Below, piece after piece: positions 1-64,000 of a stretch of DNA of 64,000 nt. The notes beneath the pieces were generated by a model. The model made no database searches and was not told the DNA's origin. It saw only the letters and a list, made by a program, of their open reading frames with translations. Positions within the stretch are counted from its first letter, which is position 1; every line of letters starts with the position of its first letter. Both the position numbers and the translations under genes were made by a program. The DNA is from Sandaracinobacter sp. (lineage in GTDB: Bacteria > Pseudomonadota > Alphaproteobacteria > Sphingomonadales > Sphingomonadaceae): contig JANPJJ010000152.1 of the NCBI GenBank assembly GCA_031425455.1, positions 1,411 to 65,410 of the forward strand. The letters are read 5' to 3'.

Positions 1-80
1 CAGCAATAACGGGCCCTTCGGCGGTTGAGGCGGAGGGGCTTACCGGCTAGACGCCGGGCCGACCGTGCGTTTTGAGGATC

Positions 81-2900
81 ATGATGACTGACGACATGGG
101 CCTTCCCGATCTCCAGCCGGGCCCCAGCTGGGCCCGGCCGAGCTGGCCCCCCCTGCCCGACGACGAGCTGACACTCGCGCTGGACGCCGGACTTCCCGGC
201 CGGGCCGCCGCGGCCATCGCAAAGGCGGGTGGCAAGCCTGCCCCGGATGCCGACCGGGTCCGAAACGCGGCACAGGATACTGTCTGCGCCACGATGCTGA
301 TCCGCACCTACCGGGTGCGCGGGCATCTGGCCGCCGTGCTCGACCCGCTGGGCCTTGCCGAGCGGCCGCTGCCTGCCGACTTGACGCCCGAGTATCACGG
401 CCTCACCGACCCGGAGAAGACGGTCTATATCGGCGGCATCTTCGGCGGCCTGGAAACCGTGACCGTGGCCGAGCTGGTGGCGATCCTGCGCCGCAACTAC
501 TGCGGCCCCGTCGGCATCGAGTATATGCACATCAACGATGTGGAGGAGCGCCGCTTCCTGCAGGACAAGATCGAGGGACGCGACAAGGAAATCGCCTTTA
601 CCGCGCTGGGCAAGAAGGCGATCCTGAACAAGCTGATCGAAGCCGAGCATTTCGAGAAGTTCCTCGCGCGCAAGTTCGTCGGCACCAAGCGTTTCGGCCT
701 GGAAGGCGCCGAGTCCGCCGTTCCAGCGCTCGAAAGCATCATCAAGGTCGGCGGCGCGAACGGCGCCCGGGAGATCGTGATCGGGATGCCCCACCGCGGC
801 CGGCTGAACGTGCTGGCGAACGTGATGCAGAAACCGTTCCGCGCGATCTTCCATGAATTCTCCGGCGGCAGCTCGAACCCGGACGATGTCGGCGGCTCGG
901 GCGACGTGAAATATCACCTCGGCACATCCACCGACCGCGAGTTCGACGGCAATATCGTCCACCTGTCGCTCACGCCCAACCCGTCGCACCTGGAGGCCGT
1001 GAACCCCGTCGTGCTGGGCAAGGTCCGAGCGATCCAGCGCACCCGGGAGGACCGTACCCGGGAACAGGTGCTGCCGATCCTGATGCACGGCGACGCGGCC
1101 TTTGCCGGCCAGGGGATTGTCGCCGAATGCTTCGGCTTCTCCGGCGTGCCCGGCTACAACACGGGCGGCACGCTGCATTTCGTCGTCAACAACCAGGTCG
1201 GCTTCACCACCAGCCCCGCCTTCGCCCGGTCCAGTCCCTATCCCAGCGATGTGGCGAAGATCGTGCAGGCGCCGATCTTCCATGTGAACGGCGACGATCC
1301 CGAAGCGGTCACCTTCGCCACCAAGGTCGCGACCGAGTTCCGCCAGAAGTTCAAGCGCGACGTCGTGATCGACATGTGGTGCTATCGCCGCTTCGGCCAC
1401 AACGAGTCCGACGAGCCGGCGTTCACCCAGCCGCTGATGTACGCCAGAATCCGCAACCATCCGTCGGTGGCGACGCTCTACGCTGACCGGTTGCAGCGTG
1501 AGGGGCTGATCACGGCCGACGATGTGAAAGCGATGGAACAGGCCTTCATCGACGGGCTGGAAGCCGATTTCGAGGCAGCGACCGGCTTCCGCCCGAACAA
1601 GGCGGAGTGGTTCGGCGGCCGCTGGCAGGGCCTGGCGCAACCTGCCGACCCCGTCACAGCAAGACGAAGCGCCGAGACCGGCGTGCCGGCCGAAAAGCTC
1701 CGGGCGATCGCCGCGAAACTTCACGCCGCGCCCGCAGGGTTCAACCTGCACAAGACGCTGGCTCGCGTGATCCAGGCGCGGGGTGCCGCCGTGGAAGCCG
1801 GCGAGGGGATCGATTGGGCGACGGCGGAAAGCCTCGCCTTTGCGACCCTGCTGACGGACACGCCCGAGCCGTCCGGCGTACGATTGTCCGGCCAGGACAG
1901 CGGGCGAGGGACCTTTTCGCAGCGCCACGCCGTCTGGGTGGATCAGCAGACCGGCGCCAAATATGCCCCGCTCGCCAACCTCGGCAGCTTCTTCGAAGTG
2001 TTCGACAGTCCGCTGTCGGAATTCGGCGTGCTCGGCTTCGAATATGGCTACGCCGGCGCCGATCCGAAAACGCTGGTGCTGTGGGAGGCCCAATTCGGCG
2101 ATTTCGCCAACGGCGCCCAGGTCATGATCGACCAGTTCATTGCGGCTGGTGAAGCAAAATGGTTACGCGCCAATGGTTTGGTGATGCTTCTTCCACACGG
2201 ATATGAAGGGCAGGGTCCCGAGCACAGTTCGGCCCGGCTGGAGCGATTCCTGCAGCTCTGCGCCGAGGACAATCTCCAGGTCGCCAACTGCACCACCCCC
2301 GCCAACTATTTCCACATCCTGCGCCGGCAGATGCTGCGGCCGTTCCGGAAGCCGCTTATCATCATGACGCCAAAGTCGCTGCTGCGACACAAGCGGGCAG
2401 TGTCGACGCTCGCCGACATGGCGGCGGGCTCCAGCTTCCACCGCTGCCTGGACGACCTCGCAGAGCCTCCGGCCGACAAGGTGCGGCGCCTGATCCTGTG
2501 CTCCGGCAAGGTCTATTATGACCTGGCCGACGCCCGCGACGAAGAAGGTCGCGACGATGTCTATATCCTGCGGGTCGAGCAGCTTTACCCGTTCCCGACC
2601 GATGTGGTCGCCGAATATGCTGCCAGGTTCCCCGGTCTGGAGTCGGTGGTCTGGTGCCAGGAAGAGCCAAGGAATGCCGGGGCTTGGTTCTTCGTCGATC
2701 CGCTGCTTGAGGAGGCGCTCGGCAAGCGGCCGGTCTATGCCGGGCGGGCGGCGGCCGCCTCCACGGCCACCGGCCTGGCGCGGCGCCATGCAGCCGAGCA
2801 GGCGAAGCTGATCGCCGAGGCGCTCGGCGCGCCGAAATCCGAAGTGCGGGCGGCGATCCGCTCCAGCCTGAAATCTAGCGCGCGGCAGCGGGCCGCCTGA
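81..2900 (+). CDS. sucA: 2-oxoglutarate dehydrogenase E1 component
   Basis: Motifs [26 protein letters not shown], ThDP-binding [39 protein letters not shown]. An in-frame TAG at 48-50 shows the gene starts inside the window; GAGG precedes ATG 81/84. Confidence 0.98.
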
Positions 2901-2908
2901 GGGGACCT

Positions 2909-4165
<1,257 letters not shown>

Positions 4166-4180
4166 CCGCCCCGGAACTTT

Positions 4181-4210
4181 CCGCCATCCCAGCGAAGGCT
4201 GGGATCTCCC
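4181..4210. repeat. REP-like palindromic arm
   Basis: ccgccatcccagcgaaggctgggatctccc: hairpin atcccagc/gctgggat, 29/30 identical to 14001-14030. Confidence 0.8.
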
Positions 4211-4247
4211 CGCCCTCCGCAAACACTCGCTCGCCGGAGACAAGCCT

Positions 4248-5636
4248 ATGCCCGACTATGATGTCATCGTGATCGGCGCCGGCCCGGGGGGCTATGTCGC
4301 CGCGATCCGCGCCGCCCAGCTCGGGCTGAAAACCGCCTGTGTCGAAAAGCGCGAAACGCTCGGAGGCACCTGCCTCAACGTCGGCTGCATCCCGTCGAAG
4401 GCGCTTCTGCACGCCTCCGAGCTCTATGCAGAGGCAGCGCACGGGGAACATGCCAAGTTCGGCATCGGCTACGGCGAAGTGACGTTCGATTTGGCGCGAA
4501 TGCGGGCCGAAAAGGACCAGGCGGTGAAGGAGCTGACGTCGGGCGTCGAGTTCCTGTTCAAAAAGAACAAGGTGGCCTGGCTGAAGGGCGAGGCACGGTT
4601 CGTGGATGCGAAAACGATTGAAGTGGCCGGCAAGAATGTCAGCGCCGCCAACTTCGTGATCGCGACCGGATCGGAGGTCGCCTTTCCGCCCGGGCTTGCG
4701 CCCGATGGCGAGGTAATCGTCACTTCGACCGAAGCGCTCGACCTGACAGCCGTGCCGAAGCATCTCGTCGTGGTCGGCGGCGGCTATATCGGGCTCGAGA
4801 TGGGTAGTGTCTGGCGCCGCCTGGGGGCCGAGGTGACGGTCGTTGAATATATGCCGACGATCACACCCGCCATGGACACGGAGATCGTCGCCGAGTTCGC
4901 GAAGATCCTCACAAAACAGGGCCTGGTGCTAAAAACGGCCACGAAGGTGACAGGGATTGAGCGCAAGGGCAGTTCGGCTGTCGTCGCCGTGGAGCCCGCC
5001 GCCGGCGGCACGGCCGAGACGATCGAGGCCGATATCGTGCTGCTGTCGGTCGGCCGCCGGCCCAATACCGATAATCTGAATCTCGAGGCTACCGGTCTGG
5101 CGCTCGACGGCAAGGGTCGCATCCCGACGAATGCCGATCTCTCCACCAGCGTCCCCGGCCTCTGGGCGATCGGTGATGTCACGACCGGCCCGATGCTGGC
5201 GCACAAGGCCGAAGACGAAGGGGTGGCCGTGGCCGAGGCGATCGCCGGGCTGAAGCGGCCGCTGAACCACGGGGTGATCCCTGCAGTCGTCTATACCCAG
5301 CCCGAAGTGGCGAGCGTCGGGCTTACCGAAGCGGAAGCGAAGGCAAGGGGGCCCGTCAAAGTCGGCAAGTTCCCGTTCCTGGCCAACAGCCGGGCCAAGA
5401 CCAATCGCGACACGGCCGGCTTCGTGAAGGTCATCGCCGACGGAGCGACCGACCGGGTGCTCGGTGTACACATCATCGGCCGCATGGCCGGAACCATGAT
5501 CGCGCAGGCCGCGCAGGCCATGGAATTCGGCGCCTCCAGCGAGGATATCGCCTACACCTGCCACGCCCACCCGACCCATCCCGAGGCGCTGAAGGAAGCG
5601 GCGATGGCGGTGGCGGGCAAACCCATTCACATGTGA
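4248..5636 (+). CDS. lpdA: Dihydrolipoamide dehydrogenase (E3)
   Basis: GAGPGGY FAD motif, GGTCLNVGCIPSK redox disulfide, HAHPTHPE His-Glu dyad; in the suc operon. Confidence 0.98.
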   Translation: MPDYDVIVIGAGPGGYVAAIRAAQLGLKTACVEKRETLGGTCLNVGCIPSKALLHASELYAEAAHGEHAKFGIGYGEVTFDLARMRAEKDQAVKELTSGVEFLFKKNKVAWLKGEARFVDAKTIEVAGKNVSAANFVIATGSEVAFPPGLAPDGEVIVTSTEALDLTAVPKHLVVVGGGYIGLEMGSVWRRLGAEVTVVEYMPTITPAMDTEIVAEFAKILTKQGLVLKTATKVTGIERKGSSAVVAVEPAAGGTAETIEADIVLLSVGRRPNTDNLNLEATGLALDGKGRIPTNADLSTSVPGLWAIGDVTTGPMLAHKAEDEGVAVAEAIAGLKRPLNHGVIPAVVYTQPEVASVGLTEAEAKARGPVKVGKFPFLANSRAKTNRDTAGFVKVIADGATDRVLGVHIIGRMAGTMIAQAAQAMEFGASSEDIAYTCHAHPTHPEALKEAAMAVAGKPIHM

Positions 5637-5643
5637 AACCGGC

Positions 5644-6273
5644 TTGGACCCAGACGCCCTCGACCAGCTGCGCCGCCTGTTCGTCGCGCTGGATTATGTC
5701 GGCGTCGCCATCTTCGCTGTCACCGGCGCGCTTGTCGCTGCACGGGCACGGCAGGATTTCGTAACCTGCGCCTTCTTTGCCGGGATGACGGGGATGGGCG
5801 GCGGCACGATCCGCGACCTGCTCATTGGCGCCCCGGTGTTCTGGATCGGGGAGGAGTGGTTTGTCGGCGTCTGCCTCGCAGCCACTTTCGCGGTCTGGCT
5901 GCTCCGGACCGAGCGCTGGCCGGGCAAGCCGCTGCGCTGGCTCGATGCGGTCGGATTGTCGGCCTATTGCGCCTTCGGGGCGCTGAAGGCGTTGAGTTTC
6001 GGGATCAGCCCGGTCCCGGCGCTGCTGATGGGGGTGATTACCGCGACATTCGGCGGCGTTCTGCGCGACGTCGTGGCCGGCCGGCCTTCGATCCTGCTGG
6101 CGCGCGAAATCTATGTGACCGCGGCGATCGCCGGCGCCGGTGTCACCGTTCTGCTGTCGGCCGGCTTCGGGCTGAATGGCTGGATCGCAGGCGGTCTCGG
6201 CGCCGCGAGCGCCTTTGCAATCCGCGCCGGCGCCCTGCTGCGGGATTGGAAACTGCCCATCCACCCGGGCTGA
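5644..6273 (+). CDS. Trimeric intracellular cation channel (UPF0126/YadS-like) membrane protein
   Basis: Two internal repeats with GMGGGTIRD and TFGGVLRD motifs, hydrophobic; TTG start just after lpdA. Confidence 0.88.
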   Translation: MDPDALDQLRRLFVALDYVGVAIFAVTGALVAARARQDFVTCAFFAGMTGMGGGTIRDLLIGAPVFWIGEEWFVGVCLAATFAVWLLRTERWPGKPLRWLDAVGLSAYCAFGALKALSFGISPVPALLMGVITATFGGVLRDVVAGRPSILLAREIYVTAAIAGAGVTVLLSAGFGLNGWIAGGLGAASAFAIRAGALLRDWKLPIHPG

Positions 6274-6277
6274 CGGA

Positions 6278-7495
6278 TCAGGTCCTTCGTCGGGCCACGG
6301 CGTACAGCGTCGTCCCCGCAATCACCGCGCCCACCAGCATTCCCCAGGCATCGGGCTTGGATTGCAGCATCGCCCAGAACAGGATGGCGGAACCTGCCGC
6401 CAGCGCCAGCAGCATCGGGAACCCGGGCAGGGTGGGCTCTCCGTCATCCCGACGAAGCTTGGGCAGCGACGTGAACACCAGCCCATACAGGAACAGCCGG
6501 GCCAGCGTTCCAAGCACCGCAAGCCACACGAAACTGCCCGACAGCGCCAGCGCCATCGCCAGCCCGCCATAAACCAGGATCGACCGGGATGGCGTGGCGA
6601 ACCGGCCATGCACATGCCCCAGCCAGCGCGGCAGCGTACCCTGCACCGCCATGGCATAGGTGATGCGAGGCGAAGTCAGCATGTTGCCGTGCAGATTGCC
6701 TGTCAGCGAGGCGAGCGCCGTTAGCGTCATGATCGCAGCCCCGGTGCCGCCGGCAATGGCCGCCCCGAATGCGATCAGCGGCGCCTCCTCGCTGCCGGCC
6801 GGTGCCACCGCCGTATAGGCAAGCTGGATCAGAAAATAGAACAGCGCGGAGAAGGCGACGGTCCAGATCATCGCGCGCGGCACCGATCGGCGCGCATCGA
6901 CCGTCTCGCCGGCAGACACCATCACATGCTCGAACCCGACGAAGGCATAGAGGATGAGGAGCGCGTTGGTTTCGACGGTGGTGAAGGCCGGCAAGGCGGT
7001 GGGCAACGACAGCGACGGGCCGAACATCCAGAGCCCGGCGACCGCGAACAGGATCAGAGGCAGCACCTTGAACATCGATGCGATGTTCAAGACCGCCACG
7101 GCCCGCCGCACGCCGACATAGTTCGCCCACGTCAGCGCGCCCAGCACGGCCACGATGATGATGCCCCGCGCCAGGCCGCCCTCCAGCGCCGGGAACAGCC
7201 CCCCGGCATAGGCGGCGAACACCGTCACATTGGCCGCGATCGAGGTGAGCTTCGCGATATAGTTGAGCCACCCGGCCTGAAATCCGGCGAACGGCCCGAA
7301 CGCGCGGGTTACATAGGCGACCGGCCCGCCCGTGATGTCGAACCGGGCCGAGACCGCGGCCAGCGGCGCCACGATTACCAGCATCAGCAGCCCGAACAGC
7401 GGAAACATCCAGGGGCCGAACGCCCCGAACTCCTTGAACACCACCCCCGGCAGCACGAAGATGCCCGCGCCGACGATTCCGTTGAACGCCAGCAC
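6278..7495 (-). CDS. APC-family amino acid permease
   Basis: NGIVGAGIF TM1 motif, GGPVAYV, YAFVGFE, HGRFATP; about 12 TM. True start probably upstream of 7495 (see findings). Confidence 0.9.
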   Translation of the reverse strand: MLAFNGIVGAGIFVLPGVVFKEFGAFGPWMFPLFGLLMLVIVAPLAAVSARFDITGGPVAYVTRAFGPFAGFQAGWLNYIAKLTSIAANVTVFAAYAGGLFPALEGGLARGIIIVAVLGALTWANYVGVRRAVAVLNIASMFKVLPLILFAVAGLWMFGPSLSLPTALPAFTTVETNALLILYAFVGFEHVMVSAGETVDARRSVPRAMIWTVAFSALFYFLIQLAYTAVAPAGSEEAPLIAFGAAIAGGTGAAIMTLTALASLTGNLHGNMLTSPRITYAMAVQGTLPRWLGHVHGRFATPSRSILVYGGLAMALALSGSFVWLAVLGTLARLFLYGLVFTSLPKLRRDDGEPTLPGFPMLLALAAGSAILFWAMLQSKPDAWGMLVGAVIAGTTLYAVARRRT

Positions 7496-7606
7496 GGCGA
7501 CCGCGAACGGTCCGATCGCCCGACGCAGGCTCGTGCCCGGCCCCGCCTGTGCGATGGCCGACGGTCCTATGTTCGGCTGCCCGCCCGGCGCCCCAGCCGG
7601 CCTGTG

Positions 7607-9481
7607 CTAGTCGACAAGGCGTGTCTTCAAGGCCGCCAGCAGCGTTTCCGGCCGCCGGGTGCTTCCCAGCGGCACGGCATAGGCCATGCACGTGAAGCAA
7701 TGCGCCTGGATCGTCGGGCCCTTCCCGATCGCAATCGCCGCCTCCACCTGCGCCACGGCACGCATTCGCGATACCGTCACCGAGCGGGCAAGTGCGTCCT
7801 GCGCCGGCGCCTCGCTGCCTTCCATTTGGGCCAGCAGCTTGACCAGCCAGGGCAGCGGCGGCTGCATCACCTTGACGCGCGGCTTGCCCTCGATCCCGGC
7901 GCGCCGCCCGGCCTCCGCCACGGCGGCGTCCAGATCGCCGAAGCTGTCGATCAGCTTCAGCTCCTTCGCCCGCGCGCCGGACCAGACGCGGCCCTCCGCC
8001 ACCTTCTCGACCTCGGCGACCGGCATTTTGCGCGCGCCCGCCACCAGCGCCAGGAACTTCGCATAGGTGTCGGCCACGCCGCCCTGGATCAGGGCCCGGG
8101 TGGGGTCATTCAGGCCGCCCACGATGTCGGGCTGGCCGGAAAACGGCGTGGTGGCGATCCCGTCGGCTGAAACCCCCAGGTCCTTCAAGGTGCGCTGGAA
8201 CGTGGGGATGATGCCGAACACGCCGATCGAGCCCGTCACCGTGTTGCGGCTGGCAAAGATCGCATCGGCGCCGGCGCCCACCCAGTATCCGCCGCTGGCC
8301 GCCACCGGCCCGAAACTGGCGATCACCGGCATCTTGGCGTCTCGCGCCTGCTGCATCGCAAGCCGAATCCGTTCCGAAGCCAGGGCCGAGCCGCCGCCAG
8401 AATCCACGCGCACCACCAGCGCGCGCGCATCCTGGTCGGCCACCGCATCTTCGATCAGCCTGGCGACGGTGTCGCCGCCGGCCTGGCCCGCGGGCGCTTC
8501 GCCGTCGACGATGTTCCCGCTGACATGGACGACAGCAACTGCCGGTCCGGTTTCGGCGATCGGTTGGCGGGCGGCGAAATAATCCCGCGCGTTGATCCGC
8601 CTATAGTCGCCCGGCAGATCTTCTTCCTCGCCCTCGCCCAGCTTCTCGCGCAGCGCCGCGCGCCAGGCGGTGTCGCTCAGCACCACGTCCACCAGGCCGG
8701 CGCTTCGGGCAAGCTCGGCCTGGTCCTGATTGGCCCCGGCCACGCGCGCCGGCCAGCTGGCGACGGTCGCCGCCATGTCCAGCCTGGGGCGCTGCTTTTC
8801 CACCCCGGCGCGCCATCCCGCCCACAGATCGTCGGCGAGCTGCTGGTCCGCGGCACGTGCCTCGGGCGAGCTTTCGTTCCGGGTAAAGGGCTCAACGAAG
8901 CTCTTGTAGGTCCCCACGCGGAACACCTCGACATCGACTTTCAGCTTGTCGAGCGCATCCTTGAAATAGAGGTTGGTGCCGCCCGGGCCGCTGATCAGTA
9001 CCGCGCCCATCGGCGAGAGCCCGACCTTGCTGGCATGTGCCGCCAGATAATAGCCATCGTCGCCATAGGCCGTGGCCCAGGCCTCCACCGGCTTCCCCTT
9101 GGCGCGGAACCTGGCAAGCGCCATGCCGACGCTTTCCAGATTGGCCAGCCCGCCGCCCATGAAGCCATCCAGATCCAGCGTGATCATCCGGATCGCCGGG
9201 TCGTCGGCGGCCAGGTCGATGGTGCGCACCAGGTCTGCCGTCACGGTCTCGGGAATGATCGTGTCGCCTGACACCAGCGACAGCGGCGATCGCTCGGTGC
9301 CCTGGTCCACCAGCACGCCGTCCAGGTCGATCTCCAGCGCGCCGCCTTCGGGCACGCTGATGCGGGGCGAGCCGCTGGACAGCGCGGCCCACAGCCCGGC
9401 GAACAGCAGGAGCATGAACATCAGCACCAGCGCATCCTTGACGCCGACGAGGAAGGTCCAGACGCCCTTCAGGAACTGCAT
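7607..9481 (-). CDS. sppA: Signal peptide peptidase SppA (protease IV, long form)
   Basis: N-terminal TM, YKSFVEPF, DSGGGS and ASGGYW motifs, TGSIGV, EGRVWSG; GAGGAG RBS. Confidence 0.95.
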   Translation of the reverse strand: MQFLKGVWTFLVGVKDALVLMFMLLLFAGLWAALSSGSPRISVPEGGALEIDLDGVLVDQGTERSPLSLVSGDTIIPETVTADLVRTIDLAADDPAIRMITLDLDGFMGGGLANLESVGMALARFRAKGKPVEAWATAYGDDGYYLAAHASKVGLSPMGAVLISGPGGTNLYFKDALDKLKVDVEVFRVGTYKSFVEPFTRNESSPEARAADQQLADDLWAGWRAGVEKQRPRLDMAATVASWPARVAGANQDQAELARSAGLVDVVLSDTAWRAALREKLGEGEEEDLPGDYRRINARDYFAARQPIAETGPAVAVVHVSGNIVDGEAPAGQAGGDTVARLIEDAVADQDARALVVRVDSGGGSALASERIRLAMQQARDAKMPVIASFGPVAASGGYWVGAGADAIFASRNTVTGSIGVFGIIPTFQRTLKDLGVSADGIATTPFSGQPDIVGGLNDPTRALIQGGVADTYAKFLALVAGARKMPVAEVEKVAEGRVWSGARAKELKLIDSFGDLDAAVAEAGRRAGIEGKPRVKVMQPPLPWLVKLLAQMEGSEAPAQDALARSVTVSRMRAVAQVEAAIAIGKGPTIQAHCFTCMAYAVPLGSTRRPETLLAALKTRLVD

Positions 9482-9553
9482 GCGATACTCCTCGAAAAGT
9501 CAGTCTGGGCTTAGCGCTCAATTGCGAAACTGCAATGCGGCGCAGTTGACTCG

Positions 9554-10636
9554 ATGGCGGCCGGCGGGAAGACTCCCCGGATGGAGATGCGCCGCGACGA
9601 TCTGGAGGCCGCCGTGCAGGCCGGTATCATCGACACCGGGACGCGCGACCGGTTGCTGGCCTTCGTGGCCCACCGTACCGAAGGCGCGGCCGGCCCCGAC
9701 AACGAGAGTTTTCGCCTGCTGACGGGATTCAACGATATCTTCGTGACGCTGGCCTGCGTGCTGCTGTTGGTGGCGGTGGCCAGCCTGCTGCCGGGTATCG
9801 TTGCGACGGCGGGCATCGCCGCGCTCAGCTGGGCGCTGGCGGAGTATTTCACGGCTCGAAGGCGGATGGCGCTGCCCTCCATCCTGCTGCTGCTCGCGTT
9901 CGTCGGCTCGGTGTTCGCGCTCACGGTGCAGCTGTTGTCCGGTGCCGAGCACTGGAGCCTTGCGGCGCGGCAGGCCTATTCCACCGGCCAGGTCGCGGCG
10001 CTCTGGGCGCCGATCGCCGTGGCCGGCGGGGTTGCGGCAGCGGCGGCGGCGCTGCACTGGCGCCGCTTTCGCGTGCCCATCACGCTTGCGGCCGGGGCGG
10101 CGGGCCTTGCCGTCCTGCTGGCTGCCGTCGTCGGCGCGGTGGTGCCGGGCCGCACGCCGCTGCTGCTGGCGATGCTGGCGGGTGGGCTCGGCATCTTCGC
10201 GCTCGCCATGCGTTACGACATGACAGACCGGGAGCGGATCACCCGCAACACCGACATCGCCTTCTGGCTGCACCTGCTCGCCGCGCCGCTGATCGTGCAC
10301 CCGATCTTCGCGCTCAGCGGCCTGGCAGAGCAAGGCGCCGGCGCTGCCGCGACCCTGCTGGTCCTTCTGGTCTATGCCGGGCTCACATTCGTGGCGCTGG
10401 CGATCGATCGTCGGGCCCTGCTGGTATCGGCGCTGGCCTATGTGCTCTACGCGCTGCAAGGCCTGTTCGAGGCAGGGCAGGTGGCTGCCGGGTTCGGGTT
10501 TACCGCGCTGATCCTCGGCAGCTTTCTCGTCATGCTCTCGGCGGCCTGGGGCCATCTTCGGCATCGCCTTCTTGGGTGGCTCCCGGCGCATTGGGCCCGT
10601 CGGCTTCCGCTCCCGGCAACGCCGGGGGTTGCCTGA
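9554..10636 (+). CDS. Polytopic membrane protein of unknown function
   Basis: Short soluble N-terminus (DLEAAVQAGII...), FRLLTGFNDIFV motif, then many hydrophobic segments; start may be ATG 9581/9587. Confidence 0.8.
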   Translation: MAAGGKTPRMEMRRDDLEAAVQAGIIDTGTRDRLLAFVAHRTEGAAGPDNESFRLLTGFNDIFVTLACVLLLVAVASLLPGIVATAGIAALSWALAEYFTARRRMALPSILLLLAFVGSVFALTVQLLSGAEHWSLAARQAYSTGQVAALWAPIAVAGGVAAAAAALHWRRFRVPITLAAGAAGLAVLLAAVVGAVVPGRTPLLLAMLAGGLGIFALAMRYDMTDRERITRNTDIAFWLHLLAAPLIVHPIFALSGLAEQGAGAAATLLVLLVYAGLTFVALAIDRRALLVSALAYVLYALQGLFEAGQVAAGFGFTALILGSFLVMLSAAWGHLRHRLLGWLPAHWARRLPLPATPGVA

Positions 10637-10799
10637 TCGCGCTCCAGACCGGTTCGCCGCGCGCGTCCCTGGGGATCTCGCCGCCCGTCACTGCGCCTTT
10701 GTGCTTGACGGACGCCAGGTAAAGCGGAGCAGGGGCACAGGCTGCAACCAGGATCGGGGCCAGCAGCAGGATGGACCGGGCAGAAAACTCGATGTGCAA
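10530..10799 (-). CDS. Small putative lipoprotein (89 aa), hidden inside a longer shadow ORF
   Basis: TTG start with TAAGG upstream; MHIEFSARSILLLAPILVAA-C lipobox, then GEIPRDARGEPVWSAIR and a low-complexity tail. Confidence 0.6.
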   Translation of the reverse strand: MHIEFSARSILLLAPILVAACAPAPLYLASVKHKGAVTGGEIPRDARGEPVWSAIRQPPALPGAEADGPNAPGATQEGDAEDGPRPPRA

Positions 10800-10859
10800 C
10801 TTCGTTAACCTTATTGATGCAATGTCGCCCCTGCAATGCCCCCTAAACCTGTCGGACAA

Positions 10860-12116
10860 ATGAACGAAAGCGAAAAAGCTGCGGAAACGGCCCTTTTGCC
10901 TGCCTGGCCGACCGGTTCCGGCCCCCCCGGGCTCGTCGTGCGGATGGCCGCACGCGGCGATGGGGTCACGGCCGACGGGCGATTCCTGGCGGGTGCGGTT
11001 CCCGGCGACATGGTGGCGCCGGATGGCTCGATACGGCCCGGCCCGAACCGCGCCGTACCGCCGTGTCGGCATTTCGGAACCTGCGGCGGCTGCCAGCTGC
11101 AGCATGTGTCCGACGCAACGATCGCCGAGTTTGCGCGCAGCCGCATGCTGGAGCCGCTGGCACGCGCCGGGATCGTCCCCGCAGAGCTGATGGCGACGCA
11201 CATGTCGCCCCCCGCCAGCCGACGCCGCGCCGCGCTCCGGGCCACGCGAACGAAGGGCCAGGTCCGGCTGGGCTTCAATGCCGAGGGCGCCCACAGCCTG
11301 ATCGACGTTGCGCAATGCCCAGTGCTCCACCCCGACCTCTTCCGGCTGGTGGCGCCCTTGCGAAAGCTGCTGGGCCCGTATCTGGCGGAGCGATCGGCGA
11401 TCGGCATCACCATGACGCTGACCGATGCAGGCGTGGACCTGCTGCTGTCCAACCTGCAGGCCAACAGCCTTCCGGTGATCCAGGGGCTCACCGATTTCGC
11501 CGGGGCGATGGGGCTGGCACGGCTGTCGCTGGAAGGGCCGATGGGGGTGGAGACACTGGTCGCGCGCAGCGATCCCTTCGTCACCATGGGGAGCGTCGCC
11601 GTGACGCTGCCGCCGGCCGCCTTTCTCCAGGCAACGGCAGACGGCGAAACGGCCCTGGTGGCGGCAGTGTCGGCGGTGGCGGGGCAGGCGCGCAGCGTGG
11701 CGGACCTGTTCGCCGGCAGCGGCACCTTCGCACTTCCGCTATCACGGACCGCAACCGTGCTGGCGGTCGATGCGGCAGGCCCGGCGATCCGGGCATTGGG
11801 AGAGGCGGCCCGGCGCGCCGGCCGGCCGATCTCCGCCCAGCACCGCGACCTGTTTCGCAAGCCCATGAGCGCCGCCGAGCTGGACGGCTTCGACATGATC
11901 GTCATCGATCCGCCGCGCGCCGGCGCTTTGGTACAGGTCGGCGAAATTGCCCGCAGCCGGGTGCCGGTGGTGGCCGCCGTCAGCTGCAACCCCGCCACCT
12001 TCGCGCGCGACGCCGCGATCCTGGTGGCCGGGGGCTACCGTCTCGGCCGACTCTGGCCCGTTGCGCAGTTCCGCTGGTCCACCCATGTCGAGCTTGTCGC
12101 CGAATTCCGCCGCTAA
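10860..12116 (+). CDS. RNA (uracil-5)-methyltransferase, RlmD/TrmA family
   Basis: CRHFGTCGGCQLQH Fe-S motif, DLFAGSGTF SAM motif, DPPRAG, catalytic SCNPATFARD, HVE; start uncertain (10836-10944). Confidence 0.92.
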   Translation: MNESEKAAETALLPAWPTGSGPPGLVVRMAARGDGVTADGRFLAGAVPGDMVAPDGSIRPGPNRAVPPCRHFGTCGGCQLQHVSDATIAEFARSRMLEPLARAGIVPAELMATHMSPPASRRRAALRATRTKGQVRLGFNAEGAHSLIDVAQCPVLHPDLFRLVAPLRKLLGPYLAERSAIGITMTLTDAGVDLLLSNLQANSLPVIQGLTDFAGAMGLARLSLEGPMGVETLVARSDPFVTMGSVAVTLPPAAFLQATADGETALVAAVSAVAGQARSVADLFAGSGTFALPLSRTATVLAVDAAGPAIRALGEAARRAGRPISAQHRDLFRKPMSAAELDGFDMIVIDPPRAGALVQVGEIARSRVPVVAAVSCNPATFARDAAILVAGGYRLGRLWPVAQFRWSTHVELVAEFRR

Positions 12117-12200
12117 GCTGCAAGGCGGCACGAAACAGTCGTTAACAGACGGCGCGCTGCAGATCCCGTATCGGACGGCGCAACAAGTCTGGAGACCATC

Positions 12201-12785
12201 GTGAAAATTGCATCGCTTCTGGCCCTGGCCGCTCTCACTGTCGCCACCTCCGGGTCGGCTGCCACGCTGTTCACCCAGGGTACCGCCACCGGCCCGCTGG
12301 AAAGCCCCGGATCGGTCAGCTTCCTGTTCGAGGCTGGTGCCGGTGCGGGCCTTACCAGCTTCACGCTGAACGGATTCGCCTCGCTGGACGGTGTCAACCC
12401 ATGGGGCGACACGTTCACCTTGTCGCTGAACGGCGTCGACATCCTGTCCGGTAGCTACAATCTGGGCGGCGGCGGCGACGACGTCACCTTCTACGCGCCG
12501 GCGGGCAGCAGCATTTCGGTTTCGACGCCTGGTCTCTGGCAGGGCGGCACCGGCCTGTTCCAGGTTCCGCTGGCCCTGGTCGCTGGCACCAATACGCTGA
12601 CGCTCGGCTACAGCGGTGGCGCCCAGGGGCTCGGCGACGAGGGCTGGGGCGTCTCCGACCTCTTGGTCAGCGGCAGTTCGGGCGCCGTGCCGGAGGCCGC
12701 GACCTGGGCGCTGATGATCACCGGGTTCGGAATGGTCGGCTTTGCGATTCGTCGCCGGCAGGGCGGAGTGTTGCTGCCGGCCTGA
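12201..12785 (+). CDS. PEPxxWA-CTERM sorting-domain surface protein
   Basis: Signal peptide, Gly/Ser/Thr-rich body, C-terminal VPEAATWALMITGFGMVGFAIRRR; GGAG RBS and GTG start. Confidence 0.93.
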   Translation: MKIASLLALAALTVATSGSAATLFTQGTATGPLESPGSVSFLFEAGAGAGLTSFTLNGFASLDGVNPWGDTFTLSLNGVDILSGSYNLGGGGDDVTFYAPAGSSISVSTPGLWQGGTGLFQVPLALVAGTNTLTLGYSGGAQGLGDEGWGVSDLLVSGSSGAVPEAATWALMITGFGMVGFAIRRRQGGVLLPA

Positions 12786-12857
12786 CCACAGCCCCGATGC
12801 CCGGGGCTGCCGTAGGACAGGAGCACCCCGCCGGACCCGCGACGGCAGCCCTTCGCC

Positions 12858-13934
12858 TCAGCCGAAAAGCTTCGCCCAGCCGCGCTTCGGCCGATCCTTC
12901 CAGTGGCCGCGGTGGAACGCGTCGGACGCCAGCAGCGGCATCACCGAACCGGCCTCGGCGAACACCATCTGCTCGATCCCCGTGTTCACCTTGCCCCAGC
13001 TCGCCGCTTCCTGCAGCGTCGACGACGAACAGGCCCCGTCGCGCACATCGGCGACGGTGATCTGCACCGCATATTTGTGCACCTCGACATCATGATGGCC
13101 GAGGATCTCGGCGCAGACGACGGTATCCTGGATGAAGTTCTTCGGCACGCCGCCTCCGATCATCAGGAGGCCGGTGGTTCCCGCCTGGATCTTGATCTCG
13201 GTCAGCTCGCGGAAGTCGGCGATGGCATCCAGCACCATATAAGGCTGGCCGGCCTTCATCCGGTCCACCTGGTGCTTCACCAGCCCGAAGCCCGCCGACG
13301 AATCGACGAACGCCGGGCAGAAGATCGGCACGTCATGCTCATAGGCGAGCTTGACGAGGCTGTTGTCCTTCTTGCCATGCTCGGCAAGATACTTCCCCAT
13401 TTCGCGGATGAAGGCGCGGCTTGAATAAGGCCGGGCCTCCAGCTCGTTGGCGATACGGTTGATCGTGAAGTCGCAGTCCTGCAACTGCTCCTCATCGATA
13501 TAGGTGTCGTAAATGCGATCGATATAGAGCGAGCGCAGCGTATCATCATGAGGGATTTCAAGCGCCTGATAGTGGTTGTGGCCAAGCCCTTCGAAGAAAT
13601 CCATGTCGACGATGGTGGCGCCCGTGGCGATCACCACGTCCACCATGTTGGAGCGGATCAGCTCGGCATAAAGGTCCATGCAGCCGCCCGCAGAGGTCGA
13701 GCCGGCGATCACCAGGCACACGGTGCAATCCTTGTCGGCCAGCATCTGGTTGTAGATGCCGGTCGCGCGCGCAAGGTCGCGGCTGGTAAAGCTCATGTTC
13801 GCCATCTGGTCGATGATCGGTCGCGCATCGAAGCTCCGGATGTCGATATGCTCGACCTTCTTCGAGAGAAGCTCGGCCTTTCGTTGCGCATCGATCTGCG
13901 CACCAGCATGGCTTTGGTCGATCTGTTCGGTCAT
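12858..13934 (-). CDS. Deoxyhypusine synthase-like protein (probable polyamine/homospermidine synthesis)
   Basis: GGGVPKNF, YAVQITVAD..DG and EAASWGK (active-site Lys), PAFVDSSAG; GGAG RBS before ATG 13934. Confidence 0.9.
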   Translation of the reverse strand: MTEQIDQSHAGAQIDAQRKAELLSKKVEHIDIRSFDARPIIDQMANMSFTSRDLARATGIYNQMLADKDCTVCLVIAGSTSAGGCMDLYAELIRSNMVDVVIATGATIVDMDFFEGLGHNHYQALEIPHDDTLRSLYIDRIYDTYIDEEQLQDCDFTINRIANELEARPYSSRAFIREMGKYLAEHGKKDNSLVKLAYEHDVPIFCPAFVDSSAGFGLVKHQVDRMKAGQPYMVLDAIADFRELTEIKIQAGTTGLLMIGGGVPKNFIQDTVVCAEILGHHDVEVHKYAVQITVADVRDGACSSSTLQEAASWGKVNTGIEQMVFAEAGSVMPLLASDAFHRGHWKDRPKRGWAKLFG

Positions 13935-14000
13935 GTCGGTCTCCATAGCTTCGCGCGCATCCGCGCACCGTCTGGCATTGAAATACTACATTCCCACGAC

Positions 14001-14081
14001 CCGTCATCCCAGCGAAGGCTGGGATCTCCCGCCTCGCCGAATAAACGATGTTGGGGAATGCCAGCCTGCGCTGGCATGACG
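14001..14081. repeat. Two-armed REP-like palindromic element
   Basis: Left arm cgtcatcccagcgaaggctgggatctccc; inverted degenerate right arm ggggaatgccagcctgcgctggcatgacg. Confidence 0.85.
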
Positions 14082-14111
14082 AACATTGGGTGAGGCCTGG
14101 CCCCGAAAGGG

Positions 14112-15335
14112 TCAGGGCCGCGCGAAACGCACCACCGGCAGCGCCAGCACATTGTCCGGCACGGCCGATTCGCCTCCCGCCGGGATCAGCGACAGCATCG
14201 GCGGGTCGGACACGATCACCGTCTCGCCGGTGCCGAAGCCGTTGAACCCGGTTCGCATCGCCTGGCCATAGGCACCCAGCTGGCCGATCTCGATATAGTC
14301 GCCCGCCTTCACGTCGCCCGGCAGCGCGAACGGACCCTTCATATGGTCCATGTCGTCGCAAGTGGGGCCATAAAAGGCGAAGTCCACCGGCTCGGCCGAC
14401 GAGGCATCCTCCCGGATCAGCCGGGTCGGATAGCGCCACTCCACATGCGCCGCATCGAACAGCGACCCATAGGCGCCGTCATTGATGTAAAGCTCCTCGC
14501 CGCGCCGCCGCTCGACCCGCACCAGCACGCTGGCATAGTCGGCCGAAAGCGCCCGCCCGGGCTCGCACCACAGTTCGGCAGAGTAGGAGATCGGCAGCGC
14601 CTCATAGGCGCGCTCGATCACCGCAAAATAGGTCTCCAGGCTCGGCGGCTCCATGCCGGGGTAGCGCGACGGGAAGCCGCCGCCGACGTCGATCACGTCG
14701 ACGGTCACGCCGGCCTCCACGATCGCGGCGCGAACGAACGCGAACGCATCGGCATAAGCCGCCGGGCTCATCGCCTGCGATCCCACATGGAAGCAGATGC
14801 CGAGCGCATCGGCCGCCTGGCGGGCCGCCAGCAGCAGGGCAGGGGCGTCGGCCACGCCGATCCCGAACTTGGCCGCGAGGCTGAGCTTGCTGTGCGCCGA
14901 AGACACTTTCAGCCGCACGCACAAAGTGAGGTCGTCAGCCGGCACGCCGTCGGTCGAACAGCCGCGAACGATCTTCGCCAGCTCCTCATGGCTGTCGAGC
15001 GAGAAGATACGAACGCCCAGGCCGTGATATGCCTCGACGATCGCCTCCTCGGCCTTCACCGGATGCATGAACGCCAGCACCGCGTCGGCAAACAGCCCGC
15101 GGATCAGCCGCGCCTCGGCGATCGACGCGACATCGAAATGCCGGATGCCGCCCTGCCACAGCAGCTCGATGAGATGCGGGCTCGGGTTGGCCTTCACCGC
15201 ATAGAAGCTCTTGCCCGGAAATGCCGAGACGAAGAAGCGGGCCGCGTCGAGCGCAGCTTCCGGGCGGACAAGGGTAACGGGCGCTGCCGGTTGCAGCGCG
15301 CGCGCTACCCGAAGCGCGTTATGATGCTGGTGCAA
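14112..15335 (-). CDS. Fold-type III PLP-dependent decarboxylase (ornithine decarboxylase-like)
   Basis: FYAVKAN (PLP Lys), FHVGSQ, DVGGGFP, EPGR, GPTCD. TTG 15335 with GGAGG 9 nt upstream gives MHQHHNAL...; the frame stays open further upstream. Confidence 0.92.
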   Translation of the reverse strand: MHQHHNALRVARALQPAAPVTLVRPEAALDAARFFVSAFPGKSFYAVKANPSPHLIELLWQGGIRHFDVASIAEARLIRGLFADAVLAFMHPVKAEEAIVEAYHGLGVRIFSLDSHEELAKIVRGCSTDGVPADDLTLCVRLKVSSAHSKLSLAAKFGIGVADAPALLLAARQAADALGICFHVGSQAMSPAAYADAFAFVRAAIVEAGVTVDVIDVGGGFPSRYPGMEPPSLETYFAVIERAYEALPISYSAELWCEPGRALSADYASVLVRVERRRGEELYINDGAYGSLFDAAHVEWRYPTRLIREDASSAEPVDFAFYGPTCDDMDHMKGPFALPGDVKAGDYIEIGQLGAYGQAMRTGFNGFGTGETVIVSDPPMLSLIPAGGESAVPDNVLALPVVRFARP

Positions 15336-15445
15336 TTCAAGGGACCTCCGGGGAGTTGTTTCAACAAACGACAGCCTTGCGGTGGAAGTCCCATGGGGCA
15401 GCGGAGCGCGCATATGGGGATCCCGACCCCCCATGTAAAGCAGAA
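15336..15445 (-). promoter_or_regulatory. Structured 5' leader of the decarboxylase gene (putative cis-regulatory RNA)
   Basis: On the minus strand: ATGGGG/CCCCAT stem with a second competing CCCCAT, a cc-GCAA-gg tetraloop and a gttg-aaa-caac hairpin just before the RBS. Confidence 0.4.
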
Positions 15446-15527
15446 AATTGTTACAAAGCGCCCGAAGTTTAACCTTGAACAAAAGACGCCGTCATCCCAG
15501 CCGCCCGCAAATCCAACCCTCATGGCG

Positions 15528-15818
15528 TCAGCGTCTCCGCACCTCCGCCAGCTTCCCTGCCACGAAATCCGCCAGCGCGCCCACTGTTACGAAAATCTCA
15601 CCGCTGATTTCGCCGTCGTCGATCAGGATGCCGAACCGGTCTTCCAGCGCCGTCAGCACGGTCGCCACTGCCATGCTGTCCAGCTCGGGCAGGTTACCGA
15701 ACAGCGGCGTCTCGCGCACCAGAGACGCCGTCACGCCCGGCGCCAGCACCAGGGCTTCGCCGAGCAGGGCGGCAACGTCGGCGATAAGGGGAGAAGGCGC
15801 GATCGAAAGGCTGGCCAT
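15528..15818 (-). CDS. Acyl/peptidyl carrier protein (phosphopantetheine-binding)
   Basis: LFGNLPELDSMAVATVLTALEDRFGILIDD with the DS(M) attachment serine; 96 aa, acidic. Confidence 0.88.
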   Translation of the reverse strand: MASLSIAPSPLIADVAALLGEALVLAPGVTASLVRETPLFGNLPELDSMAVATVLTALEDRFGILIDDGEISGEIFVTVGALADFVAGKLAEVRRR

Positions 15819-15988
15819 GCGGCAAGGGTCCCAAAGGCGCCCGCGAGGCAAGCGGCGGGCCGAAGGCGCGAGCGCATAGCCCCGGCGGACGATCATTGCA
15901 ACGTGCGCCATCGGGGCGGACGTTCGGAGCGGCCACCATTGCGCTACCATTGCATCCACGGGGTGGGACCCATAGAAGCGCGGGCCTC

Positions 15989-16783
15989 ATGTCCACGCCT
16001 TTCCTCAAGATGCACGGCCTCGGCAATGATTTCGCCATCTTCGATGCGCGCGAGGTGGCGCTCGCCATGCCGGTGGAGCGTGCCCGGCGACTGGCCGACC
16101 GGCGGCGCGGGATCGGCTGCGACCAGCTCATCGTGATGGAACCCTCCACGCGCGCCGACGTGTTCATGCGCATCTTCAACCCGGATGGAAGCGAGGCCGA
16201 ATCCTGCGGCAATGCCACCCGCTGCGTCGCCCAGCTGCTGGGCGGCAGTGCCACCATCGAAACGCGGGGCGGCCTGCTGACGGCGGCATCGGCCGGCGCG
16301 GGCGTGACGATCGACATGGGCGCGCCACAATTCGGCTGGGCCGAGGTCCCGCTGGCCTATGCGATGGATACCGCCGACATGCCGGTCGGCTGGGGCGATC
16401 TGGAACGGCCGGTGGGGGTGTCGATGGGCAACCCCCATGTTGTGTTCTTCGTGACCGACTGTGACGCCGTCGCGCTGGCACAGCTCGGCCCGGAAATCGA
16501 GCTGGACCCGCTGTTCCCTGAGCGTGTCAACGTGAATGTCGCCAGCATCGAGAGCCGGGGGCGCCTCAGGCTCCGCGTGTGGGAGCGTGCCGCCGGGCTG
16601 ACGCTCGCCTGCGGCTCGGGCGCTTGTGCTACCTTCGCGGCCGCCCGCCGGCGCGGCCTGGTCGATCCCGTCGCCACGGTCGCGTTGCCCGGCGGCGATC
16701 TAAAGATCGCTGAAACAGCGACCGGCACGCTGGAGATGACCGGCCCGGTTGCCACGGCTTTTCGCGGCGAGACCGACCTTTGA
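15989..16783 (+). CDS. dapF: Diaminopimelate epimerase
   Basis: KMHGLGNDF, GIGCDQL, ESCGNATRC, SMGNPH, ERAAGLTLACGSGACA. Confidence 0.97.
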   Translation: MSTPFLKMHGLGNDFAIFDAREVALAMPVERARRLADRRRGIGCDQLIVMEPSTRADVFMRIFNPDGSEAESCGNATRCVAQLLGGSATIETRGGLLTAASAGAGVTIDMGAPQFGWAEVPLAYAMDTADMPVGWGDLERPVGVSMGNPHVVFFVTDCDAVALAQLGPEIELDPLFPERVNVNVASIESRGRLRLRVWERAAGLTLACGSGACATFAAARRRGLVDPVATVALPGGDLKIAETATGTLEMTGPVATAFRGETDL

Positions 16784-17919
16784 AGGTTCTAACCCATGGC
16801 TGCCGCTCGAACCTCGCCGAGCGCGATGCGCTGGCCGCGCTGGCGCCCGCCGGCACCACGGTCCTGAACAGCTGCGCCGTGACGGCGGGGGCGGTCCGCG
16901 ATGCCCGCGCGGCGGCAAAGGCGGCGGCCCGCTTGGGCCCGGTCGTGGTAACGGGCTGCGCCGCCACGATCTCGCCCGAGCGTTTTGCCGACCTCGGCGT
17001 GCAACTGCTGCCCAACGCCTCCAAGCTGGACCCGGCCTGGTGGGGGCAGGCCTCCGCCCCGCCGCCGGTCACCCGCCAGAGCCGGGGCTTCGTCACCGTT
17101 CAAGACGGCTGCGACCATGATTGCACCTTCTGCGTCACCCGGCTGGCGCGGGGTCCTGCACGGTCGGTACCGGTGGCTGACGTCGTGTCGCGGGTTCGCG
17201 CCCTGGCCGATGCCGGGGTGAACGAAGTGGTGCTCACCGGAATCGATACCACCAGCTATGGGGCGGACCTTCCCGGCCGCCCGGCGCTGGGCCAGCTGGT
17301 CCAGGCCATCCTGCGCGATGTGCCGGGCCTGCCGCGGCTGCGCCTGTCTTCAATGGACGCGGCCGAAGCCGATCCGGCGCTGGTGGAAGCATTCTCCGAC
17401 CTCCGGCTGATGCCGCATGCCCATCTCAGCCTGCAGTCCGGCGACGATCTGATCCTGAAACGGATGAAGCGGCGCCACAGCCGGGCCGATGCGGTCCGGC
17501 TGGTGGCCCGGCTGAAGGCGGCGCGCGCCGATATCGCCATAGGCGCCGACCTGATCGCCGGTTTCCCGACCGAAGGCGAACCCGCGCATCGAAACTCGCT
17601 GGCGCTGCTGGCGGATTGCGACATCGCCCACGTCCATGTCTTTCCCTATTCGCCGCGCCCGGGCACCGCGGCGGCGCGGATGCCGCAGGTTCATGCCGAA
17701 GCCGGCAGGATGCGCGCGGCAGAGCTGCGCAGCCTGGGCGCAGACAGAACGAAGAGGATCATGCAGAGCATGTTGTCGATGAATGTCGATACGGTAAGCG
17801 AAGGCGATCAGGGCATCACGCCGCACGGCTTCAAGCTGCGCTACCGCGATCCGCATCCTCGCGGCGCGCGCGTTGCCGCCGATCTGCGCGCCGTCGTCGA
17901 GGGGCGGTTTGCCGAATGA
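16780..17919 (+). CDS. mtaB: tRNA threonylcarbamoyladenosine methylthiotransferase (MiaB-like radical SAM)
   Basis: N-terminal GCRSN/NSCAVT/TGCAA cysteines, CDHDCTFC radical-SAM motif, HLSLQSGD, IAGFPTE; sits between dapF and ftsY. Confidence 0.88.
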   Translation: MKVLTHGCRSNLAERDALAALAPAGTTVLNSCAVTAGAVRDARAAAKAAARLGPVVVTGCAATISPERFADLGVQLLPNASKLDPAWWGQASAPPPVTRQSRGFVTVQDGCDHDCTFCVTRLARGPARSVPVADVVSRVRALADAGVNEVVLTGIDTTSYGADLPGRPALGQLVQAILRDVPGLPRLRLSSMDAAEADPALVEAFSDLRLMPHAHLSLQSGDDLILKRMKRRHSRADAVRLVARLKAARADIAIGADLIAGFPTEGEPAHRNSLALLADCDIAHVHVFPYSPRPGTAAARMPQVHAEAGRMRAAELRSLGADRTKRIMQSMLSMNVDTVSEGDQGITPHGFKLRYRDPHPRGARVAADLRAVVEGRFAE

Positions 17920-18866
17920 ACGACGCTCTGCCGGACATCACCGAAAAGACCAGCTGGCTGGCGCGGATGCGCTCCGGCCTGTCGCGCTCGTCAGAGAAGC
18001 TCGCCCAGAACCTCACCTTCCTGGTCGGCGGCGGCCGGATCGAGGCCGAGGACCTCGACAATATCGAGGAAGCGCTGATCGCAGCCGACCTCGGCCCGGT
18101 GGTGGCCGCGCGGATCACGGCGAGGCTGGCCGAAGCCCGGCTCGCCGGCGATATCGACATGGCACGTGTTCGCCAGGTCGCCGCCGACGAGATCGAGGGG
18201 ATCCTCGCGCCGCTGGCAAGGCCGCTGCTGATCACGGCCTTTCCCCGACCACACACGATCCTGGTGGTGGGCGTGAACGGAACCGGGAAGACCACCACCA
18301 TCGCCAAGCTCGCGCATCTGTACCAGGAAGACGATTATGCCGTGCTGATGGCCGCGGGAGACACGTTCCGTGCCGCCGCCGTCGAGCAGCTGAAGGTCTG
18401 GGGCTCGCGCCTGGGCGTGCCCGTGATCTCGGGCCGGCAGGATGCCGACGCCGCGGGCCTCGCCTTCACCGCGATGGAGCAGGCCCGCGCGTCGGGCCGC
18501 GACGTGCTGCTTGTGGACACGGCGGGCCGGCTGCAGAACAAGGCCGGGTTGATGGACGAGCTCGCCAAGGTGCGACGCGTGCTGGGGAAGCAGGCGCCCG
18601 GCGCGCCGCACGACACGATCCTGGTGCTGGATGCGACCACCGGCCAGAATGCGCTGAGCCAGATCGAAATTTTCAAGGAGGTGTCCGGGGTGACCGGTCT
18701 TGTGATGACGAAACTCGACGGCACCGCGCGAGGCGGCGTGCTGGTCGCAGCCGCCGAGAAGTTCGGCCTGCCGATCCATGCCATCGGAGTCGGCGAGAAG
18801 CTGGGCGATCTGCGGCCGTTCGATGCCAAGGCCTTTGCCTCGGCGCTGACGGGCGCCGACCGGTGA
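17916..18866 (+). CDS. ftsY: Signal recognition particle receptor
   Basis: GVNGTGKTTT, DTFRAAA, DTAGR, TKLDGTARGG; ATGA overlap with mtaB. Confidence 0.97.
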   Translation: MNDALPDITEKTSWLARMRSGLSRSSEKLAQNLTFLVGGGRIEAEDLDNIEEALIAADLGPVVAARITARLAEARLAGDIDMARVRQVAADEIEGILAPLARPLLITAFPRPHTILVVGVNGTGKTTTIAKLAHLYQEDDYAVLMAAGDTFRAAAVEQLKVWGSRLGVPVISGRQDADAAGLAFTAMEQARASGRDVLLVDTAGRLQNKAGLMDELAKVRRVLGKQAPGAPHDTILVLDATTGQNALSQIEIFKEVSGVTGLVMTKLDGTARGGVLVAAAEKFGLPIHAIGVGEKLGDLRPFDAKAFASALTGADR

Positions 18867-19447
18867 GCGAAGCCGAAACACCTGCCAGGAAGGAGCTTGC
18901 CGGCTGGAAGAAGCTCGCCGTAGATCTCGGCCCGCTTGTCATCTTCTTCGTCGCTTACAACCGCTTCGACATGTTCGTCGCCACCGGCGCCTTCATGGCC
19001 GCGACCGCCGTCGCGATGGCGGTATCCTGGGCACTCACCCGCCACATTCCGCCGATCACCTGGTTCTCGGCCGTGCTCGTCGGCGTGTTCGGCGGGCTCA
19101 CCCTGTGGCTCCAGGACGAGACTTTCATCAAGATGAAGCCCACCATCGTCTACCTGATCTTCGCCGGCGTGCTGTTCTTCGGGATCGCGACCGGGCGCAA
19201 CTATCTCAGGAACCTGCTCGGCAGTGCTTTCACCGGCCTGTCCGAACGCGGCTGGCACCTTCTGGCCTGGCGCTGGGCGCTGTTCTTCGTCGTGTTGGCG
19301 GTCCTCAACGAAATCTTCTGGCGCCTGTTCTCGACCGACATATGGGTGCATTTCAAGGTCTGGGGCGACACGCTGCTCACCTTTGCGTTTGCCGTCGCCC
19401 AGATGCCGATGCTGCTGAAAAACGGGCTCGACCTGAAGGACAAATAG
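18863..19447 (+). CDS. ispZ: Inner membrane septation protein A (YciB/IspZ)
   Basis: DLGPLVIFF, FGGLTLWL.DETFIKMKPT, WVHFKVWG; GTGA overlap with ftsY. Confidence 0.94.
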   Translation: MSEAETPARKELAGWKKLAVDLGPLVIFFVAYNRFDMFVATGAFMAATAVAMAVSWALTRHIPPITWFSAVLVGVFGGLTLWLQDETFIKMKPTIVYLIFAGVLFFGIATGRNYLRNLLGSAFTGLSERGWHLLAWRWALFFVVLAVLNEIFWRLFSTDIWVHFKVWGDTLLTFAFAVAQMPMLLKNGLDLKDK

Positions 19448-19662
19448 CCCGGCAGCTCATCTGGCCTCGTAGCTCCTGTCCAGCTGGTTTGAGCCGGTCG
19501 TAGCGACATTGACCCAAGGCCGCGCCGTAGGAGGCGGCGTAGGGCGCAGATCCCACCGCGAGCCCACCCGTGAAGAACATTATCGGCGCCCCGGCATCCC
19601 GCAGCGCCTGGATCGCGGTGCCGTCGAAGTCGGCAAGATCGTAATGTTGTGCCGCCCACTCG

Positions 19663-20769
19663 TCAACGCGGCCGAGATTGCTTCGCAAGCCAGGCTTCCC
19701 CTTGCCGCCGCGCCAGCCCGATCAGATTGCCCAATGCGATATTCATGTCCACCATGTGCAGCCCCCAGCCGGGCATCGCCGTGTCGAGCCGCTCGAATGC
19801 GGCTTGCAACCTCGGCGCGTCGCTGGAGGCCGCCAGGTAACTTGTGCCGTCTGCCCCCCGAGTGCACGCCCCGCGCACCATCCCCGACAGGCGGAACGAT
19901 GCAGTCTCCACCGGAACCGGCGCCAGGCTGCCGATCGCCGGCGTCAGGCCCGGGCGCGGCCTTGCCGGGAAGATTGGCGCCAGATAGGGCGTGTCCAGGA
20001 TTGCAGCGGGATCGGTGCAAGCCACCATCAGCCCCGGCCCCGGACGGCCGGCGAAGCGGTTGCCGGCCACCGGCGGCCGGCTCCCCGCATAGGTGACATA
20101 GGCGACGGTGCAGCCGGTGTCGTTGGCGCGCGTGCAGAGCGGCAGCCCCGGGGGCGCCACGGCCGTCGACCCCGGCTCGGCGACGGGCACCGGATAGCCG
20201 ATCACATGGGCGGCAACCACCCGCGCTGCCACCGGCTTGTCCGCGATCTCCTCGGAAACCAGCCGCGCCAGGTGCCGCGCGCCCTGGCTGTGCCCGATCA
20301 GCACCACGCCGCGGCCGGCATTGTCGGCGGCTAGATACCGCTCCCAAGCGGCCTTCACATCGGTATAGGCCAGCTCGCGGTCGCCCTTCACCGTTCCCGG
20401 AATCGTCGCCAATGTGGTCTGGCGATACAGTGGCGCGAAGCGGCGGCAGATCTCGCCGAAGCGAGCGAACTGCTGCTGCACCACATAGCGCTCCTCGTCG
20501 GTCGCCATGCCGTCGCTGTTTCCGGTCGGCTGGCGCGAAACCGTGGGGTAGACATAGAAGCAGTCGAACCGGGCCGGCATCGCAGGTGGTGGCGGCACCA
20601 CCAGCGCGCCGCCGGCCGAAATGTCGGTCAGCGACAGGTCGGTGTCGCAGGGGCCGGTCGCGTCGGGACGGCACAACCAGCTTTCCGGCCTGGAATAGTC
20701 CATCGGTCCGGCAGTCGCGGCCTGTGCCATCGCCAGCGCGGTCCCCGCCATCATCAGCTTCCAGCGCAT
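19663..20769 (-). CDS. Secreted DUF3089-like alpha/beta hydrolase
   Basis: Signal peptide, DCFYVYPTVS, FAPLYRQ, LIGHSQG nucleophile motif, GLHMVD. Confidence 0.87.
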   Translation of the reverse strand: MRWKLMMAGTALAMAQAATAGPMDYSRPESWLCRPDATGPCDTDLSLTDISAGGALVVPPPPAMPARFDCFYVYPTVSRQPTGNSDGMATDEERYVVQQQFARFGEICRRFAPLYRQTTLATIPGTVKGDRELAYTDVKAAWERYLAADNAGRGVVLIGHSQGARHLARLVSEEIADKPVAARVVAAHVIGYPVPVAEPGSTAVAPPGLPLCTRANDTGCTVAYVTYAGSRPPVAGNRFAGRPGPGLMVACTDPAAILDTPYLAPIFPARPRPGLTPAIGSLAPVPVETASFRLSGMVRGACTRGADGTSYLAASSDAPRLQAAFERLDTAMPGWGLHMVDMNIALGNLIGLARRQGEAWLAKQSRPR

Positions 20770-20883
20770 CGCTTCTCTCCTGCCCCAAGTTTCGGCTTCC
20801 ACAATGCGGCGGTTGCAGCCAAGGGCAATCCCCGAAATGAAGGAGCGACGGGTGGAACGAGGCGAAGCGAAAGCCGACAGGCG

Positions 20884-21729
20884 ATGAGGCTGCTGCTGCG
20901 CGTAGCGGGGCTGGTCGGCGTCCTCGCGATCCTGTTCCTCGGCGTCGGCCTGTGGAACGCGACCCGCCCGCCGGTCATTGTTCGCGCCTCGTTGCCGCTC
21001 GACGGCCTGCCGCCCGGCACCCGCCTGAAGGTGCTGCTCATCAGCGACACCCATTTTAGCCACCCGGATATGGGAACCGGCCGGCTTCTCTCCATTGCAG
21101 CCGCTGCCAACGCTCAACAGCCCGACCTAATCCTGCTCGCTGGCGACTATATCGGCGGCAAGCTTATCGATTGGCCCAAGGTGCGCCTCGAGCAGGCGCT
21201 GCCGCCGCTGGCAGCCCTCAAGGCTCCGCTGGGCGTCTATGCGGTGATGGGCAACCACGACGAGCCGCGCTGGACGCCGCGAATCATGGCGCTGCAGGTC
21301 CGCCCGAAGCTGCTGGTCAACAGCCATGTCGATCTCGGCCCGGTCGTGCTCGCCGGGCTCGACTCAATGAGGCATGCATCGGACTACGAGCAGGCAATCG
21401 CCGGTGCGCCGGTTGGAAAACCCCTTCTTCTGCTCCTGCACGAGCCTGAACTGCTGGCCCGTTTGGCCTTGCCGCCAAACCCGGCCGTACTCGCGCTTGC
21501 AGGTCACACCCACGGTGGCCAGATCGTGCTTCCGCTGATCGGCCGCCCAGGGGCTCTGTTGCTGGGCCGCGACCAGTGTTGGCGCGGACTCTGCAGCATC
21601 AACCAATGGCCGGTGTATGTAACCTCCGGCCTCGGGACGACCTTCGTGCCGCTCCGCTACGGCGTCCCACCGGAGATCGTCGTCTTGACGCTCTACTCCA
21701 CCGGCAGGAAATCCGGCACGCTGAGATAG
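20884..21729 (+). CDS. Metallophosphoesterase (YkuE/YaeI-like)
   Basis: [32 protein letters not shown]...PPEI; N-terminal membrane anchor. Confidence 0.92.
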
Positions 21730-22613
21730 CGCTCGCCGGTATCATAGTTGAACCCAAGCACCTTCGCGCCCGCGCCCAGCTCGGGCAGCTTCTGCGCAAT
21801 CGCCGCCAGCGTCGCGCCGGACGAAATGCCGACCAGCATGCCTTCCTCGCTCGCCGCGCGCCTTGCCCAGGTCTTGGCATCCTCCGGCGCCACCTGGATC
21901 ACACCGTCCAGCAGCTGGGTGTGCAGGTTGGCCGGGATGAACCCCGCGCCGATCCCCTGGATCGGGTGCGGCGCGGGCTGGCCGCCCGAAATCACCGGCG
22001 ACAAGGTCGGCTCGACCGCAAACACTCTCAGGCCCGGCCATTCGGCCTTCAGCACCTGCGCCACCCCGGTGATGTGGCCGCCGGTGCCCACGCCGGTCAC
22101 GATGGCGTTCAGCGGCGCCTCGGCGAAATCCGCCAGGATTTCCTGCGCGGTGGTGCGCACATGCACGTCGATATTGGCGGGATTGTCGAACTGCTGCGGC
22201 ATCCACGCACCCGGGGTCGCGTCCACCAGCTCCTGCGCCCGGGCAATCGCCCCCTTCATGCCCATTTCGCGCGGCGTGAGGTCGAAACTCGCACCATAGG
22301 CCAGCATCAGCCGGCGCCGCTCCAGGCTCATGCTCTCGGGCATTACCAGCACGATGCGGTAGCCCTTCACCGCCGCCACCATCGCCAGCCCGATCCCGGT
22401 GTTGCCGCTGGTCGGTTCGATGATGGTGCCCCCCGGCTGCAACGCCCCCGATCGTTCTGCATCCTCTACCATGGCAAGCGCGATCCGGTCCTTGATCGAC
22501 CCGCCCGGGTTCGACCGTTCGGATTTCGACCACACCTCGGCACCCGGGAACAGCCGGCTCAACCTGATATGCGGTGTGTTTCCGATCGTTTCCAGGATGT
22601 TGGCAGCAAGCAT
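21693..22613 (-). CDS. cysK: Cysteine synthase A
   Basis: [19 protein letters not shown] (PLP Lys), [28 protein letters not shown]. Confidence 0.96.
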
Positions 22614-22624
22614 CGAAGCCTCCT

Positions 22625-23914
22625 TCAGGCGAGCGGGCGGGGCGGGGCCGGTTCGGGTCTCATCGCCTGCGGCAGGTCTAGCCGGTCGGCGTCCCGCAGC
22701 TCCGGGAACAGCCGCGCCCATAGCACAGTCACCCCCAGCGCAAGCAAGCCGCCGATCACCGTCGCCTCCACCGCGCCAAACAGCGCCGCCGTCGTTCCGG
22801 CGCGGAATTCACCCAGCTCGTTCGACGCACTGACGAACAGCATCGACACCGACGAAACCCGGCCCCGCATCGCGTCGGGCGTGTGCAGCTGGATCAGCGA
22901 AGACCGGACATAGACCGAAACCATGTCGGCCGCGCCCAGCACGACCAGCGCTGCGATCGATACCCAGACGGTGGTGGAAAGCCCGAACAGGATCGTTGCC
23001 AGCGCGAAGATCCCGACATTTACGAACATCTTCACGCCCACCCGCCGCCCGAGCGGATTGCGCGTGAGCCACAGCGCCACCAGACCGGCGCCGAACGCCG
23101 GCGCGGCGCGGAGCAGGCCGAGGCCCCCCGGCCCCACCATCAGGATGTCGCGCGCATAGATCGGCAGCATCGCGGTCGCCCCGCCCAGGATCACGGCGAA
23201 CATGTCGAGCGAGATCGCGCCCAGCACGATCTGGTTGCCGCGCACATAGGCCAGGCCCTGCTTCACCGATTCGAGACCGCTGGCGTCGCTCCGCGGCGGC
23301 CGCGGCACCGGCGGAATTCGGAACAGCGCAACCAGCGACGCCGCCAGCAGCACCACCGCGATCGAATACGGCAGCGGCGGGCTGACATCATAGGCCAGGC
23401 CGCCGACGACCGGCCCCAGCACCGCACCCGTCTGCCACCCGATCGAGTTCCAGGCGATCGCCGTCGGGAGCACGTCCGGGGGCACCAGGTTCGGCGCCAG
23501 CGCCGAGAGCGAGGGCGCGGCGAAGGCCCGCGCCACCCCCAGCACGACAGCGACAGCAAACAACGGCCAGAGCAGGGTCGACCCCGCAAAAGCGAGGCCC
23601 GCCAGCACGGCGGCACAGAGCAGCTCCAGCAGGACCGCTCCCCGCGCAATGTGGCGCCGGTCCAGCCGGTCGGCGATCACGCCCACCACCAGGCTGAGGC
23701 CCAGCACCGGAAGGAACTGCGCCAGGCCGACCAGCCCCAGCAGGAACGCGGCCTCGCGGATCGGCAGGGTCGCCCGCGCCAGGTCGTACACCTGCCAGCC
23801 GATCACGATCACCATCAGCATCTGCGCCAGCGTCGAGCAGAACTTCGCCACGAAAAAGGCCCGGAACCTGGGGAAGGCGAACGGCGAGGCGGGAAGGGTG
23901 TCGACGGACGTCAC
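22625..23914 (-). CDS. MFS transporter (EntS/transmembrane secretion effector-like)
   Basis: About 12 [12 protein letters not shown] motif [10 protein letters not shown] in the second half. Confidence 0.9.
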
Positions 23915-23956
23915 GCCGGCGGCCTAGCAGGCCCGTGACGCATCAGGGAAGCCAGG

Positions 23957-24505
23957 TCAGAAACGATCTTCCCGGTCGTGCGGGAACAGCAGCTGCGGAA
24001 CCTGGGTCAGCGTCCAGCTGTCCGTCGGCACCGGCCGGTCCAGCACCCACACCATGTCATAGCGGTCGTCCGGCCAGTCCTCGGGGCATGAAACGCCCCC
24101 TGCAATCAGCCGCGCCAGTCGCGCAATCTGGTGATGGTGCCAGGCGATCAGCACCGGCGACGGCGCCAGCAGCGCGGCGGCCGCAACGGCCGGCTCCTCG
24201 CCCTCGGCATGGCTCGCATCGATAGGCAGCCCCAGGGCGTGCGAAAGCGGCTCCACGGTTCGCTGCGACCTCAGGCTCGGGCTCAGCTCGGTGGCGGCGG
24301 CGGCGAAAATGGCGCGCGGCGGCAGGATGCCGGCGTGATGCGGCTCGCCGTTTCGCGGTGCGAAGAAGTGCACCAGGGCCGCAGCGCGCTGCCAGCCCCT
24401 CACCGTGAGCTCGTGCTTGGCGTGGAAGCCATCGATGCACACGCTCCGGTCCGGCCCGCCGTGCACCGGCTTTTCGGCGTGGCGAATGATCATGATCTTC
24501 GGCAT
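23957..24505 (-). CDS. Histidine phosphatase superfamily protein
   Basis: N-terminal IIRHAEK (RHxE), LTVRGWQRA, RSQRT, VLIAWHH; no signal peptide. Confidence 0.78.
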   Translation of the reverse strand: MPKIMIIRHAEKPVHGGPDRSVCIDGFHAKHELTVRGWQRAAALVHFFAPRNGEPHHAGILPPRAIFAAAATELSPSLRSQRTVEPLSHALGLPIDASHAEGEEPAVAAAALLAPSPVLIAWHHHQIARLARLIAGGVSCPEDWPDDRYDMVWVLDRPVPTDSWTLTQVPQLLFPHDREDRF

Positions 24506-24514
24506 GGCGGCGCG

Positions 24515-24543
24515 TTGACATGAATAGGGCTCGCGTGTCCAAT
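24515..24543 (+). promoter_or_regulatory. Putative sigma70 promoter for the phosphatase/kinase-like operon
   Basis: TTGACA-N17-TCCAAT, then GGAGG at 24556-24560 and ATG 24567. Confidence 0.55.
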
Positions 24544-24566
24544 CCCCAAAAGCGGGGAGGCCGGAC

Positions 24567-25658
24567 ATGATCTGGAGGTGGGGCAGGCGGTGCGGGACGC
24601 TGCTGGCAGCGATGATCGGTATGGCCGGCGCCGGGATCGCGGCCGAAGCCGGCGATGCGGCACGGCCGGCGCCGGGGCGGATCGTCGCAATCGGCGATCT
24701 GCATGGGGACTGGTCGGCCTGGCGCGACATCGCACGCGACGCCGGGCTGGTGGATGCGAACGGCAGCTGGACCGGCGGCAGCACCGTCCTGGTGCAGACC
24801 GGCGACGTCCCCGATCGCGGCCCCGATACGCTGAAAATCGTTCAGGACCTGATGCGCCTGCAGCGCGAGGCCCCGCGCAGCGGCGGCCGGGTGATCGCCA
24901 TGGTCGGCAACCATGAGGCGATGAACGTCACCGGCGACCTCCGCTATGTCTCCGCCGGCGAATATGCGGCCTTTGTCGACAGCAATTCGGAACGCCGCCG
25001 CGCCAAGGTGTTCGATACCAACCGCGCGACCATCGAGTCGGCCTATCGCAAGGCCAAGCCAGGCATGTCGGGCCGCGACATCCAGGCGGCCTGGAACGCC
25101 CGAACGCCGCTCGGCCTGGTCGAGCATCAGCTCGCCTGGAGACCCAATGGCGAGATCGGCCGCTGGGCGATCGGCAACCCCGGCGTGGTGCTGCTGGGCG
25201 GCACCCTGTTCGTGCACGGCGGCCTCAGCGCGGCCTACATCGGGCGCTCGATCGATGACATGAACCGCCGCATCGCTGCTGCGCTGAAGGCCCGCGACAC
25301 CGCCGATAGCTCGATCATCAACGACCAGGCCGGGCCGCTCTGGTATCGCGGGCTCGCGCGCAAGCCGGGCGCCCCGGCCGAGACCGCCCCGGAAGACGGC
25401 AAGGCGCCGGTGCCGCTGTTGTCGGTGGAGGAGGAATTGGCCAAGGTGCTTGCCGCCTTCGGCGCCGATCGAATGGTGATCGGCCACACCCCGAATTTGC
25501 CCGGCATTGCCATCCTGAACGAAGGCCGGCTGGTGCGGATCGATACCGGTATTTCGGCGGTCTACGGCGGTACCCTCACCTGGCTGGAGATCGTCGACGG
25601 CAGGCTGGTCCCGCATGTCGTCGCCAGGTCGGCGCCGGCGAGTGAAAAGGGGAAGTGA
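24567..25658 (+). CDS. Secreted PPP-type metallophosphatase (Shewanella-like/Shelph)
   Basis: Signal peptide; GDLHG, GDVPDRG, GNHE, FVHGG, VIGHT and RIDTG motifs. Confidence 0.92.
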   Translation: MIWRWGRRCGTLLAAMIGMAGAGIAAEAGDAARPAPGRIVAIGDLHGDWSAWRDIARDAGLVDANGSWTGGSTVLVQTGDVPDRGPDTLKIVQDLMRLQREAPRSGGRVIAMVGNHEAMNVTGDLRYVSAGEYAAFVDSNSERRRAKVFDTNRATIESAYRKAKPGMSGRDIQAAWNARTPLGLVEHQLAWRPNGEIGRWAIGNPGVVLLGGTLFVHGGLSAAYIGRSIDDMNRRIAAALKARDTADSSIINDQAGPLWYRGLARKPGAPAETAPEDGKAPVPLLSVEEELAKVLAAFGADRMVIGHTPNLPGIAILNEGRLVRIDTGISAVYGGTLTWLEIVDGRLVPHVVARSAPASEKGK

Positions 25659-26716
25659 TGCTGAAACAGCTATTCGTCGCCGTCACGGCGCTGCTTCTGG
25701 TCTCTCCCGCAACGGCAAAGGCGCCAAAGCCGCTGTTCGCCGACAGCGAGGTCATCCGGCTCACCATCAAGGGCCCGATCGTCGCGCTTCCCGCCAGCAA
25801 GCCGGACGCCGTCGTCGACGGAACGTTGAGCGTTCAGGGCGCCGCGCCCGAGACCCTGCCTGTCACGCTGCAGCTGCGCGGGATCACCCGGCGCAAGCGC
25901 GAGACCTGCGCCTTCCCGCCGCTTCGAGTCGAGTTCCCCGCAAAACCGCCGAAAGGATCGCTGTTCCAGGGGCAGGACAAGCTGAAGCTCGTCACCCACT
26001 GCCGCCGAGACCCCGGGTTCCAGCAGAATGTGCTGCTGGAATATGCCGCCTATCGCCTGTTCAGCGAGCTGTCGCCCACCAGCTTCGCCGTGCGGCTGGC
26101 ACAGATCGATTATGTCAACGACAAGGGCCAGCCGATCACGTCCAGGCTGGGCTTCTTCATCGAGGATGTGGGCGACATGGCCGACCGCCACGGCCTGCAC
26201 CAGATGAAGCCGAAAGGCCGCATCCCGTCCACCCAGCTCGATCCCAGGGCGTCCGTTCGCTTCGCCTTGTTCCAGGACATGATCGGCAATCTGGATTGGG
26301 GCATGAACGGCGGGCCGGCGGGCGAGACCTGCTGCCACAACGCCCGGCTTGTCGCCGCGAAGGCGGATGCGACATCCGGCTTCGCCCCGATCCCCTACGA
26401 CTTCGATTATTCCGGGCTCGTCGACGCGCCCTATGCGGTGTCTCCCGCCGAAATCCAGAGCGCCGGGGTGAAGGTGCGGCGCTATCGCGGTTTCTGCTCG
26501 CACAATGCCGGGGTCGCGCCCATGGCGGAGACCTTCCAGGCAAAACGGGCCAGTCTGTTGAAGGTAATCGCGGAGGTGCCGCTGATGGATGCCGGCACGC
26601 GAAAGAAGGCGACCTCCTACCTCGAGGATTTCTTCGAGCGGATCGCAACGCCCGATGCGATCGAGGCAAAGCTCCTGAAGACCTGCGTGAAGGTGGTCAC
26701 GGTTCCCGCCAGCTGA
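25655..26716 (+). CDS. Secreted protein with CotH-like atypical kinase motifs
   Basis: Signal peptide (..SPATA|K); LRG.TR, KLKLVTHC, LLEYAAY, FFIED, IGNLDW...HN, PIPYDFD. GTGATG overlap with the phosphatase stop. The kinase fold is inferred. Confidence 0.6.
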   Translation: MMLKQLFVAVTALLLVSPATAKAPKPLFADSEVIRLTIKGPIVALPASKPDAVVDGTLSVQGAAPETLPVTLQLRGITRRKRETCAFPPLRVEFPAKPPKGSLFQGQDKLKLVTHCRRDPGFQQNVLLEYAAYRLFSELSPTSFAVRLAQIDYVNDKGQPITSRLGFFIEDVGDMADRHGLHQMKPKGRIPSTQLDPRASVRFALFQDMIGNLDWGMNGGPAGETCCHNARLVAAKADATSGFAPIPYDFDYSGLVDAPYAVSPAEIQSAGVKVRRYRGFCSHNAGVAPMAETFQAKRASLLKVIAEVPLMDAGTRKKATSYLEDFFERIATPDAIEAKLLKTCVKVVTVPAS

Positions 26717-26722
26717 AAACGG

Positions 26723-27514
26723 CTAGTCGACCCCCGCAGGGTCCGGCCTTCCGCGCGCTGCGGGCGTGCTCGTGTCATCCACGATAATCGTCGCATTCTC
26801 GATCTCCACGGTCGCGGGCGTGCCCTCCTTGCCGTGCCGCGGACCCTTGCCGTTCGGATGGTCCACCTCCACGAGGTAGCGCTTCATGTCGCTTCGCTCG
26901 CCATAGCGAAGCAGCCACAGCATCACGAAGCACAGGTTGAACGCCGCGGAACTCAGCATGGCGAGCTCGACCGCGCCGATTCCGGCCGCAAGCCCGATGC
27001 TGATCGACAGCAGGATGAACAGAAGATCGCCCGAGCTCTTCAGCGTGTTGCGATACCGCGCCGCCCCGGCGATCCCGGCCAGCGAGAAGGCGAGCGCCAG
27101 GGAATGCTGGACGATGACGACGATGCTGGTGACGACCAGCGGCAGCATCACGATGGTGTCCACCAGCGACTGGTCATATTCGTGCGGGTCGCGGATGTTC
27201 ATATAAACCCAGCTGACCGGGAGCGAGGCCAGCAGCGCGCCGAGGATCGCAACGGCGAGCCAGACCAGGCTCCCCAGGAACGAAGGCGTGCTGCCGGCCG
27301 CCGCGGGCGCGGCCCGGGCCAGCTCGGCAATGCCGTCTACGGTCGGCGCCAGCTCCCCGGCCTGGGCAAGAAGGCCCTGCACCCGGCCGATCGGCAGGCT
27401 TTCCTGAAGCGCGGGGTCGATCCAGAGCACGACCAGAAGCGCACCCGCCATCAACGCGTAGTAGAGAACAAGTGTCGAAAGAAGTCGGATTGCCGGCACG
27501 TCATGCTCCCCCAC
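26723..27514 (-). CDS. DUF4956-like membrane protein
   Basis: SLALAFSLAGIAGAARYRNTLKSSGDLLFILLSISIGLAAGIG matches the DUF4956 pattern (L.G.L...RFR...K...D..F.......G.A.G). Confidence 0.78.
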   Translation of the reverse strand: MGEHDVPAIRLLSTLVLYYALMAGALLVVLWIDPALQESLPIGRVQGLLAQAGELAPTVDGIAELARAAPAAAGSTPSFLGSLVWLAVAILGALLASLPVSWVYMNIRDPHEYDQSLVDTIVMLPLVVTSIVVIVQHSLALAFSLAGIAGAARYRNTLKSSGDLLFILLSISIGLAAGIGAVELAMLSSAAFNLCFVMLWLLRYGERSDMKRYLVEVDHPNGKGPRHGKEGTPATVEIENATIIVDDTSTPAARGRPDPAGVD

Positions 27515-27605
27515 GCCAAGGCAAGCTGGCTAGAGGATTTGCCGGGCCGGCGCAAAACACTTTCCCATGCGGCCGACCCGCTGCGGCGCCCCGGCGCGAG
27601 ATCGT

Positions 27606-28472
27606 TCAGCCGCTCGCCAGCGCCACCAGGTCGGCCGTCAATCTCGATGCGTGCGTCACGCCCAGCCCGTGCGGTGCGCCCTCATATTCCAGCAGCCGGG
27701 CGCCGGCGATGCCTGCGGCCGCCCTGCGGCCGGTCGCATCGATCGGCACCACCTTGTCGGCTGTGCCGTGGATCACGAGCGTTTCGGGCGGAAACGCCGA
27801 CAGGTCGGGCCGGAAGTCGGTCTGGCCGAACGCCTTCATCGCCGCCAGCGTCGGCCACAGCCCTGCCATCATGGCCCAGCGATGGGTCTGCTGGAGCACC
27901 TCTGCGCTCAGCGCATCCGCCTTCGGCGGCATTCCCAACATGTCCTTCACGGCCGTGCCAACCCCGGCTCCGGCCCCGTAAAACTCCTTGATGAAAGACG
28001 CCATGAACGCAGCCCGATCGGCCCGTACGCCCTCCACCATCTCGGCCAGCGCTTCCGCCGGCACGCCGTCTGGATTGTCCGGTGCCCGGGCGAGCGACGG
28101 CACCACCGCCGCCACCAACGCAGCCGCCGTCACCGCCCTGCCGCCGTGTCGCGACAGGTAGCGCGCCACCTCGCCGCCACCCATCGAAAAGCCGGCGAGC
28201 GTCACGCCGTCGGTGGCGCCGGTTGCGGCCATCACATCGGCAAGATCGTCGGCGAACCCGTCATAGTCATAGCCGGACCAGGGCTGGTCGGAGCGGCCGA
28301 ACCCGCGCCGGTCGTAGGCAATGGCCCGGAACCCGGCTTCCGCCAGGCCCAGCGCCTGCACATCCCAGCTGTCCGCATTCAGCGGCCAGCCGTGGATCAG
28401 CACCACCGGCCGGCCTTCGCCCCAGACTTTCACGTACAGCCGGGTCCCGTCGCGTGTTGTCACATAGGGCAT
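27606..28472 (-). CDS. Non-heme chloroperoxidase/arylesterase-like alpha/beta hydrolase
   Basis: LIHGWPL, YDRRGFGRS, GFSMGGG nucleophile, HGTADKVVP, GAPHG. Confidence 0.93.
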   Translation of the reverse strand: MPYVTTRDGTRLYVKVWGEGRPVVLIHGWPLNADSWDVQALGLAEAGFRAIAYDRRGFGRSDQPWSGYDYDGFADDLADVMAATGATDGVTLAGFSMGGGEVARYLSRHGGRAVTAAALVAAVVPSLARAPDNPDGVPAEALAEMVEGVRADRAAFMASFIKEFYGAGAGVGTAVKDMLGMPPKADALSAEVLQQTHRWAMMAGLWPTLAAMKAFGQTDFRPDLSAFPPETLVIHGTADKVVPIDATGRRAAAGIAGARLLEYEGAPHGLGVTHASRLTADLVALASG

Positions 28473-28540
28473 GGTGGGTCGCTCCTGAACAGGGGGTGTT
28501 CAGGGTCAATCGCCCGCTTCCGGCGAAGTTCCCTGCCGCC

Positions 28541-30829
28541 CTAGACCTGGCCACCGGTGGCAGGCGCCACGAAACTGTCGAGCACCATCTTCACGCCCGC
28601 CTGGTCGAAGTCGATTTCCAGCTTGTTGCCCTCCTGCCCCTTCACGGTGCCCATGCCGAACTTGGCGTGGAACACGCGGGCGCCGACATCCAGATCATCG
28701 CGAGGCCGCCCGCCGACCGTCGAGGACAAGGCGCGCGCCTCGATGGTCCGCTGTGGCTGCAGCCCCCCCCGGGCGCTGGCCCGCTCCCAGCCGGGTCCGC
28801 GCCCGGCGCCGCGTTCCAGATGGGCGAACGGGTCGCTCTCGTCCAGCGCCGCTCGCCACAGGCTCGCGCCCCCCGACAACGTGGTTTCGCTCTCCACATG
28901 CTCCGGCGGCAGCTCGCCGATGAATCGCGACGGGATGGCGCTGGTCCACTGGCCATAGACCCGCCGGTTCGCGGCGTGCAGAATGGTCGCCCGCCGCCGC
29001 GCCCGGGTGATCCCGACATAGGCCAGCCGCCGCTCTTCCTCCAGCGCCGCATTGCCGTTCTCGTCCAGCGCCCGCTGGCTCGGGAACAGGCCTTCCTCCC
29101 AGCCGGGCAGGAACACATGGTCGAACTCCAGCCCTTTCGCCGCGTGCAGGGTCATCATCGTCACCTTGGCCTCCGCGTCGGTGCGATCATTCTCCATCAC
29201 CAGTGCCACATGCTCCAAAAAGGCCTGCAGATCGGTAAAGCCCTCCATCGCCCGCACCAGCTCGGCCAGATTGTCCAGCCGCCCCGCAGCCTCAGCGCTG
29301 CGGTCGGCTTCCAGCATGGCGATATAGCCGGCCTCCTCCAAAATGGTCTGCATCAGCGCGCTTTGGTCCAGCTGCGCCATCTGGTCCCGCCAGCGCCGGA
29401 TCGCCGCCAGCAGCTCGGCCAGCGATCGCCGCGCCGCCGGGGGCAGCTCGTCCGTCTCCACCAGCATCTGCGCTGCCAGCGGCAGAGTCAGCCCGGTGCC
29501 CCGTGCATGCGCCGCGACCTTCGCCAGGCTCTTGTCGCCGAGCCCGCGCTTGGGGGTGTTCACGATCCGCTCGAAGGCCAGGGCATCGTCGGGCTGCGCC
29601 ACGATCCGCAGATAGGCCAGCGCATCACGCACCTCGGCCCGCTCGTAGAAGCGGAACCCCCCCACGATCCGATAGGGCAGGCCGATCGCGATGAACCGGT
29701 CCTCGAATTCGCGGGTCTGGTACGAGGCACGAACCAGGATCGCAATCTCGGTCGGGCTCGCCCCCTCGCGCAGCAGCCGCTCGATCCGTTCGCCGACCAG
29801 CCGCGCTTCTTCCGGCCCATCCCAAATCGCGATGCTCGCCACCTTCTCCCCGGCGTTGCGCTCGGTCCACAAGGTCTTGCCGAGCCGACCCTTGTTGTGG
29901 GCGATCACATGCGCGGCAGCTGCCAGGATATGCGGAGTGGAGCGATAATTCTGCTCCAGCCGGATGATGCGTGCGTCGGGAAAGTCATGCTCGAACCGAA
30001 GGATGTTGGCGACTTCGGCGCCGCGCCAGGAATAGATTGACTGGTCGTCGTCGCCCACGCAGCAGATGTTGCCCTGGCCCCCCAGCGAGCGCGCCGCCAG
30101 CAGCGTCAGCCAGCGATATTGCGCGGCATTGGTGTCCTGATACTCGTCGACCAGCACATAGCGGAACCGCCGTTGCCATTCACCCAGCACGTCGGGATGG
30201 GCAACGAAGATCCGGATCATGTGGAGCAGCAGGTCGCCGAAATCGGCCGCGTTCAGCGCCTTGAGCTGCGCCTGATAGGCGGCGTAAAGCTCGGCACCGC
30301 GTCCATCGGCAAAAGCAAAGGATTCGCCGTTCGGAACCTCCTCAGCCGTTTGCCCCCTGTTCTTCCACCGATCTATCAGCCCGGAAAGCTGCCGCGCCGG
30401 CCAGCGCTTCTCGTCGATCCCGGCCTCTACGATGATCCGCTTCAGCAACCGAAGCACATCGTCGGTATCCAGGATGGTAAAGTTGGACCGAAGCCCCACC
30501 AGTTCGGCATGGCGCCGAAGCTTGCGTGCGGCGATCGTGTGGATGGTGCCGACGAAGGTCTTGCCTTCGGCGCCGGGGCCGATCATCGCGACCAGCCGGT
30601 GCCGCATCTCGGCCGCGGCCTTGTTGGTGAAAGTGACGGAAAGAATTTCGCTCGGCCAGGCGCGCTTTCGCGCCAGGATTTCGGCCAGCCGTGCGGTCAG
30701 CGCCCGGGTCTTGCCCGTCCCCGCCCCCGCCAGTACCAGGACCGCGCCATCCAGCAACGTCGCAGCCTCGCGCTGCGGCGGGTTCAGCCCCTGCAACCAG
30801 GGCGGATCTTCGGCGGGGAGGGAGGCCAT
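28541..30829 (-). CDS. uvrD: UvrD/PcrA/Rep ATP-dependent DNA helicase
   Basis: AGAGTGKT, TFTNKAA, VDEYQD, VGDDDQSIYSWRGA, QNYRS, TLHAAKGLEF, EERRLAYVGITRA; C-terminal Tudor-like HAKFGMG. Confidence 0.96.
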   Translation of the reverse strand: MASLPAEDPPWLQGLNPPQREAATLLDGAVLVLAGAGTGKTRALTARLAEILARKRAWPSEILSVTFTNKAAAEMRHRLVAMIGPGAEGKTFVGTIHTIAARKLRRHAELVGLRSNFTILDTDDVLRLLKRIIVEAGIDEKRWPARQLSGLIDRWKNRGQTAEEVPNGESFAFADGRGAELYAAYQAQLKALNAADFGDLLLHMIRIFVAHPDVLGEWQRRFRYVLVDEYQDTNAAQYRWLTLLAARSLGGQGNICCVGDDDQSIYSWRGAEVANILRFEHDFPDARIIRLEQNYRSTPHILAAAAHVIAHNKGRLGKTLWTERNAGEKVASIAIWDGPEEARLVGERIERLLREGASPTEIAILVRASYQTREFEDRFIAIGLPYRIVGGFRFYERAEVRDALAYLRIVAQPDDALAFERIVNTPKRGLGDKSLAKVAAHARGTGLTLPLAAQMLVETDELPPAARRSLAELLAAIRRWRDQMAQLDQSALMQTILEEAGYIAMLEADRSAEAAGRLDNLAELVRAMEGFTDLQAFLEHVALVMENDRTDAEAKVTMMTLHAAKGLEFDHVFLPGWEEGLFPSQRALDENGNAALEEERRLAYVGITRARRRATILHAANRRVYGQWTSAIPSRFIGELPPEHVESETTLSGGASLWRAALDESDPFAHLERGAGRGPGWERASARGGLQPQRTIEARALSSTVGGRPRDDLDVGARVFHAKFGMGTVKGQEGNKLEIDFDQAGVKMVLDSFVAPATGGQV

Positions 30830-30832
30830 CCG

Positions 30833-30847
30833 GAACAGATAGCGAAC
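30833..30847 (-). promoter_or_regulatory. Alphaproteobacterial LexA (SOS) box upstream of uvrD
   Basis: GAAC-AGATAGC-GAAC on plus (GTTC-N7-GTTC on minus), 3 nt before the ATG. Confidence 0.75.
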
Positions 30848-30971
30848 CTCCGTCCTGTGCGGCAAGGCCCGTGCTCCGAAATCTTATTGCACATAGATTG
30901 ACGAAACATGTCCTTGCGCGCAACTGGCAGGTGGATGTCGCCGCCGATTGAGGATGGTCCATCGAGGGGAG

Positions 30972-31436
30972 ATGACGATGAAGAACCTTGTTCTCGCGGT
31001 CGCGCTATCTGTGCTGGTCGCGGCACCCGGCCGCGCCGCAGATGACCCCAAGGTAACGGCCGAGGTCCTTGCGCTCGCCAAGGCGCAGATCGCGGCCACG
31101 GTGGCGGGCAAGCCGGTCGCCGAACGGATGGCGGCCGCTTCGGACGACTATACGCTCTTCAATCCAAACTATGTCACGCGTGTCGATGGCAAGACGGCAG
31201 TCATGGGATTCAACACCGGCACCGAGCTTGGCGGCACCCGCAATCTGCAGACGGAGATTCTGAATCCGCGGGTGCAGACCTATGGCGATACCGCAATTCT
31301 GACCTACAACGCGGCTGGCCTCAACCTGCGCAAGGATGGCACTACGAACCCGACCAACAGCAAGATTACGCGCGTCTATGCGAGGCAGGGCGGACGCTGG
31401 CAGAATGTACACACCCATATCTCTGCGGTGGAGTGA
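30972..31436 (+). CDS. Secreted NTF2-like (DUF4440/SnoaL) protein
   Basis: Signal peptide MKNLVLAVALSVLVAAPGRA; C-terminal TRVYARQGGRWQNVHTHIS typical of NTF2-like folds. Confidence 0.82.
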   Translation: MTMKNLVLAVALSVLVAAPGRAADDPKVTAEVLALAKAQIAATVAGKPVAERMAAASDDYTLFNPNYVTRVDGKTAVMGFNTGTELGGTRNLQTEILNPRVQTYGDTAILTYNAAGLNLRKDGTTNPTNSKITRVYARQGGRWQNVHTHISAVE

Positions 31437-31979
31437 TCAGGACGTCGATACGCGCAACAGGGTAAGGCACGCCTTGCCGGTGGGTCGCCTTGTGTCGACG
31501 GTATAGCCGGGCGCTTCGACCGGTTCGTCGCGCCCGGTTTCGACGCTGATCCAGGCGTGCGGCGCAACCCAGCCGGCGGCCAGAGCCGAGGCAAGTGCCT
31601 TTTCGGCCAACCGTTCACCGTAGGGCGGATCCATGAAAATGAGGTCGGCGGGTGCCTGCGCCCTGGGCAGGGCGGTGGCGTCGTGGCCCAGCAGCCTGGC
31701 ATTGGCGCCCAACTTCGCGACATTGGCCTCGATCGCGCGGCGGGCATCCGGCGCCCGCTCCACCAGAAAGGCCTGCGCTGCCCCGCGCGACAGCGCTTCC
31801 AGCGCCAACGCCCCGGAACCGGCGAACAGGTCGAGCACCGTCAGTCCCTCGAAGCTGCCCAGCCGGCTTGCCAGCATCGAAAACAAGGTTTCCCGGGCTC
31901 GATCGGCCGTGGGGCGCGTGCCATCCCCCGGCGGCGCGACCAGCGGGCGCGAGCGCCATTGTCCGGAAATAATTCTCAT
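31437..31979 (-). CDS. rsmD: 16S rRNA m2G966 methyltransferase
   Basis: MRIISG.WR, TRPTADRARETLF, DLFAGSGALALEALSRGA, DPPY. Confidence 0.96.
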   Translation of the reverse strand: MRIISGQWRSRPLVAPPGDGTRPTADRARETLFSMLASRLGSFEGLTVLDLFAGSGALALEALSRGAAQAFLVERAPDARRAIEANVAKLGANARLLGHDATALPRAQAPADLIFMDPPYGERLAEKALASALAAGWVAPHAWISVETGRDEPVEAPGYTVDTRRPTGKACLTLLRVSTS

Positions 31980-32890
31980 GATTTTGCTTGAGGTTGTACC
32001 CGTTGGCTCAATGATCTCTGAAGCTGCGTAACTGCAGTTGCCGGCGCTTCGGCAATGCCGCGAACCGGAATGTCATGCAGCCCGAACGGCCCATAGGCGG
32101 TCCGGATCAGCCGGCTCACCTTCAGGCCCATCGCCTCGCACAGCTTGCGCACTTCGCGGTTCTTGCCTTCGGTCAGCGTCATGGTCAGCCAGATATTCGC
32201 CCCGCCCGCATTGGCACGCCGATCGACCGAGGCGTCGACCGGGCCATAGCGCACCCCCTCCAGCGTAACGCCGAGCGCCAGCGCCTCCAGATCCTGCTGA
32301 CGCGGCTGCCCCATGGCGCGGATTCGATAGGTGCGCGGAACTCCCGTCGCCGGCAGCTCCAGCAGCCGCTTCAGTTCGCCGTCGTTGGTGAGGATCAGCA
32401 GCCCCTCGGTGTTCATGTCCAGCCGGCCGACCGGCACCAGGCGCGGCAGGCCTTCGGGCAGCACGTCGTAGATGGTGGGTCGCCCGCCCGGGTCGCGCGC
32501 GGCGGTCAGCACGCCGGCGGGCTTGTGAAACAGGAACAGCCGCGTCGCCTGCGCCTCGGCCACCGGCTTGCCGTCCACGGTCAAGCCCTCCAGGGAGGTG
32601 AGGATGGTGGCGGGCGTCTCCAGCAGCTTTCCGTTGAGCGCCACCCGGCCCTCGGCAATCATACGCTCGATATCGCGCCGAGAGCCGACGCCGGCCCGCG
32701 CCAGCAGCTTGGCGATCCGGTCGCCCTTGCCGCTCGGCCTGGCGCCCGTTGCCGCCTGGGCTGCGATCGCCGTGCGGGCGGCGCGTCGTCCGCCGGTCCT
32801 TTTCGGCTCGGCCTTTGCCGCCGGTGCCCCCCGGCCGGGGCCCCGTCCCGCCGGGCCTCCGGGCGCCCCCGGGCCACGCCGTTCAGCCAT
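31976..32890 (-). CDS. rRNA pseudouridine synthase (RluB/RsuA family) with S4 domain
   Basis: RIAKLLARAGVGSRR S4 domain, HKPAG, VGRLDMNTEGL (catalytic Asp), EGKNREVRK, RLIR.AYG. Confidence 0.95.
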   Translation of the reverse strand: MAERRGPGAPGGPAGRGPGRGAPAAKAEPKRTGGRRAARTAIAAQAATGARPSGKGDRIAKLLARAGVGSRRDIERMIAEGRVALNGKLLETPATILTSLEGLTVDGKPVAEAQATRLFLFHKPAGVLTAARDPGGRPTIYDVLPEGLPRLVPVGRLDMNTEGLLILTNDGELKRLLELPATGVPRTYRIRAMGQPRQQDLEALALGVTLEGVRYGPVDASVDRRANAGGANIWLTMTLTEGKNREVRKLCEAMGLKVSRLIRTAYGPFGLHDIPVRGIAEAPATAVTQLQRSLSQRVQPQAKS

Positions 32891-33359
32891 GAACCGGCAC
32901 GCCGATCGTCGATTTCGACGTGCGGATCGTCAGCGAGGTCTTCACGCTGGCCACATTCGGCGCGCTGGTCAGCTTTTCGGTGAGAAAGCTCTGGAAGGTC
33001 GGCAGGTCGCGCGCCACCAGCTTCAGGATGAAGTCGATCTCGCCGTTCAGCATATGGCATTCGCGCACCTGGGGCAGGGCCGCGACATGCGCCTCGAACG
33101 CCTGCAGGTCCGCCTCGGCCTGGCTCTTCAGGCTCACCATCGCGAACACGGTGATCGGCCAGCCCAGCGCCTCGGGGCTGAGATCGGCATGATAACCCTT
33201 GATCACCCCGCCTTCCTCCAGCGTCCGCACCCGGCGCAGGCAGGGCGGTGCCGTAAGCCCCACCTTGTGGGCGAGATCTACATTGGTCATGCGGCCGTCG
33301 GCCTGGAGCAGGTCCAGGATGTCGCGGTCGATCTGGTCGAGATGATGGGGGCGGCTCAT
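32883..33359 (-). CDS. Lrp/AsnC family transcriptional regulator
   Basis: LDQIDRDIL..LQ.DGR, PCLRRVRTLEEGGVI, ECHMLNGEIDF; divergent from trxB. Confidence 0.95.
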   Translation of the reverse strand: MSRPHHLDQIDRDILDLLQADGRMTNVDLAHKVGLTAPPCLRRVRTLEEGGVIKGYHADLSPEALGWPITVFAMVSLKSQAEADLQAFEAHVAALPQVRECHMLNGEIDFILKLVARDLPTFQSFLTEKLTSAPNVASVKTSLTIRTSKSTIGVPVHG

Positions 33360-33520
33360 TGGCAGGAAAGCACTCCGAGAGGTGTCGCCGCTATAGGATT
33401 GTTGCGCACAGGCGCAAGCCTCTTGCGACGGGCAGAAGGACCTGGCCCAGGTCGCGGCTCCAACGTGTGCTTGCGCACCCTCATGCCAGTCCCTAATTCG
33501 AGCTCGCGAAAGGATGGGGC

Positions 33521-34477
33521 ATGGGTGAGGTGCGGCGCACGAAATTGTTGATCATCGGCTCCGGCCCGGCCGGCTATACTGCGGCCGTCTACGGCGCGCG
33601 CGCGATGCTGGCCCCGATCCTCGTGGAGGGGCTGCAACCGGGCGGCCAGCTGACGATCACCACCGATGTCGAGAACTGGCCCGGCGAAACCGAGATCATG
33701 GGCCCCGACCTGATGGCGAAGATGAGGGCGCAGGCCGAACATGTCGGGACCGATATCGTATCGGACATCATCGCGTCGGTCGATTTTTCCCGCCGCCCGT
33801 TCGTGGCTGTGGCGGATAGCGGCATGGTGATCCACGCCGATACCGTCGTGATCGCGACCGGGGCCAGTGCGCGCTGGCTTGGGCTCGACAGCGAGACAAG
33901 GCTGCGCGGGCGCGGCGTGTCGGCCTGTGCAACCTGCGACGGCTTCTTCTTCCGCGGCAAGCATGTCGCCGTGGTCGGCGGCGGCAACACTGCGGTCGAG
34001 GAGGCGATGTTCCTGACCAATTTTGCCAGCAAGGTAACCCTCATCCATCGCCGGCACGAACTCCGCGCCGACAAGACCAACCAGGCCCGGCTGTTCGCCA
34101 ACCCCAAGGTCGAGATGGTGTGGAACGCCAGCGTCAGCGAGGTGACCGGCGAGGACGGCGTGACCGGCATCGTGCTGGTCGATACCCAGACCGGGGCGAC
34201 CCGGCCGCTCGCGGTGGACGGGCTGTTCGTGGCGATCGGCCACGATCCGGCAACCGCGCTGTTCCGCGGCCAGGTCGCGATGGACGACGAGGGCTATATC
34301 CTCACCGCGCCCGACAGCACGGCCACCAGCGTGCCCGGCGTGTTCGCGGCCGGCGACGTGAAGGACAAGCTCTACCGCCAGGCCGTGACGGCGGCCGGGA
34401 TGGGCTGCATGGCCGCGCTGGAAGCCGAGCGGCTGCTGGCCCACGCCGAGCATCCAGCTGCGCTCGAAGCGGCCTGA
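33521..34477 (+). CDS. trxB: Thioredoxin reductase
   Basis: [52 protein letters not shown]. Confidence 0.98.
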
Positions 34478-34498
34478 CGGCCGGGCGGGGGCAGGGGA

Positions 34499-35407
34499 GT
34501 GGCAATCGATTGGGACAAGCTGCGGCTGTTTCACGCCGTGGCGTCGGCGGGAAGCTTCACCGAGGGCGCGCGGCGTCTGAAGCTGTCGCAGCCGGCACTT
34601 TCGCGCCAGATCATCGCACTGGAAGAGTCGCTCGGCGCCAAACTATTCCACCGCCACGCCCGGGGCCTGGCGCTCACCAACGAGGGCGAGCAGCTGCGCC
34701 GCACCACCAGCCATATGGCAGACGAAATCGAGCGAACGCGAAGCTCGATCGAGGCGACTCGCAACCGGCCCACGGGCGACATCAAGCTCACCACGACCGT
34801 TAGCTTCGGGTCGAGCTGGCTGCCGGGGCAGCTGCGAGACTTCCTGGACATGTACCCGGACATCCGGATCAGCCTGATCCTGTCCGACGAGGAGCGCGAT
34901 CTCGCCCGGCACGAGGCCGACTGCGCGGTTCGTTTCCACAAGCCGCACCAGGCCGACCTCATCCAGCGTCCGCTGGCGACGATCCGGCACCGCCTGTGCG
35001 CATCGCCCGCCTATTTGGAGGCGCACGGCGAACCGCAGACGCCCGCAGACCTGATGAAGCACCGGATGATCGCCTATGGCCCCGAAGCGCCTTCCTATCT
35101 GCGCTCGATCAACTGGGCCCTGGAGCTGGGGCATGAGGGCCCCCCCCGCGAGCCGGCGCTCAGCGTGAACAACAGTTTCGGCGTGTTGCAGGCGGTAGAG
35201 GCCGGCGCGGGGATCGCGGCGTTGCCCTCCTATCTGATCCGCCACTCGGGCAAGGTGAAGGTGCTGCTGCCGGAGCTGCAAGGCGCGGTGTTCCAGACCT
35301 ATTTCGTCTATTCCGCCGAGCTGAAAGGATCGGTTCGGGTCGCCGCGCTGCGGGATTTCCTGATCAGCCGGATGACACCGGCAAACCTGGGAGACGGCAC
35401 GCGGTGA
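34499..35407 (+). CDS. LysR regulator, probable LsrB/VtlR orthologue
   Basis: DWDKLRLFH start, LFHRHARGL, ADCA.R, DLIQR, APSYL..INW; lies directly downstream of trxB with divergent lrp, the arrangement I recall for rhizobial lsrB/vtlR. Confidence 0.9.
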   Translation: MAIDWDKLRLFHAVASAGSFTEGARRLKLSQPALSRQIIALEESLGAKLFHRHARGLALTNEGEQLRRTTSHMADEIERTRSSIEATRNRPTGDIKLTTTVSFGSSWLPGQLRDFLDMYPDIRISLILSDEERDLARHEADCAVRFHKPHQADLIQRPLATIRHRLCASPAYLEAHGEPQTPADLMKHRMIAYGPEAPSYLRSINWALELGHEGPPREPALSVNNSFGVLQAVEAGAGIAALPSYLIRHSGKVKVLLPELQGAVFQTYFVYSAELKGSVRVAALRDFLISRMTPANLGDGTR

Positions 35408-35421
35408 ACCGGAGATAAATC

Positions 35422-35440
35422 CCATGCATGGCTTGCATGG
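35422..35440. promoter_or_regulatory. LysR-type recognition site (T-N11-A dyad)
   Basis: CCATGC-atggctt-GCATGG perfect inverted repeat; T35425-N11-A35437; centred about 65 nt before the predicted sRNA start. Confidence 0.6.
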
Positions 35441-35460
35441 CTGCCAAAATCCCTTCGCAC

Positions 35461-35489
35461 TTGCACAATAAGTCCGGACAACATAGATG
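35461..35489 (+). promoter_or_regulatory. Putative sigma70-type promoter of the sRNA
   Basis: TTGCAC-N17-TAGATG. Confidence 0.55.
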
Positions 35490-35494
35490 GGTGG

Positions 35495-35636
35495 GGTTGC
35501 TGCATTGCAGCGCAACCGGGACCCCTCACTCCTCCCCGAGGCTCCCGGTTCGGTCGACCACCACCCTCCCTCCCTCCCTCGGAGGTCGACCACAATCTGG
35601 GCCAGGGTTGAGCTTGCTCCCCTGGCCCAACTTTTG
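35495..35636 (+). ncRNA. Candidate sRNA with C-rich anti-SD loops (cuckoo/CcsR- or AbcR-like)
   Basis: Hairpin 35514-35550 (loop ACTCCTCCCC), hairpin 35552-35591 (loop containing CCCTCCCTCCCTCCC), terminator-like hairpin 35598-35629 followed by ACTTTT; no credible ORF. Confidence 0.7.
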
Positions 35637-35728
35637 TGCCGGAGGCGGCTGCGGCCTTGGCGCAGTCAAATTCCCCGTCGGATACCCGGCTTCCCATCCG
35701 CCCCACACCCGGCTAATCGCTGCCCGTG

Positions 35729-35805
35729 GGGCCTGTAGCTCAGTTGGTTAGAGCTGGCCGCTCATAACGGCTAGGTCGCGGGTTCGAGTCCTGCCGGGCC
35801 CACCA
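35729..35805 (+). tRNA. tRNA-Ile2 (CAT, lysidine-modified)
   Basis: Cloverleaf GGGCCTG...CGGGCCC-A-CCA with anticodon loop CTCATAA; C4:G69 and C5:G68 fit TilS determinants rather than Met. Confidence 0.92.
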
Positions 35806-36015
35806 TCAATTCGGGCGACGGTCTGCGCGCAGCGCAAATCCGCGACTCCGAATTGATGCGGCCGGCCTGCGATTGCGGTAAGACCGCAATCGACAGGTTC
35901 GACGACGTGGGCTCTGCCCACGCCTTCCTTGTTCGTCTGTCTGCAAAGGCAGGCGGACTCGCAGGCTTTGCCTGCGGCCGCTATTCAAGGAAGCGTATCG
36001 CTCGGCATCGTGCCC

Positions 36016-36681
36016 CTAAACCCGCTTTGCCTGCGGCCTCCCCGACACCGCCGTCCGCCCGGCCCAGGCCGCCCAGCCGGTCGCCAGCCCGGGTGCCAGC
36101 GCCAACTTCGCCAACTCGTCCGTCTGCGGCGGGCTCCGATACGAAGCCGCCAGCACCTCGGCGATCGTCCAGGCGCCGTCAGGCCGATGCTCGAGCACCA
36201 GGTCGTCGCCGGCCGCCATGGCGCCATCCTCGACCACGCGCAGATACCAGCCCGAGCGGCCGTTGCGGACCATGGCCTTCACCATCCGCGGATCGTCGAA
36301 CCAGCGCCCCAGCGTGGCACAGGGCTGGCGCGGCTGGCACACCTCCACCAGCGCGCTGCCGATGCGCCAGCGCTCGCCGACATGCACACTCGCTTCGTCC
36401 AGCCCCTCCACCACCAGATTCTCGCCGAAGCCGCCCGGCACCAGCTTTTCAGCATGCTGCGGATGGTCCGCCAGCCACAGCGAATAGTTGCCGACCCCAT
36501 AGGCATAGACCGCCTTCTCCGGCCCGCCATGGACCCGGGTGTTGGCGACCTCGTCGCCTTGCAGCCCCAGCATATGCGCCTGCACCGGGCCGTCGCGAGG
36601 TGCCTTGGAATAGGCGGTCAGGTAGCCCCCGATCCGGCGGGCATGCCCGGTGCGAAGCTCGATCAGGCGCGGTGTCGGCAT
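36016..36681 (-). CDS. MOSC domain protein (YiiM-like)
   Basis: GDEVANTRVHGGPEKAV, FGENL, QPRQPC, GRSGWYLRV, C-terminal 3-alpha-like tail. Confidence 0.93.
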   Translation of the reverse strand: MPTPRLIELRTGHARRIGGYLTAYSKAPRDGPVQAHMLGLQGDEVANTRVHGGPEKAVYAYGVGNYSLWLADHPQHAEKLVPGGFGENLVVEGLDEASVHVGERWRIGSALVEVCQPRQPCATLGRWFDDPRMVKAMVRNGRSGWYLRVVEDGAMAAGDDLVLEHRPDGAWTIAEVLAASYRSPPQTDELAKLALAPGLATGWAAWAGRTAVSGRPQAKRV

Positions 36682-36749
36682 GGGGCTTTCCTTTTGCGCC
36701 GGCTGTGGCATGTTCGGGGGAGTTTCAACAAGCGAAAGGAGGTGATCCA

Positions 36750-36815
36750 GTGTCTCATTGCATCCATCAACAGCAGGCGCGGATCATGTCCATCGGGTCA
36801 GCCGCCATTCGCTGA
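36750..36815 (+). CDS. Candidate 21-aa small ORF (MSHCIHQQQARIMSIGSAAIR)
   Basis: GTG start preceded by AAAGGAGGTGATCCAG (36735-36750); followed by hairpins and a terminator. Confidence 0.5.
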   Translation: MSHCIHQQQARIMSIGSAAIR

Positions 36816-36858
36816 CTGGGGGCATGGCAGCACGCTGCCGTTGCCAACTGCAATGTTC

Positions 36859-36897
36859 GGGCCGGCAGGGGATACCTTGCCGGCCCTTTCATTCTTT
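36859..36897 (+). terminator. Intrinsic terminator after the small ORF
   Basis: Stem gggccggcaggg/ccttgccggccc (one G-U), loop gata, followed by tttcattcttt. Confidence 0.7.
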
Positions 36898-36981
36898 CGG
36901 GCCTGCCCGCCTGCCACTTTGAACTGATTGCCGTTGCGTGCCCCAGCGCCCAAACAGTCACGTCAAAAGGGGAGGGACGCG

Positions 36982-37410
36982 ATGACACCGAACGAGCTCG
37001 ACATCCTGAAGGCAGTGGCCGGCATGGGCCTCCTGTCGCTGGTCATGTTCCTCTGGATGTATGCCACGCGGCTGCCGGCATTCCGCAAGGCCAGGCTCGA
37101 CCCGCAGGAGGCCATGCACCCGGGCTCCTACCACGATCGCATCCCCAGCGAGGTGCGGCGCGTCGCGGACAACTACAACCACCTGTTCGAAGCCCCGACC
37201 CTCTTTTACGCCATGGCGCTGATGATCGTGGTGGCCGGCCTTGCGGACCCGGTGCATGCGATGGCGGCTTACGCCTATCTCGGGCTCAGGGTGCTCCACA
37301 GCCTGGTGCAGGCGACGGTGAACAAAGTCGCGCTCCGATTCGTGCTGTTCGCGCTCAGCTGGGTTGCTCTGGGCACGATGATCGTTCGGGCAACCCTCCA
37401 ATTGTTCTGA
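36982..37410 (+). CDS. MAPEG family membrane protein
   Basis: WMYATRLP, DNYNHLFEAPTLFY, RVLHSLVQ; four TM segments; GGAGG RBS. Confidence 0.92.
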   Translation: MTPNELDILKAVAGMGLLSLVMFLWMYATRLPAFRKARLDPQEAMHPGSYHDRIPSEVRRVADNYNHLFEAPTLFYAMALMIVVAGLADPVHAMAAYAYLGLRVLHSLVQATVNKVALRFVLFALSWVALGTMIVRATLQLF

Positions 37411-37469
37411 AACGAATGGAGCGCGCCAGACGACAAAGCGCGAAGTTAATGGTTAATAGGCACGAGGCG

Positions 37470-37486
37470 TGTCGGCAGATTTGACA
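37470..37486. promoter_or_regulatory. Putative enhancer (UAS) for the PEP-CTERM sigma54 promoter
   Basis: TGTCGG-cagat-TTGACA with TGTC/GACA dyad, about 80-97 nt upstream of the predicted sigma54 start site. Confidence 0.45.
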
Positions 37487-37540
37487 GAGACCCCCAGCGG
37501 CGGGTCGAGTTCGATGCCTGTTGCCCCTTACACACCAGAT

Positions 37541-37556
37541 TGGCACGCTTTTTGCT
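37541..37556 (+). promoter_or_regulatory. Sigma54 (-24/-12) promoter
   Basis: TGGCAC-GCTTT-TTGCT matches the TGGCAC-N5-TTGCW consensus exactly; upstream of a PEP-CTERM gene. Confidence 0.85.
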
Positions 37557-37603
37557 GAACTACTCCTGTCGGGTGTCGGCCCGGCATGTGGAGGAGTAAC
37601 AGC

Positions 37604-38260
37604 ATGCGCACCAACATTCTGCTCGCGGCCCTCGCGGCAACATTCCTGTCGACTTCGGCAAACGCCGCCATTTCCTTCACCTCGTCCCCCGGAGCCCCGG
37701 ACCCCGGGCCGGCGATGGGCGAGGCCATCGTTGTCGATTTCGACAATCCCGATGCGGCCGGCTACAGCTGGACCGGCGGCCTCGCCGTGAAGCTTGGCAC
37801 CTCGCCCGGCAACTGGGCGACGCCGGCGCTCGACACCACCCAATATGGCGTGGTCTCCAGCGCGTTCATGCCGAACAGCGCCACGCTCACCACCCCGTCG
37901 CTGAAGTCGATCAGCTTCTACTGGGGCTCTGTCGACGACTATAACAGTCTCGACGTGCTGGATACCGGCGGTAACGTCCTGCTCACCATTACGGGCAACC
38001 ACCTGCCGCAGCAGGGCGGCGACCAGTTCATCCCGTCGACCAACCGGCGCGTCTTCATCAGCTGGGACGGAACCGGCTCTGCCATCGGCGGGCTGACCTT
38101 CCGGTCCACCGGAGTCGCCTTCGAGTTCGACGACATCGCAGCCTCCGCCGTTCCGGAACCCGCCACATGGGCGCTCCTGATCAGCGGCTTCGGCATGGTC
38201 GGGATGGCCGCACGGCGTCGCCGCTCGGCGGACCGCCGCCCGGCGCTTGTCACCGCCTGA
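37604..38260 (+). CDS. PEPxxWA-CTERM sorting-domain surface protein
   Basis: Signal peptide, SISFYWGSVDDYN body motif, VPEPATWALLISGFGMVGMAARRRR; GGAGGAG RBS. Confidence 0.94.
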   Translation: MRTNILLAALAATFLSTSANAAISFTSSPGAPDPGPAMGEAIVVDFDNPDAAGYSWTGGLAVKLGTSPGNWATPALDTTQYGVVSSAFMPNSATLTTPSLKSISFYWGSVDDYNSLDVLDTGGNVLLTITGNHLPQQGGDQFIPSTNRRVFISWDGTGSAIGGLTFRSTGVAFEFDDIAASAVPEPATWALLISGFGMVGMAARRRRSADRRPALVTA

Positions 38261-38298
38261 ATAAACTTCCGAGAGGGGCCAGCGAGAGGGGGTTGGGG

Positions 38299-38327
38299 AA
38301 GGCCGGCGCGGTGACGCGCCGGCTTTT
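38299..38327 (+). terminator. Intrinsic terminator between the PEP-CTERM gene and purL
   Basis: gccggcgcg-GTGA-cgcgccggc followed by TTTT. Confidence 0.8.
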
Positions 38328-38340
38328 CTCCATTGCGGGT

Positions 38341-40497
38341 CTACCGCGCCATCAACTCGGGCAGCAGCGCCTCATGGCCGCGGCGAAGCTCGCCCACGGA
38401 CCGCACACCGGCGCCCTCCAGCGCGAGCATCGCCCCCCCCGTCATTCCCAGCCGCGTGAGCGGAACGGGGCAGGGCGGAAGCTGAGTTCCCGCCGCCGCC
38501 GTGAACACATAGCGTCCCTGATCTTCGCCGAAGGCCTGCGCAGCGCCCGGCGGCAGCGCCACGGCGGCACCAACCCCGCCCGCCATCGCCATCTCCGCAA
38601 TCGCCACCAGCAGCCCGCCGTCCGCACAGTCGTGAACCGCGGTTGCCGTCCCCGCCAGGATCAGCTCGCGGACCCAGTCTCCGGCAGCCCGCTCGGCTGC
38701 CAGATCGACTGGCGGCGGCGGTCCGTCCTCCCGCCCGTGCAGCTCGCGCAGCCAGAGCGACTGGCCCAGATGCCCGCGGGTTTCCCCCACCAGCCAGATC
38801 TCCTCGCCGGCGCCCTTGAATGCAACGGTCGCGGCCTTGCTGTAATCCGCGAGGATACCGACCCCGCCAATTGCCGGAGTTGGCAGGATACCCTGGCCCT
38901 CGGTCTCATTGTAAAGGCTCACATTCCCCGAAACGACCGGATAATCGAGCGCGCGGCAGGCCTCGGCCATTCCCTCGATGCAGCCGACGAACTGCCCCAT
39001 CACCTCGGGGCGGGTGGGCGCCGCGAAATTCATGCAGTCCGTGACCGCGAGCGGAGTCGCGCCCACTGCCGTCAGGTTGCGCCAGGTCTCGGCAATCGCC
39101 TGCTTGCCGCCCTCCATCGGGTCGGCAAAGCAATAGCGCGGCGTGCAGTCGGCAGTGATGGCAAGCGCCTTCCGGCTGCCATGGACCCGAACGACAGCGG
39201 CATCGCCCCCGGGTCGCTGCACCGTGTCGGCGCCCACCATATGGTCGTACTGCTCCCAAACCCAGCGCCGCGAAGCAAGGTCGGGGCATTCAAGCAGTTT
39301 CAAAAGATCGTCTAGTAAATCACTGCTGTTCGGCACATTGTCCAGCGCAGCTCGGCGTGGCGTCGGCACCCAGGGCCGGTCGTACTTCGGCGCGTCGTCC
39401 CCGATCGGGGCCAGCGGCAGGTCGGCCACCAGCTCGCCCCGCCATTCCAGCTGCAGCCGCCCGCTGTCCGTCACCTCGCCGATCACGGCGAAATCCAGCG
39501 CCCATTTGCGGAAGATCGCCTCGGCCACCGGCTCGGCGCCGGGCTTCAGCACCATCAGCATGCGCTCCTGGGATTCCGACAGCATCATCTCATAGGGCGT
39601 CATCCCGGTTTCGCGGCACGGCACCTGGTCCATCACCAGCTTCAGCCCGACACCGCCCTTGGACGCCATTTCCACCGACGAGGAGGTGAGGCCGGCGGCC
39701 CCCATGTCCTGGATCGCGACGATCGCGTCGGTCGCCATCAGCTCCAGGCACGCTTCGATCAGCAGTTTTTCCATGAACGGGTCGCCCACCTGCACGGTCG
39801 GGCGCTTGTCCTCGCTGTCGGCATCGAACTCGGCCGACGCCATGGTCGCGCCATGGATGCCGTCGCGCCCTGTTTTCGAACCGACATAGACCACCGGGTT
39901 GCCGATCCCGGCGGCCGCCGAATAGAAGATCTTGTCGGTCTTCGCGATGCCCACCGTCATCGCATTCACCAGGATATTGCCGTTGTAGGCCGGGTGGAAG
40001 TTTACTTCCCCGCCCACCGTCGGCACGCCCACGCAATTGCCATAGCCCCCGATGCCGGCAACGACCCCGCGCAGCAGCGCCCTGGTTTTCGGATGGTCGA
40101 TCGCCCCGAAGCGAAGCGCGTTCAGGTTCGCGACCGGCCTCGCCCCCATGGTGAACACATCGCGCATGATCCCGCCGACGCCCGTGGCCGCACCCTGATA
40201 AGGCTCGATGAAGCTCGGGTGATTGTGGCTTTCCATCTTGAAGATGGCGGCGTCGCCGTCGCCGATGTCGATCACGCCGGCATTCTCGCCCGGCCCCTGG
40301 ATCACCCATGGCGCCGTTGTCGGCAGCTTGGCCAGATGGATTCGGGAAGACTTGTAGCTGCAATGCTCCGACCACATAACCGAAAAAATGCCGAGTTCCA
40401 GCAGGTTGGGCTCTCGTCCCAGCGCTTTCAGGATGCGGGCATATTCGTCCGGGGAAAGGCCGTGCTCGGCCACGGTTTCGGCAGTGATTGCGGTCAT
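38341..40497 (-). CDS. purL: FGAM synthase subunit PurL
   Basis: [49 protein letters not shown]. Confidence 0.98.
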
Positions 40498-40757
40498 CCC
40501 GGGCTCCTAGCGAAAGCGCGGGAGCAAGTCATCCGTGCCGAAGGCGGCTGCGATCAGTGCACAGCACAGGGTCGCAGACTCGCCGAAGGCCCGGCCGGCG
40601 TGCGGTGGCAGCGGCCACCGACACGTCCGACGACCGGGCTATGCCCGCAACCTTCGCGCCTTCCTTTTCCTATCACTCGGGCTCGGCAGCTCTGCTGCCG
40701 GCCGCTCGGGACCCCCGTATCGTTCTCGATTGGGCAAACCGGTTGCCCAGGTCACTC

Positions 40758-40772
40758 GTTCCTGATATGTTC
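40758..40772 (+). promoter_or_regulatory. LexA (SOS) box upstream of the VOC gene
   Basis: GTTC-CTGATAT-GTTC, 24 nt before the ATG; 14/15 identical to the dinB box. Confidence 0.75.
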
Positions 40773-40796
40773 CTCATTCTTCGGAAGAGGAACCAG

Positions 40797-41261
40797 ATGA
40801 TGACCGTCCAGAATCCCCCGCCCGGTTACACCGGTGTCACCCCTTATCTCGTCGTGAAGGACGCCGCTGCGGCAATCGCCTGGTACGAACGCGCGTTCGG
40901 CGCCGAATGCCTCTACAAGATGCAGTGGGGCGGCAAGATCGGCCATGCCGAGCTGTCGCTTGCCGGCGGCCACTTCATGCTCGCCGAGGAGTTTCCCGAC
41001 ATGGGCCATCTGTCGCCCGCCAGCCGCGGCGGCACCAGCGTTTCGATGCTGGTCTATGTGTCCGACGCCGATGCCGCCCACGCCCGCGTCATGGCCGAAG
41101 GCGCAACGCAGGATTTTCCGCTCGAAACCAAACCCTGGGGAGACCGCTCGGCCCAGGTCACCGACCCGTTCGGCCACCGCTGGACCATCGCGACGCACGT
41201 GGAGGACGTCTCCAACGAGGAGATCGACCGCCGCATGGCTGCAATGGCGCCCGCCAGCTGA
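40797..41261 (+). CDS. VOC/glyoxalase (PhnB-like) family protein
   Basis: VTPYLVV.DAAAAI.WY..AFGA, HAEL, KPWGDRSAQVTDPFGHRW. Confidence 0.92.
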   Translation: MMTVQNPPPGYTGVTPYLVVKDAAAAIAWYERAFGAECLYKMQWGGKIGHAELSLAGGHFMLAEEFPDMGHLSPASRGGTSVSMLVYVSDADAAHARVMAEGATQDFPLETKPWGDRSAQVTDPFGHRWTIATHVEDVSNEEIDRRMAAMAPAS

Positions 41262-41312
41262 GGAAAGTCGCGGCGTCGTTCGGGGAGGGTGGCTCCTTCA
41301 CCAGGCTGCGCC

Positions 41313-42557
41313 TCACTCGTGAAACTCGGCTGCTTCCGGGATGCGACCGAACGCGATCTTGGTGCCGATCAGGCCGGCGCGTCCGGTGGCGATCGGGCCC
41401 AGCGTCACCGCGTTGCGCCCGAAACGACTGTTGATCACGTCCATCGCGCGGGCGATGTTCAGCGTGGGTCGGGTGGGCCGCTCGAACAGGCTCAGCTGGG
41501 TGCCCAAGGCAGGGCGGATATCGTCCAGCGTGACACCGATGGTGCGGATTCGGTCTTGCCCCAGCGTGCCGGCAAGCCGAGGCCATAATTCGGCAAGCGC
41601 GTCCAGCAGCGGAAAGCTGTCGTCGGTCGGCGCGACCCGGCGCGTGGCGTGCCAGCCCTGCCTGGATTCCAGCCTGGCGTGGAGCGTTACATGGCGGGCG
41701 ACACATTCCGCGCGGCGCAGGCGGCTGGCCGCCTTCAGCAACAGGCGACGGGCCGTCTCTCGCGCGGTGTCGGCATCGCGGGCCTGGGGCGCCAGCACAT
41801 GGCTGTGCCCGATAGATCGGCTCTGCTGCGGCCGCTCGGGAAGATCGGCCCCGTGCAACGCGTACCACAGGCGCGATCCCACCACAGATCCCCAGGCGCT
41901 CCCGGCTGCGGTCGGGTCCTGCGCCAGAAGATCGGCCATGGTCCGAATACCCCGAGCGGAAAGGCGCGCCTCCATTTTCGCACCGATGCCTGGAATGTCG
42001 CGCAGCGGCAGTGGATGCAGCGCGTCGGGCAGGTCGCCGGCCTGCAGCACGGTCAGCCCATCGGGCTTCTGCATGTCGGCGGCGATCTTGGCCAGCAGCC
42101 GCGAAGGCGCAATCCCGACCGAGGCGGTCAGGCAATCCCCCACATTGGCGCGGATACCCGCCTTGATCCGCCGCGCCAGGTCGATCGCCCGCTCGAGACC
42201 GTTTTCGTTGTCCAGCAGCCGGCAGGCGACTTCGTCGATCGAACAGACATGGGTGACGGGGATATGCCGCCAGACTTCGGCAACGATCCGCTCGTGGAAT
42301 TCGGCGTACCGGCTATGGTCCCCGCCGGTGAAGATCAGGTGAGGGCACAGCCGCTTGGCCTCCCCCACGCGCATGCCCGTCTTGATGCCGAACGCCTTGG
42401 CTTCATAGCTGGCCGCGATGATGGTGCCCGAATCGACCCGCTCCGGCCCGACGGCAACCGCCTTGCCGCGAAGGGCCGGATCCAGCTGCTGTTCGACGCT
42501 CGCAAAATAGCTGTTCAAATCCAGATACAGCCATCGGAGGGGGCGAGCGCCGAACAT
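41313..42557 (-). CDS. dinB: Y-family DNA polymerase (DinB/Pol IV-like)
   Basis: DLNSYFASVEQ, AASYEAKAFG, CSIDEV catalytic motif, LAKIAADMQKPDG, IPGIG; LexA box upstream. Confidence 0.9.
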   Translation of the reverse strand: MFGARPLRWLYLDLNSYFASVEQQLDPALRGKAVAVGPERVDSGTIIAASYEAKAFGIKTGMRVGEAKRLCPHLIFTGGDHSRYAEFHERIVAEVWRHIPVTHVCSIDEVACRLLDNENGLERAIDLARRIKAGIRANVGDCLTASVGIAPSRLLAKIAADMQKPDGLTVLQAGDLPDALHPLPLRDIPGIGAKMEARLSARGIRTMADLLAQDPTAAGSAWGSVVGSRLWYALHGADLPERPQQSRSIGHSHVLAPQARDADTARETARRLLLKAASRLRRAECVARHVTLHARLESRQGWHATRRVAPTDDSFPLLDALAELWPRLAGTLGQDRIRTIGVTLDDIRPALGTQLSLFERPTRPTLNIARAMDVINSRFGRNAVTLGPIATGRAGLIGTKIAFGRIPEAAEFHE

Positions 42558-42563
42558 GACAGA

Positions 42564-42578
42564 GAACATAACAGGAAC
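42564..42578 (-). promoter_or_regulatory. LexA (SOS) box upstream of dinB
   Basis: GTTC-CTGTTAT-GTTC on the minus strand, 6 nt before the ATG. Confidence 0.85.
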
Positions 42579-42634
42579 AGTTGCGCAAGGGAAGCGCCTC
42601 GGCCATGATCCGCGGTAGTTTGGAGGGGGAAGGC

Positions 42635-43396
42635 ATGGCGGCACCAGACGACATCGCGGCGCCAGGAGCGGACGGGATCCGGGCTGTCGAGGCCGGCGAT
42701 ATCCAAGGCAAGCGCCTGCGCTATTATGATTATTGCATGGCAGCGTTCGTGGCCATCCTGATCTGCTCCAACCTGATCGGCGCGGGGAAAGTGGCGACCG
42801 TAAGCCTGCCGCTGATCGGAGCCGTCACGTTCGGTGCCGGGATATTATTCTTTCCGTTGAGCTATGTGCTGGGCGATGTTCTTACTGAGGTTTATGGCTA
42901 TGCCCGGGCCCGGCGCGTTGTTTGGGTCGGCTTTGCGGCCAGCGTTTTCGCCGCCGGGATGGCGGCAGTCGTGGTCGCAATGCCGCCGGCGGCCGACTGG
43001 AACGGCCAGGACGCGCTGGCAACGGTGCTCGGCCAGGCGCCCCGCATCTTCGCCGCCTCGATCCTGGCTTTCTGGGCCGGCGAGTTCGCCAACGCCTTTG
43101 TGCTGGCCCGCATGAAGCTCTGGACGGGCGGCAGATATCTCTGGACCCGCACCATCGGCTCTACCGTGGTGGGGCAGGGCGTCGACACCCTCATCTTCTA
43201 CCCGCTCGCCTTCTGGGGCATCTGGGAACCCGGCCTTATTGTAACCGTGATGATAACAAACTATCTGCTGAAGGTGGGCTGGGAAGTGCTGCTGACCCCG
43301 GTCACGTACCACGTCGTCGCCGGCTTCAAACGCGCCGAGGGCCTGGACGTATACGACCGGGAAACCGACTTCACGCCGTTCCGGACCCGGGTGTAA
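42635..43396 (+). CDS. yhhQ: Queuosine precursor transporter (VUT/YhhQ family)
   Basis: SNLIG.GK, FPLSY..GDVLTEVYGY, R.F.AS..AF..G...N..V, RTIGST..GQ.VDT. Confidence 0.92.
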   Translation: MAAPDDIAAPGADGIRAVEAGDIQGKRLRYYDYCMAAFVAILICSNLIGAGKVATVSLPLIGAVTFGAGILFFPLSYVLGDVLTEVYGYARARRVVWVGFAASVFAAGMAAVVVAMPPAADWNGQDALATVLGQAPRIFAASILAFWAGEFANAFVLARMKLWTGGRYLWTRTIGSTVVGQGVDTLIFYPLAFWGIWEPGLIVTVMITNYLLKVGWEVLLTPVTYHVVAGFKRAEGLDVYDRETDFTPFRTRV

Positions 43397-43480
43397 TCTG
43401 AGGGGATTGCAGGATACCAAGCTGCTGCTGATGGGCGCAACGGGGCTCGATAAGGATGCGTGAACGACTGCGGCAGGCGC

Positions 43481-44146
43481 TCAGGCAAGTATCATGAGGA
43501 GGCTCTCGAACAGCTTGCGGCCATCGGTCCCGCCATGGGCCGCTTCTACCACTCGCTCGGGATGCGGCATAAGCCCCAGCACATTGCGGCGGTCGTTCAC
43601 CACGCCGGCAATGTCGCGTGCCGATCCATTGACGGGCTCGGCGTAGCGGAATGCCACCTGGCCTTGCTGCTCCAGCCGGTCGAGCGTTTCCGCATCGGCC
43701 TGGAAATTGCCGTCATGATGGGCGACGGGGATGCCGATGATTTCCCCCGGTGCATAGGCCCGGGTGAAGGGGGTAGCGGTGGTGACAACCTCCAGGCGAA
43801 CGTCGCGGCAGACGAAATCGAGGCCCGCATTTCGCATCAAGGCGCCGGGCAGCAGGCCGGTTTCGGTAAGCACCTGAAAGCCGTTGCAGATGCCCAGCAC
43901 CGGCGTACCCCGCCCGGCTGCCGTTACCACTTCCCGCATGATGGGCGCTCGCGCGGCAATCGCACCCGAGCGAAGATAGTCCCCGTGGCTGAAGCCGCCA
44001 GGGAGCGCTATAAGATCAAGGCCTTCCGGCAGACTGCTCGTATCATGCCACAACGCAAGCGGCGCCTGCCCGGTGACACGCTCCAGCGCCACCATCAGAT
44101 CCCGGTCGCAGTTCGAGCCCGGGAAGACGACAACTGCCGTTTTCAC
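43481..44146 (-). CDS. purQ: FGAM synthase glutaminase subunit
   Basis: [36 protein letters not shown]. Confidence 0.98.
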
Positions 44147-44156
44147 GCCGCAGCCT

Positions 44157-44387
44157 TCACGCCAGCTCGACCCGGAAATTCTCGATGACCATATTGGCCA
44201 GCAGCTTTCGCGCCATCTCGCCGACCTCGGCCTCGGTGGTGCCGTCTGCCACGTCCAGCTCGATCACCTTTCCGACGCGAACATCGGCGACCTGGCCGAA
44301 CCCCAGCCCCTCCAGCGCATGATGGATGGCGCGTCCCTGCGGGTCCAGCACCCCGGGCTTCAGCGAAACGGTGACTCGGGCTTTCAT
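44157..44387 (-). CDS. purS: FGAM synthase PurS subunit
   Basis: [25 protein letters not shown]; directly upstream of purQ. Confidence 0.97.
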
Positions 44388-44511
44388 GCGCGAGCCTATG
44401 CGACAACGGATCGGTCAAGGGAAGTAGGGCAATTGACCGACCCGATTGCGCCGTCCACTATCGGCACATGGGGGGACATATCTTCAACTCAGCCGTAGCA
44501 GGGGTCGGGTC

Positions 44512-45720
44512 ATGACAGCCCCGTCGCGCTGGCTGATCATCATGGTCGGCGTTGCCATCGGGCTCAACTATATCGATCGCGGCGCGGTTTCCGTTGCGGC
44601 GCCACTGATCCGGGACGAGTTGGGCCTTTCTGCCACAGGCTACGGCCTCGTGGTGTCCGCCTTTTTCTGGACCTATGTGCCAGCGCTGATCGCCGCCGGG
44701 TGGCTGGCAGACCGGGTGTCGGTGCATCGGCTGATGGCGGCCGGCGTTGCCATCTGGGCAGTCGCCACCTTGCTGACAGGCTTTGCCGGCGGCTTGCTGG
44801 GGCTCATCCTGTTCCGGCTGCTGATGGGGGTCGGCGAGGGCGTCGCCTTTCCGTGCGGCTCGAGGATGCTGGCCGCAGTTCCGGAAGCGAAGCGAGGCAC
44901 CGCGAACATCGCTCTGGCCTTGCCGCTCGCCGTCGGGCCGCTCGCCGGCACGCTGCTGGGCGGGCTCATTCTCACGCACCTGGGCTGGCGGGCCATGTTC
45001 CTGATCTTCGGCGTCATGACCTTGCTCTGGTTGATTCCTTGGGCCCGCGTGCGGCCCTCGGAAGCGACGGCCCATGCCACCATGCCGGCCGTGCGCTACC
45101 CGGAGCTCATGGCCTGCCGGTCGCTCTGGCTGATGTCGCTGGTGCATTTTTCCACCAGCTATGCGCTGTATTTCGTGATCGCCTGGATGCCGCTCTATCT
45201 GGTCGGCGTGCGCGGATACGATATCGGGCAGATGGCGCTGCTGACGGGCCTGTTCTATCTGGTGCAGGCGCTGAGCGGGACGGCCGTGACGCTGATAAGC
45301 GACCGTCTGATCGCGGGCGGGCGAAGTGCCTCGGCCGTTCGCCGTGCACAGATGCTGGCGTCGACGGCGGTGGCAAGCGCCGGCATCCTGCTGATCCCGC
45401 TGTCCGGCGGGCTGGCGTCTCTGATCGGGGCGTTGGTTGTAACGGCAATCGGGTTTGGCCCGGTGGGCGCGATGCTGTTCGCCACCGGGCAGACATTGGC
45501 GGGCGTCGGGTCGGCGGGCAGGTGGATGGGGGTGCAGAGCAGCTTTGGCAATCTGGCGGGGATTACGGGGCCCGTTGCAACAGGGCTGATCGTCGACTCG
45601 CTGGGCTATGGCCCTGCCTTCGCGCTGACGGCTGCGATCAGCGTCAGCGGCGCGCTGGTCTTCGCGTTCGGCGTGCCGCGGATCGCGCCGGTGGAATGGG
45701 CGCCCGTCACGTCAACCTGA
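44512..45720 (+). CDS. MFS transporter (anion:cation symporter-like)
   Basis: NYIDRGAVSVA, GWLADR, RLLMGVGEG..FP, GNLAGI.GP; about 12 TM. Confidence 0.9.
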   Translation: MTAPSRWLIIMVGVAIGLNYIDRGAVSVAAPLIRDELGLSATGYGLVVSAFFWTYVPALIAAGWLADRVSVHRLMAAGVAIWAVATLLTGFAGGLLGLILFRLLMGVGEGVAFPCGSRMLAAVPEAKRGTANIALALPLAVGPLAGTLLGGLILTHLGWRAMFLIFGVMTLLWLIPWARVRPSEATAHATMPAVRYPELMACRSLWLMSLVHFSTSYALYFVIAWMPLYLVGVRGYDIGQMALLTGLFYLVQALSGTAVTLISDRLIAGGRSASAVRRAQMLASTAVASAGILLIPLSGGLASLIGALVVTAIGFGPVGAMLFATGQTLAGVGSAGRWMGVQSSFGNLAGITGPVATGLIVDSLGYGPAFALTAAISVSGALVFAFGVPRIAPVEWAPVTST

Positions 45721-45726
45721 CCGGCC

Positions 45727-46755
45727 CTATCTGGCCAACCGCTCCACTGCGGCAAGCGCCTGGGCAAAGGCGGGCGTGCCTGGCACCACCACTTCGAAGT
45801 GACCGGCCATGGGCGCGATCTGGATATCGGCGCGGTCCCCCGCCTTGCGCGCCGCCATGGCAAATTGCAGGCCGACATAGGGGTAGGTCACCGAATCGTA
45901 AACGCCGTGAAGCAGCACAATCGGCACCCCGGTCGGCAAAAGTGCGGCCGGCGATGTATCGGCAAAAGGATCGGCGCGCGGGATCGGTGCAGCGGCTTCG
46001 GCGGGAACCGTCGCGCCCTCGGCAGCCGCTTCGGCCGCAGCCGGGGCGACAGCCTCCGCAGCAGCAGGCAGTCCCACCAGCTTCGCCAGCGTGCCGGGCG
46101 CGCAGATCGGGTCCACCTGGTCCGCGAACCACTTCAGGTCGCCGATGCTGCCCACGCCGACCACGCCGCGCGGCTTCAGCGGGGTGTCGCTCCGCAGCAC
46201 GCTGTCGGCAGGCAGCTTGGCGCGGCCGGCCGCCCAGAGCGCCAGATGCGCGCCAGCCGAGTGGCCGAACAGTATGACGCGTTGCAGGTCCAGCTTGTTC
46301 GCCTCGGCCTGCTCGCGGAGCAGATCCAGCGCCTTGGCCACATCCTGGAACGTCCCGGGATAACCGCCGCCCGGTTCGTCAACGCGGCGATAGCCGATGT
46401 TCCAGACGGCAAAGCCCTTGTCGAGGAAACTGGCCGCGGCCGCCCGCATCTGTTCGCGGCCCGCGGTGGACGCCACCCAGCAGCCGCCATGAATGGTGAC
46501 GACCACGGGGCGCAGCGCATCCGGGTTCGCCGGGTCCGGTCGCGGCAGGAACAGCTCGGCCTTCTGGACTTCGGCCTCGCCGTAGCCAAGCACCTGGTCG
46601 GGCGTCGCCGCCGGCGCCGACGCGATACTGCGCGGTGTCATCAGCCGGGGCAAAGGCGGGGGGCCCGCAGGCTGCGCCAGCGCCGGCGCCGCCAGAGGCA
46701 GCAGGATGACCGCCACGGCATTCAACAGCAACGTCTGGCGCCAGCTAATGCTCAC
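45727..46755 (-). CDS. Secreted alpha/beta hydrolase (HSL-like esterase)
   Basis: Signal peptide, HGGCW oxyanion motif, WNIGYRR, GHSAG nucleophile, HG.YD, GHF. Confidence 0.9.
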   Translation of the reverse strand: MSISWRQTLLLNAVAVILLPLAAPALAQPAGPPPLPRLMTPRSIASAPAATPDQVLGYGEAEVQKAELFLPRPDPANPDALRPVVVTIHGGCWVASTAGREQMRAAAASFLDKGFAVWNIGYRRVDEPGGGYPGTFQDVAKALDLLREQAEANKLDLQRVILFGHSAGAHLALWAAGRAKLPADSVLRSDTPLKPRGVVGVGSIGDLKWFADQVDPICAPGTLAKLVGLPAAAEAVAPAAAEAAAEGATVPAEAAAPIPRADPFADTSPAALLPTGVPIVLLHGVYDSVTYPYVGLQFAMAARKAGDRADIQIAPMAGHFEVVVPGTPAFAQALAAVERLAR

Positions 46756-46765
46756 TTGGCCTTGC

Positions 46766-47548
46766 TCACTTGCTCGTGCGGGCTTTGCGCGCTTCGTTCA
46801 GGTCCAGCACGGCGTTGTCGCTGCCTTCGGGCAGCAGGCCCAGGCGCCGCGCGACTTCCTGGTAAGCCTCAACCTCCCCACCGAGATCGCGGCGGAACCT
46901 GTCCTTGTCGAGCTTTTCGTTGGTCTTCATATCCCAGAGCCGGCAGCCGTCGGGGCTGATCTCGTCGGCCAGGATCACCCGGCTGAAATCATCTTCCCAC
47001 AAACGCCCGAACTCCAGCTTGAAGTCGACCAGGCGGATCCCGATGCCGGCGAACAGGCCCGTGAGGAAATCGTTGGTGCGGATCGCCATGTCGACCATGT
47101 CGGCAAGCTCGTCCTGCCCGGCCCAGCCGAAGCAGGCGACATGCTCCTCGGTCACGAGCGGGTCCCCGAGAGCGTCGTCCTTGTAGTAATACTCCAGGAT
47201 GGTCCGGGGCAGCTGCACGCCCTCTTCGATGCCCAAGCGCTTCGCCAGCGACCCCGCGGCGACATTGCGAACCACGACTTCCAGCGGGATAATCTCAACC
47301 TGCCGAACCAGTTGCTCCCGCATGTTAAGGCGACGAATGAAGTGAGTGGGGATGCCGATCGTCCCGAGCAATGTGAACAGATGTTCCGAAATGCGGTTGT
47401 TCAGCACGCCCTTGCCGGAAATCGTCCCCTTTTTCTGGGCGTTGAAGGCGGTCGCGTCGTCCTTGAAATACTGGATCAGCGTGCCGGGCTCCGGACCCTC
47501 ATAGAGGATCTTGGCCTTGCCCTCGTAGATCTGGCGGCGGCGGGACAT
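46766..47548 (-). CDS. purC: SAICAR synthase
   Basis: [49 protein letters not shown]. Confidence 0.98.
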
Positions 47549-47623
47549 GTTTCTTGTTTCCTTGGGTGATTGAACCAAGGGCATAGCGGGTTCCCGGGGC
47601 CGGGGCAACGCAGCCGCCGGCGG

Positions 47624-48346
47624 TCAGCGGCAATAGCCACCGAACAGCCCGCTGCCGCGCTGCGACATGTCGAGGTGGAAATGATCGGCATGGGCGGCAT
47701 TGTAATCGGGCGAAAGCGTGGTGCCATAGAGGCGGCACGCCCCGTCCCGGACCTCGCGCAGAAAGGCCTGCTCGGCCGGGCTGCCGTTCCAGTGCCGGGC
47801 AATCGCCACCTGGCGGCCGTCGACAAGGCGGAAGCCGGCAACGTCGAGCGCGTTGGCGCGGGCATGTTCCGACAGCTCGGTATCGGACCGGCCATAGGTG
47901 TTGCGGCAGGCGTAGGTGCCGAAATGGTCGATTGCGATGACACGGGCGCCGAAATGCACCTGCGCGGCAGGCTGCACGATATCGCGCAGCCAGAGATGGG
48001 TGGCGGCCGCCATCGCGCACGACATGCCGGGGCTGTCCGGACGAAAGGCAATGGCGCTCCGGCCGGGTTGCAGCCGCACCGCATCGGAGTAGCCGCAGCG
48101 GCCGTTCTGCAACGGGGGGAGCGGCGTATGCGCGACCGCGCCGGTGCGCAGGATTTCACGGCAGAGGGCGGGATCCCTCGCCAGCAGCGCCAGCCGGGCG
48201 CCGGTGGTCCGGTCGGTCGGCGCGGCAAGATCGGGCGGGCCGAGCAACGGCGTGCGCAGGCTGCCCGCGCAGGAGGCCACCAGCACGGCCAGCGTGCCGG
48301 TGAGCAGCAGGAAAGTGAGGACGCGACGCACGGCAGGGACCAGCAT
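47624..48346 (-). CDS. Extensin-like C-terminal domain protein
   Basis: HFGTYACR, SEHARANALD, LSPDYNAAHADHFHLD. Confidence 0.9.
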   Translation of the reverse strand: MLVPAVRRVLTFLLLTGTLAVLVASCAGSLRTPLLGPPDLAAPTDRTTGARLALLARDPALCREILRTGAVAHTPLPPLQNGRCGYSDAVRLQPGRSAIAFRPDSPGMSCAMAAATHLWLRDIVQPAAQVHFGARVIAIDHFGTYACRNTYGRSDTELSEHARANALDVAGFRLVDGRQVAIARHWNGSPAEQAFLREVRDGACRLYGTTLSPDYNAAHADHFHLDMSQRGSGLFGGYCR

Positions 48347-48391
48347 GAAGCGGGAACGAGCGGCGATCGCCCTCGTTCCCGCGCAGGTTCG

Positions 48392-49396
48392 TCAGAGCCT
48401 GACCAGCATCTTGCCGGTGTTGCCGCCCGAAAACAGGCCGATGAACGCATCGGGTGCCTTCTCGATCCCGTCGAAGATGGTCTCTTCCCAGCGGACTTTG
48501 CCTTCGGCGATCCAGCCCCCCATGTCGGCCAGGAACTGCGGTTGCAACTGGGCGAACTGGGTCACGATGAAGCCCTGCATCTTCAGGGATTTGCCGATCA
48601 CCATGATGATGTTGCTAGGGCCCGGGGCAGGTTCGGTCGCGTTATAGTTGGCGATCATGCCGCATTCCACCAGCCGACCGAAGGGGCGGGCGAGTTCGAT
48701 CGCGACTTCCAGATGTTCGCCGCCGACATTGTCGAAATAAATGTCGATGCCCTTCGGCACCGCGGCGCGGACGGCTTCGATCAAGCTGCCGCACGTCTTG
48801 TAGTTGATCGCATGGTCGACGCCGGCGGCCTTCAGCCAGGCGCATTTCTCGTCGCTGCCAGCTGTCGCCACGACGGTGCAGCCCTTGATCTTCGCGATCT
48901 GGGCGACCACCGATCCCACGGCACCGGCCCCACCGGAAACGAACACCGTTTCGCCGGGCTTGGGGTCGCCGATCTGCAACAGCCCCGCATATCCGGTAAG
49001 GCCGGGCATGCCGAGCACGCCGAGAAACGCCTGGGGCGGCACCCGGTCGAGCGCGGGGAGTTTCTGCAGCGCGGCCGCCGGCGCCACATAGGCTTCGCGC
49101 CAGCCGAACATCGAGTTCACCAGGTCGCCCGGGGCGAAACCCGGATCGTTGGAGGCGACGATTTCGCCGACGGCACCGCCTTGCAGCGCCTCCCCGATCT
49201 GGAACGGCGGGACATAGCTGGGGCGATCGTACATCCGGCCGCGCATATAGGGATCGACCGACATGAAGCGGTTCCGCACCAGCACGTCACCGGTGCCGGG
49301 CACGGCAAGCGTTGTGGTGGCGAGCTCGAAATGCTCGGCCGACGGCGTGCCGACCGGGCGGCTGTTCAGGCGGATTTCGCGGCTGGTGGTCATCAT
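48392..49396 (-). CDS. NADP-dependent oxidoreductase (CurA/prostaglandin reductase-like)
   Basis: SVDPYMRGRM, LGVLGMPGLTGY, SGGAGAVGS, YFDNVGG, GNTGKMLV. Confidence 0.93.
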   Translation of the reverse strand: MMTTSREIRLNSRPVGTPSAEHFELATTTLAVPGTGDVLVRNRFMSVDPYMRGRMYDRPSYVPPFQIGEALQGGAVGEIVASNDPGFAPGDLVNSMFGWREAYVAPAAALQKLPALDRVPPQAFLGVLGMPGLTGYAGLLQIGDPKPGETVFVSGGAGAVGSVVAQIAKIKGCTVVATAGSDEKCAWLKAAGVDHAINYKTCGSLIEAVRAAVPKGIDIYFDNVGGEHLEVAIELARPFGRLVECGMIANYNATEPAPGPSNIIMVIGKSLKMQGFIVTQFAQLQPQFLADMGGWIAEGKVRWEETIFDGIEKAPDAFIGLFSGGNTGKMLVRL

Positions 49397-49453
49397 CGGT
49401 CTCCCCAGAGCTTCCATGCTGTGTACGATATCGGATGCGAAACAGGCGCCGCG

Positions 49454-50410
49454 TCAGGCCGACGGCCGGGTGTGTTTACGCAGGCGTTTCAAACGATCGA
49501 CGATGAAGGCGATGACCAAGCCGATCGCGACCCCGAACAGGCCGGCGAGCGCGGCGTAGACGATCCATTCCACGGCGGCCTGCGCTGCCGGCAGAGCGGT
49601 TCCAACGGCATGCGACCAGTCGTGGAACAGCCGAGGCAGCACTTCCGCGATCCCCAGTTCCTCCATGCCGTGAAGGACGATCCCGCCGCCGACCCACGCC
49701 ATGGCGGCAGTGCCGATGATGCTGAGCGCGGCCAGGAGCTTCGGCATGCCCGCCACCAGCCCGCGGCCGACCGCCTGGCTTGCGCCGCTGTCGTAGGTCG
49801 CAAGCTTCACGCCGACATCGTCCATCTTCACGATCAAGGCGACCGCGCCATAGACCAGGACCGTGACGGCGAGCGACACGCCTGCCAGCGCGGCGGCCGT
49901 GGTGACGAGCGAAAGGGCGGCAAGCTCCCCCAGGGCGATCGCCAGGATCTCGGCGGAGAGGATGAGGTCGGTCCGGATGGCGCCCGCCACCATGGTCGCC
50001 TCGCGCTCGGCGGGCTCCATCACCACCGGCGCGTCGTTGCTGTGGTCTTCGTGAAGCCCGATCTTCTCCATCACTTTTTCGGCCGCCTCGAAGCACAGAA
50101 AGGCGCCGCCGATCATCAGCAGCGGGGTGAGCGCCTGCGGCAGGAACGCCGCCAGCAGCAGGAAGCCCGGCAGCAGGAACAGAAGCTTGTTCCGAAGCGA
50201 CCCCTTGGCGATCTTCCAGATAATCGGCAGTTCGCGTTCGGGAGTGAAGCCAGTGACATAGGTGGGGGTGACGGCCGCATCGTCGATCACCACGCCGGCC
50301 GATTTGGCGCCGGCCCGGGCGGTCGCGGCGGCGATGTCGTCGAGCGAGGCGGCGGCGACCTTGGCGATCGCGGCGACGTCGTCGAGAAGTGCAATGAGAC
50401 CTGAAGCCAT
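49454..50410 (-). CDS. DUF808 (YedI-like) inner membrane protein
   Basis: GLIALLDD, GVVIDDAAVTP, RELPIIWKIAKGS..NK, AIRTDLILSAEI. Confidence 0.93.
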   Translation of the reverse strand: MASGLIALLDDVAAIAKVAAASLDDIAAATARAGAKSAGVVIDDAAVTPTYVTGFTPERELPIIWKIAKGSLRNKLLFLLPGFLLLAAFLPQALTPLLMIGGAFLCFEAAEKVMEKIGLHEDHSNDAPVVMEPAEREATMVAGAIRTDLILSAEILAIALGELAALSLVTTAAALAGVSLAVTVLVYGAVALIVKMDDVGVKLATYDSGASQAVGRGLVAGMPKLLAALSIIGTAAMAWVGGGIVLHGMEELGIAEVLPRLFHDWSHAVGTALPAAQAAVEWIVYAALAGLFGVAIGLVIAFIVDRLKRLRKHTRPSA

Positions 50411-50419
50411 CGAACGGCC

Positions 50420-50902
50420 TTAGCTGGAGTTGCGGAGCGAGGCGATGGCCTGCGTGGCGAGCGCGTCGGCGCGTTCGTTCATCGGATGGCCGGCGTGGCC
50501 CTTCACCCACTCCCAGCGGATGCGGTGCGGCCTGGCGGCGGCGTCGAGCGCGAGCCAGAGGTCGGCGTTCTTCACCGGCTCCTTTGCGGCATTGCGCCAG
50601 CCGTTGCGCTTCCAGCCGGGAAGCCACTTCATCATGCCGTCCATCAGATAGCGACTGTCGGTGACCAGGGTCACGGCGGCAGGCTTCTTCAGCGCTTCCA
50701 GGGCCTTCAGGGCGGCGGTCATTTCCATCCGGTTGTTGGTCGTATGGGCTTCGGCGCCGGTCAGGATCTTCTCCGTCCCGTTCCAGGTCAGGATGGCCGC
50801 CCAGCCGCCGGGGCCCGGATTGCCTTTGCAGGCACCGTCCGTGGCTATGCGAACCTCCGGTCCGCCGTCAGTCGTGATGCGCATCTCAGGCAAGGCGGGC
50901 AT
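50420..50902 (-). CDS. rnhA: Ribonuclease HI
   Basis: [39 protein letters not shown]...NERAD.LA. Confidence 0.97.
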
Positions 50903-51827
50903 AATGGTCCAGCCGACGCGCGAAGGGCAGGGGGTCCTTGCGCTGCACCAGCGCGGCGGAATGCGGGGCAAGCCAGTCCTGCGCGCGCGACAGCAGGAAG
51001 CGAAGCGACGCCCCCTGCGCCAGCAGCGGGAACGCGGCGCGCTCGGCAGCAAGGCGCGGACGCACCGAATCATAGCCCTCGAACAGCGCGGCTTCATGCG
51101 CCGGGAGCGGCGCGGTCCCGTCCGGGGGAAAGGCCCAGGCGGCATGCAGCACGGCAAGATCATAGGTGAGGATGTCGGTGCAGGCGAAGTAGAAGTCGAT
51201 CAGTCCGGCAATCCGGTCGCCCAGCATCAGCACATTGTCGGGGAACAGGTCGGCGTGGATGGTGCCGACGGGAAGCCCGGCCGGCCAGCCGGCGGACAGG
51301 GCAGCGATCCTGTCGCTCACCTGCGTGGAAAGTCCCGGGGCGATCTCGTCGAGCCGCGCGCCGAGTTCGGCTGCGGTGGCCTGCCACCAGCCGAGGCCCA
51401 GGCCGTTTCGACGGACAGGCGCGAAGTCTGCAGCGGCAAGGTGCAGGCGCGCCAGCGCCTCGCCCACCGCGCGCGCCTGCGCCGGCGTGGGCTCCGTCAA
51501 CGAGACCCCGGGCAGATATTGCACCAGGCAGGCGGCCTTCCCCTCCAGCGTCTGCAGCGCCTGGCCCTGCTTGTCCCGGATCGGGCGCGGCACGGGAATG
51601 TCGCGCTCGGCCAGATGCTCCATCAGGGCGATGAAGAAGGGCAGCTCGGCGACATCGATGCGGCGTTCGTACAGCGTGAGCACGAAACGGGCGGTGTCGG
51701 TCTCAACGAGGAAGTTGCTGTTGGAGACGCCCTCGGCGATGCCCTTGGCCGACAGCAGGGCGCCGGTTTCGTAGCGCTGGAGGAAGCGCTCCAATGCCTC
51801 GGCCGGAACTGCCGTATAAACTGCCAC
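50886..51827 (-). CDS. thrB: Homoserine kinase (type II)
   Basis: [46 protein letters not shown]; between ispH and rnhA. Confidence 0.96.
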
Positions 51828-51836
51828 GCCGGGGGC

Positions 51837-52799
51837 TCAGGCCGCGGCGAGCGCGCGGGGCAGCTTGAAGACGACTTCCTCGGTCGCGGTGGTCACTTCC
51901 TGGATGGTAACGGCGAAGCGGGCCCGCAGCGCATCGAGCACTTCCTGCACCAGCACTTCGGGGGCGGACGCGCCGGCAGTCAGGCCGAGCCGGGTGACGC
52001 CCTCGAACCAGGCCCAGTCGATGAAGGTTGCGCGCTGGATCAGGTGGGCACGGGCGCCCTCGCGAGCGGCGACTTCGCGCAACCGCTGCGAATTGCTGCT
52101 GTTCTCGGCGCCGATCACCAGCACCAGCTGGCAGTCGGCAGCGATCGCCTTCACCGCAGTCTGGCGGTTGGACGTGGCGTAGCAGATGTCCTCCCCCTTG
52201 GGGCCCTGGATCGCCGGAAAACGGCGCTGCAACGTGGCGACGATGTCGGCCGTATCGTCGACGGAAAGGGTGGTCTGGGTGAGAAATCCCAGCGGCGCCT
52301 GCGGGGGGGACACGGCCCCTGCATCGTCCACGGTCTCGATCAGCGTCATCGCGCCGTCGGGTACCTGGCCGAACGTGCCGATCACTTCGGGATGCCCGGC
52401 ATGGCCGACGAACAGGATGTGCCGGCCCTGTTCCACCATCCGCTCGGCCTGGCGATGAACCTTGGAGACGAGCGGGCAGGTGGCATCCAGCCAATCCAGC
52501 CCGCGCTCGCTGGCGCTGGCCGGCACCGACTTGGGGACTCCGTGGGCGGAAAAGATCACCGGCGCCCCATCGGGCACCTCGTCCAGTTCCTTCACGAACA
52601 CTGCGCCCTTGGCCTTCAGGCTGTCCACCACGAAACGGTTGTGCACGATCTCGTGCCGCACGAACACGGGGGCGCCATGCTTCTTGAGCGCAAGCTCGAC
52701 GATCTGGATCGCGCGCTCCACGCCGGCGCAGAAACCGCGCGGCGCGGCAACGGAAACAGCAAGCGGAGGCAATGTTGCAGCAACGGAATGTTCGGTCAT
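51837..52799 (-). CDS. ispH: 4-hydroxy-3-methylbut-2-enyl diphosphate reductase
   Basis: [54 protein letters not shown]. Confidence 0.98.
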
Positions 52800-52917
52800 G
52801 CCCACCCCTTTAAGCGAACATTCACCAGCCATGAAGCCCCTTCCCAATCCTATCGCCGCAAGCCTAAGGGGGGCCGCGGACCGGATCAGGAGACTATGGT
52901 TGTCGAAGGCTGTCATC

Positions 52918-53523
52918 ATGTTGGGCGTTGCCGTGGCAGCGCTCGCGCTTGCCGGGTGCAACAGGAACCCGCTGCTGGTGAAACGCTCGCCGTGCCCGGC
53001 GGTCGCGATCCCCACCTATGTCGGCCAGGTCACGCAGTTCAACCCGCCGCAAAGCCGCAACGCGGACGCGATCGACCTGACGGCGCAGATCACCGACGTA
53101 ACCGGCACCTGCATCGAAGGGCCGGAGTATCTCGCGACTGACGTGGCCTTCACCGTCACGGCGCAGCGGCGTCAGGCCGGGCCGGCCAAGGAAGTCTATC
53201 TGCCGATCTTCGTGGCGCTGGCCCAGGGCGGGAATGTGCTGGTCTCCAAGCAGCTGACCGGCGTGATGCTGCAGTTTCCCGAAGGTGCGTATCGGACCGA
53301 GGCGCGCGGCGGCGCGCGCGCCCAGGTGCATCGTTCGGCCGTGACATTGCCGGCCGATGTCCAGCAGCGCATCACGCGCGAGCGCAAGGCCGAGGAGCCC
53401 GATGCGTTGGTCGATCCCCTGGCGGACCCGCAGGTGCGGGCGGCGGTCAGGGCGGCGAGTTTCGAAATCCTGGTCGGATTTCAGCTCGACGATGCGAGCC
53501 TGGCCTATAACGTCGCTAAATGA
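52918..53523 (+). CDS. Conserved putative lipoprotein
   Basis: Lipobox LAG-C ([14 protein letters not shown]), CPAVAIP; alternative start ATG 52831. Confidence 0.8.
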
Positions 53524-53711
53524 GCGCTGCGACGCTGCGCCACAGGCGCATGATCAACACTCATGGCTGATAGACGATGTGGGGCGTGCCGCCGCTGACC
53601 GGCGCGTTGCACCGGCGGCCAGGCATTGCCGCTTCTGATTGGCGCCGGGAAGGTGTCGCACCCAGATATGTCAAGTCTGCAACACGGCGCCGCCGTCATA
53701 ACGGAGTTCTT

Positions 53712-54602
53712 ATGCCGCATCGGCGCAACATCGACATCGATCTTCTCCGCAGTTTCGTCACCATCGTCGAAGTCAAAAGCTTCACCCGCGCTGCCGACCG
53801 CCTGCTGCGAACGCAATCTGCGGTAAGCCTGCAGATGAAGCGGCTGGAAGAGCAGCTTGCCTGCCGGCTGTTCGAGCGCGGCGGGCGCGGCGTGGAGCCG
53901 ACGGAGGCCGGCGCCCTTTTGCTGGGCTATGCGCGCCGGATCCTCGCCGCCAACGATGAGCTTGTCGGACGAATGGCGGAGCCGCTGGTGGAAGGCAGCG
54001 TGTCGATCGGCGCGCCAGAAGGCTTTTCGACCGAACATCTTGCGCCCGTGCTTGCGCGGTTCGCTCGCGCGTTCCCCAAGGTGAAGCTGTCGCTCCGCAC
54101 CGGGGCGATCGACCCGTTGCGGCAGGCCTATGGTGCCGGTCAACTCGACCTTCTGATCGAGGCGGGAGTGGACGACGCCCCTTCAACGCCGGCGGCGGCG
54201 CAGGCACTCAGCCGCGAAGCGCTGGTTTGGTGCGTGGCCGATGGCGCCGAGCCCGAGGTCAGCACCGGGACAGCTGCGGAGCCCTTGCGCCTGGTACTGT
54301 CCACCGCGCCGTGCCCGGTGCGCGAGGCGGCCGTGGCCGCGCTGGAAAAGTCGGCCATTCCCTATCGCATCACGTTCGAGACGGGATCGCGCGCCGGCAT
54401 GCAGTCGGCGGTCGGTGCCGGGCTTGGCATCGGCGTGCTGCCTAGGAGCAGCCTTCTTGCCGGGATGCACCGGCTGAACTCGGCAGAGGGGCTCCCGCCG
54501 CTGCCGGTGATGACAACGTCGCTGGTGGCGCGCGAGGGGGCCGGCGTGGCAGCCGGGCGGCTGTGCTCGTTCCTGGTGAGCGTGTTCGATGCCGGTGCCT
54601 GA
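53712..54602 (+). CDS. LysR family transcriptional regulator
   Basis: DIDLLRSFV, SFTRAA..L.RTQSAVSLQMKRLE, LFER; GGAG RBS. Confidence 0.94.
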   Translation: MPHRRNIDIDLLRSFVTIVEVKSFTRAADRLLRTQSAVSLQMKRLEEQLACRLFERGGRGVEPTEAGALLLGYARRILAANDELVGRMAEPLVEGSVSIGAPEGFSTEHLAPVLARFARAFPKVKLSLRTGAIDPLRQAYGAGQLDLLIEAGVDDAPSTPAAAQALSREALVWCVADGAEPEVSTGTAAEPLRLVLSTAPCPVREAAVAALEKSAIPYRITFETGSRAGMQSAVGAGLGIGVLPRSSLLAGMHRLNSAEGLPPLPVMTTSLVAREGAGVAAGRLCSFLVSVFDAGA

Positions 54603-54692
54603 TCGCTCGGGCGCCGACTGGAGTTCCTTGACGCAACGGGCCTGCGGCGATTATGGCCCCCCTCCCGTTCTTCGGAACGATCGAGGCTGTGT

Positions 54693-54770
54693 GGCGACCG
54701 TAGCTCAGTTGGTTAGAGCGCCGGTTTGTGGTACCGGAGGTCGCGGGTTCAAGACCCGTCGGTCGCCCCA
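54693..54770 (+). tRNA. tRNA-His (GTG) with encoded G-1
   Basis: G-GCGACCG...CGGTCGC-C-CCA; anticodon loop TTGTGGT; G-1:C73. Confidence 0.96.
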
Positions 54771-54824
54771 GCCGCCGGGAAATTTGCCCGGAAATCATGG
54801 TATTGCAGGATAGGCACCGGCAGC

Positions 54825-54980
54825 ATGCGCGACACCGGCTATGGAATTCTGCTGATGCTCGGTCTTTTTGTCGGGCTGGGCGTCGGCATCGCAGTGGGGG
54901 AGCCTTCGGCCGGCGTCGTCATCGGCCTCGGGATCGGCGGTCTCGTCGCCCTGGGGCTGCGCCTCCGCGCCCGGGGCTGA
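54825..54980 (+). CDS. Small two-TM membrane protein (51 aa)
   Basis: MRDTGYGILLMLGLFVGLGVGIAVGEPSAGVVIGLGIGGLVALGLRLRARG; glycine-zipper helices and basic C-terminus. Confidence 0.62.
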   Translation: MRDTGYGILLMLGLFVGLGVGIAVGEPSAGVVIGLGIGGLVALGLRLRARG

Positions 54981-55005
54981 TCCCGGCCGAGTCGCGCACC
55001 GGCTT

Positions 55006-55701
55006 TCAGGCCAGCCTTCGCCCAACCCAGAAGACGCGACCGATCAGTCGCAACCGCTGCGGATCGCAATCCGGGAACGACGGGTAGGCAGCATTGTCGG
55101 AGAGGATCGCAATGCGCCGGGTAACCGGGTTGACCGAGAGCCGCTTCACCAGCAGGGCACCGTCGCTTTCGATCACATAGAGCCCGTCGCGGGGCGATCG
55201 GTTGTCGTGGGTGTCGACCAGGATCTGGTCCCCCGCGACGAAGGTCGGTGCCATGCTGTCTCCCTCCACCAGGTGCGCGGCGAGCGCAGGCCCGCGGCCG
55301 CCGCCGACCCGGCGCAGGAACTGCCGATCGATGATCAGCGGTTCCGGCAGGGCCGAGCGCGAGGGAAGATAGGGGATTGCCGCAAAGCAGCTGGTCGGCG
55401 GCACGACATCGTCCGGCGCCAGGGTGACAGCCGGGGAGGGCAGGTCGTGATTGCCGTCCGGGGCACCGAGCAGTGATTCGCTGACTCCGAAGTGCAGGGC
55501 GAGGAGGCGGCGATCGGTTTCCGACAGCCGGCGCGGCACGCCGCGTTTGATGAACTGCTGGATATAGGCAGGATTGCGGCCGATGCGGCGCGACAGCGCG
55601 GCATAGCCCTCTCCGGAACTCCGGATCAGCTCCGCCAGCCGCTCCCGAACCTCAAGATTGGCCCGAACCTCAAGATTGGCCCGAGCCTCTAGGTTAGCCA
55701 T
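55006..55701 (-). CDS. HTH + S24 peptidase (CI/LexA-like) repressor
   Basis: N-terminal ALSRRIGRNPAYIQQF HTH; C-terminal VEGDSMAPT (Ser), DGLYV, LLVKRL (Lys), SDNAAY. Confidence 0.88.
   Translation of the reverse strand: MANLEARANLEVRANLEVRERLAELIRSSGEGYAALSRRIGRNPAYIQQFIKRGVPRRLSETDRRLLALHFGVSESLLGAPDGNHDLPSPAVTLAPDDVVPPTSCFAAIPYLPSRSALPEPLIIDRQFLRRVGGGRGPALAAHLVEGDSMAPTFVAGDQILVDTHDNRSPRDGLYVIESDGALLVKRLSVNPVTRRIAILSDNAAYPSFPDCDPQRLRLIGRVFWVGRRLA
55645..55698. repeat. 18-bp tandem repeat x3 encoding ANLEAR-ANLEVR-ANLEVR
   Basis: ccgaacctcaagattggc twice exactly (55645-55680), third copy with 4 mismatches. Confidence 0.9.
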
Positions 55702-55765
55702 GTCCGCGGCGCCCCTCTCCCGATCACCACGATCTCGTTCTACCATAATTATTCGCCTAGACTAG

Positions 55766-55791
55766 TAGGAAAATACCTACCAACTTTCCTA
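55766..55791. promoter_or_regulatory. Putative tandem operator between the repressor and cro-like gene
   Basis: TAGGAAaaTACCTA overlapping TACCAActTTCCTA; the whole 26 bp is flanked by the TAGGAAA/TTTCCTA dyad. Confidence 0.55.
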
Positions 55792-55881
55792 TCGTTCGAG
55801 TCGCGCGACGGCCAGGGGGAAGTCGGTCGGGGTCGTCGCGCGAAAGGTGGAAACAGGGTCGCTTTTAGGAGTGCGCGCGCC

Positions 55882-56145
55882 ATGTCGCTGTTGCTTGCCA
55901 TCGAGACCTGCCTGAGATTGACCAATGTGCCGGCATCCCGGTTCGGACGTGAGAGCGTGAAGGACCCGCGGCTGGTCCATGATCTGCGCCGCGGCCGCCA
56001 GCCCGGCCCCGTGATGGAACGGCGCGTGAAGCGATATATTGCGGACGCGATCGCCGCCCTGCCGGAAAGCGAGGGCAAGCGGAATGCCATCCGCCGGTTC
56101 GGGATACGGCCCGGCTCCGCCGGCGGCCTGGCGGGAACCCTTTGA
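55882..56145 (+). CDS. Small Cro-like HTH protein
   Basis: ASRFGRESVKDPRLVHDLRRGRQP helix-turn-helix-like segment; TAGGAG RBS; divergent from the S24 repressor. Confidence 0.72.
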   Translation: MSLLLAIETCLRLTNVPASRFGRESVKDPRLVHDLRRGRQPGPVMERRVKRYIADAIAALPESEGKRNAIRRFGIRPGSAGGLAGTL

Positions 56146-56546
56146 TGCGGAACCAGTTGACCGATGCCCACATCCGGTTGCTGCGCGGTGTGCGGGCGGT
56201 GATCGCAGCCGACAGCTGGTTCGATCCGTGGATGTCCGAAGCTCCGGACGCGGCGTCCCGGCCGTCTCCGTCGCCATCTCTGGTGATCGAGGATTTTGCC
56301 AGCGAACCTTGGGCCAGCCTGACGTTCTGCGGCATGCGGCACCGCCTGGACATACGCCTCTCCGGGCCTGCACCGGACGTCGAGACTGCCTATCGGCGCT
56401 TGCGGTCGTTGCTGGACGAGCCGGCGATCGAGCTGCCGGGCCACTTCGTGGCGGAGCTGCAGCTGACGCAGAAGACAGAAGAATTTTACCAGGACGGACA
56501 CATGGGCCTCGCCGTTCAGATCGAAGCGCTGACGATAGAGGAATAG
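56145..56546 (+). CDS. Hypothetical protein coupled to the cro-like gene
   Basis: TGATG overlap; WASLTF.G.RH and LPGHFVAE segments; acidic. Confidence 0.72.
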   Translation: MRNQLTDAHIRLLRGVRAVIAADSWFDPWMSEAPDAASRPSPSPSLVIEDFASEPWASLTFCGMRHRLDIRLSGPAPDVETAYRRLRSLLDEPAIELPGHFVAELQLTQKTEEFYQDGHMGLAVQIEALTIEE

Positions 56547-56772
56547 GAGTGATCCGCAAGACGATATCGGCAGCTATGCAAATGACGACGACAGGATGTG
56601 CCATAGGCAGGTCGAACCGTTAACTATGTTCAGTCCAGCGACGTAGACAGCAGCCTGATCCAGTCTCCCGCGGCACAATCTGAGGCGCGCTCAGAATCTA
56701 CTGGCGCACCGGCGCAGGCTTGCTAGAATTGAGTCGCGCCCAAATCGGTGCGGGACTGTTTCTGGGGCGGGT

Positions 56773-57903
56773 ATGTCCAAACGGCAAGTCGATCAGGGCG
56801 GTGCGGCCAGGCTGCCTGGAAGCGATGCGCGCACAGCCGCCTCGCCTCGGCACCGGGCGGCTGGCGGCCGATCGCTGATGCTGGGCCTGGCAGCGGCCTT
56901 CGCCGTCCAAGCCTGTTCGCCGGAGGCTCCTGCCGACAAGTCGGCCGGCGCCGGCGCACCAGTTGTCCTGCACCGCGTCACCGCCGGCGGCCCCGGCCGC
57001 TTCCAGGCAACGGGCACCGTCCGCCTGCGCCGCGAGACGCCCCTGGCCTTCGTCAGCGATGGCCGCATCCGGGCGATCGAAGTGCGTGCCGGGGATGTTG
57101 TCCGCGCCGGGCAGATGCTGGCCGGTCTGGACCGGACGGCAATCGATGCCGCCGCCGTTTCGGCCGACGCCCGCGCCAGTCAGGCCACTGCGGAGCTGCG
57201 CCGCCAGCGCGAGCTGAACCGCGCGGGGTGGGTTTCCAAGGCCCGGGTCGAAGCCGCCGAGGCCACCGCCCGCGCGGCAGAGGCGGAGCGCAGCGGCGCG
57301 CAGTTCACGCGTCGCTTCGCCAGCATCAACGCGCCCGCCGCCGGGGTTGTGCTGGCACGGCTTGCAGAGCCGGGGCAGACCCTGCCGGCCGGTACCCCCG
57401 TCGTCATCCTGGTCGAATTCGGCAGCGGGTTCGTGCTCCGCGTGCCGCTGGGCGCAGGCGACGCCGCAGGCCTGGCGAGGGGCCAGGCGGCGACGGTCCG
57501 GTTTCGCGATGGCGCAGCGCCCGCGATGGCGGCCCGGATCATCGAGATGGCCGGCAGAGCCGACGAGGCCACCGGCACGTTCCAGATCGAGTTCGCATTG
57601 CCGGCGCATCCGGCCCTGCGCTCCGGGCTGATCGCCGATGTGGAACTGCCGCGCCCGGCAGGCGCCGGCGCGCTCCGAATTCCGGCCTCGGCCCTGTTCG
57701 CGGTTCGCGCCGACGAAGGGTTTGTCTGGATGCTGGACCCGCGAACCGGAAAGGTTGCCGCGCGGCTCGTGAAGCTCGGCCCCGTTTCCGCAGGCGGAGT
57801 CGATGTCGCATCCGGCCTCCGCGCCGGCGAATTCATCGTCGGCGCCGGGGTGGACCGCCTGATCGAAGGCCAGTCCGTGCGACCGGCCGGCGCGGCGCGG
57901 TAG
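56773..57903 (+). CDS. RND efflux periplasmic adaptor (MFP)
   Basis: Lipobox-like VQAC, GDVVRAGQMLA lipoyl half, coiled-coil hairpin, INAPAAGVV, RLVKLG. Confidence 0.92.
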   Translation: MSKRQVDQGGAARLPGSDARTAASPRHRAAGGRSLMLGLAAAFAVQACSPEAPADKSAGAGAPVVLHRVTAGGPGRFQATGTVRLRRETPLAFVSDGRIRAIEVRAGDVVRAGQMLAGLDRTAIDAAAVSADARASQATAELRRQRELNRAGWVSKARVEAAEATARAAEAERSGAQFTRRFASINAPAAGVVLARLAEPGQTLPAGTPVVILVEFGSGFVLRVPLGAGDAAGLARGQAATVRFRDGAAPAMAARIIEMAGRADEATGTFQIEFALPAHPALRSGLIADVELPRPAGAGALRIPASALFAVRADEGFVWMLDPRTGKVAARLVKLGPVSAGGVDVASGLRAGEFIVGAGVDRLIEGQSVRPAGAAR

Positions 57904-57937
57904 GGATGGCAACGCAGCCGCGCGCGAGCCCGGACAT

Positions 57938-60900
57938 TTGAACCGGTTGATCGCCTTTGCCGTCCACCGCTGGCAGGTGACGCTGGTTGTGTTCGGCCTG
58001 GTCGCGGCCTTGGGCGCACAGGCGTTCCTGTCGATCCCGCGATCGGTCGATCCGCATTTCAAGGCGCCGTTCGTGCTGATCATCGCGATTCTTCCGGGCG
58101 CAGATCCGGCCGATATCGAGCAGACCGTCGCCAAGCCGATCGAGGACGCGCTCGCCGGTCTCGACAATATCTCCGAACTCGCCTCCTCCTCGTCCGACGG
58201 GCAGGCGGTGGTGACCGCGGAATTCACCTGGGAGTCCGACCCGGACCGCAATTTCGATGAAGCCGTTCGCGAGGTGAATGCGATCCGGGCGCAACTGCCG
58301 TCGGGCATCCAGCGGCTGGAATATCGGCGGTTCCGCACCACCGAGGCGGTTGTCGTGCAATATGCCATCGTCTCCGAAACGGCGTCGTGGCGCCGCATGG
58401 AGAAGATGGGGAAAGACCTGAAAGAGGCCTTCCAGCGCCAGCCCGGCGTGCGGACGGCGACCCTATGGGGGGTGCCCCGGCCGGAGCTGCGGGTCTCGGT
58501 CGATCTCGGCCGGCTGGCGCAGCTCGGCATCCCCGTCACGCAGGTCACCGATGCGCTGCGGGTGGGCGGCAGCGACACGCCGCCCGGGCCGCTGAGGTCG
58601 GGCGACCAGCGGCTGAACCTGAAGGCCGGCGGGGCTTTCCGCACGCTGGCCGAAGTCCAGGCGGTGCCGCTTCGCGCCGGCAATGGACGGGTCCTCCGGG
58701 TCGGCGACGTCGCCGACGTGCAGTGGGCCACCGCCGAGCGCAGCCACGCCACTCGCTTCAACGGCAAGCGGGCGATCTGGGTGACCGCGACCCAGAAGGA
58801 CAATGTGAACGTGCTCGACGTGGAGCGGCGGCTGACCGCAGCGGCCGAGGCCTATCGGACGGTGCTGCCGCCCGACGCCCGGCTGGAGCTGGCATTCGAC
58901 CAGTCCGACGATGTGCGGCGCAAGCTGGCGCTGCTCGCCCGGGATTTCGGGCTGGCGCTGGCGCTCGTGCTGCTGACCCTGCTGCCGCTGGGCCCGCGCG
59001 CGTCGCTCGTCGTCATGGTGTCGATCCCGCTCAGCCTCGCCATCGGGGTGCTGGTGATGAACCTGCTGGGCTATACGCTGAACCAGCTGGTGATCACCGG
59101 GTTCATCGTGGCGCTGGGCATCCTCGTGGACGATTCGATCGTGGTGGTCGAAAACATCGCCCGGCACCTGCGGATGGGCTATTCGCGCACCGCAGCGGCG
59201 CTGGCGGGCACCCAGCAGATCGCAGTCGCGGTACTGGGCTGCACGGCGGTCATCATCTTCGCCTTTCTGCCGCTGACGGCGCTGCCGGGCGGTGCGGGAA
59301 AGTTCACCCGCGGGCTGCCGATCGCCGTGATCGCAACCGTCACCGCCTCGCTGCTGGTGTCGCTCACGATCATTCCGTTCCTGGCGTCGCGGCTGCTGTC
59401 GAAAGAGGAGCACCCGGACGGCAACCGGTTCCTGCGCGCGGTCGATGGCGGCATCCACCGTTTCTACGCCCCGCTGCTGCACCGCGCGCTGGAGCGGCCA
59501 AAGACCGCGTTTCTGGCCGCGATGGCCCTGTGCGTGGCAGCGCTCGGCCTGATCCCGGTGCTGGGCACCAGCCTGTTCCCGCCGGCGGACGTGCCCTATT
59601 TCCAGGTGGAGGTTGAGGCATCGGAAGGCAGCGATCTGGGCGCCACCGCTCGCGCCGTCGCGTTCGTCGACCGGACTCTCGCCGCCGAGCCGCTGGTGGC
59701 GACACGCATGTCCAACGTGGGTCGGGGCAATCCGCAGATTTTCTACAATCAGCGCGAAGTCACCCAGCAGTCCAATTTCGGAATGGTGGCAGGAACGCTG
59801 AAGCAATGGGACCCCGAGGAAGGTCCGGCGCTGGTAACCCGGCTGCGCGAACGGTTCGCGACTTACCCGGAGGCGCGGATCGAGCTGGTTCCGTTCCAGA
59901 ACGGGGCGCCCATCGATTCGCCGATCGCCTGGTTCCTCACCGGGCCCGACCTCGACGTGCTGCGCCGCCTGTCGAAGGAGGCCGAAGCTCTCATGCGCGC
60001 GGTGCCGGGAACGGTGGATGTGCGAAACCCGCTCGCCTTCGACCGGCTCGACCTGGATCTGGGCCTGGACGCCGACAAGGCGGCGCTGCTGGGCGTGTCG
60101 CCGGCGGCCGCCCGGCGGGTCACCCGGCTCGCCCTCGCGGGGGAGCCGGCCGGCCGGTTCCGCGATGCCGAGGGGGATAGCTACGACGTCGTGGTGCGGC
60201 TGCCGCAGCCAGACTTCACCGGGGTCGCGCCGGGCGAGCGGCTCGGCGCGATCCAGGATGTGGACGCCCTGTCGCGGGTCTATGTACCGACGTCGGCGGG
60301 CGAGGCCGTGCCGCTGCCGGCGATCGCCTCGCCCCGGCTGACCGGCGGGCCTGCCTCCATCAACCGCTATGGCCAGCAGCGCAGCGTGGGGCTTACCTCC
60401 AATGTCGCCGACGGCTATCTGACGTCGCGGGTGAACGAGGAGGTGGGTGCGCAGTTCAACGCGATGAAGCTGCCGCCCGGATACGCCTTCGTGCTCGGCG
60501 GGGAGGCGGCGGAACAGGCCGAAAGTTTCGGCGGCCTGGGCGGGGTGATCCTGCTTGCCGCCTTCGGCATCTTCGGCGTGCTGGTACTGGAGTTCGGCCG
60601 CTTCCGCGAGACGGTGGTGGTGGCGGGCGTGGTGCCGCTGGGCATGTTCGGCGGGCTGATCGCCTTGTGGCTGACAGGCAATTCGATCAGCTTCACTGCG
60701 ATCATCGGATTCGTTGCGCTGATTGGGATCGAAATCAAGAATTCGATCCTTCTGGTCGACTTCACCACGCAACTGCGCCAGCAGGGGATGGAGCTTCGCC
60801 CGGCGATCGAACGCGCCGGCGAAGTGCGCTTCTTGCCGGTGCTGCTTACCAGCGTGACGGCGGTGCTGGCGCTGCTGCCGCTGGCGCTGTCGGGTTCCGG

Positions 60901-61054
60901 GCTTTACTCCCCGCTTGCCTGGGTGATCATCGGCGGGCTGATCTCGTCGACGTTCCTCAGCCGGATCGTCACGCCGGTCATGTACCTGCTGCTGGTGCGC
61001 CACGCTCCCCCGGTTGCGCATCGGGAAACAAAGCCGGCGCCTGCCGAGGGTTGA
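57938..61054 (+). CDS. RND efflux permease (AcrB/AcrD/AcrF family)
   Basis: About 1038 aa; GILVDDSIVVVENI (proton-relay Asp pair), IKNSILLVD (Lys), RFLPVLLTS; TTG start. Confidence 0.95.
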   Translation: MNRLIAFAVHRWQVTLVVFGLVAALGAQAFLSIPRSVDPHFKAPFVLIIAILPGADPADIEQTVAKPIEDALAGLDNISELASSSSDGQAVVTAEFTWESDPDRNFDEAVREVNAIRAQLPSGIQRLEYRRFRTTEAVVVQYAIVSETASWRRMEKMGKDLKEAFQRQPGVRTATLWGVPRPELRVSVDLGRLAQLGIPVTQVTDALRVGGSDTPPGPLRSGDQRLNLKAGGAFRTLAEVQAVPLRAGNGRVLRVGDVADVQWATAERSHATRFNGKRAIWVTATQKDNVNVLDVERRLTAAAEAYRTVLPPDARLELAFDQSDDVRRKLALLARDFGLALALVLLTLLPLGPRASLVVMVSIPLSLAIGVLVMNLLGYTLNQLVITGFIVALGILVDDSIVVVENIARHLRMGYSRTAAALAGTQQIAVAVLGCTAVIIFAFLPLTALPGGAGKFTRGLPIAVIATVTASLLVSLTIIPFLASRLLSKEEHPDGNRFLRAVDGGIHRFYAPLLHRALERPKTAFLAAMALCVAALGLIPVLGTSLFPPADVPYFQVEVEASEGSDLGATARAVAFVDRTLAAEPLVATRMSNVGRGNPQIFYNQREVTQQSNFGMVAGTLKQWDPEEGPALVTRLRERFATYPEARIELVPFQNGAPIDSPIAWFLTGPDLDVLRRLSKEAEALMRAVPGTVDVRNPLAFDRLDLDLGLDADKAALLGVSPAAARRVTRLALAGEPAGRFRDAEGDSYDVVVRLPQPDFTGVAPGERLGAIQDVDALSRVYVPTSAGEAVPLPAIASPRLTGGPASINRYGQQRSVGLTSNVADGYLTSRVNEEVGAQFNAMKLPPGYAFVLGGEAAEQAESFGGLGGVILLAAFGIFGVLVLEFGRFRETVVVAGVVPLGMFGGLIALWLTGNSISFTAIIGFVALIGIEIKNSILLVDFTTQLRQQGMELRPAIERAGEVRFLPVLLTSVTAVLALLPLALSGSGLYSPLAWVIIGGLISSTFLSRIVTPVMYLLLVRHAPPVAHRETKPAPAEG

Positions 61055-62063
61055 GGCCGCCCGGATACGTGCCCCGGTCGGCGCGCATCCGTTGCCGAAG
61101 CCCGCCGTCCACCCCCTGGCCTTCAACGACCGGCCGGTAAAGATTGCCCGCCGTATTGGTGGCAGGGGGCGCAAGTTCCATCTGCGCCGCATGCACGACA
61201 TTGGCGGCAAAATGCTCGCCGACGCGGGGGGCCAGCCGGTGCCCGGCACAAGCGAGCTTGGCCTTGGCCCCTACGGCCACCTGCTCTCGCGGCGTGATTG
61301 CGGCGCGAACGATGGCGTCCACCACCGCTCGAGGGGGATCCAGCAGGACCATTTGGGCGCGGCGGCCGCTGTAGTTTGCGCTGTGCACCCAATATGGGGT
61401 GTCGACGGCCCATGGCATGACGGTGGAGACCCGGATCGGCCCGAGCAGGCCGGCCAGTCGAAGTTCCTGATGCAAGGCGGTTCCAAGCCCGAGCACGCCA
61501 TGTTTCGAGGCAGTGTAGCTGGCATGGTACGGCACCGGAACCTTGCCTTCCACAGAACCGACATTCACAAGAACGCCCAGGCCCTGCCGCTTGAACAGGG
61601 CGATCGCGACATGGCTGCCGTTGATTGCGCCCTTCAGATTGATGTCGATCACCCTCGCATGATCGGAAAGCGGGATTTCCTCGAACCGGCCGATGGCGCC
61701 GACACCGGCCGCGTTGATCCAGCCGTCCACCCGGCCGAAGCGCGCAACGGCCGCCGCCACTAGCTGCTCGACCTGCACCGCATCGGAAACGTCGGTGGGC
61801 ACGACGAGAGCCCGTCCGCCGGCAGCTTCGATCTCCCGCGAGACTTCGTGCAGCACATCGACCCGCCTTGCGGCAAGGACCAGGTTGCCGCCGCGCCGAC
61901 CGAGCTCATGCGCCACCCCCCGGCCCAGGCCGGACGATGCGCCGGTGACCACAAAGGTTCGTCCGTCGATCCTGCTGTCGTCGCGCGCCATCCTGGATCG
62001 CCTGCGCGCAGCGACAGCAAGGGCCGCCGCCGTGATCAGCACTGCCATGGGCATGTATCGCAT
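60978..62063 (-). CDS. Short-chain dehydrogenase/reductase
   Basis: TGASSGLG, INAAG, NVGS, YTASK (YxxxK), PWAVDTP; hydrophobic N-terminus. Confidence 0.92.
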   Translation of the reverse strand: MRYMPMAVLITAAALAVAARRRSRMARDDSRIDGRTFVVTGASSGLGRGVAHELGRRGGNLVLAARRVDVLHEVSREIEAAGGRALVVPTDVSDAVQVEQLVAAAVARFGRVDGWINAAGVGAIGRFEEIPLSDHARVIDINLKGAINGSHVAIALFKRQGLGVLVNVGSVEGKVPVPYHASYTASKHGVLGLGTALHQELRLAGLLGPIRVSTVMPWAVDTPYWVHSANYSGRRAQMVLLDPPRAVVDAIVRAAITPREQVAVGAKAKLACAGHRLAPRVGEHFAANVVHAAQMELAPPATNTAGNLYRPVVEGQGVDGGLRQRMRADRGTYPGGLNPRQAPALFPDAQPGERGAPAAGT

Positions 62064-62186
62064 GAAAACCTCCGCTCCCCCGACAGTCCAACGGAGCTCG
62101 ACCCCTGCTAGTTGCCTGTTCCGCAGTGACGCACTTCCAACGCCGCATTGCGAGTGGCACAACGGGGCCAACAGGGAAGGGCGCGT

Positions 62187-64000
62187 GTGAAGAAACTGCT
62201 GTTGCTGGGATCATTGCTGGTCGGCATCGTGCTCGCCTTCCGGTTCGGCCTCGCCGATGCCCTGACCCTGGAAAGCCTGAAGGCGCGCCAGGCCGATTTC
62301 AGCCTCCTCTATGCCGCCCGGCCGGTGCGCGTGCTGGGCCTGTTCTTCCTGCTTTATGTCGCGGTCACGGCGCTGTCGCTTCCGGGCGCCGCCATTCTCA
62401 CGATCGCCGCAGGCGCGCTGTTCGGGCTCTTCACCGGCACGATCCTCGCTTCGTTTGCCTCCACAATCGGTGCGACGCTGGCGTTCCTGGCCTCGCGCTA
62501 CCTGTTCCGCGATGCTGTGGCCGCCCGCTTCGGGCAACGGATGCGCGCAATCGATGCCGGCATGGCGCGCGACGGGCCGTTTTACCTGTTCACGCTCCGA
62601 CTGGTGCCGATCTTTCCCTTCTTCCTTGTCAACCTGCTGATGGGGCTCAGCAACATACCGGCCCGCACCTTCGCCTGGGTCAGCCAGATCGGCATGCTGG
62701 CGGGCACCATCGTGTTCGTGAATGCCGGAACCGAGCTGGCGAAGCTGGACAGCCTGTCCGGCATCCTGTCGCCCGGCCTGATCGGCTCGTTCGTGCTGCT
62801 GGGTCTGTTCCCGTGGATCGCCCGGTGGCTGCTCGGCCTGCTGCGGCAGCGCCGCATCTATGCGCGCTTCACGCAGCCCAGGCGGTTCGATCGCAACCTG
62901 ATCGTAATCGGCGGCGGCGCGGCGGGGCTGGTGACGGCCTATATCGCAGCTGCCGTGAAGGCGAAGGTCACGCTCGTCGAACACAGCGCAATGGGGGGCG
63001 ACTGCCTGAATACGGGTTGCGTGCCGTCGAAGGCGCTGATCCGCAGCGCGAAGCTGGCCTCGGAGATCCGAAACGCCGGAAAATTCGGCATAACGTCCAG
63101 CAATTTGGACATCGACTTTAAAGCTGTGATGGAGCGAGTTCGAAGCGTGATCGACGGTATCGCGCCGCACGACAGCGTGGAACGATATCGGGGGCTCGGC
63201 GTCGATGCGCGCATCGCCCATGCCCGTATCCTCGATCCCTGGACGGTGGAGATCACCCCGGACGGCGGCGCGCCCCAGCGGCTGACGACCTGCGCCATCG
63301 TGCTGGCAACGGGCGCGCGCCCCGTGGTGCCCGAAATCCCCGGGCTTGCCGAAGCCGGGTTTCTCACCAGCGAGACGCTGTGGGATGCGTTTGTCCAGCG
63401 CGCGTCGCCGCCCGGCCGGCTGGTCGTGCTGGGCGGCGGCCCCATCGGTTGCGAGCTGGCGCAGGCGTTCCAGCGCCTGGGATCGGCCGTCACGCTGGTA
63501 GAGGCGGCGCCCCGCCTGCTGTTGAAGGAGGAGCCCGAGGCGGCGGAGCTGGTCGGTACCGCCCTGGCGGCGGACGGGGTAGTCGTTCTAGCCGGCCACC
63601 GCGCCGTCCGGATCGAGTCAGGGCCCAAAGCCCTCGTCGCGGAAGGACCCGACGGCGCCCGGACGGTCCCATTCGACGAACTCATCGTCGCCGTCGGCCG
63701 CACCGCCCGCACGGAAGGTTTCGGGCTGGAGGAACTGGGGATCCCGGCCGGCAAGGCGATCGAGACCAATGCCTGGCTGGAAACGCTCTACCCGAACATC
63801 TACGCCGTGGGGGACGCCGCCGGGCCTTACCAGTTGACCCATGCCGCCTCCCACCAGGCCTGGCACGCCGCCGTCAACGCACTGTTCGGCCGGTTCCGCC
63901 GCTTCAAGGTGGACTATCGCGTGCTTCCCGCGGTCGCCTTCACCGACCCGGAAGTGGCGCGCGTCGGCCTCACCGAGGCGCAAGCGACCGAGCAGGGGCT
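62187..64000 (+). CDS. VTT/DedA (TVP38-like) membrane domain fused to a pyridine nucleotide-disulfide oxidoreductase; 3' truncated by the window edge
   Basis: Read by hand from GTG 62187 (absent from the ORF track because it has no stop): LSLPGA.ILT..AGALFG and RLVPIFPFFLVN, then IGGGAAG, GGDCLNTGCVPSK, LGGGPIGCELAQ. Confidence 0.92.
   Translation, partial: MKKLLLLGSLLVGIVLAFRFGLADALTLESLKARQADFSLLYAARPVRVLGLFFLLYVAVTALSLPGAAILTIAAGALFGLFTGTILASFASTIGATLAFLASRYLFRDAVAARFGQRMRAIDAGMARDGPFYLFTLRLVPIFPFFLVNLLMGLSNIPARTFAWVSQIGMLAGTIVFVNAGTELAKLDSLSGILSPGLIGSFVLLGLFPWIARWLLGLLRQRRIYARFTQPRRFDRNLIVIGGGAAGLVTAYIAAAVKAKVTLVEHSAMGGDCLNTGCVPSKALIRSAKLASEIRNAGKFGITSSNLDIDFKAVMERVRSVIDGIAPHDSVERYRGLGVDARIAHARILDPWTVEITPDGGAPQRLTTCAIVLATGARPVVPEIPGLAEAGFLTSETLWDAFVQRASPPGRLVVLGGGPIGCELAQAFQRLGSAVTLVEAAPRLLLKEEPEAAELVGTALAADGVVVLAGHRAVRIESGPKALVAEGPDGARTVPFDELIVAVGRTARTEGFGLEELGIPAGKAIETNAWLETLYPNIYAVGDAAGPYQLTHAASHQAWHAAVNALFGRFRRFKVDYRVLPAVAFTDPEVARVGLTEAQATEQG

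Follow-up and report, generated by a model that had tools for sequence, protein, structure and literature searches.

The association of DUF4956 proteins with CotH and the VTC polyphosphate polymerase, which the original prediction had invoked, is a published one (PMC7112168, PMC12345266, PMC2879425). Gram-positive pel operons are flanked by a cluster of CotH, VTC and DUF4956 genes (+DUF4832) (PMC7112168). In S. intermedius (SIR_1592-1594), mutating the CotH-like gene or the transmembrane gene in the DUF4956 position leads to less Pel and less aggregation, and the authors did not find the three-gene arrangement outside pel loci (PMC12345266). In C. perfringens, the NELoc-2 locus has consecutive genes for VTC, a membrane protein and CotH (PMC2879425). 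The characterised CotH, a kinase of the Bacillus spore coat (PF08757; 5JD9/5JDA), phosphorylates proteins on Ser using ATP (PMC7821199). PPP-superfamily phosphatases also enter this picture, since yeast Ppn2 is a lumenal endopolyphosphatase of this superfamily that receives VTC-made polyphosphate (PMC7381174), and a CotH domain occurs in one fungal ApaH-like PPP phosphatase (PMC8220851).

The window, that is, the whole 64-kb stretch of DNA analysed here, holds a locus that belongs to a widely conserved gene set of this known but poorly understood kind. The four predicted open reading frames are all present (Table 1), as are the 6-bp convergent gap (TGAaaacggCTA) and the 61-bp divergent gap claimed for them, and all four domain assignments hold. 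The locus resembles the Gram-positive cluster in that a secreted CotH-type gene lies beside a gene for a multi-pass DUF4956 membrane protein, the third element in the Gram-positive case being a cytoplasmic polyphosphate enzyme. It differs in that the CotH-like protein comes from another family without a Pfam model, the tightest partner is a Shewanella-like (Shelph) PPP phosphatase, there is no pel operon, and in 26 of 80 related loci the neighbouring place is occupied by PPK2, while the window has neither PPK2 nor VTC.

Table 1. Features of the locus, in coordinates of the window.
Feature	Coordinates	Strand	Length and basis
Histidine-phosphatase-superfamily protein	23957..24505	-	182 aa; model fold match
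Divergent intergenic region	24506..24566		61 bp; conserved element inside
Shewanella-type (Shelph/SLP) PPP metallophosphatase	24567..25658	+	363 aa; Pfam PF00149, PDB sequence matches
CotH-fold atypical kinase-like protein	25655..26716	+	352/353 aa; AF2 model and Foldseek
DUF4956 inner-membrane protein	26723..27514	-	263 aa; Pfam PF16316

Linkage was counted in 60 fully flanked related loci, PPK2 and beta-propeller genes in 80 loci. The phosphatase gene adjoins the CotH-like gene in 53 of the 60, and in 49 a DUF4956-type gene is no more than 4 kb away from the CotH-like gene, so that the expected co-occurrence of the three core families is borne out. The module takes at least 14 gene arrangements, in which order and strand vary and the flanks are unrelated, and the four-gene unit recurs in five independent contigs whose flanking genes are wholly different. 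The adjacency of the phosphatase, CotH-like and DUF4956 genes is not due to chance. Seven fully flanked loci lack the phosphatase; in four of these, all five partner genes under test are missing, and all four are among the most distant (<39% identity). A secreted beta-propeller of the phytase-like/SdiA-regulated kind joins the module in 25/80 loci, and glycosyltransferase genes stand beside it in L083. We found no paper on the proteobacterial form of the module, for which the statement that it has no described function stands.

The phosphatase gene, preceded by a GGGGAGG ribosome-binding site, encodes a protein that matches Pfam Metallophos (E 2.4e-10, above threshold) and, among PDB sequences, agrees best with the Shewanella cold-active protein-tyrosine phosphatases 2z72, 1v73 and 2zbm (E 6e-23), ahead of diadenosine-tetraphosphatase (ApaH-type) and Rhizobiales-like phosphatase entries. 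The motifs GDLHGD, GDVPDRG, GNHE, VHGG and IGHT of the translation align to the GDxHG, GDxxDRG, GNHE, HGG and GHT of the Shewanella enzyme, and the protein is, as judged from its sequence, of the Shelph type, its PPP motifs for metal binding and catalysis being complete. Unlike the Shewanella enzyme, it has an inserted segment at ~265-290 and is paired with a kinase-like gene, a pairing for which no report on a bacterial Shelph was found in the literature. By analogy with Ppn2, it could equally be a polyphosphatase instead of a protein phosphatase. Its residues 12-22 are hydrophobic and follow an Arg-rich N-terminus, its orthologues likewise start with a signal-like sequence ending ALA-QP, and the CotH-like protein has a signal peptide of its own (MLKQLFVAVTALLLVSPATA|KA). 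The signal peptides originally assigned to the two proteins thus correspond to N-termini conserved among homologues, and both proteins are probably exported.

The two genes are joined by a TGATG junction (aaggggaaGTGATGctg), in which the phosphatase stop TGA (25656-25658) shares one base with the CotH-like ATG at 25658, the alternative start being the GTG at 25655. A ribosome-binding site sits just 5' of this junction. The proposed translational coupling is real, and the 4-bp start/stop overlap is also found in L082, L083, L085 and L087. The pair was further said to lie behind one TTGACA promoter. The hexamer is there (24515-24520), within an element, TTGACATGAATAGGGCTCGCGTGTCCAAT (24515-24543), that combines a -35-like hexamer with an imperfect inverted repeat (TTGACA / TGTCCAA), has a single perfect match in the window and is kept as CGTTGACAT-N13-TGTCC(A/G)AT ahead of the phosphatase orthologues of six other loci (L002, L005, L082, L083, L085 and L087). 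No canonical -10 follows the hexamer, and the sigma-70 scan gave no match. Since the element is common to six other loci, it is a real conserved signal despite the absent -10.

No Pfam or NCBIfam family matched the CotH-like protein, and its assignment relies on the predicted structure (AF2; pLDDT 79.7, pTM 0.82). The kinase fold, on which the original prediction depended, is found: against the PDB, Foldseek places B. cereus CotH kinase 5jda/5jd9 first (probability 1.0, E 1e-7, TM 0.55), followed by PI4K and PI3K, and only the CotH entries match with E below 1e-3. Among 138 diverse relatives, 22 have weak PF08757 matches and every other family is matched by at most one; R79, C85, C116, E129, E170, R178, N229, D249, C281 and C344 are invariant, K111, N212, D214, H228 and D251 near-invariant. 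The family core, N212-x-D214...H228-N229...Y-D249-F-D251, has a composite catalytic motif in 115 of the 138 and follows the logic N-x-D...H-N...P-[WY]-D-[YF]-D of true CotH (N226-Y-D228...H232-N233...W-D251-Y-D253), in which D228 and D251 are published inactivating positions (PMC7821199). In hhalign, HN pairs with HN and PYDFD with PWDYD (the DxD segment), as do the N-lobe R-G and the FFIED/LELES strand, at a profile-profile probability of 9.8%. The protein differs from Bacillus CotH in its low identity (~13%), in the predicted Sec signal peptide, in four invariant cysteines, proposed to be of the disulfide type, and in a 13-residue insertion that ends in Cys-Cys within the catalytic loop. Because this insertion is modelled with low confidence (pLDDT 57-64), the equivalent of D228 is not securely placed, hhalign pointing to E224 and motif comparison to D214. 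The hosts are Gram-negative non-sporeformers without CotB/CotG-type substrates; like CotH, the protein is predicted to act beyond the cytoplasmic membrane of its producer. On the model, it is a divergent CotH-fold kinase-like protein of a large family without a Pfam model, and the conserved motifs suggest that both it and the phosphatase are catalytically active.

The DUF4956 protein matches PF16316 (E 5.7e-10; 39.6 bits, cut-off 30.6) and more likely starts at GTG 27499, behind GGGGGAG, which gives 258 aa as against 263 aa from 27514. A hydropathy scan places five transmembrane segments (14-32, 80-98, 117-135, 164-182 and 184-202), with a possible sixth at ~138-156, and the C-terminal tail is basic (9 K+R in 203-263). 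The membrane domain of the S. intermedius protein in this position was likened to MgtC by its authors (PMC12345266); by that analogy, DUF4956 may regulate rather than transport, regulation being a known function of MgtC.

The longest open reading frame of the histidine-phosphatase-like gene extends to 24784 (-), a start that was rejected, as 35/35 aligned homologues begin at ATG 24505 (MPKIMIIRHAEKP); it is this start that yields the length of the protein and the gap to the phosphatase gene given in Table 1. The protein has no signal peptide and is read as cytoplasmic. Pfam, NCBIfam and PDB sequence searches gave no match; its AF2 model (pLDDT 92.5) has as top PDB fold matches, all with probability 1.0, the MutT1 C-terminal domain, Rv2985, RosC, alr0221, PhoE and F-2,6-bisphosphatase. 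R8, H9, R79, H124 and E104, the last a likely proton donor, are invariant among 35 homologues, which some sources call SixA or PhoE. The gene is linked to the module in L002, L004, L005, L006, L012, L063, L082-L085 and L087, and it is found in 7 of 13 loci whose CotH-like protein is at least 50% identical to that of the window but in 1 of 47 more distant ones. Its inclusion in the module therefore stands within the clade of the window and not as general membership; it is an accessory gene confined to this clade and divergent from the operon.

We tentatively favour, at somewhat less than even odds, a conserved extracytoplasmic phosphoryl-transfer module tied via DUF4956 to cytoplasmic polyphosphate or nucleotide metabolism; in this scheme, we infer which way phosphate flows and what its donor and substrate are. 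One transcript from the conserved promoter/operator would give two exported enzymes through translational coupling. The CotH-like enzyme would phosphorylate a target that is secreted or located in the envelope, the phosphatase would undo this phosphorylation or trim the donor, and DUF4956 would be the membrane part coupling the pair to polyphosphate or nucleotides, the high-energy phosphate of the cytoplasm. The partner in the cytoplasm would differ by lineage: PPK2 in Sphingomonas/Sphingomicrobium-type loci, VTC in the Gram-positive clusters and a histidine-phosphatase-fold enzyme in the clade of the window. The writer and eraser pair of the original prediction, the donor supply by the membrane protein and PEP-CTERM proteins or exopolysaccharide as substrates remain putative. 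In the 26 loci mentioned above, the immediate upstream neighbour of DUF4956, on its own strand, is PPK2 (PF03976, E 3e-86); this is independent genomic support for the idea of a polyphosphate donor supply. No PPK2, VTC or other polyphosphate gene is present in the window, so that the donor link here is drawn by analogy with relatives; VTC was likewise not found in the Pfam-annotated loci L082-L087, the VTC scan having covered these loci and the window.

It is less probable, though the strongest of the alternatives, that the module handles periplasmic polyphosphate itself: the product of PPK2 or VTC would be passed outward via DUF4956, the Shelph enzyme would be a polyphosphatase, and the CotH-like enzyme would draw on polyphosphate to modify a polymer, for example exopolysaccharide, or would attach or anchor polyphosphate at the envelope. 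The PPK2 neighbours, the Gram-positive VTC clusters beside polysaccharide synthases with their Pel phenotypes, the beta-propeller genes, the glycosyltransferase genes in L083 and the precedent of Ppn2 are all consistent with this. The layout may also recall the yeast vacuole, where polyphosphate is made at the cytoplasmic side of the membrane, a membrane component is present and the compartment that receives the polymer contains a metallophosphatase of the PPP superfamily; the analogy is one of layout and implies no homology of DUF4956 to the membrane domain of VTC, and the yeast system has no CotH-like enzyme. Against such handling stand the lack of a polyphosphate enzyme in the window, the ATP dependence of characterised CotH and the inconsistent presence of polysaccharide genes beside the module. 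PPK2 enzymes, moreover, generally run in the polyphosphate-consuming direction.

Phosphate scavenging appears improbable. In this reading, the exported phosphatase (in other loci, together with the propeller) would release phosphate from organophosphates in the environment, DUF4956 would import or detect what is released, and the CotH-like protein would bind or act as a scaffold without catalysis. Secreted metallophosphatases and phytase-like propellers are typical of scavengers, all linked genes are phosphate-related and the source habitat is freshwater sediment. However, N212, D214, H228, N229, D249 and D251 are invariant or nearly so in relatives 30-48% identical to the window protein, which argues against a pseudo-enzyme; moreover, no Pho-box-like direct repeat was seen in the conserved upstream element, and no pst, phoU or phoB among the neighbours examined. 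Still less probable is that kinase and phosphatase are secreted effectors acting on other organisms or on the matrix, DUF4956 serving only regulation or release. Neither protein is a lipoprotein, the signal peptides of both are of the Sec type, and fungal CotH proteins are reported to work at the cell surface on host cells; yet the CotH-like family belongs to free-living soil, sediment and marine Alphaproteobacteria, Gammaproteobacteria and Gemmatimonadota, secretion-system genes are not linked in the neighbourhoods examined, and the close association with a protein of the inner membrane and with enzymes of the cytoplasm suggests that the module serves the producing cell itself. A chance gathering of four unrelated functions is very improbable, for although the histidine phosphatase is absent from most related loci and the DUF4956 gene lies on the opposite strand without the upstream element of the operon, linkage of the three core genes through rearrangements and across phyla, the recurring four-gene unit and the conserved start/stop overlap contradict it. 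If the phosphoryl-transfer module that we propose is real, phosphate would be added and removed outside the cytoplasm, where ATP, its usual donor, is thought to be absent.

Two enzymes predicted to be exported and to have opposite chemistry, a Shelph-type PPP phosphatase and a kinase-like, CotH-like protein, are co-translated in this module and almost always encoded together with a DUF4956 membrane protein. The original gene calls, namely four genes with an overlap between the two exported ones and gaps of 6 bp and 61 bp on either side, were confirmed in every detail, and the coordinates are collected in the table together with those of the features discussed in related loci. The longest open reading frame of the DUF4956 gene begins at GTG 27514; another GTG in the same frame, at 27499, follows a stronger ribosome-binding site (GGGGGAG). 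Several homologue alignments begin only at residue 6 or residue 11, past the longer start, and the true start is more probably GTG 27499. The window sequence originates from a freshwater sediment metagenome, and the runs that contain it are DNA metagenomes only. A gene 3 kb upstream of the module encodes a YaeI/LpxG-like metallophosphoesterase whose N-terminus has a hydrophobic segment; the 3' end of this gene, as called, overlaps the convergent cysK by 37 bp.

Coordinates of the module, its surroundings and the features of related loci (L-numbers are loci encoding relatives of the CotH-like protein)
Feature	Position	Strand	Remarks
Histidine-phosphatase-like gene	window 23957..24505	-	start ATG 24505, sequence begins MPKIMIIRHAEKP; 35/35 aligned homologues start there
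Upstream element	window 24515-24543		in the 61-bp divergent region
PPP (Shelph) phosphatase gene	window 24567..25658	+	61 bp from the histidine-phosphatase-like gene, on the opposite strand; RBS GGGGAGG
CotH-like gene	window 25655/25658..26716	+	start overlapped by the phosphatase stop codon (aaggggaaGTGATGctg)
DUF4956 gene	window 26723..27514	-	stop 6 bp from the convergent CotH-like stop
YaeI/LpxG-like metallophosphoesterase gene	window 20884-21729	+	
cysK	window 21693-22721	-	
Divergent DUF4956 form	L054:8304-9044		
Divergent DUF4956 form	L002:4103-4843		
Divergent DUF4956 form	L082:9189-9872		
PPK2 gene	L013:7717-8553	-	27 bp from the DUF4956 gene
Beta-propeller gene	L027:7044-7880	-	
Beta-propeller gene	L053:8199-9050	-	
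Methyltransferase-like gene	L082:9928-10677	+	just after the DUF4956 gene
Methyltransferase-like gene	L002:4886-5632	+	just after the DUF4956 gene

The phosphatase gene is preceded by a conserved element, CGTTGACAT-N13-TGTCC(G/A)AT (also written TTGACAT-N13-TGTCCAAT), which is kept in L002, L005, L082, L083, L085 and L087. The putative TTGACA promoter draws its support from this conservation in relatives, a sigma-70 consensus scan of 23800-27700 having returned no promoter. The imperfect inverted repeat within the element suggests a possible operator function in addition to that of a promoter. A search for it ahead of the DUF4956 gene and through the rest of the window gave one other match, with 2 mismatches, at 12369, which is at chance level (18/100 shuffles) and so provides no evidence that DUF4956 is co-regulated with the operon. 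A second clade (L004, L006, L012 and L084) has a different conserved element, (C/A)TTGCAC...(T/G)(G/C)GACAACA.

The conservation of the gene arrangement was evaluated in 80 genome loci from Alphaproteobacteria, Gammaproteobacteria, Gemmatimonadota and others, which encode CotH-like relatives of 34-57% identity and were searched with the window proteins; linkage was counted in the 60 loci with enough flank, five further contigs included. The Shelph gene adjoins the CotH-like gene in 53 of these 60, and a DUF4956-type gene is found at most 4 kb from the CotH-like gene in 49, so that the predicted co-occurrence of the families is borne out by gene-neighbourhood analysis. Order and strand vary by clade (among other forms, phosphatase then kinase with a convergent DUF4956, kinase followed by an inverted phosphatase, or phosphatase divergent upstream), with the linkage kept throughout. 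In five contigs with close relatives, the four-gene unit recurs in wholly unrelated neighbourhoods, and four of them keep the overlap between the phosphatase stop and the CotH-like start. The proposal of a four-gene module holds for the three core families, which co-occur, but not for the histidine phosphatase, which is a clade-specific addition, present in 7/13 loci at a minimum of 50% identity and in 1/47 more distant ones. Ten loci have a divergent DUF4956 form (three are listed in the table), with a sub-threshold Pfam match (E 1.3e-4) and a soluble C-terminal extension that we suspect resembles the ACT domain reported for the Streptococcus intermedius membrane protein. Its gene shares the strand of the kinase-like gene, and most of the loci with this form also encode the histidine phosphatase. 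The Phenylobacterium MAG SMAG_U5353 (L001 and L054) has two CotH-like paralogues in one genome: a solitary one next to a LysR-type regulator and an amidohydrolase-like gene, and one together with the phosphatase and a divergent DUF4956.

Additional partners are encoded in several lineages. The cytoplasmic enzyme polyphosphate kinase 2 (PPK2; PF03976, E 3e-86) is encoded directly upstream of DUF4956 on the same strand in 26/80 loci, L010, L013, L017, L018, L024, L025 and L046 among them, a pattern typical of Sphingomicrobium, Sphingomonas and related MAGs. A secreted beta-propeller of ~280 aa, with weak SdiA-regulated, NHL and phytase-like similarity, is encoded between the exported enzymes and DUF4956 in 25/80 loci and appears to be a fifth component of the module, specific to certain lineages. 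A methyltransferase-like protein is a possible further functional partner: its gene follows the DUF4956 gene in two loci, and in one relative, P0358, a secreted SAM-methyltransferase-like protein (residues 1-240) is fused N-terminally to the CotH-like domain. Among the long relatives checked, P0358 alone is informative, as the apparent fusions P0361 and P0359 look like mis-called extensions. In the window, no PPK2, beta-propeller or secreted methyltransferase-like gene was found.

The CotH-like protein of the window has no Pfam match (E up to 10) and no NCBIfam match, and the PDB returned nothing by sequence in single-protein and profile searches alike. It has thousands of homologues, none of them named, which form 3,995 clusters at 50% identity in an exhaustive profile search. 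Its AlphaFold (AF2) model (pLDDT 79.7, pTM 0.82) has two strong PDB matches, both to the Bacillus cereus CotH kinase (5jda and 5jd9; probability 1.0, E 1e-7, TM 0.55-0.56), followed by PI4K and PI3K lipid kinases with far weaker scores; the original kinase-like assignment, made from motifs, is upheld. Sub-threshold matches to PF08757 (CotH) were obtained for 22 of 138 diverse relatives (best 5e-5), and every other Pfam family was matched by at most one. As the sequence searches were empty, the protein is tied to CotH only through the fold comparison and these family-wide weak matches, and judged on sequence it falls outside PF08757 in the present form of that model.

The comparison of motifs is consistent with this relationship. 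Genuine CotH proteins, fetched using an approximate CotH query that is 88% identical to the nearest real CotH cluster, carry N226-Y-D228-G-F-V-H232-N233 and P-W-D251-Y-D253, in which D228 and D251 are published inactivating positions (PMC7821199). The CotH-like family presents N212-x-D214, usually 13 residues ending in Cys-Cys, then H228-N229 and P-Y-D249-F-D251. N229 and D249 are invariant across 138 sequences, N212, D214 and H228 are nearly so, and D251 is at least 90% conserved; counterparts of the CotH metal-binding Asn and Asp-x-Asp segment (N233, D251 and D253 in B. subtilis) are therefore present. The hhalign alignment of the two families, weak overall (probability 9.8%, E 0.0033), pairs H228-N229 with H232-N233 and P-Y-D249-F-D251 with P-W-D251-Y-D253, and sets CotH D228 against the non-conserved E224. 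N212-x-D214 mirrors N226-Y-D228 but sits 13 residues before H-N, as against 3 in true CotH, in a loop modelled with low confidence; this insertion (between residues 212 and 229) counts 13 residues in 90/115 members and only 6 in a shorter variant, and a pair of neighbouring cysteines usually closes it. From the model and the motifs, we conclude that the protein is a divergent CotH-fold enzyme with a predicted intact catalytic core and an insertion in the catalytic loop. A predicted Sec-type signal peptide and four cysteines invariant in the 138 sequences argue for an extracytoplasmic location.

The phosphatase scores above the Pfam Metallophos (PF00149) threshold, and its translation contains all the PPP motifs (GDLHGD, GDVPDRG, GNHE, VHGG and IGHT), of which GDxHG, GDxxDRG, GNHE, HGG and GHT align to the Shewanella enzyme. 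Its best solved sequence relatives are the Shewanella cold-active protein-tyrosine phosphatases 2z72/1v73 (E 6e-23), to be compared with E 2e-3 for a diadenosine tetraphosphatase (ApaH-type) and 4e-3 for a Rhizobiales-like phosphatase, and NCBIfam gives weak matches only, to PrpA/B, PrpE and ApaH. By its sequence it is classified as Shelph-type, PPPs of the ApaH, RLPH and PrpA types being more distant from it than the Shewanella prototype is. A hydrophobic, signal-like N-terminus is common to it and its orthologues. The membrane protein matches DUF4956 (PF16316) with 39.6 bits against a cut-off of 30.6, and a hydropathy scan places in it five transmembrane segments, a possible sixth at about residues 138-156, and a basic C-terminal tail.

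The histidine-phosphatase-like protein lacks a signal peptide and any Pfam (including His_Phos_1), NCBIfam or PDB sequence match, and since the Pfam and PDB searches were empty its assignment needed structure prediction; one source gives the names SixA or PhoE to some of its homologues. The model (pLDDT 92.5) gave 31 PDB fold matches with E <1e-3, essentially all of them histidine-phosphatase domains. R8, H9, R79, E104 and H124, invariant in 35 sequences, correspond to the catalytic Arg-His (R8/H9), the second Arg, the Glu (E104, the likely proton donor) and the second His of branch 1 (SixA/PhoE-like). Members of this superfamily operate via a phospho-histidine intermediate.

The association of DUF4956 with CotH and VTC genes in other phyla, invoked in the original prediction, is indeed published. 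CotH, a VTC-type polyphosphate polymerase, DUF4956 and DUF4832 form an accessory group beside Gram-positive pel operons (Whitfield et al.; PMC7112168). The S. intermedius counterparts encode a membrane protein with four spans, a polyphosphate polymerase and a CotH-FN3 protein that is secreted; deleting the gene for the first or the last of these reduces Pel and aggregation (PMC12345266). In Clostridium perfringens NELoc-2, a trio of membrane protein, polyphosphate polymerase and CotH lies near a glycosyltransferase (PMC2879425). The window resembles these clusters in the adjacency of its CotH-type and DUF4956 genes. It differs in that the VTC gene found there has no visible equivalent, as originally noted; the window annotation shows only ordinary neighbours (an EntS-like MFS transporter, CysK, the YaeI/LpxG-like phosphoesterase, an alpha/beta hydrolase and UvrD). 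A scan for VTC (PF09359) covering the gene tables of L082-L087 also found none; it is PPK2 that takes the place beside DUF4956 in the loci described above. A further difference is the pel operon itself, since the examined flanks of the proteobacterial module hold no pel-type genes, and glycosyltransferases occur in these flanks only in L083 and L084. A CotH domain is part of one fungal ApaH-like PPP phosphatase (PMC8220851). Our literature search found no paper on a proteobacterial form. The module belongs with the known clusters of CotH, DUF4956 and polyphosphate enzymes, and is built on the large CotH-like family delimited here, which current domain libraries miss.

We propose, tentatively and with a little less than even confidence, that the genes encode an extracytoplasmic phosphoryl-transfer module linked via DUF4956 to a cytoplasmic phosphate pool. 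The CotH-like enzyme would place phosphate on an extracytoplasmic substrate, the Shelph enzyme would undo this phosphorylation or trim the donor, and DUF4956 would act as a conduit or regulator linking the exported pair to cytoplasmic polyphosphate or nucleotide, with the histidine-phosphatase-fold enzyme as the putative cytoplasmic partner in the clade of the window. Depending on lineage, polyphosphate enzymes of two unrelated cytoplasmic kinds adjoin DUF4956: PPK2 in the loci studied here and VTC in published clusters. The foremost alternative is that polyphosphate itself is handled, with the Shelph enzyme being a polyphosphatase and a polymer being the target of the system. The yeast Ppn2, a PPP-superfamily endopolyphosphatase, resides in the compartment that receives VTC-made polyphosphate (PMC7381174). 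We consider this alternative unlikely, albeit the main competitor. The remaining explanations are less likely than both. Phosphate scavenging is improbable, inspection by eye having revealed no Pho box in the conserved upstream element; action outside the cell, for which both enzymes would have the export signals, appears more improbable still; and chance adjacency is hardly credible next to the linkage seen in 53 (phosphatase) and 49 (DUF4956) of the 60 loci.

A narrower form of the phosphoryl-transfer proposal is that DUF4956 carries a high-energy phosphate donor, most likely polyphosphate from PPK2 or VTC, across the inner membrane, so that the CotH-like kinase can phosphorylate polymers or proteins of the envelope in a periplasm free of ATP. 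The Shelph enzyme would then oppose it or trim the donor. This narrower form is close to the mechanism originally put forward, which stays plausible and gains additional genomic support; as a specific claim it is unlikely, and somewhat more doubtful than the handling of polyphosphate as such. Were it true, bacteria would have their own counterpart of VTC-coupled polyphosphate translocation, and Gram-negative bacteria their first system dedicated to periplasmic phosphorylation.

To our knowledge, bacteria have hardly been shown to phosphorylate proteins or polymers beyond the cytoplasm, since that space has no phosphate donor known to be available. With PPK2 and VTC beside DUF4956 in different phyla, the proteobacterial module can be connected with the CotH/VTC/DUF4956 genes affecting Pel-dependent streptococcal aggregation, and the uncharacterised DUF4956 family gains a testable role. 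The CotH-like family comprises about 4,000 clusters at 50% identity and occurs in Alphaproteobacteria, Gammaproteobacteria and Gemmatimonadota, and the module is a concrete, widespread setting for the question of extracytoplasmic phosphorylation.

Follow-up and report, generated by a model that had tools for sequence, protein, structure and literature searches.

A putative minimal, exported branch of CotH-like kinases encoded in a conserved three-gene cassette

I analyzed a window of 64,000 nucleotides from a Sandaracinobacter contig (JANPJJ010000152.1; positions are counted from the first letter of the window). A kinase-like gene without annotation was found there beside a phosphatase gene and a gene for a membrane protein. 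The features are as follows.

23957..24505, reverse strand: Histidine-phosphatase-superfamily-like protein with an RHAEK motif and without a signal peptide; an accessory cassette member whose gene diverges from that of the phosphatase
24567..25658, forward strand: exported Shelph-type metallophosphatase of the PPP family (Pfam Metallophos), with GDLHGD, GDVPDRG, and GNHE motifs
25655/25658..26716, forward strand: CotH-like kinase-fold protein, a putative kinase, predicted to be exported, with six conserved Cys residues
25655..25717, forward strand: Sec signal peptide predicted from the sequence, residues 1-21, MMLKQLFVAVTALLLVSPATA, followed by KAP; without a lipobox Cys
25985..25987, forward strand: K111, candidate ATP-binding Lys; it lies in strand 109-113, which immediately precedes the alphaC-like helix
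26039..26041, forward strand: E129, candidate alphaC Glu in the middle of helix 120-139
26288..26341, forward strand: catalytic-loop region N212-x-D214 ... C226-C227-H228-N229, longer than in CotH by an insert of about 10 residues
26399..26407, forward strand: D249-F-D251, candidate metal-binding, DFG-like Asp; invariant, and aligned by hhalign and hmmsearch to CotH P-W-D247-Y-D249
26723..27514, reverse strand: DUF4956 multi-pass inner-membrane protein (Pfam PF16316), convergent with the kinase-like gene

The TGA stop codon of the phosphatase gene (25656-25658) overlaps with the start of the kinase-like gene. The phosphatase gene lies immediately upstream of the kinase-like gene on the same strand in 67 of 71 loci, and a DUF4956 gene lies immediately downstream in 65 of 72 loci. 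The same trio was also found in rearranged order in relatives at about 35% identity, and a natural fusion protein (P0186) consists of a signal peptide, the phosphatase, and the mature kinase-like domain lacking its own signal peptide. The gammaproteobacterial branch has metallophosphatases of about 600 aa, which were considered as fusions and rejected, since the family HMM misses their C-termini. The nearest PDB relatives of the window phosphatase are the cold-active protein-tyrosine phosphatases of Shewanella (2z72/1v73, E 6e-23), and the DUF4956 gene is the only one in its genome. The gene for the RHAEK-motif protein is present in 15 of 63 loci, and three of its orthologues have sub-threshold matches to His_Phos_1. 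Besides the three core genes, no neighbour recurs in more than about 17 of 80 loci. The Pho-box-like pattern TGTCA-N4-6-TGTCA had no match, and a sigma-70 promoter scan of the divergent intergenic region found none. Thus, the conserved phosphatase and DUF4956 neighbours of the kinase-like gene suggest a putative, undescribed phosphorylation system in the Gram-negative envelope. Of the new results, this gene context is the strongest.

The kinase-like ORF runs from a GTG codon at 25655 to 26716 and encodes 353 aa, as confirmed on the window sequence, while the database copy of the protein (P0002) starts from the ATG at 25658 and has 352 aa. The family comprises more than 4,000 clusters, is present in at least 598 species genomes, and was found in free-living Alpha- and Gammaproteobacteria, including the cultured strains Sphingomonas rhizophila KACC 19189 and S. 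hankyongi SE220. Its members are annotated as hypothetical throughout. Conservation was assessed in a main alignment of 116 homologues (28-69% identity) and in a second set of 58 sequences. A signal-like hydrophobic N-terminal segment is present in 112 of the 116 members, and 114 have exactly six Cys residues in the mature part. The six cysteines counted in a sequence-only reading of this DNA are exact for the window protein (85, 116, 226, 227, 281, and 344); five are invariant in the main alignment, and C344 is conserved in at least 90% of it and is invariant in the 58-sequence set. The kinase-like protein is predicted to be an enzyme that has a protein-kinase-like fold, is exported through Sec, and carries three disulfide bonds.

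The order of kinase motifs proposed in the sequence-only reading was borne out. In the N-terminal half, L74-R-G-I-T-R79 is followed by K109-L-K111-L-V-T-H-C116, L127-L-E129-Y-A-A-Y133, and F167-F-I-E170-D171; in the C-terminal half, I210-G-N212-L-D214-W precedes H228-N229 and then P247-Y-D249-F-D251. Residues R75, R79, K111, E129, E170, R178, N212, and D214 are invariant across the 116 homologues, as are H228, N229, D249, and D251. Since these key residues are invariant over 28-69% identity, the motifs are not due to chance. E129, D214, N229, D249, and D251 are invariant in the 58-sequence set as well, where position 111 is Lys in 51 sequences, Arg in four, and His in three.

The proposed kinase-like fold agrees with two independent AlphaFold runs, whose significant and top-ranked Foldseek matches are nearly all kinases, with low TM-scores throughout (0.3-0.44). 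The proposed structural likeness to Bacillus CotH fared unevenly. B. cereus CotH (5jda/5jd9) was ranked first with the lower-confidence model 1 (AF2, pLDDT 79.5) at E 2e-7, prob 1.0, and TM 0.44, followed by PI4K/PI3K, and CotH was absent from the top 50 matches of model 2 (pLDDT 93.1, pTM 0.90). The top matches of model 2 are PI4KIIIb, VPS34, PI3K, ATM, and mTOR, its lipid-kinase matches having E 1e-3 to 1e-2, prob up to 0.96, and TM about 0.3. The elements of model 2 are, in order, the K111 strand, the E129 helix, two strands, the FFIE hinge, helices, N-x-D...HN, two strands, and DFD. In the predicted structure, the order of elements and invariant residues is thus that of the PKL fold, namely beta3-Lys, alphaC-Glu, hinge, catalytic Asp/Asn, and DFG-like Asp. 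The N-lobe roles of K111 and E129 are assigned, as candidates, from the order and spacing of secondary structure.

Is the family related to CotH at the sequence level? The window protein has no Pfam, NCBIfam, or PDB-sequence match at E up to 1-10, and neither have two family profiles. It does not reach the gathering threshold of the Pfam CotH family (PF08757; 23.8 bits), having no match to it at E up to 1, and a six-frame search of the whole genome found no PF08757 match. CotH is the sole Pfam family matched by more than one of the 58 sequences, namely by eight, all sub-threshold (best E 8e-4); two of these relatives score 17-18 bits against the 23.8-bit cut-off. Local hhalign of the family against CotH gave E 1.6e-4 to 2.9e-4, prob 40-51%, and a score of 39.5, compared with 11.4-19.8 for 13 column shuffles and 18.3 for the reversed control. 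The family HMM matched B. cereus CotH at E 5e-4 over CHN...PYDFD. The global mode of hhalign (prob 92%, E 9e-8) was set aside as evidence because one shuffle outscored the real alignment through a degenerate one-column artefact. Together, the profiles give a weak but specific signal of homology to CotH.

The N-x-D, H-N, and P-W-D-x-D motifs of CotH coincide with the residues that the sequence-only reading took for the catalytic Asp/Asn and the metal-binding Asp. In both hmmsearch and hhalign, H228-N229 and D249 align with H228-N229 and D247 of CotH. N212-x-D214 matches the CotH N-x-D motif, while hhalign places the catalytic Asp of CotH at 224/225, across the insert; E224/D225 was rejected as the catalytic site because this position is variable in the 58-sequence alignment. 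In terms of motifs, the family core NxD…HN…P(Y/W)D(F/Y)D corresponds to that of CotH, which would include both Asp residues that CotH needs for activity. CotH is a protein Ser kinase, and the B. subtilis mutants of D228 and D251 are inactive (10.1101/469122); the spacing of D224 and D247 in B. cereus CotH is 23, equal to that of the B. subtilis pair. The accessory domains that had been ascribed to spore-coat CotH are not found there, as Bacillus CotH consists of one domain and is about 360 aa long (359 aa in the 5jd9 chain, profile match 46-348). They are typical of non-spore CotH proteins, with open frames of 659-2270 aa. The suggestion of a minimal Gram-negative branch is supported by the predicted fold, the profile match, and the shared motifs. 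I conclude that the family is probably a new, minimal, exported branch of CotH-like, putative kinases, encoded in a three-gene cassette that is conserved. Neither CotH nor this family is mentioned in a 2026 preprint about new kinase-like families.

The DUF4956 gene is an independent pointer to CotH kinship, as DUF4956 is a published neighbour of canonical cotH (10.1101/768473). An accessory group of cotH, polyphosphate polymerase (VTC), and DUF4956 occurs in Gram-positive pel loci (Whitfield et al., 10.1101/768473; 10.1101/2024.04.20.589940). In a sample of 151 genomes, four of the six other DUF4956 genes have a canonical CotH gene no more than 2 kb away, and elsewhere DUF4956 is accompanied by a VTC polyphosphate polymerase and a PHO4 phosphate transporter. 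VTC (PF09359) had no match anywhere in the genome of the window or among the recurrent cassette neighbours, and PPK1 and PPK2 are both present in this genome.

The window protein is probably a remote, minimal relative of the CotH-type atypical Ser/Thr kinases and would act opposite the exported phosphatase in the envelope. K111 and E129 may position the nucleotide phosphates. D214 as the catalytic-loop Asp, with N229 and D249 as metal ligands, would transfer the phosphoryl group as the equivalents of the CotH residues, in a catalytic loop presumably remodelled by the insert of about 10 residues, which the invariant vicinal C226-C227 would hold. The kinase-like enzyme may be an envelope "writer" and the presumably co-translated Shelph-type phosphatase its "eraser", while the DUF4956 membrane protein could be an anchor, a regulator, or a supplier of the phosphodonor. 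That the periplasm is generally held to be without ATP speaks against this reading, as it leaves an exported kinase without an evident phosphodonor. It may be speculated, with little confidence, that the cassette is a self-contained system of reversible periplasmic phosphorylation, in which DUF4956 passes or presents ATP or polyphosphate (from PPK/VTC) across the inner membrane. If true, this would explain why canonical CotH is encoded with DUF4956 and a polyphosphate polymerase.

The substrate may not be a protein. The enzyme could be an active phosphotransferase on an envelope glycan, lipid, or small molecule, such as an exopolysaccharide, a glycosphingolipid/LPS sugar, or an inositol phosphate, with neighbouring phosphatases that are metabolic rather than signalling. 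Lipid kinases (PI4K, VPS34, and PI3K) are the best matches of the high-confidence model, canonical cotH-DUF4956 clusters adjoin Pel polysaccharide loci (10.1101/768473), the cassette borders polysaccharide-synthesis genes in one homologue, and divergent cassettes gain a Phytase-like/SdiA-regulated protein; the pairing of DUF4956 with VTC and PHO4 elsewhere points the same way. I regard this as unlikely, though with appreciable weight, given that CotH, the nearest characterised sequence relative, phosphorylates protein (10.1101/469122), that the conserved partner is most like a protein-tyrosine phosphatase, and that no glycan or lipid gene recurs nearby in the 80 loci.

The kinase fold might also serve other chemistry or another donor. 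SelO and SidJ are precedents for atypical kinase folds performing other chemistry, and one can imagine here AMPylation or another nucleotidyl transfer, of the SelO kind, or a phosphoryl transfer with polyphosphate in place of ATP. The poverty of the periplasm in ATP argues for a donor other than ATP, and the two PPK genes, as well as the usual partnership of DUF4956 with a polyphosphate polymerase (10.1101/768473), would fit polyphosphate, while the invariant Cys-Cys in the remodelled loop would fit an altered reaction. The D...N...D triad, however, is arranged as in the phosphoryl-transferring CotH, and the absence of VTC from the genome speaks against polyphosphate, so that I consider this reading quite improbable. 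It is very improbable that the protein is catalytically inert, serving as a pseudokinase or scaffold to bind or regulate the phosphatase or DUF4956; the tight coupling to the phosphatase, the P0186 fusion, and the replacement of K111 in seven of 58 sequences would suit such a role, but E129, D214, N229, D249, and D251 are all invariant down to 28% identity, a pattern usual for active enzymes rather than for pseudokinases. That the resemblance is spurious, with coincidental motifs and a misleading fold prediction, is scarcely credible despite the low TM-scores, the model-dependent top matches, and the lack of a significant direct sequence match, as the significant and top-ranked matches of both models are essentially all kinases, the CotH profile scores above every shuffled control, and the DUF4956 context separately indicates CotH.

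No protein kinase is known to work in the Gram-negative periplasm. A large, conserved, exported kinase-fold family beside an exported phosphatase and a membrane protein would open this question to direct testing. With the putative kinase assignment, more than 4,000 clusters of hypothetical proteins acquire a function that can be tested, and the cassette could serve as a simple model, with a single domain, of the CotH-DUF4956(-VTC) association, which many bacteria have and which is as yet unexplained.

How does the cassette compare with known systems? The eukaryotic secretory-pathway kinases FAM20C, Fjx1, and VLK are atypical disulfide-stabilised kinases of an oxidising extracytoplasmic compartment, which the window protein would resemble in this, but in the Golgi lumen they are supplied with ATP in a defined way; they have no detectable sequence match or top structural match to the window protein. 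The PI3K/PI4K lipid kinases share H-x-x-N-like and DF-type catalytic motifs with it and are the best Foldseek matches of model 2, but TM is about 0.3, the PI3_PI4_kinase Pfam profile matches none of the 58 family members, and the window protein lacks the helical accessory domain and is predicted to be exported and disulfide-bonded. The upstream gene product resembles the Shelph phosphatases 1V73/2Z72 in its GDxHG, GDxxDRG, and GNHE motifs; to my knowledge, no obligate operon partnership between a Shelph and a protein of the kinase fold has been described. As in the cotH-VTC-DUF4956 group of pel loci, a gene for a secreted CotH-type protein adjoins that for a DUF4956 membrane protein, whereas the genome of the window has an exported PPP phosphatase instead of VTC, without a pel locus or an FN3 domain.

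The closest likeness is to CotH itself. Both have a kinase-like fold, predicted for the window protein, and both contain N-x-D, H-N, and P-(W/Y)-D-(Y/F)-D-x-x-G as core motifs; the N-to-D spacing is 20 in the window protein and 18 in CotH. An RG...R element close to the N-terminus and a conserved Glu that follows the hinge strand are collinear in the extended hhalign alignment, and the window protein is predicted to act, like CotH, outside the cytoplasm; both have a DUF4956 partner gene. In contrast, the identity in the structural alignment is about 14%, the window protein falls short of the PF08757 threshold, and the stretch of about 50 residues that CotH carries between its hinge and its alphaE-like helix is missing in the family. 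The insert with the invariant Cys-Cys between the candidate catalytic Asp and HN does not exist in CotH, where the catalytic stretch of the B. cereus protein runs directly as N222-F-D224-GFV-H228-N229. The window family is further distinguished by its six conserved Cys residues and Sec signal peptide, and its partner is a Shelph phosphatase, whereas that of CotH is the VTC polyphosphate polymerase.

The kinase-like gene lies among the following features of the window.

23957..24505, minus strand: small cytoplasmic histidine-phosphatase-like protein (sub-threshold superfamily match), divergent from the phosphatase gene
24567..25658, plus strand: exported PPP-type metallophosphatase, directly 5′ of the kinase-like gene
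25655..26716, plus strand: kinase-like ORF, 353 residues from a GTG codon
26723..27514, minus strand: DUF4956 multi-pass membrane protein, downstream of and convergent with the kinase-like gene
27606-28472, minus strand: alpha/beta hydrolase (Abhydrolase_1, E 9e-29), downstream of DUF4956
28541-30865, minus strand: UvrD/Rep-type helicase (by motifs), downstream of DUF4956

The database copy of the kinase-like protein (P0002) starts at the ATG at 25658 and has 352 residues. The kinase motifs that the sequence-only reading had quoted were all found, in the order it gave, and the protein has exactly the six cysteines counted there. The N-terminus, MMLKQLFVAVTALLLVSPATA followed by KAP, resembles a Sec signal peptide lacking a lipobox. 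A hydrophobic N-terminal segment is present in 112 of 116 family members, and 114 of the 116 have exactly six cysteines in the mature part, which is consistent with export and three disulfides.

Searches of Pfam, NCBIfam, and PDB sequences with the protein and the family profiles gave no match, and all named homologues are labelled 'hypothetical protein'. At 90% identity the family comprises more than 4,080 clusters, and at 50% identity 3,025 representatives (E <1e-3); it is present in at least 598 species-level genomes. The kinase motifs are not due to chance. In 116 sequences with 28-69% identity to the query, R75, R79, K111, E129, E170, R178, N212, D214, H228, N229, D249, and D251, the putative catalytic-type residues among them, are invariant together with five of the six cysteines, and C344 is kept in at least 90%. 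In a second set of 58 sequences, C344 is invariant and position 111 is K in 51, R in four, and H in three. Rare multidomain members have a methyltransferase-like N-terminal region (P0271, 567 residues), an N-terminal extension (P0196, 550 residues), or a C-terminal extension (P0188, 528 residues).

Gene context is the strongest new evidence. I compared 80 genomic loci from Sphingomonadales, Caulobacterales, Marinicaulis, Rhizomicrobium, and Steroidobacteraceae. The partnership with the exported Shelph-type phosphatase and DUF4956 is obligate; in 67 of 71 loci with enough flank, the phosphatase gene directly precedes the kinase-like gene on its strand, and in 65 of 72 the DUF4956 gene is the next one downstream (54 convergent, 11 co-directional). 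In the window, the TGA stop codon of the phosphatase gene overlaps with the ATG of the kinase-like gene, and P0186 is a natural fusion of a signal peptide, the phosphatase, and the mature kinase-like domain. The nearest solved relatives of the phosphatase are Shewanella cold-active protein-tyrosine phosphatases (E 6e-23). The histidine-phosphatase-like gene is divergently upstream in 15 of 63 loci and highly conserved where present; no other neighbour recurs in the 80 loci, and the hydrolase and helicase genes are not conserved at other loci. The histidine-phosphatase-like protein has the pattern RHAEK...LTVRGWQRA...AWHH, and a longer 275-residue ORF call from GTG 24784 is probably over-extended.

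The distribution is patchy: the family was found in none of the 150 other genomes of a phylum-wide sample, in six of 121 genomes of the order (the window's own counted), and in one of 27 other genomes of the same taxonomic family. The three-gene set is an accessory cassette. Relatives at about 35% identity keep the trio in a rearranged form, in which the metallophosphatase is larger and genes of Phytase-like and hydrolase-like type are added; some have two paralogues. In three gammaproteobacterial loci (L103, L104, and L105), an operon facing the kinase-like gene encodes a metallophosphatase of ~600-656 residues, DUF4956, and an LCAT/alpha-beta-hydrolase-like protein of ~320 residues. The L103 and L104 operons also encode a Phytase-like/SdiA-regulated beta-propeller protein, and in L105 the phosphatase is flanked by two kinase-like paralogues.

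Published work places the canonical cotH of streptococci, clostridia, and bifidobacteria in one contiguous group with DUF4956 and the gene for a VTC-type polyphosphate polymerase (10.1101/768473; 10.1101/2024.04.20.589940). Of the six DUF4956 genes that a 151-genome phylum sample contains besides that of the window's genome, four have a canonical CotH domain less than 2 kb away, and one genome (G142) has the row DUF4956-CotH-VTC. In 14 control genomes, CotH, VTC, and DUF4956 co-occur in the same three non-Bacillus species. Thus, the new family occupies the 'CotH slot' beside DUF4956, a line of evidence that draws on neither sequence nor structure. An alphaproteobacterial row without any CotH, DUF4956-VTC-PHO4 phosphate transporter (G132, locus L106, C1:1362000-1376000), suggests that the DUF4956/VTC pair has its own phosphate or polyphosphate role. 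The window's DUF4956 gene is the only one in its genome, which has no VTC gene and has both PPK1 and PPK2. For the window's DUF4956 protein, the match covers just positions 15-127 of the 169 in the profile, and the C-terminal part of other members may be missing; the G142 DUF4956 protein (L108:4456-5145) has a weak MgtC-family match (E 9e-4).

The kinase-like fold proposed from sequence was supported by two AF2 models. A model from 24 sequences (pLDDT 79.5) retrieved Bacillus cereus CotH (5jda/5jd9) as the top Foldseek match in PDB (E 2e-7, prob 1.0, TM 0.44), followed by PI4K/PI3K-type kinases. A model from 116 diverse sequences (pLDDT 93.1, pTM 0.90) matched PI4KIIIb, VPS34, PI3K, ATM, and mTOR (E 1e-3 to 1e-2, TM ~0.3), and CotH was absent among its best 50 matches. 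Since both models match kinases, the predicted kinase-like fold is robust. The structural link to CotH in particular varies with the model used. In the pLDDT 93.1 model, the elements follow the kinase order.

Residues 109-113: strand holding K111
Residues 120-139: helix holding E129
Residues 146-154 and 160-169: strands ending in F-F-I-E170
Residues 172-178 and 197-209: helices
N212-x-D214 ... H228-N229: after helix 197-209 and before strand 230-234
Residues 230-234 and 243-247: strands, then D249-F-D251

The spacings are 18 (K111 to E129), 103 (K111 to D214), and 20 residues (N229 to D249). The product is predicted to be an exported, Cys-rich, kinase-fold protein. It is probably an active phosphotransferase that would form a writer/eraser pair with the phosphatase in the envelope. 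ATP is generally taken to be absent from the periplasm; a phosphodonor supply linked to DUF4956 or polyphosphate is an attractive, hypothetical idea.

The similarity to CotH is remote but specific. In an all-Pfam scan of 58 members (E up to 1), CotH was the sole family matched by more than one member (eight of 58, best E 8e-4, all sub-threshold), and CotH PF08757 had no match in a six-frame translation of the whole genome. Against an alignment of canonical CotH domains from the same phylum and the B. cereus sequence, local hhalign gave a score of 39.5 (E 1.6e-4, prob 51%); the controls scored 11.4-19.8 (13 column shuffles) and 18.3 (reversed profile). The family HMM matched B. cereus CotH (E 5e-4), with CHN...PYDFD on VHN...PWDYD, and both methods align the HN and DxD motifs. 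The core of B. cereus CotH reads Q-N222-F-D224-G-F-V-H228-N229 ... P-W-D247-Y-D249, and that of the kinase-like protein G-N212-L-D214-W-(10 residues)-C-C-H228-N229 ... P-Y-D249-F-D251. Mutation of B. subtilis CotH D228 or D251 is described, in a passage of 10.1101/469122 citing Nguyen et al. 2016, as abolishing kinase activity; these residues are 23 apart, as are D224 and D247 of B. cereus CotH. Because hhalign crosses the insert differently, D214 is a candidate catalytic Asp on the basis of the common N-x-D motif and its invariance.

Extended hhalign alignments are collinear with CotH over the entire domain. The RG...R of the family aligns with RG/GSSTR of CotH, and its E170 with a Glu that is conserved in CotH; a segment of ~50 residues in CotH is absent from the family. 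The protein falls below the Pfam CotH threshold and is not a Pfam CotH member on that measure. I place it in a predicted branch of the CotH-like kinases that is new, minimal, and disulfide-bonded, within a cassette that is also new.

Follow-up and report, generated by a model that had tools for sequence, protein, structure and literature searches.

The window, by which we mean the whole 64,000-nt (64-kb) stretch of Sandaracinobacter sp. DNA analysed here, contains a conserved RNA gene directly 3′ of a LysR-type regulator gene (Table 1). Its product is probably an LsrB-activated, independently transcribed small RNA (sRNA) that acts in trans through anti-Shine-Dalgarno (anti-SD) loops and is the sphingomonad occupant of the trxB-lsrB-sRNA slot. 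An unannotated sRNA with two such loops had been put forward from the letters of the sequence, and comparative evidence (structure, covariation, and conserved loops) supports it. The original prediction also suggested that a regulator with its candidate sRNA target next door in a sphingomonad is not known to have been described. This stands for the sphingomonad version and for the RNA family, but not for the arrangement as such, since trxB-vtlR-abcR1/2 adjacency has been published for A. tumefaciens, S. meliloti, and Brucella (PMC7486931, PMC8844928). In Rhizobiales the circuit has been described before; the novelty lies in the RNA family and in the extension to Sphingomonadales.

Table 1. Features of the trxB-lsrB-sRNA locus and its surroundings, in window coordinates.
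Feature	Position	Strand	Remarks
trxB, thioredoxin-disulfide reductase	33521..34477	+	TIGR01292, 394.6 bits (cut-off 343); first gene of the conserved trxB-lsrB pair
LysR-type regulator, LsrB/VtlR orthologue	34499..35407	+	assigned by PDB match 9hh1_A and trxB synteny
LsrB/VtlR-type binding box ATGCATGGCTTGCATGGCTGCCAA	35424..35447	+	ATGC-N7-GCAT-N3-TG; -71 to -48 of the sRNA; predicted from sequence
sigma-70-type core promoter	35460..35488	+	-35 CTTGCA 35460-35465, 17-nt spacer, -10 ATAGAT 35483-35488; read from sequence
sRNA gene	35495..35635	+	~141 nt; 5′ end predicted to ±2 nt; covariance model R1, 153.9 bits
hp0, 5′-terminal hairpin	35498..35512	+	6 bp, loop AUU, without C-rich loop
hairpin 1	35514..35550	+	8 + 4 bp; 10-nt loop ACUCCUCCCC at 35528-35537
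hairpin 2	35552..35591	+	closed by GGUCGACC/GGUCGACC and two more pairs; 18-nt loop ACCCUCCCUCCCUCCCUC at 35563-35580
hairpin 3, intrinsic terminator	35598..35635	+	10 + 3 bp interrupted stem 35598-35629; UUUU at 35632-35635
tRNA with CAU anticodon, probably tRNA-Ile2	35729..35805	+	ARAGORN and Rfam; frequent neighbour, not part of the sRNA

The best PDB match of the LysR protein is 9hh1_A, the LsrB of A. tumefaciens, to which it aligns over its full length with 43% identity (278 bits, E = 7.7e-82), while the next LysR-type (LTTR) structure reaches only 98.7 bits. Of 124 related loci, 111 have a trxB homologue immediately 5′ of the LysR gene and in the same orientation. Because of this synteny and the PDB match, we assign the gene as an LsrB/VtlR orthologue, the type that had been suggested from the sequence; no NCBIfam equivalog model matches the protein at its cut-off. 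Sinorhizobium needs its LsrB/VtlR regulator for symbiosis, Brucella and Agrobacterium need theirs for virulence, and much of the regulon runs through sRNAs (AbcR1, NfeR1, and VrsA). The structure of A. tumefaciens LsrB and its redox cysteines C144 and C273 have been described, with C273 contributing most to the H2O2 phenotype (PMC11975290). The window protein keeps the equivalent of C144 (C142), has a valine at the position equivalent to C273, and carries an extra cysteine at position 166 that has no counterpart in the A. tumefaciens protein.

The motif ATGC-N7-GCAT-N3-TG occurs once in the entire window, counting both strands, and this one match begins 71 nt 5′ of the sRNA. Related loci contain 79 matches in 606,708 bp where about one is expected, nearly all of them just 5′ of the lsrB-adjacent sRNA, and the position of the box relative to the sRNA is conserved across more than 60 loci. 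The box is a published one, and its conserved position bears out the proposal that the sRNA is a candidate target of the adjacent regulator. Two experimentally described elements can be recognised inside it. TGCA-N6-GCAT, which forms the LsrB box of S. meliloti PnfeR1 at -72 to -60 (PMC10746234), is present verbatim at 35425-35438 (-70 to -57). The GCAT-N3-TG-N3-T box of PabcR1, located at -61 to -49 (PMC8844928, PMC7486931), is matched by GCATGGCTGCCAA at 35435-35447 (-60 to -48) with a single mismatch, the final T being replaced by A; three-hairpin relatives match it perfectly. The distance from the start of the box to the 5′ end of the RNA is 71 nt here, 72-73 nt to the model starts at bona fide ar15/AbcR loci (45-95 bits, gathering threshold 40), and 70 nt at L111, a related locus discussed below.

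The core promoter was judged against the alphaproteobacterial consensus CTTGAC-N17-CTATAT (PMC8844928). Box, -35, and -10 are all conserved in an alignment of 42 promoters, in which TGCAC and TAnAT are kept, and the layout is common to the experimentally mapped promoters of AbcR1 and NfeR1 (PMC8844928, PMC10746234). Transcription is thus predicted to begin at 35495, the same nucleotide at which the original prediction had set the start of the RNA. Neither a generic E. coli-type sigma-70 scan nor a generic terminator scan flagged the promoter and the hairpin 3 terminator, because both deviate from the E. coli-type rules of the scans; for the terminator, loop and bulge exceed the limits allowed.

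The minimum free energy structure of 35495-35636 is exactly the four-hairpin fold of Table 1, at -65.3 kcal/mol compared with -45.7 ± 3.6 kcal/mol for shuffled sequences (z = -5.4, with none of 200 shuffles folding as well). This confirms the positions of hairpins 1 to 3, which had been recognised from the sequence alone, and adds the 5′-terminal hairpin, which had been missed. The U-tract noticed after the third hairpin is present within the sequence AC-UUUU-G, with just four U in the window and 5-9 U in relatives. The loop of hairpin 1 includes CUCCUCCC, the anti-SD motif described for ar14 and ar15 (PMC3346310) and equal to eight of the nine nucleotides of CCUCCUCCC; the CUCCUCCC loops of those two families serve as anti-SD seeds (PMC3346310, PMC10746234, PMC8844928). 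The loop of hairpin 2 consists of repeated CCCU (CCUCCCUCCC), is conserved in relatives, and is a candidate second anti-SD element. No such motif is found in hp0 or the terminator. The opposite strand of the region also folds well (z = -3.5), and the G-U pairs in the stems are compatible with the + strand alone. The RNA does not appear to be coding: it has no AUG, the length differences between homologues are not multiples of three, and conservation tracks base pairs.

Model R1, the covariance model of the new RNA, identifies a single copy in the window; weak matches at 32585 and 41125 (E > 0.5) were disregarded. A further candidate copy, an R1 match of 23 bits at 5652-5783 of related locus L013, proved to be the end of a coding region followed by a terminator, and is not a paralogue. 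Short motifs by themselves are not enriched in the window, which holds two matches to CTCCTCCC where 3.1 are expected and likewise shows no excess of CCTCCCTCCC. The signal is one of conserved structure and context, not of motif count. Among 41 Sphingomonadales genome loci, 40 have an R1 match directly 3′ of the LysR gene and the other is cut by a contig end; R1 also matches in 20 metagenome loci whose LysR proteins are at least 59% identical. Cultured bacteria that carry the family include Sandaracinobacter neustonicus PAMC 28131 (L006), Sandaracinobacteroides hominis (L005), Thermaurantiacus tibetensis (L014), Glacieibacterium frigidum (L034), and Polymorphobacter. The model can be used to annotate more than 60 loci.

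Covariation was assessed in two alignments. With 21 homologues aligned to the model, pairing extends to 96.5% of stem cells, compared with 36-48% in slid controls, and compensatory changes occur in 22 of 38 pairs, a count reached by none of 500 shuffles. The structure-blind MAFFT alignment of 14 homologues gives a similar picture: 92.4% of cells pair, against 33-50% with slid partners, and both-side changes occur in 12 pairs (0/500 shuffles). In the model-fitted alignment, changes on both sides are found in five of nine pairs of hairpin 1 (helices 2 and 3), five of ten pairs of hairpin 2 (helix 4), and ten of twelve pairs of the terminator (helices 5 and 6). The hp0 stem GCUGCA/UGCAGC likewise becomes GCCGUC/GACGGC or GCCGCG/CGCGGC in relatives, a compensatory change. 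While the stems vary among relatives, the C-rich loops are kept, and the number of hairpins carrying them is two or three per relative. The sRNA of the window is a real, conserved RNA gene.

At gathering thresholds, Rfam finds only two tRNAs in the window. The best match of the new RNA is to ar14 (RF02344), over the full model (1-123) and with a score of 28.5 bits (E = 0.0012), far below the gathering score of 58.8. Its relatives also match the full ar14 model at sub-threshold scores (42.5 bits for L011, 37.0 for L003, and 31.9 for L022). As bona fide AbcR RNAs themselves score 29.6-33 bits on ar14, the 28.5 bits reflect only a shared C-rich loop, hairpins, and terminator. CcsR1 (RF02791, gathering 65.3 bits) gives no match at E ≤ 10. 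The same is true of ar15 (RF02345, gathering 40 bits) both in 35380-35730 and in 16 sphingomonad-type relatives, in a search in which Rhizobiales-type loci reached 45.8-95.3 bits; conversely, R1 scores AbcRs at only 14-18 bits. Membership of cuckoo/ar14/CcsR or AbcR/ar15, raised in the original prediction, is therefore not borne out by the Rfam models, and by sequence models the RNA forms a family of its own, neither ar15/AbcR nor ar14/cuckoo.

The RNA might nevertheless be a true but diverged cuckoo member (ar14/NfeR1/CcsR), descended from the same ancestor as the multi-copy sRNAs with CCUCCUCCC-type loops and acting like NfeR1. Besides the full-length ar14 matches, its geometry would allow this. 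Published matcher limits for cuckoo RNAs are two to four adjacent hairpins of 24-50 nt, helices of at least 6 bp, loops of 9-27 nt, and linkers of at most 10 nt (PMC4615179); hairpin 1 (37 nt, 12 bp, 10-nt loop) and hairpin 2 (40 nt, 10 bp, 18-nt loop) lie within them and are separated by a 1-nt linker. The variation between two and three C-rich-loop hairpins is also seen in cuckoo RNAs, and NfeR1, a cuckoo-type sRNA, is LsrB-activated (PMC10746234). Further, the lsrB slot of L111, whose LsrB is 67% identical to that of A. tumefaciens, holds an RNA that scores 51.8 bits on ar14, close to the threshold. Against these points, none of the ar14 scores reaches gathering level, true AbcRs obtain scores of the same order, hp0 and the terminator lack the motif that NfeR1 carries in every hairpin, and loop 2 has repeated CCCU in place of CCUCCUCCC. 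A single copy is present in the 64 kb, where its neighbours are trxB, lsrB, and the tRNA, and likewise in each related locus, and when 2,680 genomes were surveyed in 2015, cuckoo RNAs turned up in Rhizobiales, Rhodobacteraceae, and Polymorphum gilvum and nowhere else (PMC4615179). We consider cuckoo membership unlikely.

A different reading would deny the RNA any role in trans: the hairpins would be the 3′ UTR or terminator of trxB-lsrB, the 5′ leader of a tRNA-Ile2 precursor, or both, and would be kept for stability or processing. The downstream tRNA is unlikely to be an initiator because of its G1:C72 pair, and the sequences it most resembles in the E. coli collection carry tRNA-Ile annotations. 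(A second ARAGORN call, 'tRNA-???' at 45594, lies within a coding region and is a false positive.) About 40 of the 56 family loci have a tRNA-CAU gene 30-250 nt past the hairpins and in the same orientation as the sRNA. The generic scan found no + strand terminator between the lsrB stop codon and the sRNA, so part of the RNA could come from lsrB read-through and processing, and with a U-tract of only four U in the window termination may leak towards the tRNA. Runs of RNA containing the sequence of the window RNA or of L043 were not found, and the runs matched by L003 are mostly metagenomic DNA with flat coverage. In metatranscriptome X24 the homologous region has a depth of only ~2 and the coverage takes in promoter sequence. 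Contigs of 237 nt cover an sRNA homologue in two small runs whose RNA type is guessed; they extend ~15-43 nt 5′ and 45-75 nt 3′ of the RNA, and so continue beyond the terminator, with ends that differ from those predicted.

Several observations make the UTR or leader reading decidedly unlikely. The LsrB box, -35, and -10 keep the same spacing to the first hairpin across more than 60 loci, an arrangement shared with the mapped promoters of AbcR1 and NfeR1. The sRNA stays where the tRNA is inverted (L005) or missing (at least eight complete family loci), and its loops are conserved, contrary to what would be expected of a mere tRNA-Ile2 leader. Strong terminators with 5-9 U precede the tRNA in relatives. 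Finally, sequence is conserved in the single-stranded loops while the stems change in a compensatory manner, which is the signature of base-pairing seeds and not of a terminator.

The RNA could also act mainly through a protein, its C-rich loops titrating or recruiting an RNA-binding partner much as CcsR maturation depends on the RNA-binding DUF1127 protein CcaF1 (PMC8034643). Near-identical single-stranded motifs repeated on a hairpin scaffold are typical of protein-sponge RNAs, and a crude RNAduplex scan against every possible start codon gave no credible mRNA target in the 64-kb window. The two best duplexes, at 3374(-) and 5856(+) (-40 and -29 kcal/mol), fall on spurious ORFs: the first start opposes the real gene 2909-4165 (+), and the second lies inside the real gene 5644-6273 (+) but in another reading frame. 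Feedback on lsrB itself was likewise rejected, as the initiation region gives -30.5 but its G-rich stretch is not conserved in relatives. Against a protein-based role, no gene for a DUF1127 or other RNA-binding protein is linked to the sRNA, and AbcR1/2 and NfeR1, the closest studied RNAs by promoter and seed, regulate by pairing with ribosome-binding sites (PMC8844928, PMC10746234); we regard such a role as very unlikely. That the hairpins are a chance set in intergenic DNA, for which the GC-rich genome, the unenriched short motifs, and the well-folding opposite strand might be cited, is already refuted by the fold z-score, by covariation in all helices, and by the occurrence of the RNA at one genomic position in more than 60 loci with promoter and terminator conserved.

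We favour an LsrB-activated sRNA that acts in trans, and propose the following mechanism. LsrB, a putative thiol/redox-responsive LysR-type activator encoded immediately 5′ and probably in an operon with trxB, would bind the ATGC-N7-GCAT-N3-TG box centred ~60 nt before the start. Bound LsrB would bring RNA polymerase to the weak sigma-70 promoter, as for AbcR1 and NfeR1 of S. meliloti. The transcript, with ends close to those in Table 1, is predicted to open with a 5′ hairpin that protects it, followed by two hairpins in which ACUCCUCCCC and ACCCUCCCUCCCUCCCUC are exposed as C/U-rich loops, and then by an A-rich linker and the terminator. The two loops would mimic the anti-Shine-Dalgarno sequence of 16S rRNA, and redundant pairing with the GGAGG/GGGAG sites of several mRNAs is expected, possibly with the involvement of Hfq. 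Such pairing would block translation initiation and probably speed mRNA decay. Points that weigh against this model are the tract of only four U, the missing + strand terminator between lsrB and the RNA, the sequencing coverage described above, the final A in the PabcR1-type box, the valine at the C273 position, and the outcome of the duplex scan of the 64 kb; in addition, many ABC-transporter targets that are typical for AbcR and NfeR1 may be absent from sphingomonads.

If this is correct, the same regulator and adjacent sRNA module, with the same box and spacing, operates in free-living freshwater Sphingomonadales and uses an RNA that current family models miss. The module would then be older and wider than the host-associated Rhizobiales in which it was first defined. 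It involves no new principle of regulation, and it offers an easily testable sRNA in an order in which few have been studied; a 2025 preprint names SuhB as the one sRNA of Sphingopyxis granuli TFA to have been characterised to date (10.64898/2025.12.09.693200). The slot also provides a natural series of occupants (AbcR-type, cuckoo-type, and sphingomonad type) for studying how anti-SD sRNAs evolve by hairpin-module shuffling.

More tentatively, the lsrB slot may be the ancestral home of a single LsrB-driven anti-SD sRNA gene, from which AbcR, cuckoo/NfeR1, and the sphingomonad family diverged as hairpin modules were gained, lost, and duplicated. This is suggested by the presence of the same box at 70-73 nt in all three kinds of slot occupant, by the near-threshold ar14 RNA at L111, by the sharing of CUCCUCCC among all three together with the cross-matching of AbcRs to ar14, and by the variation between two and three hairpins within the new family. 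The RNA of the window could then be seen, with equal reserve, as a 'missing link' that joins the locus and promoter of AbcR to the repeated-hairpin build of cuckoo RNAs. Were the ancestral-slot reading true, two Rfam families and the new one would merge into a class-wide redox-linked riboregulatory module older than the split between Rhizobiales and Sphingomonadales.

Among known systems, AbcR1 (alpha-r15, RF02345) of A. tumefaciens, S. meliloti, and Brucella occupies the same slot in the same orientation, trxB-lsrB/vtlR-sRNA. It also shares the ATGC-N7-GCAT-N3-TG box 70-73 nt 5′ of the RNA start, with GCAT at about -60, as well as a CUCCUCCC hairpin loop, a second C-rich anti-SD element, and an intrinsic terminator (PMC7486931, PMC8844928, PMC3346310). 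In AbcR1, however, the CUCCUCCC hairpin comes first and the second motif is single-stranded, whereas the window RNA begins with a motif-less 5′ hairpin and holds both motifs in loops. Hfq binding and the repression of mRNAs that encode ABC-transporter binding proteins also belong to the AbcR profile. AbcR1 and AbcR2 are in tandem whereas the window RNA is a single copy, and ar15 has been reported only in Rhizobiales (PMC3346310), while the host here belongs to Sphingomonadales.

NfeR1 (alpha-r14/cuckoo, RF02344) resembles the window RNA in its modular adjacent hairpins with anti-SD loops, possibly of the CCUCCUCCC type in both, its variable hairpin number, and LsrB-dependent promoter box TGCA-N6-GCAT (PMC10746234). 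All three of its hairpins carry the motif, unlike those of the window RNA, and cuckoo RNAs are multi-copy and lie in DUF1127 (CIN1) and other neighbourhoods (PMC4615179), neither of which applies to the window RNA in the sequence available. CcsR1-4 of Rhodobacter (Cereibacter) sphaeroides (RF02791) are built from two-hairpin units with CCUCCUCCC-type loops, and a physiological setting linked to stress or redox may plausibly be shared. They differ in arising by processing of a DUF1127 3′ UTR, with an RpoHI/HII promoter and in clusters of four to nine copies (PMC4615179, PMC8034643), whereas the window RNA comes from one gene that has an LsrB-type promoter and is not next to a DUF1127 gene. VrsA of A. 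tumefaciens, set against the window RNA by description only, is a direct VtlR target that was predicted and then confirmed from a VtlR box 5′ of an intergenic transcript (PMC7486931), a line of reasoning also followed for the window RNA; its locus is distant from vtlR and antisense to another gene. Taken on its sequence, the window RNA is best read as having the slot and promoter of AbcR1 together with a cuckoo-like build of repeated hairpins.

The candidate RNA (35495-35635, + strand) occupies a 321-bp spacer between a LysR-type gene and a tRNA gene with a CAU anticodon. Folded alone, the + strand of 35495-35636 forms four hairpins in series at -65.3 kcal/mol; dinucleotide shuffles of this segment give -45.7 +/- 3.6 (z = -5.4), and 0 of 200 fold as well. 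Three of the hairpins had been described in the original prediction, with coordinates that the computed fold matches exactly, while the fourth, at the 5' terminus, had been missed. Short C-rich words alone are not enriched in motif counts over the 64-kb window.

Coordinates of the RNA elements, promoter and neighbouring genes (window numbering, except where a related locus is named by its L handle)
Feature	Position or length	Strand	Details
LysR-type gene	34499-35407	+	
Predicted LsrB box	35424-35447	+	ATGCATGGCTTGCATGGCTGCCAA
-35 element	35460-35465	+	CTTGCA
-10 element	35483-35488	+	ATAGAT
Short 5'-terminal hairpin	35498-35512	+	
Hairpin 1	35514-35550	+	loop ACUCCUCCCC
Hairpin 2	35552-35591	+	closing GGUCGACC/GGUCGACC; 18-nt loop with CCCU repeat
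Hairpin 3 (terminator)	35598-35629	+	followed by AC-UUUU-G
CAU tRNA	35729-35805	+	
Build A among relatives	~141 nt		5' hairpin, two C-rich-loop hairpins, terminator
Build B among relatives	~195 nt		as build A, with three C-rich-loop hairpins
CC2171 matches	L019:5460-5611, L034:5379-5531, L020:5600-5755, L022:5561-5720, L037:5645-5795, L039:5567-5720		

A search of species-representative genomes with the LysR protein returned 44 loci. Sphingomonadales account for 41 of these (Sandaracinobacter, Sandarakinorhabdus, Sandaracinobacteroides, Thermaurantiacus, Polymorphobacter, Glacieibacterium and MAGs), with LysR identities of 66-92% to the window, which itself derives from a freshwater-sediment metagenome. 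A covariance model, R1, trained on 14 of the recovered locus sequences finds one match in the window (35495-35634, 153.9 bits), and 40 of the 41 Sphingomonadales loci each have a single match immediately 3' of their LysR gene; the sole negative, L031, lies on a contig that ends there. Another 20 matches fall in metagenome loci with a LysR identity of 59% or more. Among 21 two-hairpin members, standard pairs fill 96.5% of stem cells, against 36-48% with slid partners, and both sides have changed in 22 of 38 pairs; none of 500 shuffles matches any measure. That alignment was fitted to the covariance model, and the count was repeated on a structure-blind MAFFT alignment, in which pairing holds in 92.4% of stem cells and 12 pairs are compensatory (0 of 500 shuffles). 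In the homologue alignment the stems vary and the loops are kept, and the G-U pairs are consistent with the + strand only. The segment 35495-35635 is a conserved RNA gene.

The gene 5' of the LysR-type gene is trxB (TIGR01292, 394.6 bits, over the cut-off), and 111 of 124 related loci have a trxB homologue immediately 5' of their LysR gene, in the same orientation. Co-localisation of trxB and lsrB is the hallmark described for the Rhizobiales gene (PMC11975290, PMC7486931). The closest solved structure to the window LysR is 9hh1_A, the cryo-EM structure of Agrobacterium tumefaciens LsrB (PMC11975290), matched at full length with 43% identity (E = 7.7e-82, 278 bits); the second-best LysR-type regulator structure scores 98.7 bits. 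This synteny and structural match bear out the proposal that the adjacent regulator is LsrB/VtlR-like, and by sequence we assign it as LsrB/VtlR. It retains a cysteine at 142, equivalent to Agrobacterium C144, but has a valine at the equivalent of C273 (residue ~270), the loss of which causes H2O2 sensitivity in Agrobacterium (PMC11975290), and an additional cysteine at 166. Redox sensing by this LsrB may therefore differ from that in Agrobacterium.

In an alignment of the 105 nt upstream of the RNA from 42 loci, ATGC-N7-GCAT-RGC-TG is near-invariant, with one substitution in each of three loci, and TGCAC at -35 and TAnAT at -10 are kept. The window box includes TGCA-N6-GCAT, the LsrB site at -72 to -60 of the S. 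meliloti NfeR1 promoter (PMC10746234). It also includes, except for a final T to A change, GCAT-N3-TG-N3-T, the VtlR/LsrB box at -61 to -49 of AbcR1 promoters (PMC7486931, PMC8844928). ATGC-N7-GCAT-N3-TG occurs once in the window; 606,708 bp of loci contain 79 matches against a chance expectation of about one. Nearly all of the 79 stand at the sRNA-promoter position, and most of the others are the palindrome matched again on the minus strand. The box-to-5'-end distance is 71 nt for the window RNA and 71-72 nt at the four sphingomonad loci checked. In two Polymorphobacter-like loci (L017:1040-1120, L040:3395-3450) a palindromic box, ATGCGCT-N-AGCGCAT, precedes the sRNA promoter in two to three tandem copies. 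In the three-hairpin loci (L020:3425-3445 and others) the -35 region of the promoter alignment is a perfect palindrome, TTGTGCA-N-TGCACAA, where the window's group has TTCGCACTTGCACAA. LsrB might have a second (activation) site here, or a different regulator might bind.

A purely cis role, in which the RNA is the 3' UTR and terminator of lsrB or a tRNA leader, is unlikely. No terminator separates lsrB from the RNA, and the U-tract is short in the window, as such a role would have it; against this, a conserved promoter of its own precedes the RNA, which is kept in at least eight complete loci that have no tRNA and in one locus (L005) is followed by an inverted tRNA. The same tRNA-less loci, together with the conserved loops, tell against the refuting case raised in the original prediction, a tRNA-Ile2 leader with no conserved loops. 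The tRNA adjoins the sRNA in ~40 of 56 loci, a frequent but not obligatory arrangement. In an E. coli collection the window tRNA best matches entries annotated as tRNA-Ile; its G1:C72 pair marks it as a non-initiator, and it is consistent with tRNA-Ile2 (lysidine). An ARAGORN 'tRNA-???' call with a four-base anticodon (45594-45686) lies inside a coding region without an Rfam tRNA match and is a false positive. Six loci carry consistent full-length matches to CC2171 (RF01867), a Caulobacter sRNA family, ~2 kb 3' of the sRNA, at 53-69 bits and so under its gathering score of 75; in L019 a tRNA-Pro gene comes directly after. The scan reported no such match for the window.

Strict membership of the cuckoo or AbcR families, with which, along with CcsR, the original prediction compared the RNA, fails on model thresholds. 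At gathering thresholds Rfam has nothing at the RNA position. The best permissive family is ar14 (RF02344, cuckoo/NfeR1), over its full model length, at 28.5 bits in the window and 31.9-42.5 in relatives (gathering score 58.8); the ar15/AbcR (RF02345) and CcsR1 (RF02791) models find no match to the window RNA even at permissive thresholds. Bona fide AbcRs cross-match ar14 at 29.6-33 bits, so the window score does not speak for membership of the cuckoo family: a hairpin with a C-rich loop, together with a terminator, accounts for it. A protein-sponge role finds no support in the gene context, and chance hairpins are excluded.

The position directly downstream of lsrB, in the order trxB-lsrB-sRNA, has other occupants. 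In Rhizobiales-type loci from the metagenome scan (LsrB 44-48% identical to the window's) it holds bona fide ar15/AbcR genes (45.8-95.3 bits; gathering score 40), with the box, where strictly matched, 72-73 nt 5' of the model start. L088:1389-1807 holds a tandem ar15/AbcR pair (95 bits each) with an LsrB-type box 72 nt upstream of either copy; in S. meliloti only AbcR1 depends on LsrB, AbcR2 being RpoH1-dependent (PMC8844928). The Rhizobiales-type metagenome locus L111, whose LsrB (1801-2676) is 67% identical to that of A. tumefaciens, carries a three-hairpin RNA with AUCCUCCUCCC loops (2732-2932; ar14 51.8 bits against a gathering score of 58.8, CcsR1 32 bits) 70 nt after an ATGC-N7-GCAT-N3-TG box, and so gives a single example of a cuckoo-type RNA in the slot. 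In three non-sphingomonad alphaproteobacterial loci (L042:3599-3676, L070:2935-3008, L073; LsrB 46-47% identical) the RNA is longer. It begins with a GUUGCAUUGCAGC hairpin, like the window's 5' hairpin, and ends with CUCCCA/CCUCCC elements that give sub-threshold suhB/mmgR and SorX matches (27-32 bits).

A public run search found no RNA run containing the window sequence. The close relative L003 has flat coverage in metagenomic DNA runs, and its homologue reaches a depth of only ~2 in one metatranscriptome. In the small public runs X23 and X25, whose RNA nature is guessed, 237-nt contigs span the L003 homologue (3472-3660), and the rest of the 5.9-kb locus is absent from X25; the contig ends disagree with the predicted RNA ends, and these contigs only weakly suggest an abundant RNA.

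By analogy with AbcR1 and NfeR1, LsrB would bind the box and activate the sigma-70 promoter, transcription would start at ~35495, and the two C/U-rich loops would act as redundant anti-Shine-Dalgarno seeds that block ribosome-binding sites on several mRNAs. Just 5' of the terminator lies a conserved A-rich linker, AAAUCU in most members, which is a possible site for Hfq or RNase E. mRNA-target candidates from a window scan were artefacts only, and feedback on lsrB was dropped, having no support from conservation.

The loci hold a covarying four-hairpin RNA with a terminator, at a fixed place after lsrB, with an LsrB-type box, -35 and -10 at fixed spacing. The conserved covarying fold, the slot and the box spacing support the central prediction of an unannotated sRNA with two anti-Shine-Dalgarno loops behind LsrB/VtlR. 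The novelty first attached to a regulator beside its sRNA was overstated: the arrangement is a textbook one, known from AbcR1 in Rhizobiales, and a cuckoo-type sRNA under LsrB control has already been published. What is new is an sRNA family outside Rfam coverage, present throughout one branch of Sphingomonadales. The motif CUCCUCCC is kept in all three ar14 loops and the 5' loop of ar15, both reported from Rhizobiales only (PMC3346310), and a 2015 survey of 2,680 genomes placed cuckoo members only in Rhizobiales, Rhodobacteraceae and Polymorphum (PMC4615179); our literature search found no paper tying sphingomonads to LsrB, AbcR or anti-Shine-Dalgarno sRNAs. Also newly demonstrated is that box, spacing and slot are conserved between orders even as the body of the RNA is remodelled. 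Whereas the ar15 model does not recognise the window RNA, AbcR1-type loci resemble the window in slot and in box spacing (72-73 versus 71 nt).

Follow-up and report, generated by a model that had tools for sequence, protein, structure and literature searches.

A 64,000-nt stretch of Sandaracinobacter sp. DNA (hereafter the window) carries at 36735–36750 (+), by direct reading, the sequence AAAGGAGGTGATCCAG, an exact complement of the 3' tail of 16S rRNA, and raises the question of why so long a ribosome-binding site should stand in front of an ORF of only 21 codons. The preliminary description of the locus had offered a small-protein gene, a ribosome-sequestering or dual-function RNA, or a leader-peptide attenuator of the MAPEG gene further downstream, and all of the features it listed were recovered in place when the sequence was read. 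The 16-nt perfect complement grows to 17 nt when G36734 is included (GAAAGGAGGTGATCCAG, 36734–36750, +), its first 15 nt being near-invariant class-wide, and is preceded by an A/C-rich unpaired leader (CAACAAGC, 36726–36733, +), where position 1 of the Rfam model RF01867 aligns and of which CAACAA is kept in most class representatives. The ORF follows the complement directly (36750–36815, +; GTG at 36750, TGA at 36813–36815) and encodes MSHCIHQQQARIMSIGSAAIR. Its stop codon lies in the 3' arm of a hairpin, GGTCAGC...GCTGACT (36796–36817, +; minimum-free-energy fold), with compensatory hairpins at the equivalent site in relatives; a second hairpin, GGCAG-CACG-CTGCC (36826–36839, +), is evident in both sequence and fold and extends to about 36821–36845. 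The strong terminator that had been described is intrinsic (36859–36896, +), with a 12-bp stem at 36859–36886 (10 of 12 pairs G-C) and the U-rich tail TTTCATTCTT, and the MAPEG protein gene (36982–37410, +; Pfam E 2e-22) lies 96 nt 3' of the terminator region.

On the other side lies a divergent MOSC/YiiM-like gene (36016–36681, −), which most likely starts at the ATG at 36681 (SD AAGGAAAG, minus strand) and not at the longer ORF start at 36711, leaving about 68 nt of intergenic space up to the sORF start codon; a PEP-CTERM protein gene is also among the flanks. An E. coli-type consensus scan called no promoter at the locus, and the best candidate, picked by eye and held with low confidence, is CTTTCC-N17-CATGTT (36686–36714, +), with whose −35 region the MOSC ribosome-binding site overlaps. 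In many relatives within the class, boxes resembling CTTG..-N17-(C)ATAT were seen by eye 12–15 nt upstream of CAACAA; boxes of this type are typical housekeeping promoters of the class. The source assembly comprises 214 contigs (2.98 Mb, 67.6% G+C).

A permissive Rfam scan matched 36726–36886 (+) to RF01867 (Caulobacter sRNA CC2171) over model positions 1–159 of 159 (71.1 bits, E 6e-15), 4 bits under the curated gathering score of 75. Because the RF01867 consensus starts with cAAcaAucGAAAGGAGGUGAUCCAGUGUCUCAUuGuC and includes the block followed by GUG UCU CAU, the long complement is a hallmark of a described family and not an oddity of this genome. The segment CAACAA..GAAAGGAGGUGAUCC-N-start-UCU is present in the window, where 36726–36755 equals the consensus except at variable positions, and so is the P1 helix of the model (CAUuGuC/GaCaAUG), enclosing a central domain and followed by the terminator. 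By the RF01867 alignment and relatives, the 5' strand of P1 is CAUUGCA (36756–36762, +; codons 3–5) and its 3' strand UGCAAUG (36849–36855, +), immediately 5' of the terminator, the helix differing from the usual CAUUGUC/GACAAUG by two compensatory pairs. The layout of translated sORFs such as that of the Sinorhizobium meliloti small protein SEP1 and the Caulobacter CCNA_03965, with a start codon 1 nt past a long SD and an ORF of 18–32 codons ending before the P1 3' strand, is found here too, and the SEP1-carrying loci of S. medicae and S. americanum match the full RF01867 model at 35.6 and 29.9 bits, which unites CC2171, the Caulobacter coding sequence CCNA_03965 and SEP1 in one family. The locus is a new, previously unannotated member of the known CC2171 family, a small structured mRNA for very strong ribosome capture. 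What was already known is an sRNA family in Caulobacter and in rhizobia, and what appears to be new is the union of CC2171, CCNA_03965 and SEP1 and the addition of sphingomonad members.

CC2171 was reportedly discovered on tiling arrays in Caulobacter, and the reference for the Caulobacter crescentus sRNA is Landt et al. 2008. In Methylorubrum extorquens, CC2171 was confirmed by Northern blot, with no affecting condition identified (bioRxiv 10.1101/2022.01.24.477521). The supplement of Schrader et al. 2014 gives the Northern probe of CC2171_CC2172 as the R0051 probe, annotated "Translated CCNA_03965", and the CCNA_03965 CDS annotation (CCNA_R0051) was derived from ribosome profiling (PMC4117421). 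In S. meliloti, Hadjeras et al. 2023 described SEP1 (sORF1; 23 aa, MSNEISDLAMDMGEVKESRQPSA) on the ncRNA SMc06302 and termed it 'conserved in Rhizobiaceae'; with a translation efficiency of 29 it ranked first among 54 non-annotated sORFs (Ribo-seq about 10,000 RPKM against about 320–400 RPKM for the RNA), it was positive by Western blot and represented by 1 PSM in mass spectrometry, and the upstream sequence of its cloning primer was AAGGAAGGTGATCCA-ATG-TCT-AAT-GAG (PMC10117765). An exact copy of this 27-mer was present in at least 120 species of Rhizobiaceae. No statement linking CC2171, CCNA_03965 and SEP1 was found in the papers on SEP1 and Methylorubrum or in that of Schrader et al., the SEP1 and Schrader papers do not mention a long complement to the 16S tail, and no functional study of CCNA_03965, SMc06302, RF01867 or the SD-plus-start string was found in the literature accessible to search. 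In these homologues the ORF is occupied by ribosomes, very densely in S. meliloti, and homology to CCNA_03965 and SEP1 suggests that the window sORF is translated as well; the very high translation efficiency of SEP1 may be due in part to ribosomes held back at the start instead of to productive translation.

The preliminary description had proposed looking across alphaproteobacterial genomes for the block followed by a short ORF. Such a search for GAAAGGAGGTGATCC-N-[A/G/T]TG (pattern GAAAGGAGGTGATCCNNTGTC, up to two mismatches, with the base before TG left free) found it in 72 of 301 genomes, mostly as a single copy, against 3 for the reversed control, and the ORF behind it had 18–32 codons in 20 of 20 representatives. 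Exactly one AAGGAGGTGATCNNNTG was present in 217 of 274 sampled genomes of the window's own family, the sphingomonads, and none in 126 genomes of the order's other families. Two motif matches per genome occurred in four cases (G165, G576, G694 and G674), in three of which the second has 1–2 mismatches (e.g. terminal C>G). When one genome was taken per alphaproteobacterial family, RF01867 matched 22 of 151 at E≤0.001; since the 75-bit cut-off passes only 5 of these 151, and the majority type of the sphingomonads and the Rhizobiaceae score 30–50 bits, the family is under-annotated.

The majority sphingomonad subtype (L014, L030–L084) reads ..CCG ATG TCT CAT GGT TCA.., has 18 codons and lies elsewhere in the genome, flanked by a divergent gene for a tlyA-like rRNA methyltransferase and by one for an ilvE-like aminotransferase, an order found in most other sphingomonads; the window subtype (..CCA GTG TCT CAT TG.., 21 codons, beside MOSC) is restricted to a few genera. 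In four loci from three families (L103, L107, L108 and L110, in genomes G681, G127, G657 and G056), a GAA(A/G)GGAGGTGATCC block stands 1 nt before ORFs of 55–58 aa with a signal peptide and a mature start of the form A-(E/D/G)-C (e.g. MSKSMKTLAVASVLMFGSAISGAALAECSTSHQ...). These lineages have either put the cassette to new use in front of secreted small proteins or lengthened the sORF, and the presence of the block at the head of such ORFs means that it may be a generic maximal ribosome-binding site and not specific to this RNA.

Because the source assembly has no assembled 16S 3' end, the 16S tail was read in four genomes of the class, two of which belong to the same family; it ends ...GCGGCTGGATCACCTCCTTTCTAAGGA in all four, as the preliminary description had assumed. 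Together with G36734, this tail gives the window a 17-nt complement of CUGGAUCACCUCCUUUC. Around the 6,612 GGAGG sites of the 2.98-Mb genome, the in-register match to the 17-mer is otherwise at most 12 nt, and this gap, together with class-wide retention of the block at a single locus in each genome, shows that the match is not due to chance; a chance match or an rDNA fragment was rejected on these grounds and on that of flanks that are not rRNA-like. Helix 45 covers 1506–1529 (E. coli numbering) in the established secondary structure of 16S rRNA, and the near-invariant block GAAAGGAGGUGAUCC faces G1529–U1542 and the next C, i.e. the entire tail past helix 45. The predicted energy of the duplex with the tail is −26.8 kcal/mol for 15 nt and −31.0 kcal/mol for 17 nt, compared with −8.7 kcal/mol for GGAGG alone. 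Such a duplex would stop just 1 nt short of the start codon, so that complete pairing and decoding in the P site probably do not take place together.

The exact 15-mer block was present in 49 of 76 motif matches, and the substitutions in the others were mostly A>G or C>U, by which a G.U pair with the tail is retained: five families have A12>G (GGUGGUCC), four have A2>G, three C15>U and two A4>G. Interior transitions that break a pair numbered four, two of them in matches of doubtful membership, and the least constrained position was the last C, adjoining helix 45 (C>G in four families). Counted as family-level events, 11 kept the pair and 2 broke it, when 6 of the 13 possible interior transitions would keep it (binomial tail about 0.005), a value that is merely suggestive because the lineages are not independent and G+C pressure runs towards A>G.

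The body of the RNA is closed by P1 and reaches from codon 3 to the terminator. In an alignment of 20 relatives, P1 was 96%, a masking helix 82% and the terminator 95% paired, and 9 of the 11 terminator pairs were changed on both sides; 0 of 500 shuffles reached the observed pairing, and sliding the partner by 1–3 columns left 28–62% paired. All three subgroups have P1 starting from codon 3 and finishing immediately 5' of the terminator; it is formed by CAUUGUC/GACAAUG, AGUGAGAUU/AAUCUCACG and CAUGGUUCAGC/GCUGACCAUG, respectively, AAUGAG/CUCAUG being a compensated variant of the second. The masking helix joins the 3' half of the SD and the start codon to an internal CUGGAU(Y)(R)UC segment in the 20-sequence alignment. 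In the window, the 16S-tail mimic GGAUCAUGUCC (36781–36791, +; GGAUCAU(GUCC)) could mask 36738–36748 in this way, with a predicted −15.0 kcal/mol and in the minimum-free-energy fold; mask and P1 cross each other, which implies a pseudoknot or alternative folds.

The reading frame is itself under selection. Among the 20 class representatives, the frame set by the start codon ran for 18–32 codons (median 25), compared with 1–218 for the other two frames, and in the 20 window-type RNAs the stop codon occupied one alignment column in which TGA, TAA and TAG alternate. The 76 motif matches had ATG (46), GTG (24), TTG (5) or CTG (1, a doubtful match) as start codon, and all four bases occurred at the spacer position before it.

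In at least 120 species of Rhizobiaceae (L113–L192, e.g. L125:175-348) the SD is fixed as the variant GGAAGG, whose pairing with 16S includes an A.C mismatch. Of 117 such loci, 100 had an internal (G/A)CCUUCCU at a fixed position 3' of the stop codon, as against 1 of 98 loci with a GGAGG SD; this element gives a perfect 9–10-bp mask of the ribosome-binding site and constitutes an independent case of masking.

From these data, we consider it probable that the element as a whole is an independent transcription unit of about 170 nt, the sphingomonad copy of CC2171, and a structured mRNA in which ribosome capture, and not the peptide, is selected; with its homologues (Caulobacter CCNA_R0051/CCNA_03965 and S. 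meliloti SMc06302/SEP1) it would be a small structured mRNA rather than a plain non-coding sRNA. The leader block is complementary to the 16S tail past helix 45, the start codon follows 1 nt on, and the ORF ends inside the body. We propose that, by forming the 15-nt duplex through their 16S rRNA, 30S subunits push the internal mask off the ribosome-binding site and stay held on the RNA while P1 opens, so that the RNA would be ribosome-loaded whenever free subunits exist; the fixed-length frame would then be translated and terminated within the structured body. Selection would keep ribosome capture and passage through this frame and not the peptide, and since it acts on the block, start, frame length, stop and helices and not on the amino acids, ribosome engagement itself may be the function. 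As to the output, we would guess at a translation-dependent change in the fold or stability of the RNA, for example a read-out of free ribosome capacity.

A more pointed version, which we put forward tentatively and regard as rather unlikely, is that selection on this single-copy gene is for pairing with the free 3' tail of 16S rRNA over its whole length, and that the RNA serves as a gauge of, or test template for, free, correctly matured 30S subunits, with the peptide a by-product. The tail mimic would shut off the ribosome-binding site up to the point at which a ribosome opened it, whereupon passage of the ribosome through the fixed-length frame would remodel the P1-closed body; on the same tentative footing, the gene would be at least as old as the split of the sampled alphaproteobacterial families that carry it. 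The main alternatives to selection for ribosome capture are a peptide effector with loose sequence needs and a direct role on the 16S tail.

Of the small-protein gene of the preliminary description, translation (in homologues) and the conservation of start, frame, length and stop stand, and purifying selection on the peptide does not, which makes a sequence-specific protein function doubtful. Across 33 distinct sphingomonad ORFs of 18 codons, summed entropy at the three codon positions was 11.4/13.8/10.4, i.e. with no excess of third-position variation, and dN/dS was about 1.2; the first five codons were invariant including their third positions, though they are rare codons for a 67% G+C genome, and peptides differed at 8 of 18 residues inside one genus. 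That the 21-aa peptide is nevertheless the functional product, with the long ribosome-binding site serving only high expression, would agree with the Western blot and single PSM of SEP1 (PMC10117765), the profiling-based annotation of CCNA_03965 (PMC4117421), the tightly conserved ORF length, a pattern MSHCH..R.S....TW[IV]V[AS] common to several families, and the real-looking secreted small proteins that the block precedes in a few families. However, the residues of this pattern coincide with RNA helices, codons 3–5 with P1 and TWIV with the CUGGAU mask, a conserved motif appears in different frames in three lineages, and no NCBIfam model matched the sORF peptides, so that, taken with the substitution pattern, we regard a peptide product as unlikely. 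The suggestion that a His/Cys/Gln-rich start senses metal or thiol status fails for the same reason, because the codons concerned (codons 3–5, CAU UGC A) form the 5' strand of P1 and co-vary with their partner; with P1 starting at codon 3, RNA structure accounts for the conservation of the N-terminal residues.

The motif in question, GGAGCAGCCUC, is shared by the MSS...EQP subgroup and occurs in other reading frames in L012, L013 and L016; we rejected it as a peptide motif on account of these three different frames, and, for Rhizobiaceae, as a mask of the SD because there it folds as a small hairpin and a separate CCUUCC masks the SD. The subgroup (L009, L011, L017, L020, L112 and Rhizobiaceae) has a conserved hairpin, GGAG-CAGC-CUCC, just 5' of the stop codon, in which an SD-like half is paired with an anti-SD-like half around a CAGC loop.

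The conserved block reaches G1529–G1530, far past the needs of initiation, its substitutions preserve pairing with the tail, the predicted 15-nt duplex is very stable and would abut the start codon, and in S. meliloti the density of ribosomes is extreme for the amount of RNA present (PMC10117765), all of which would suit an RNA that mainly binds the 16S tail and holds, titrates or tests 30S subunits (as a sponge, a hibernation factor or a template for checking a mature 3' end), with translation secondary. Against this, the moderate RNA level in S. meliloti (about 320–400 RPKM) is too low for bulk titration of ribosomes, and a start codon, frame length and stop that are all under selection imply that ribosomes actually translate the ORF; we therefore hold a role confined to tail binding to be distinctly improbable.

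A non-coding, base-pairing sRNA or sponge for CCUCC-containing RNAs, in which the ORF is incidental, is highly improbable. The family is annotated as sRNA, and many alphaproteobacterial sRNAs have CCUCC loops, including an anti-SD sRNA at 35495–35636 of the window, 1.1 kb upstream; but the ORF is conserved and translated in homologues, and conservation of the block reaches UGAUCC, which is absent from anti-SD loops. Pairing with the 35495–35636 sRNA, the sole partner tried, was predicted at −34.2 against −29.9 (sd 3.6) for shuffled leaders, i.e. within 1.2 sd, and in other genomes the two RNA genes are unlinked.

The leader-peptide attenuator of the preliminary description, by which the ORF would control terminator read-through into the MAPEG gene, is very unlikely, to the point that we dismiss it: the layout of the window would suit it (sORF, hairpins, terminator and a same-strand gene 96 nt downstream), as would the same-strand ilvE-like gene downstream in most other sphingomonads, but of the 83 further loci that were examined none had a MAPEG gene downstream, not even those of the five closest relatives, where MOSC is the sole shared neighbour, neighbours differ between groups, the downstream gene is convergent in S. 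meliloti (PMC10117765), the homologues accumulate as discrete small RNAs in Caulobacter and Methylorubrum, the unit has its own strong terminator stacked directly on P1, neither MSHCIHQQQARIMSIGSAAIR nor its homologues has a regulatory run of amino-acid codons, and no helix competing with the terminator stem appeared in the folds.

The present analysis brings three separately catalogued items, Rfam CC2171, CCNA_03965 and SEP1, into one widespread family, to which the sphingomonads are added and whose hallmark, the longest conserved complement of the 16S tail found in our analysis, sits on an ORF with a freely drifting peptide. In Alphaproteobacteria many mRNAs are leaderless or lack an SD. That one gene per genome nevertheless keeps a 15-nt SD in such a setting, which in Caulobacter includes 375 leaderless mRNAs (Schrader et al. 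2014, PMC4117421), makes it a natural probe of the usable length of the 16S tail, of the way in which ribosomes leave a very strong anchor and of whether cells monitor free ribosome capacity. In practical terms, most members of the family are missed by the Rfam cut-off, and the ORF is missed by gene callers.

Among known systems, the closest is CC2171 itself, with which the window has a full-length covariance-model match, P1 and the terminator in common; in Caulobacter it is a stand-alone small transcript whose sORF is reported as translated, but the central domain and peptide of the window are unrelated to it in sequence and the genomic neighbours differ. SEP1 of S. meliloti likewise has a long SD ending GGUGAUCC, one spacer nucleotide, a start codon and UCU, and an ORF of comparable length (about 23 codons) on a terminated small RNA (PMC10117765), whereas its SD core is GGAAGG, with one A.C mismatch to 16S and a co-varying internal CCUUCC, and its peptide (MSNEIS...RQPSA) differs from that of the window. 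In S. aureus, pairs beyond CCUCC on the start-codon side form on the ribosome and help to define the start, and G.U substitutes for A-U in these extended SD helices (PMC13009471); there, however, two extra pairs are involved in many mRNAs, whereas a CC2171-type RNA has about ten, in one gene per genome, to within 1 nt of the start codon. Among dual-function sRNAs and small mRNAs, SgrS/SgrT, RNAIII/hld, Spot 42/SpfP and rnTrpL/peTrpL are likewise short terminated RNAs, first catalogued as sRNAs, with a translated sORF aboard; unlike them, the CC2171 family has, to our knowledge, no base-pairing target and its peptide is not conserved, so we would treat membership of that class as no more than a working analogy. 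Leader peptides and uORFs with a regulatory role, in which the act of translation counts and the product does not, resemble the present element in keeping start, length and stop but not the amino acids, and in an ORF that overlaps alternative RNA helices, but here the unit has no conserved gene downstream and ends at its own strong terminator.
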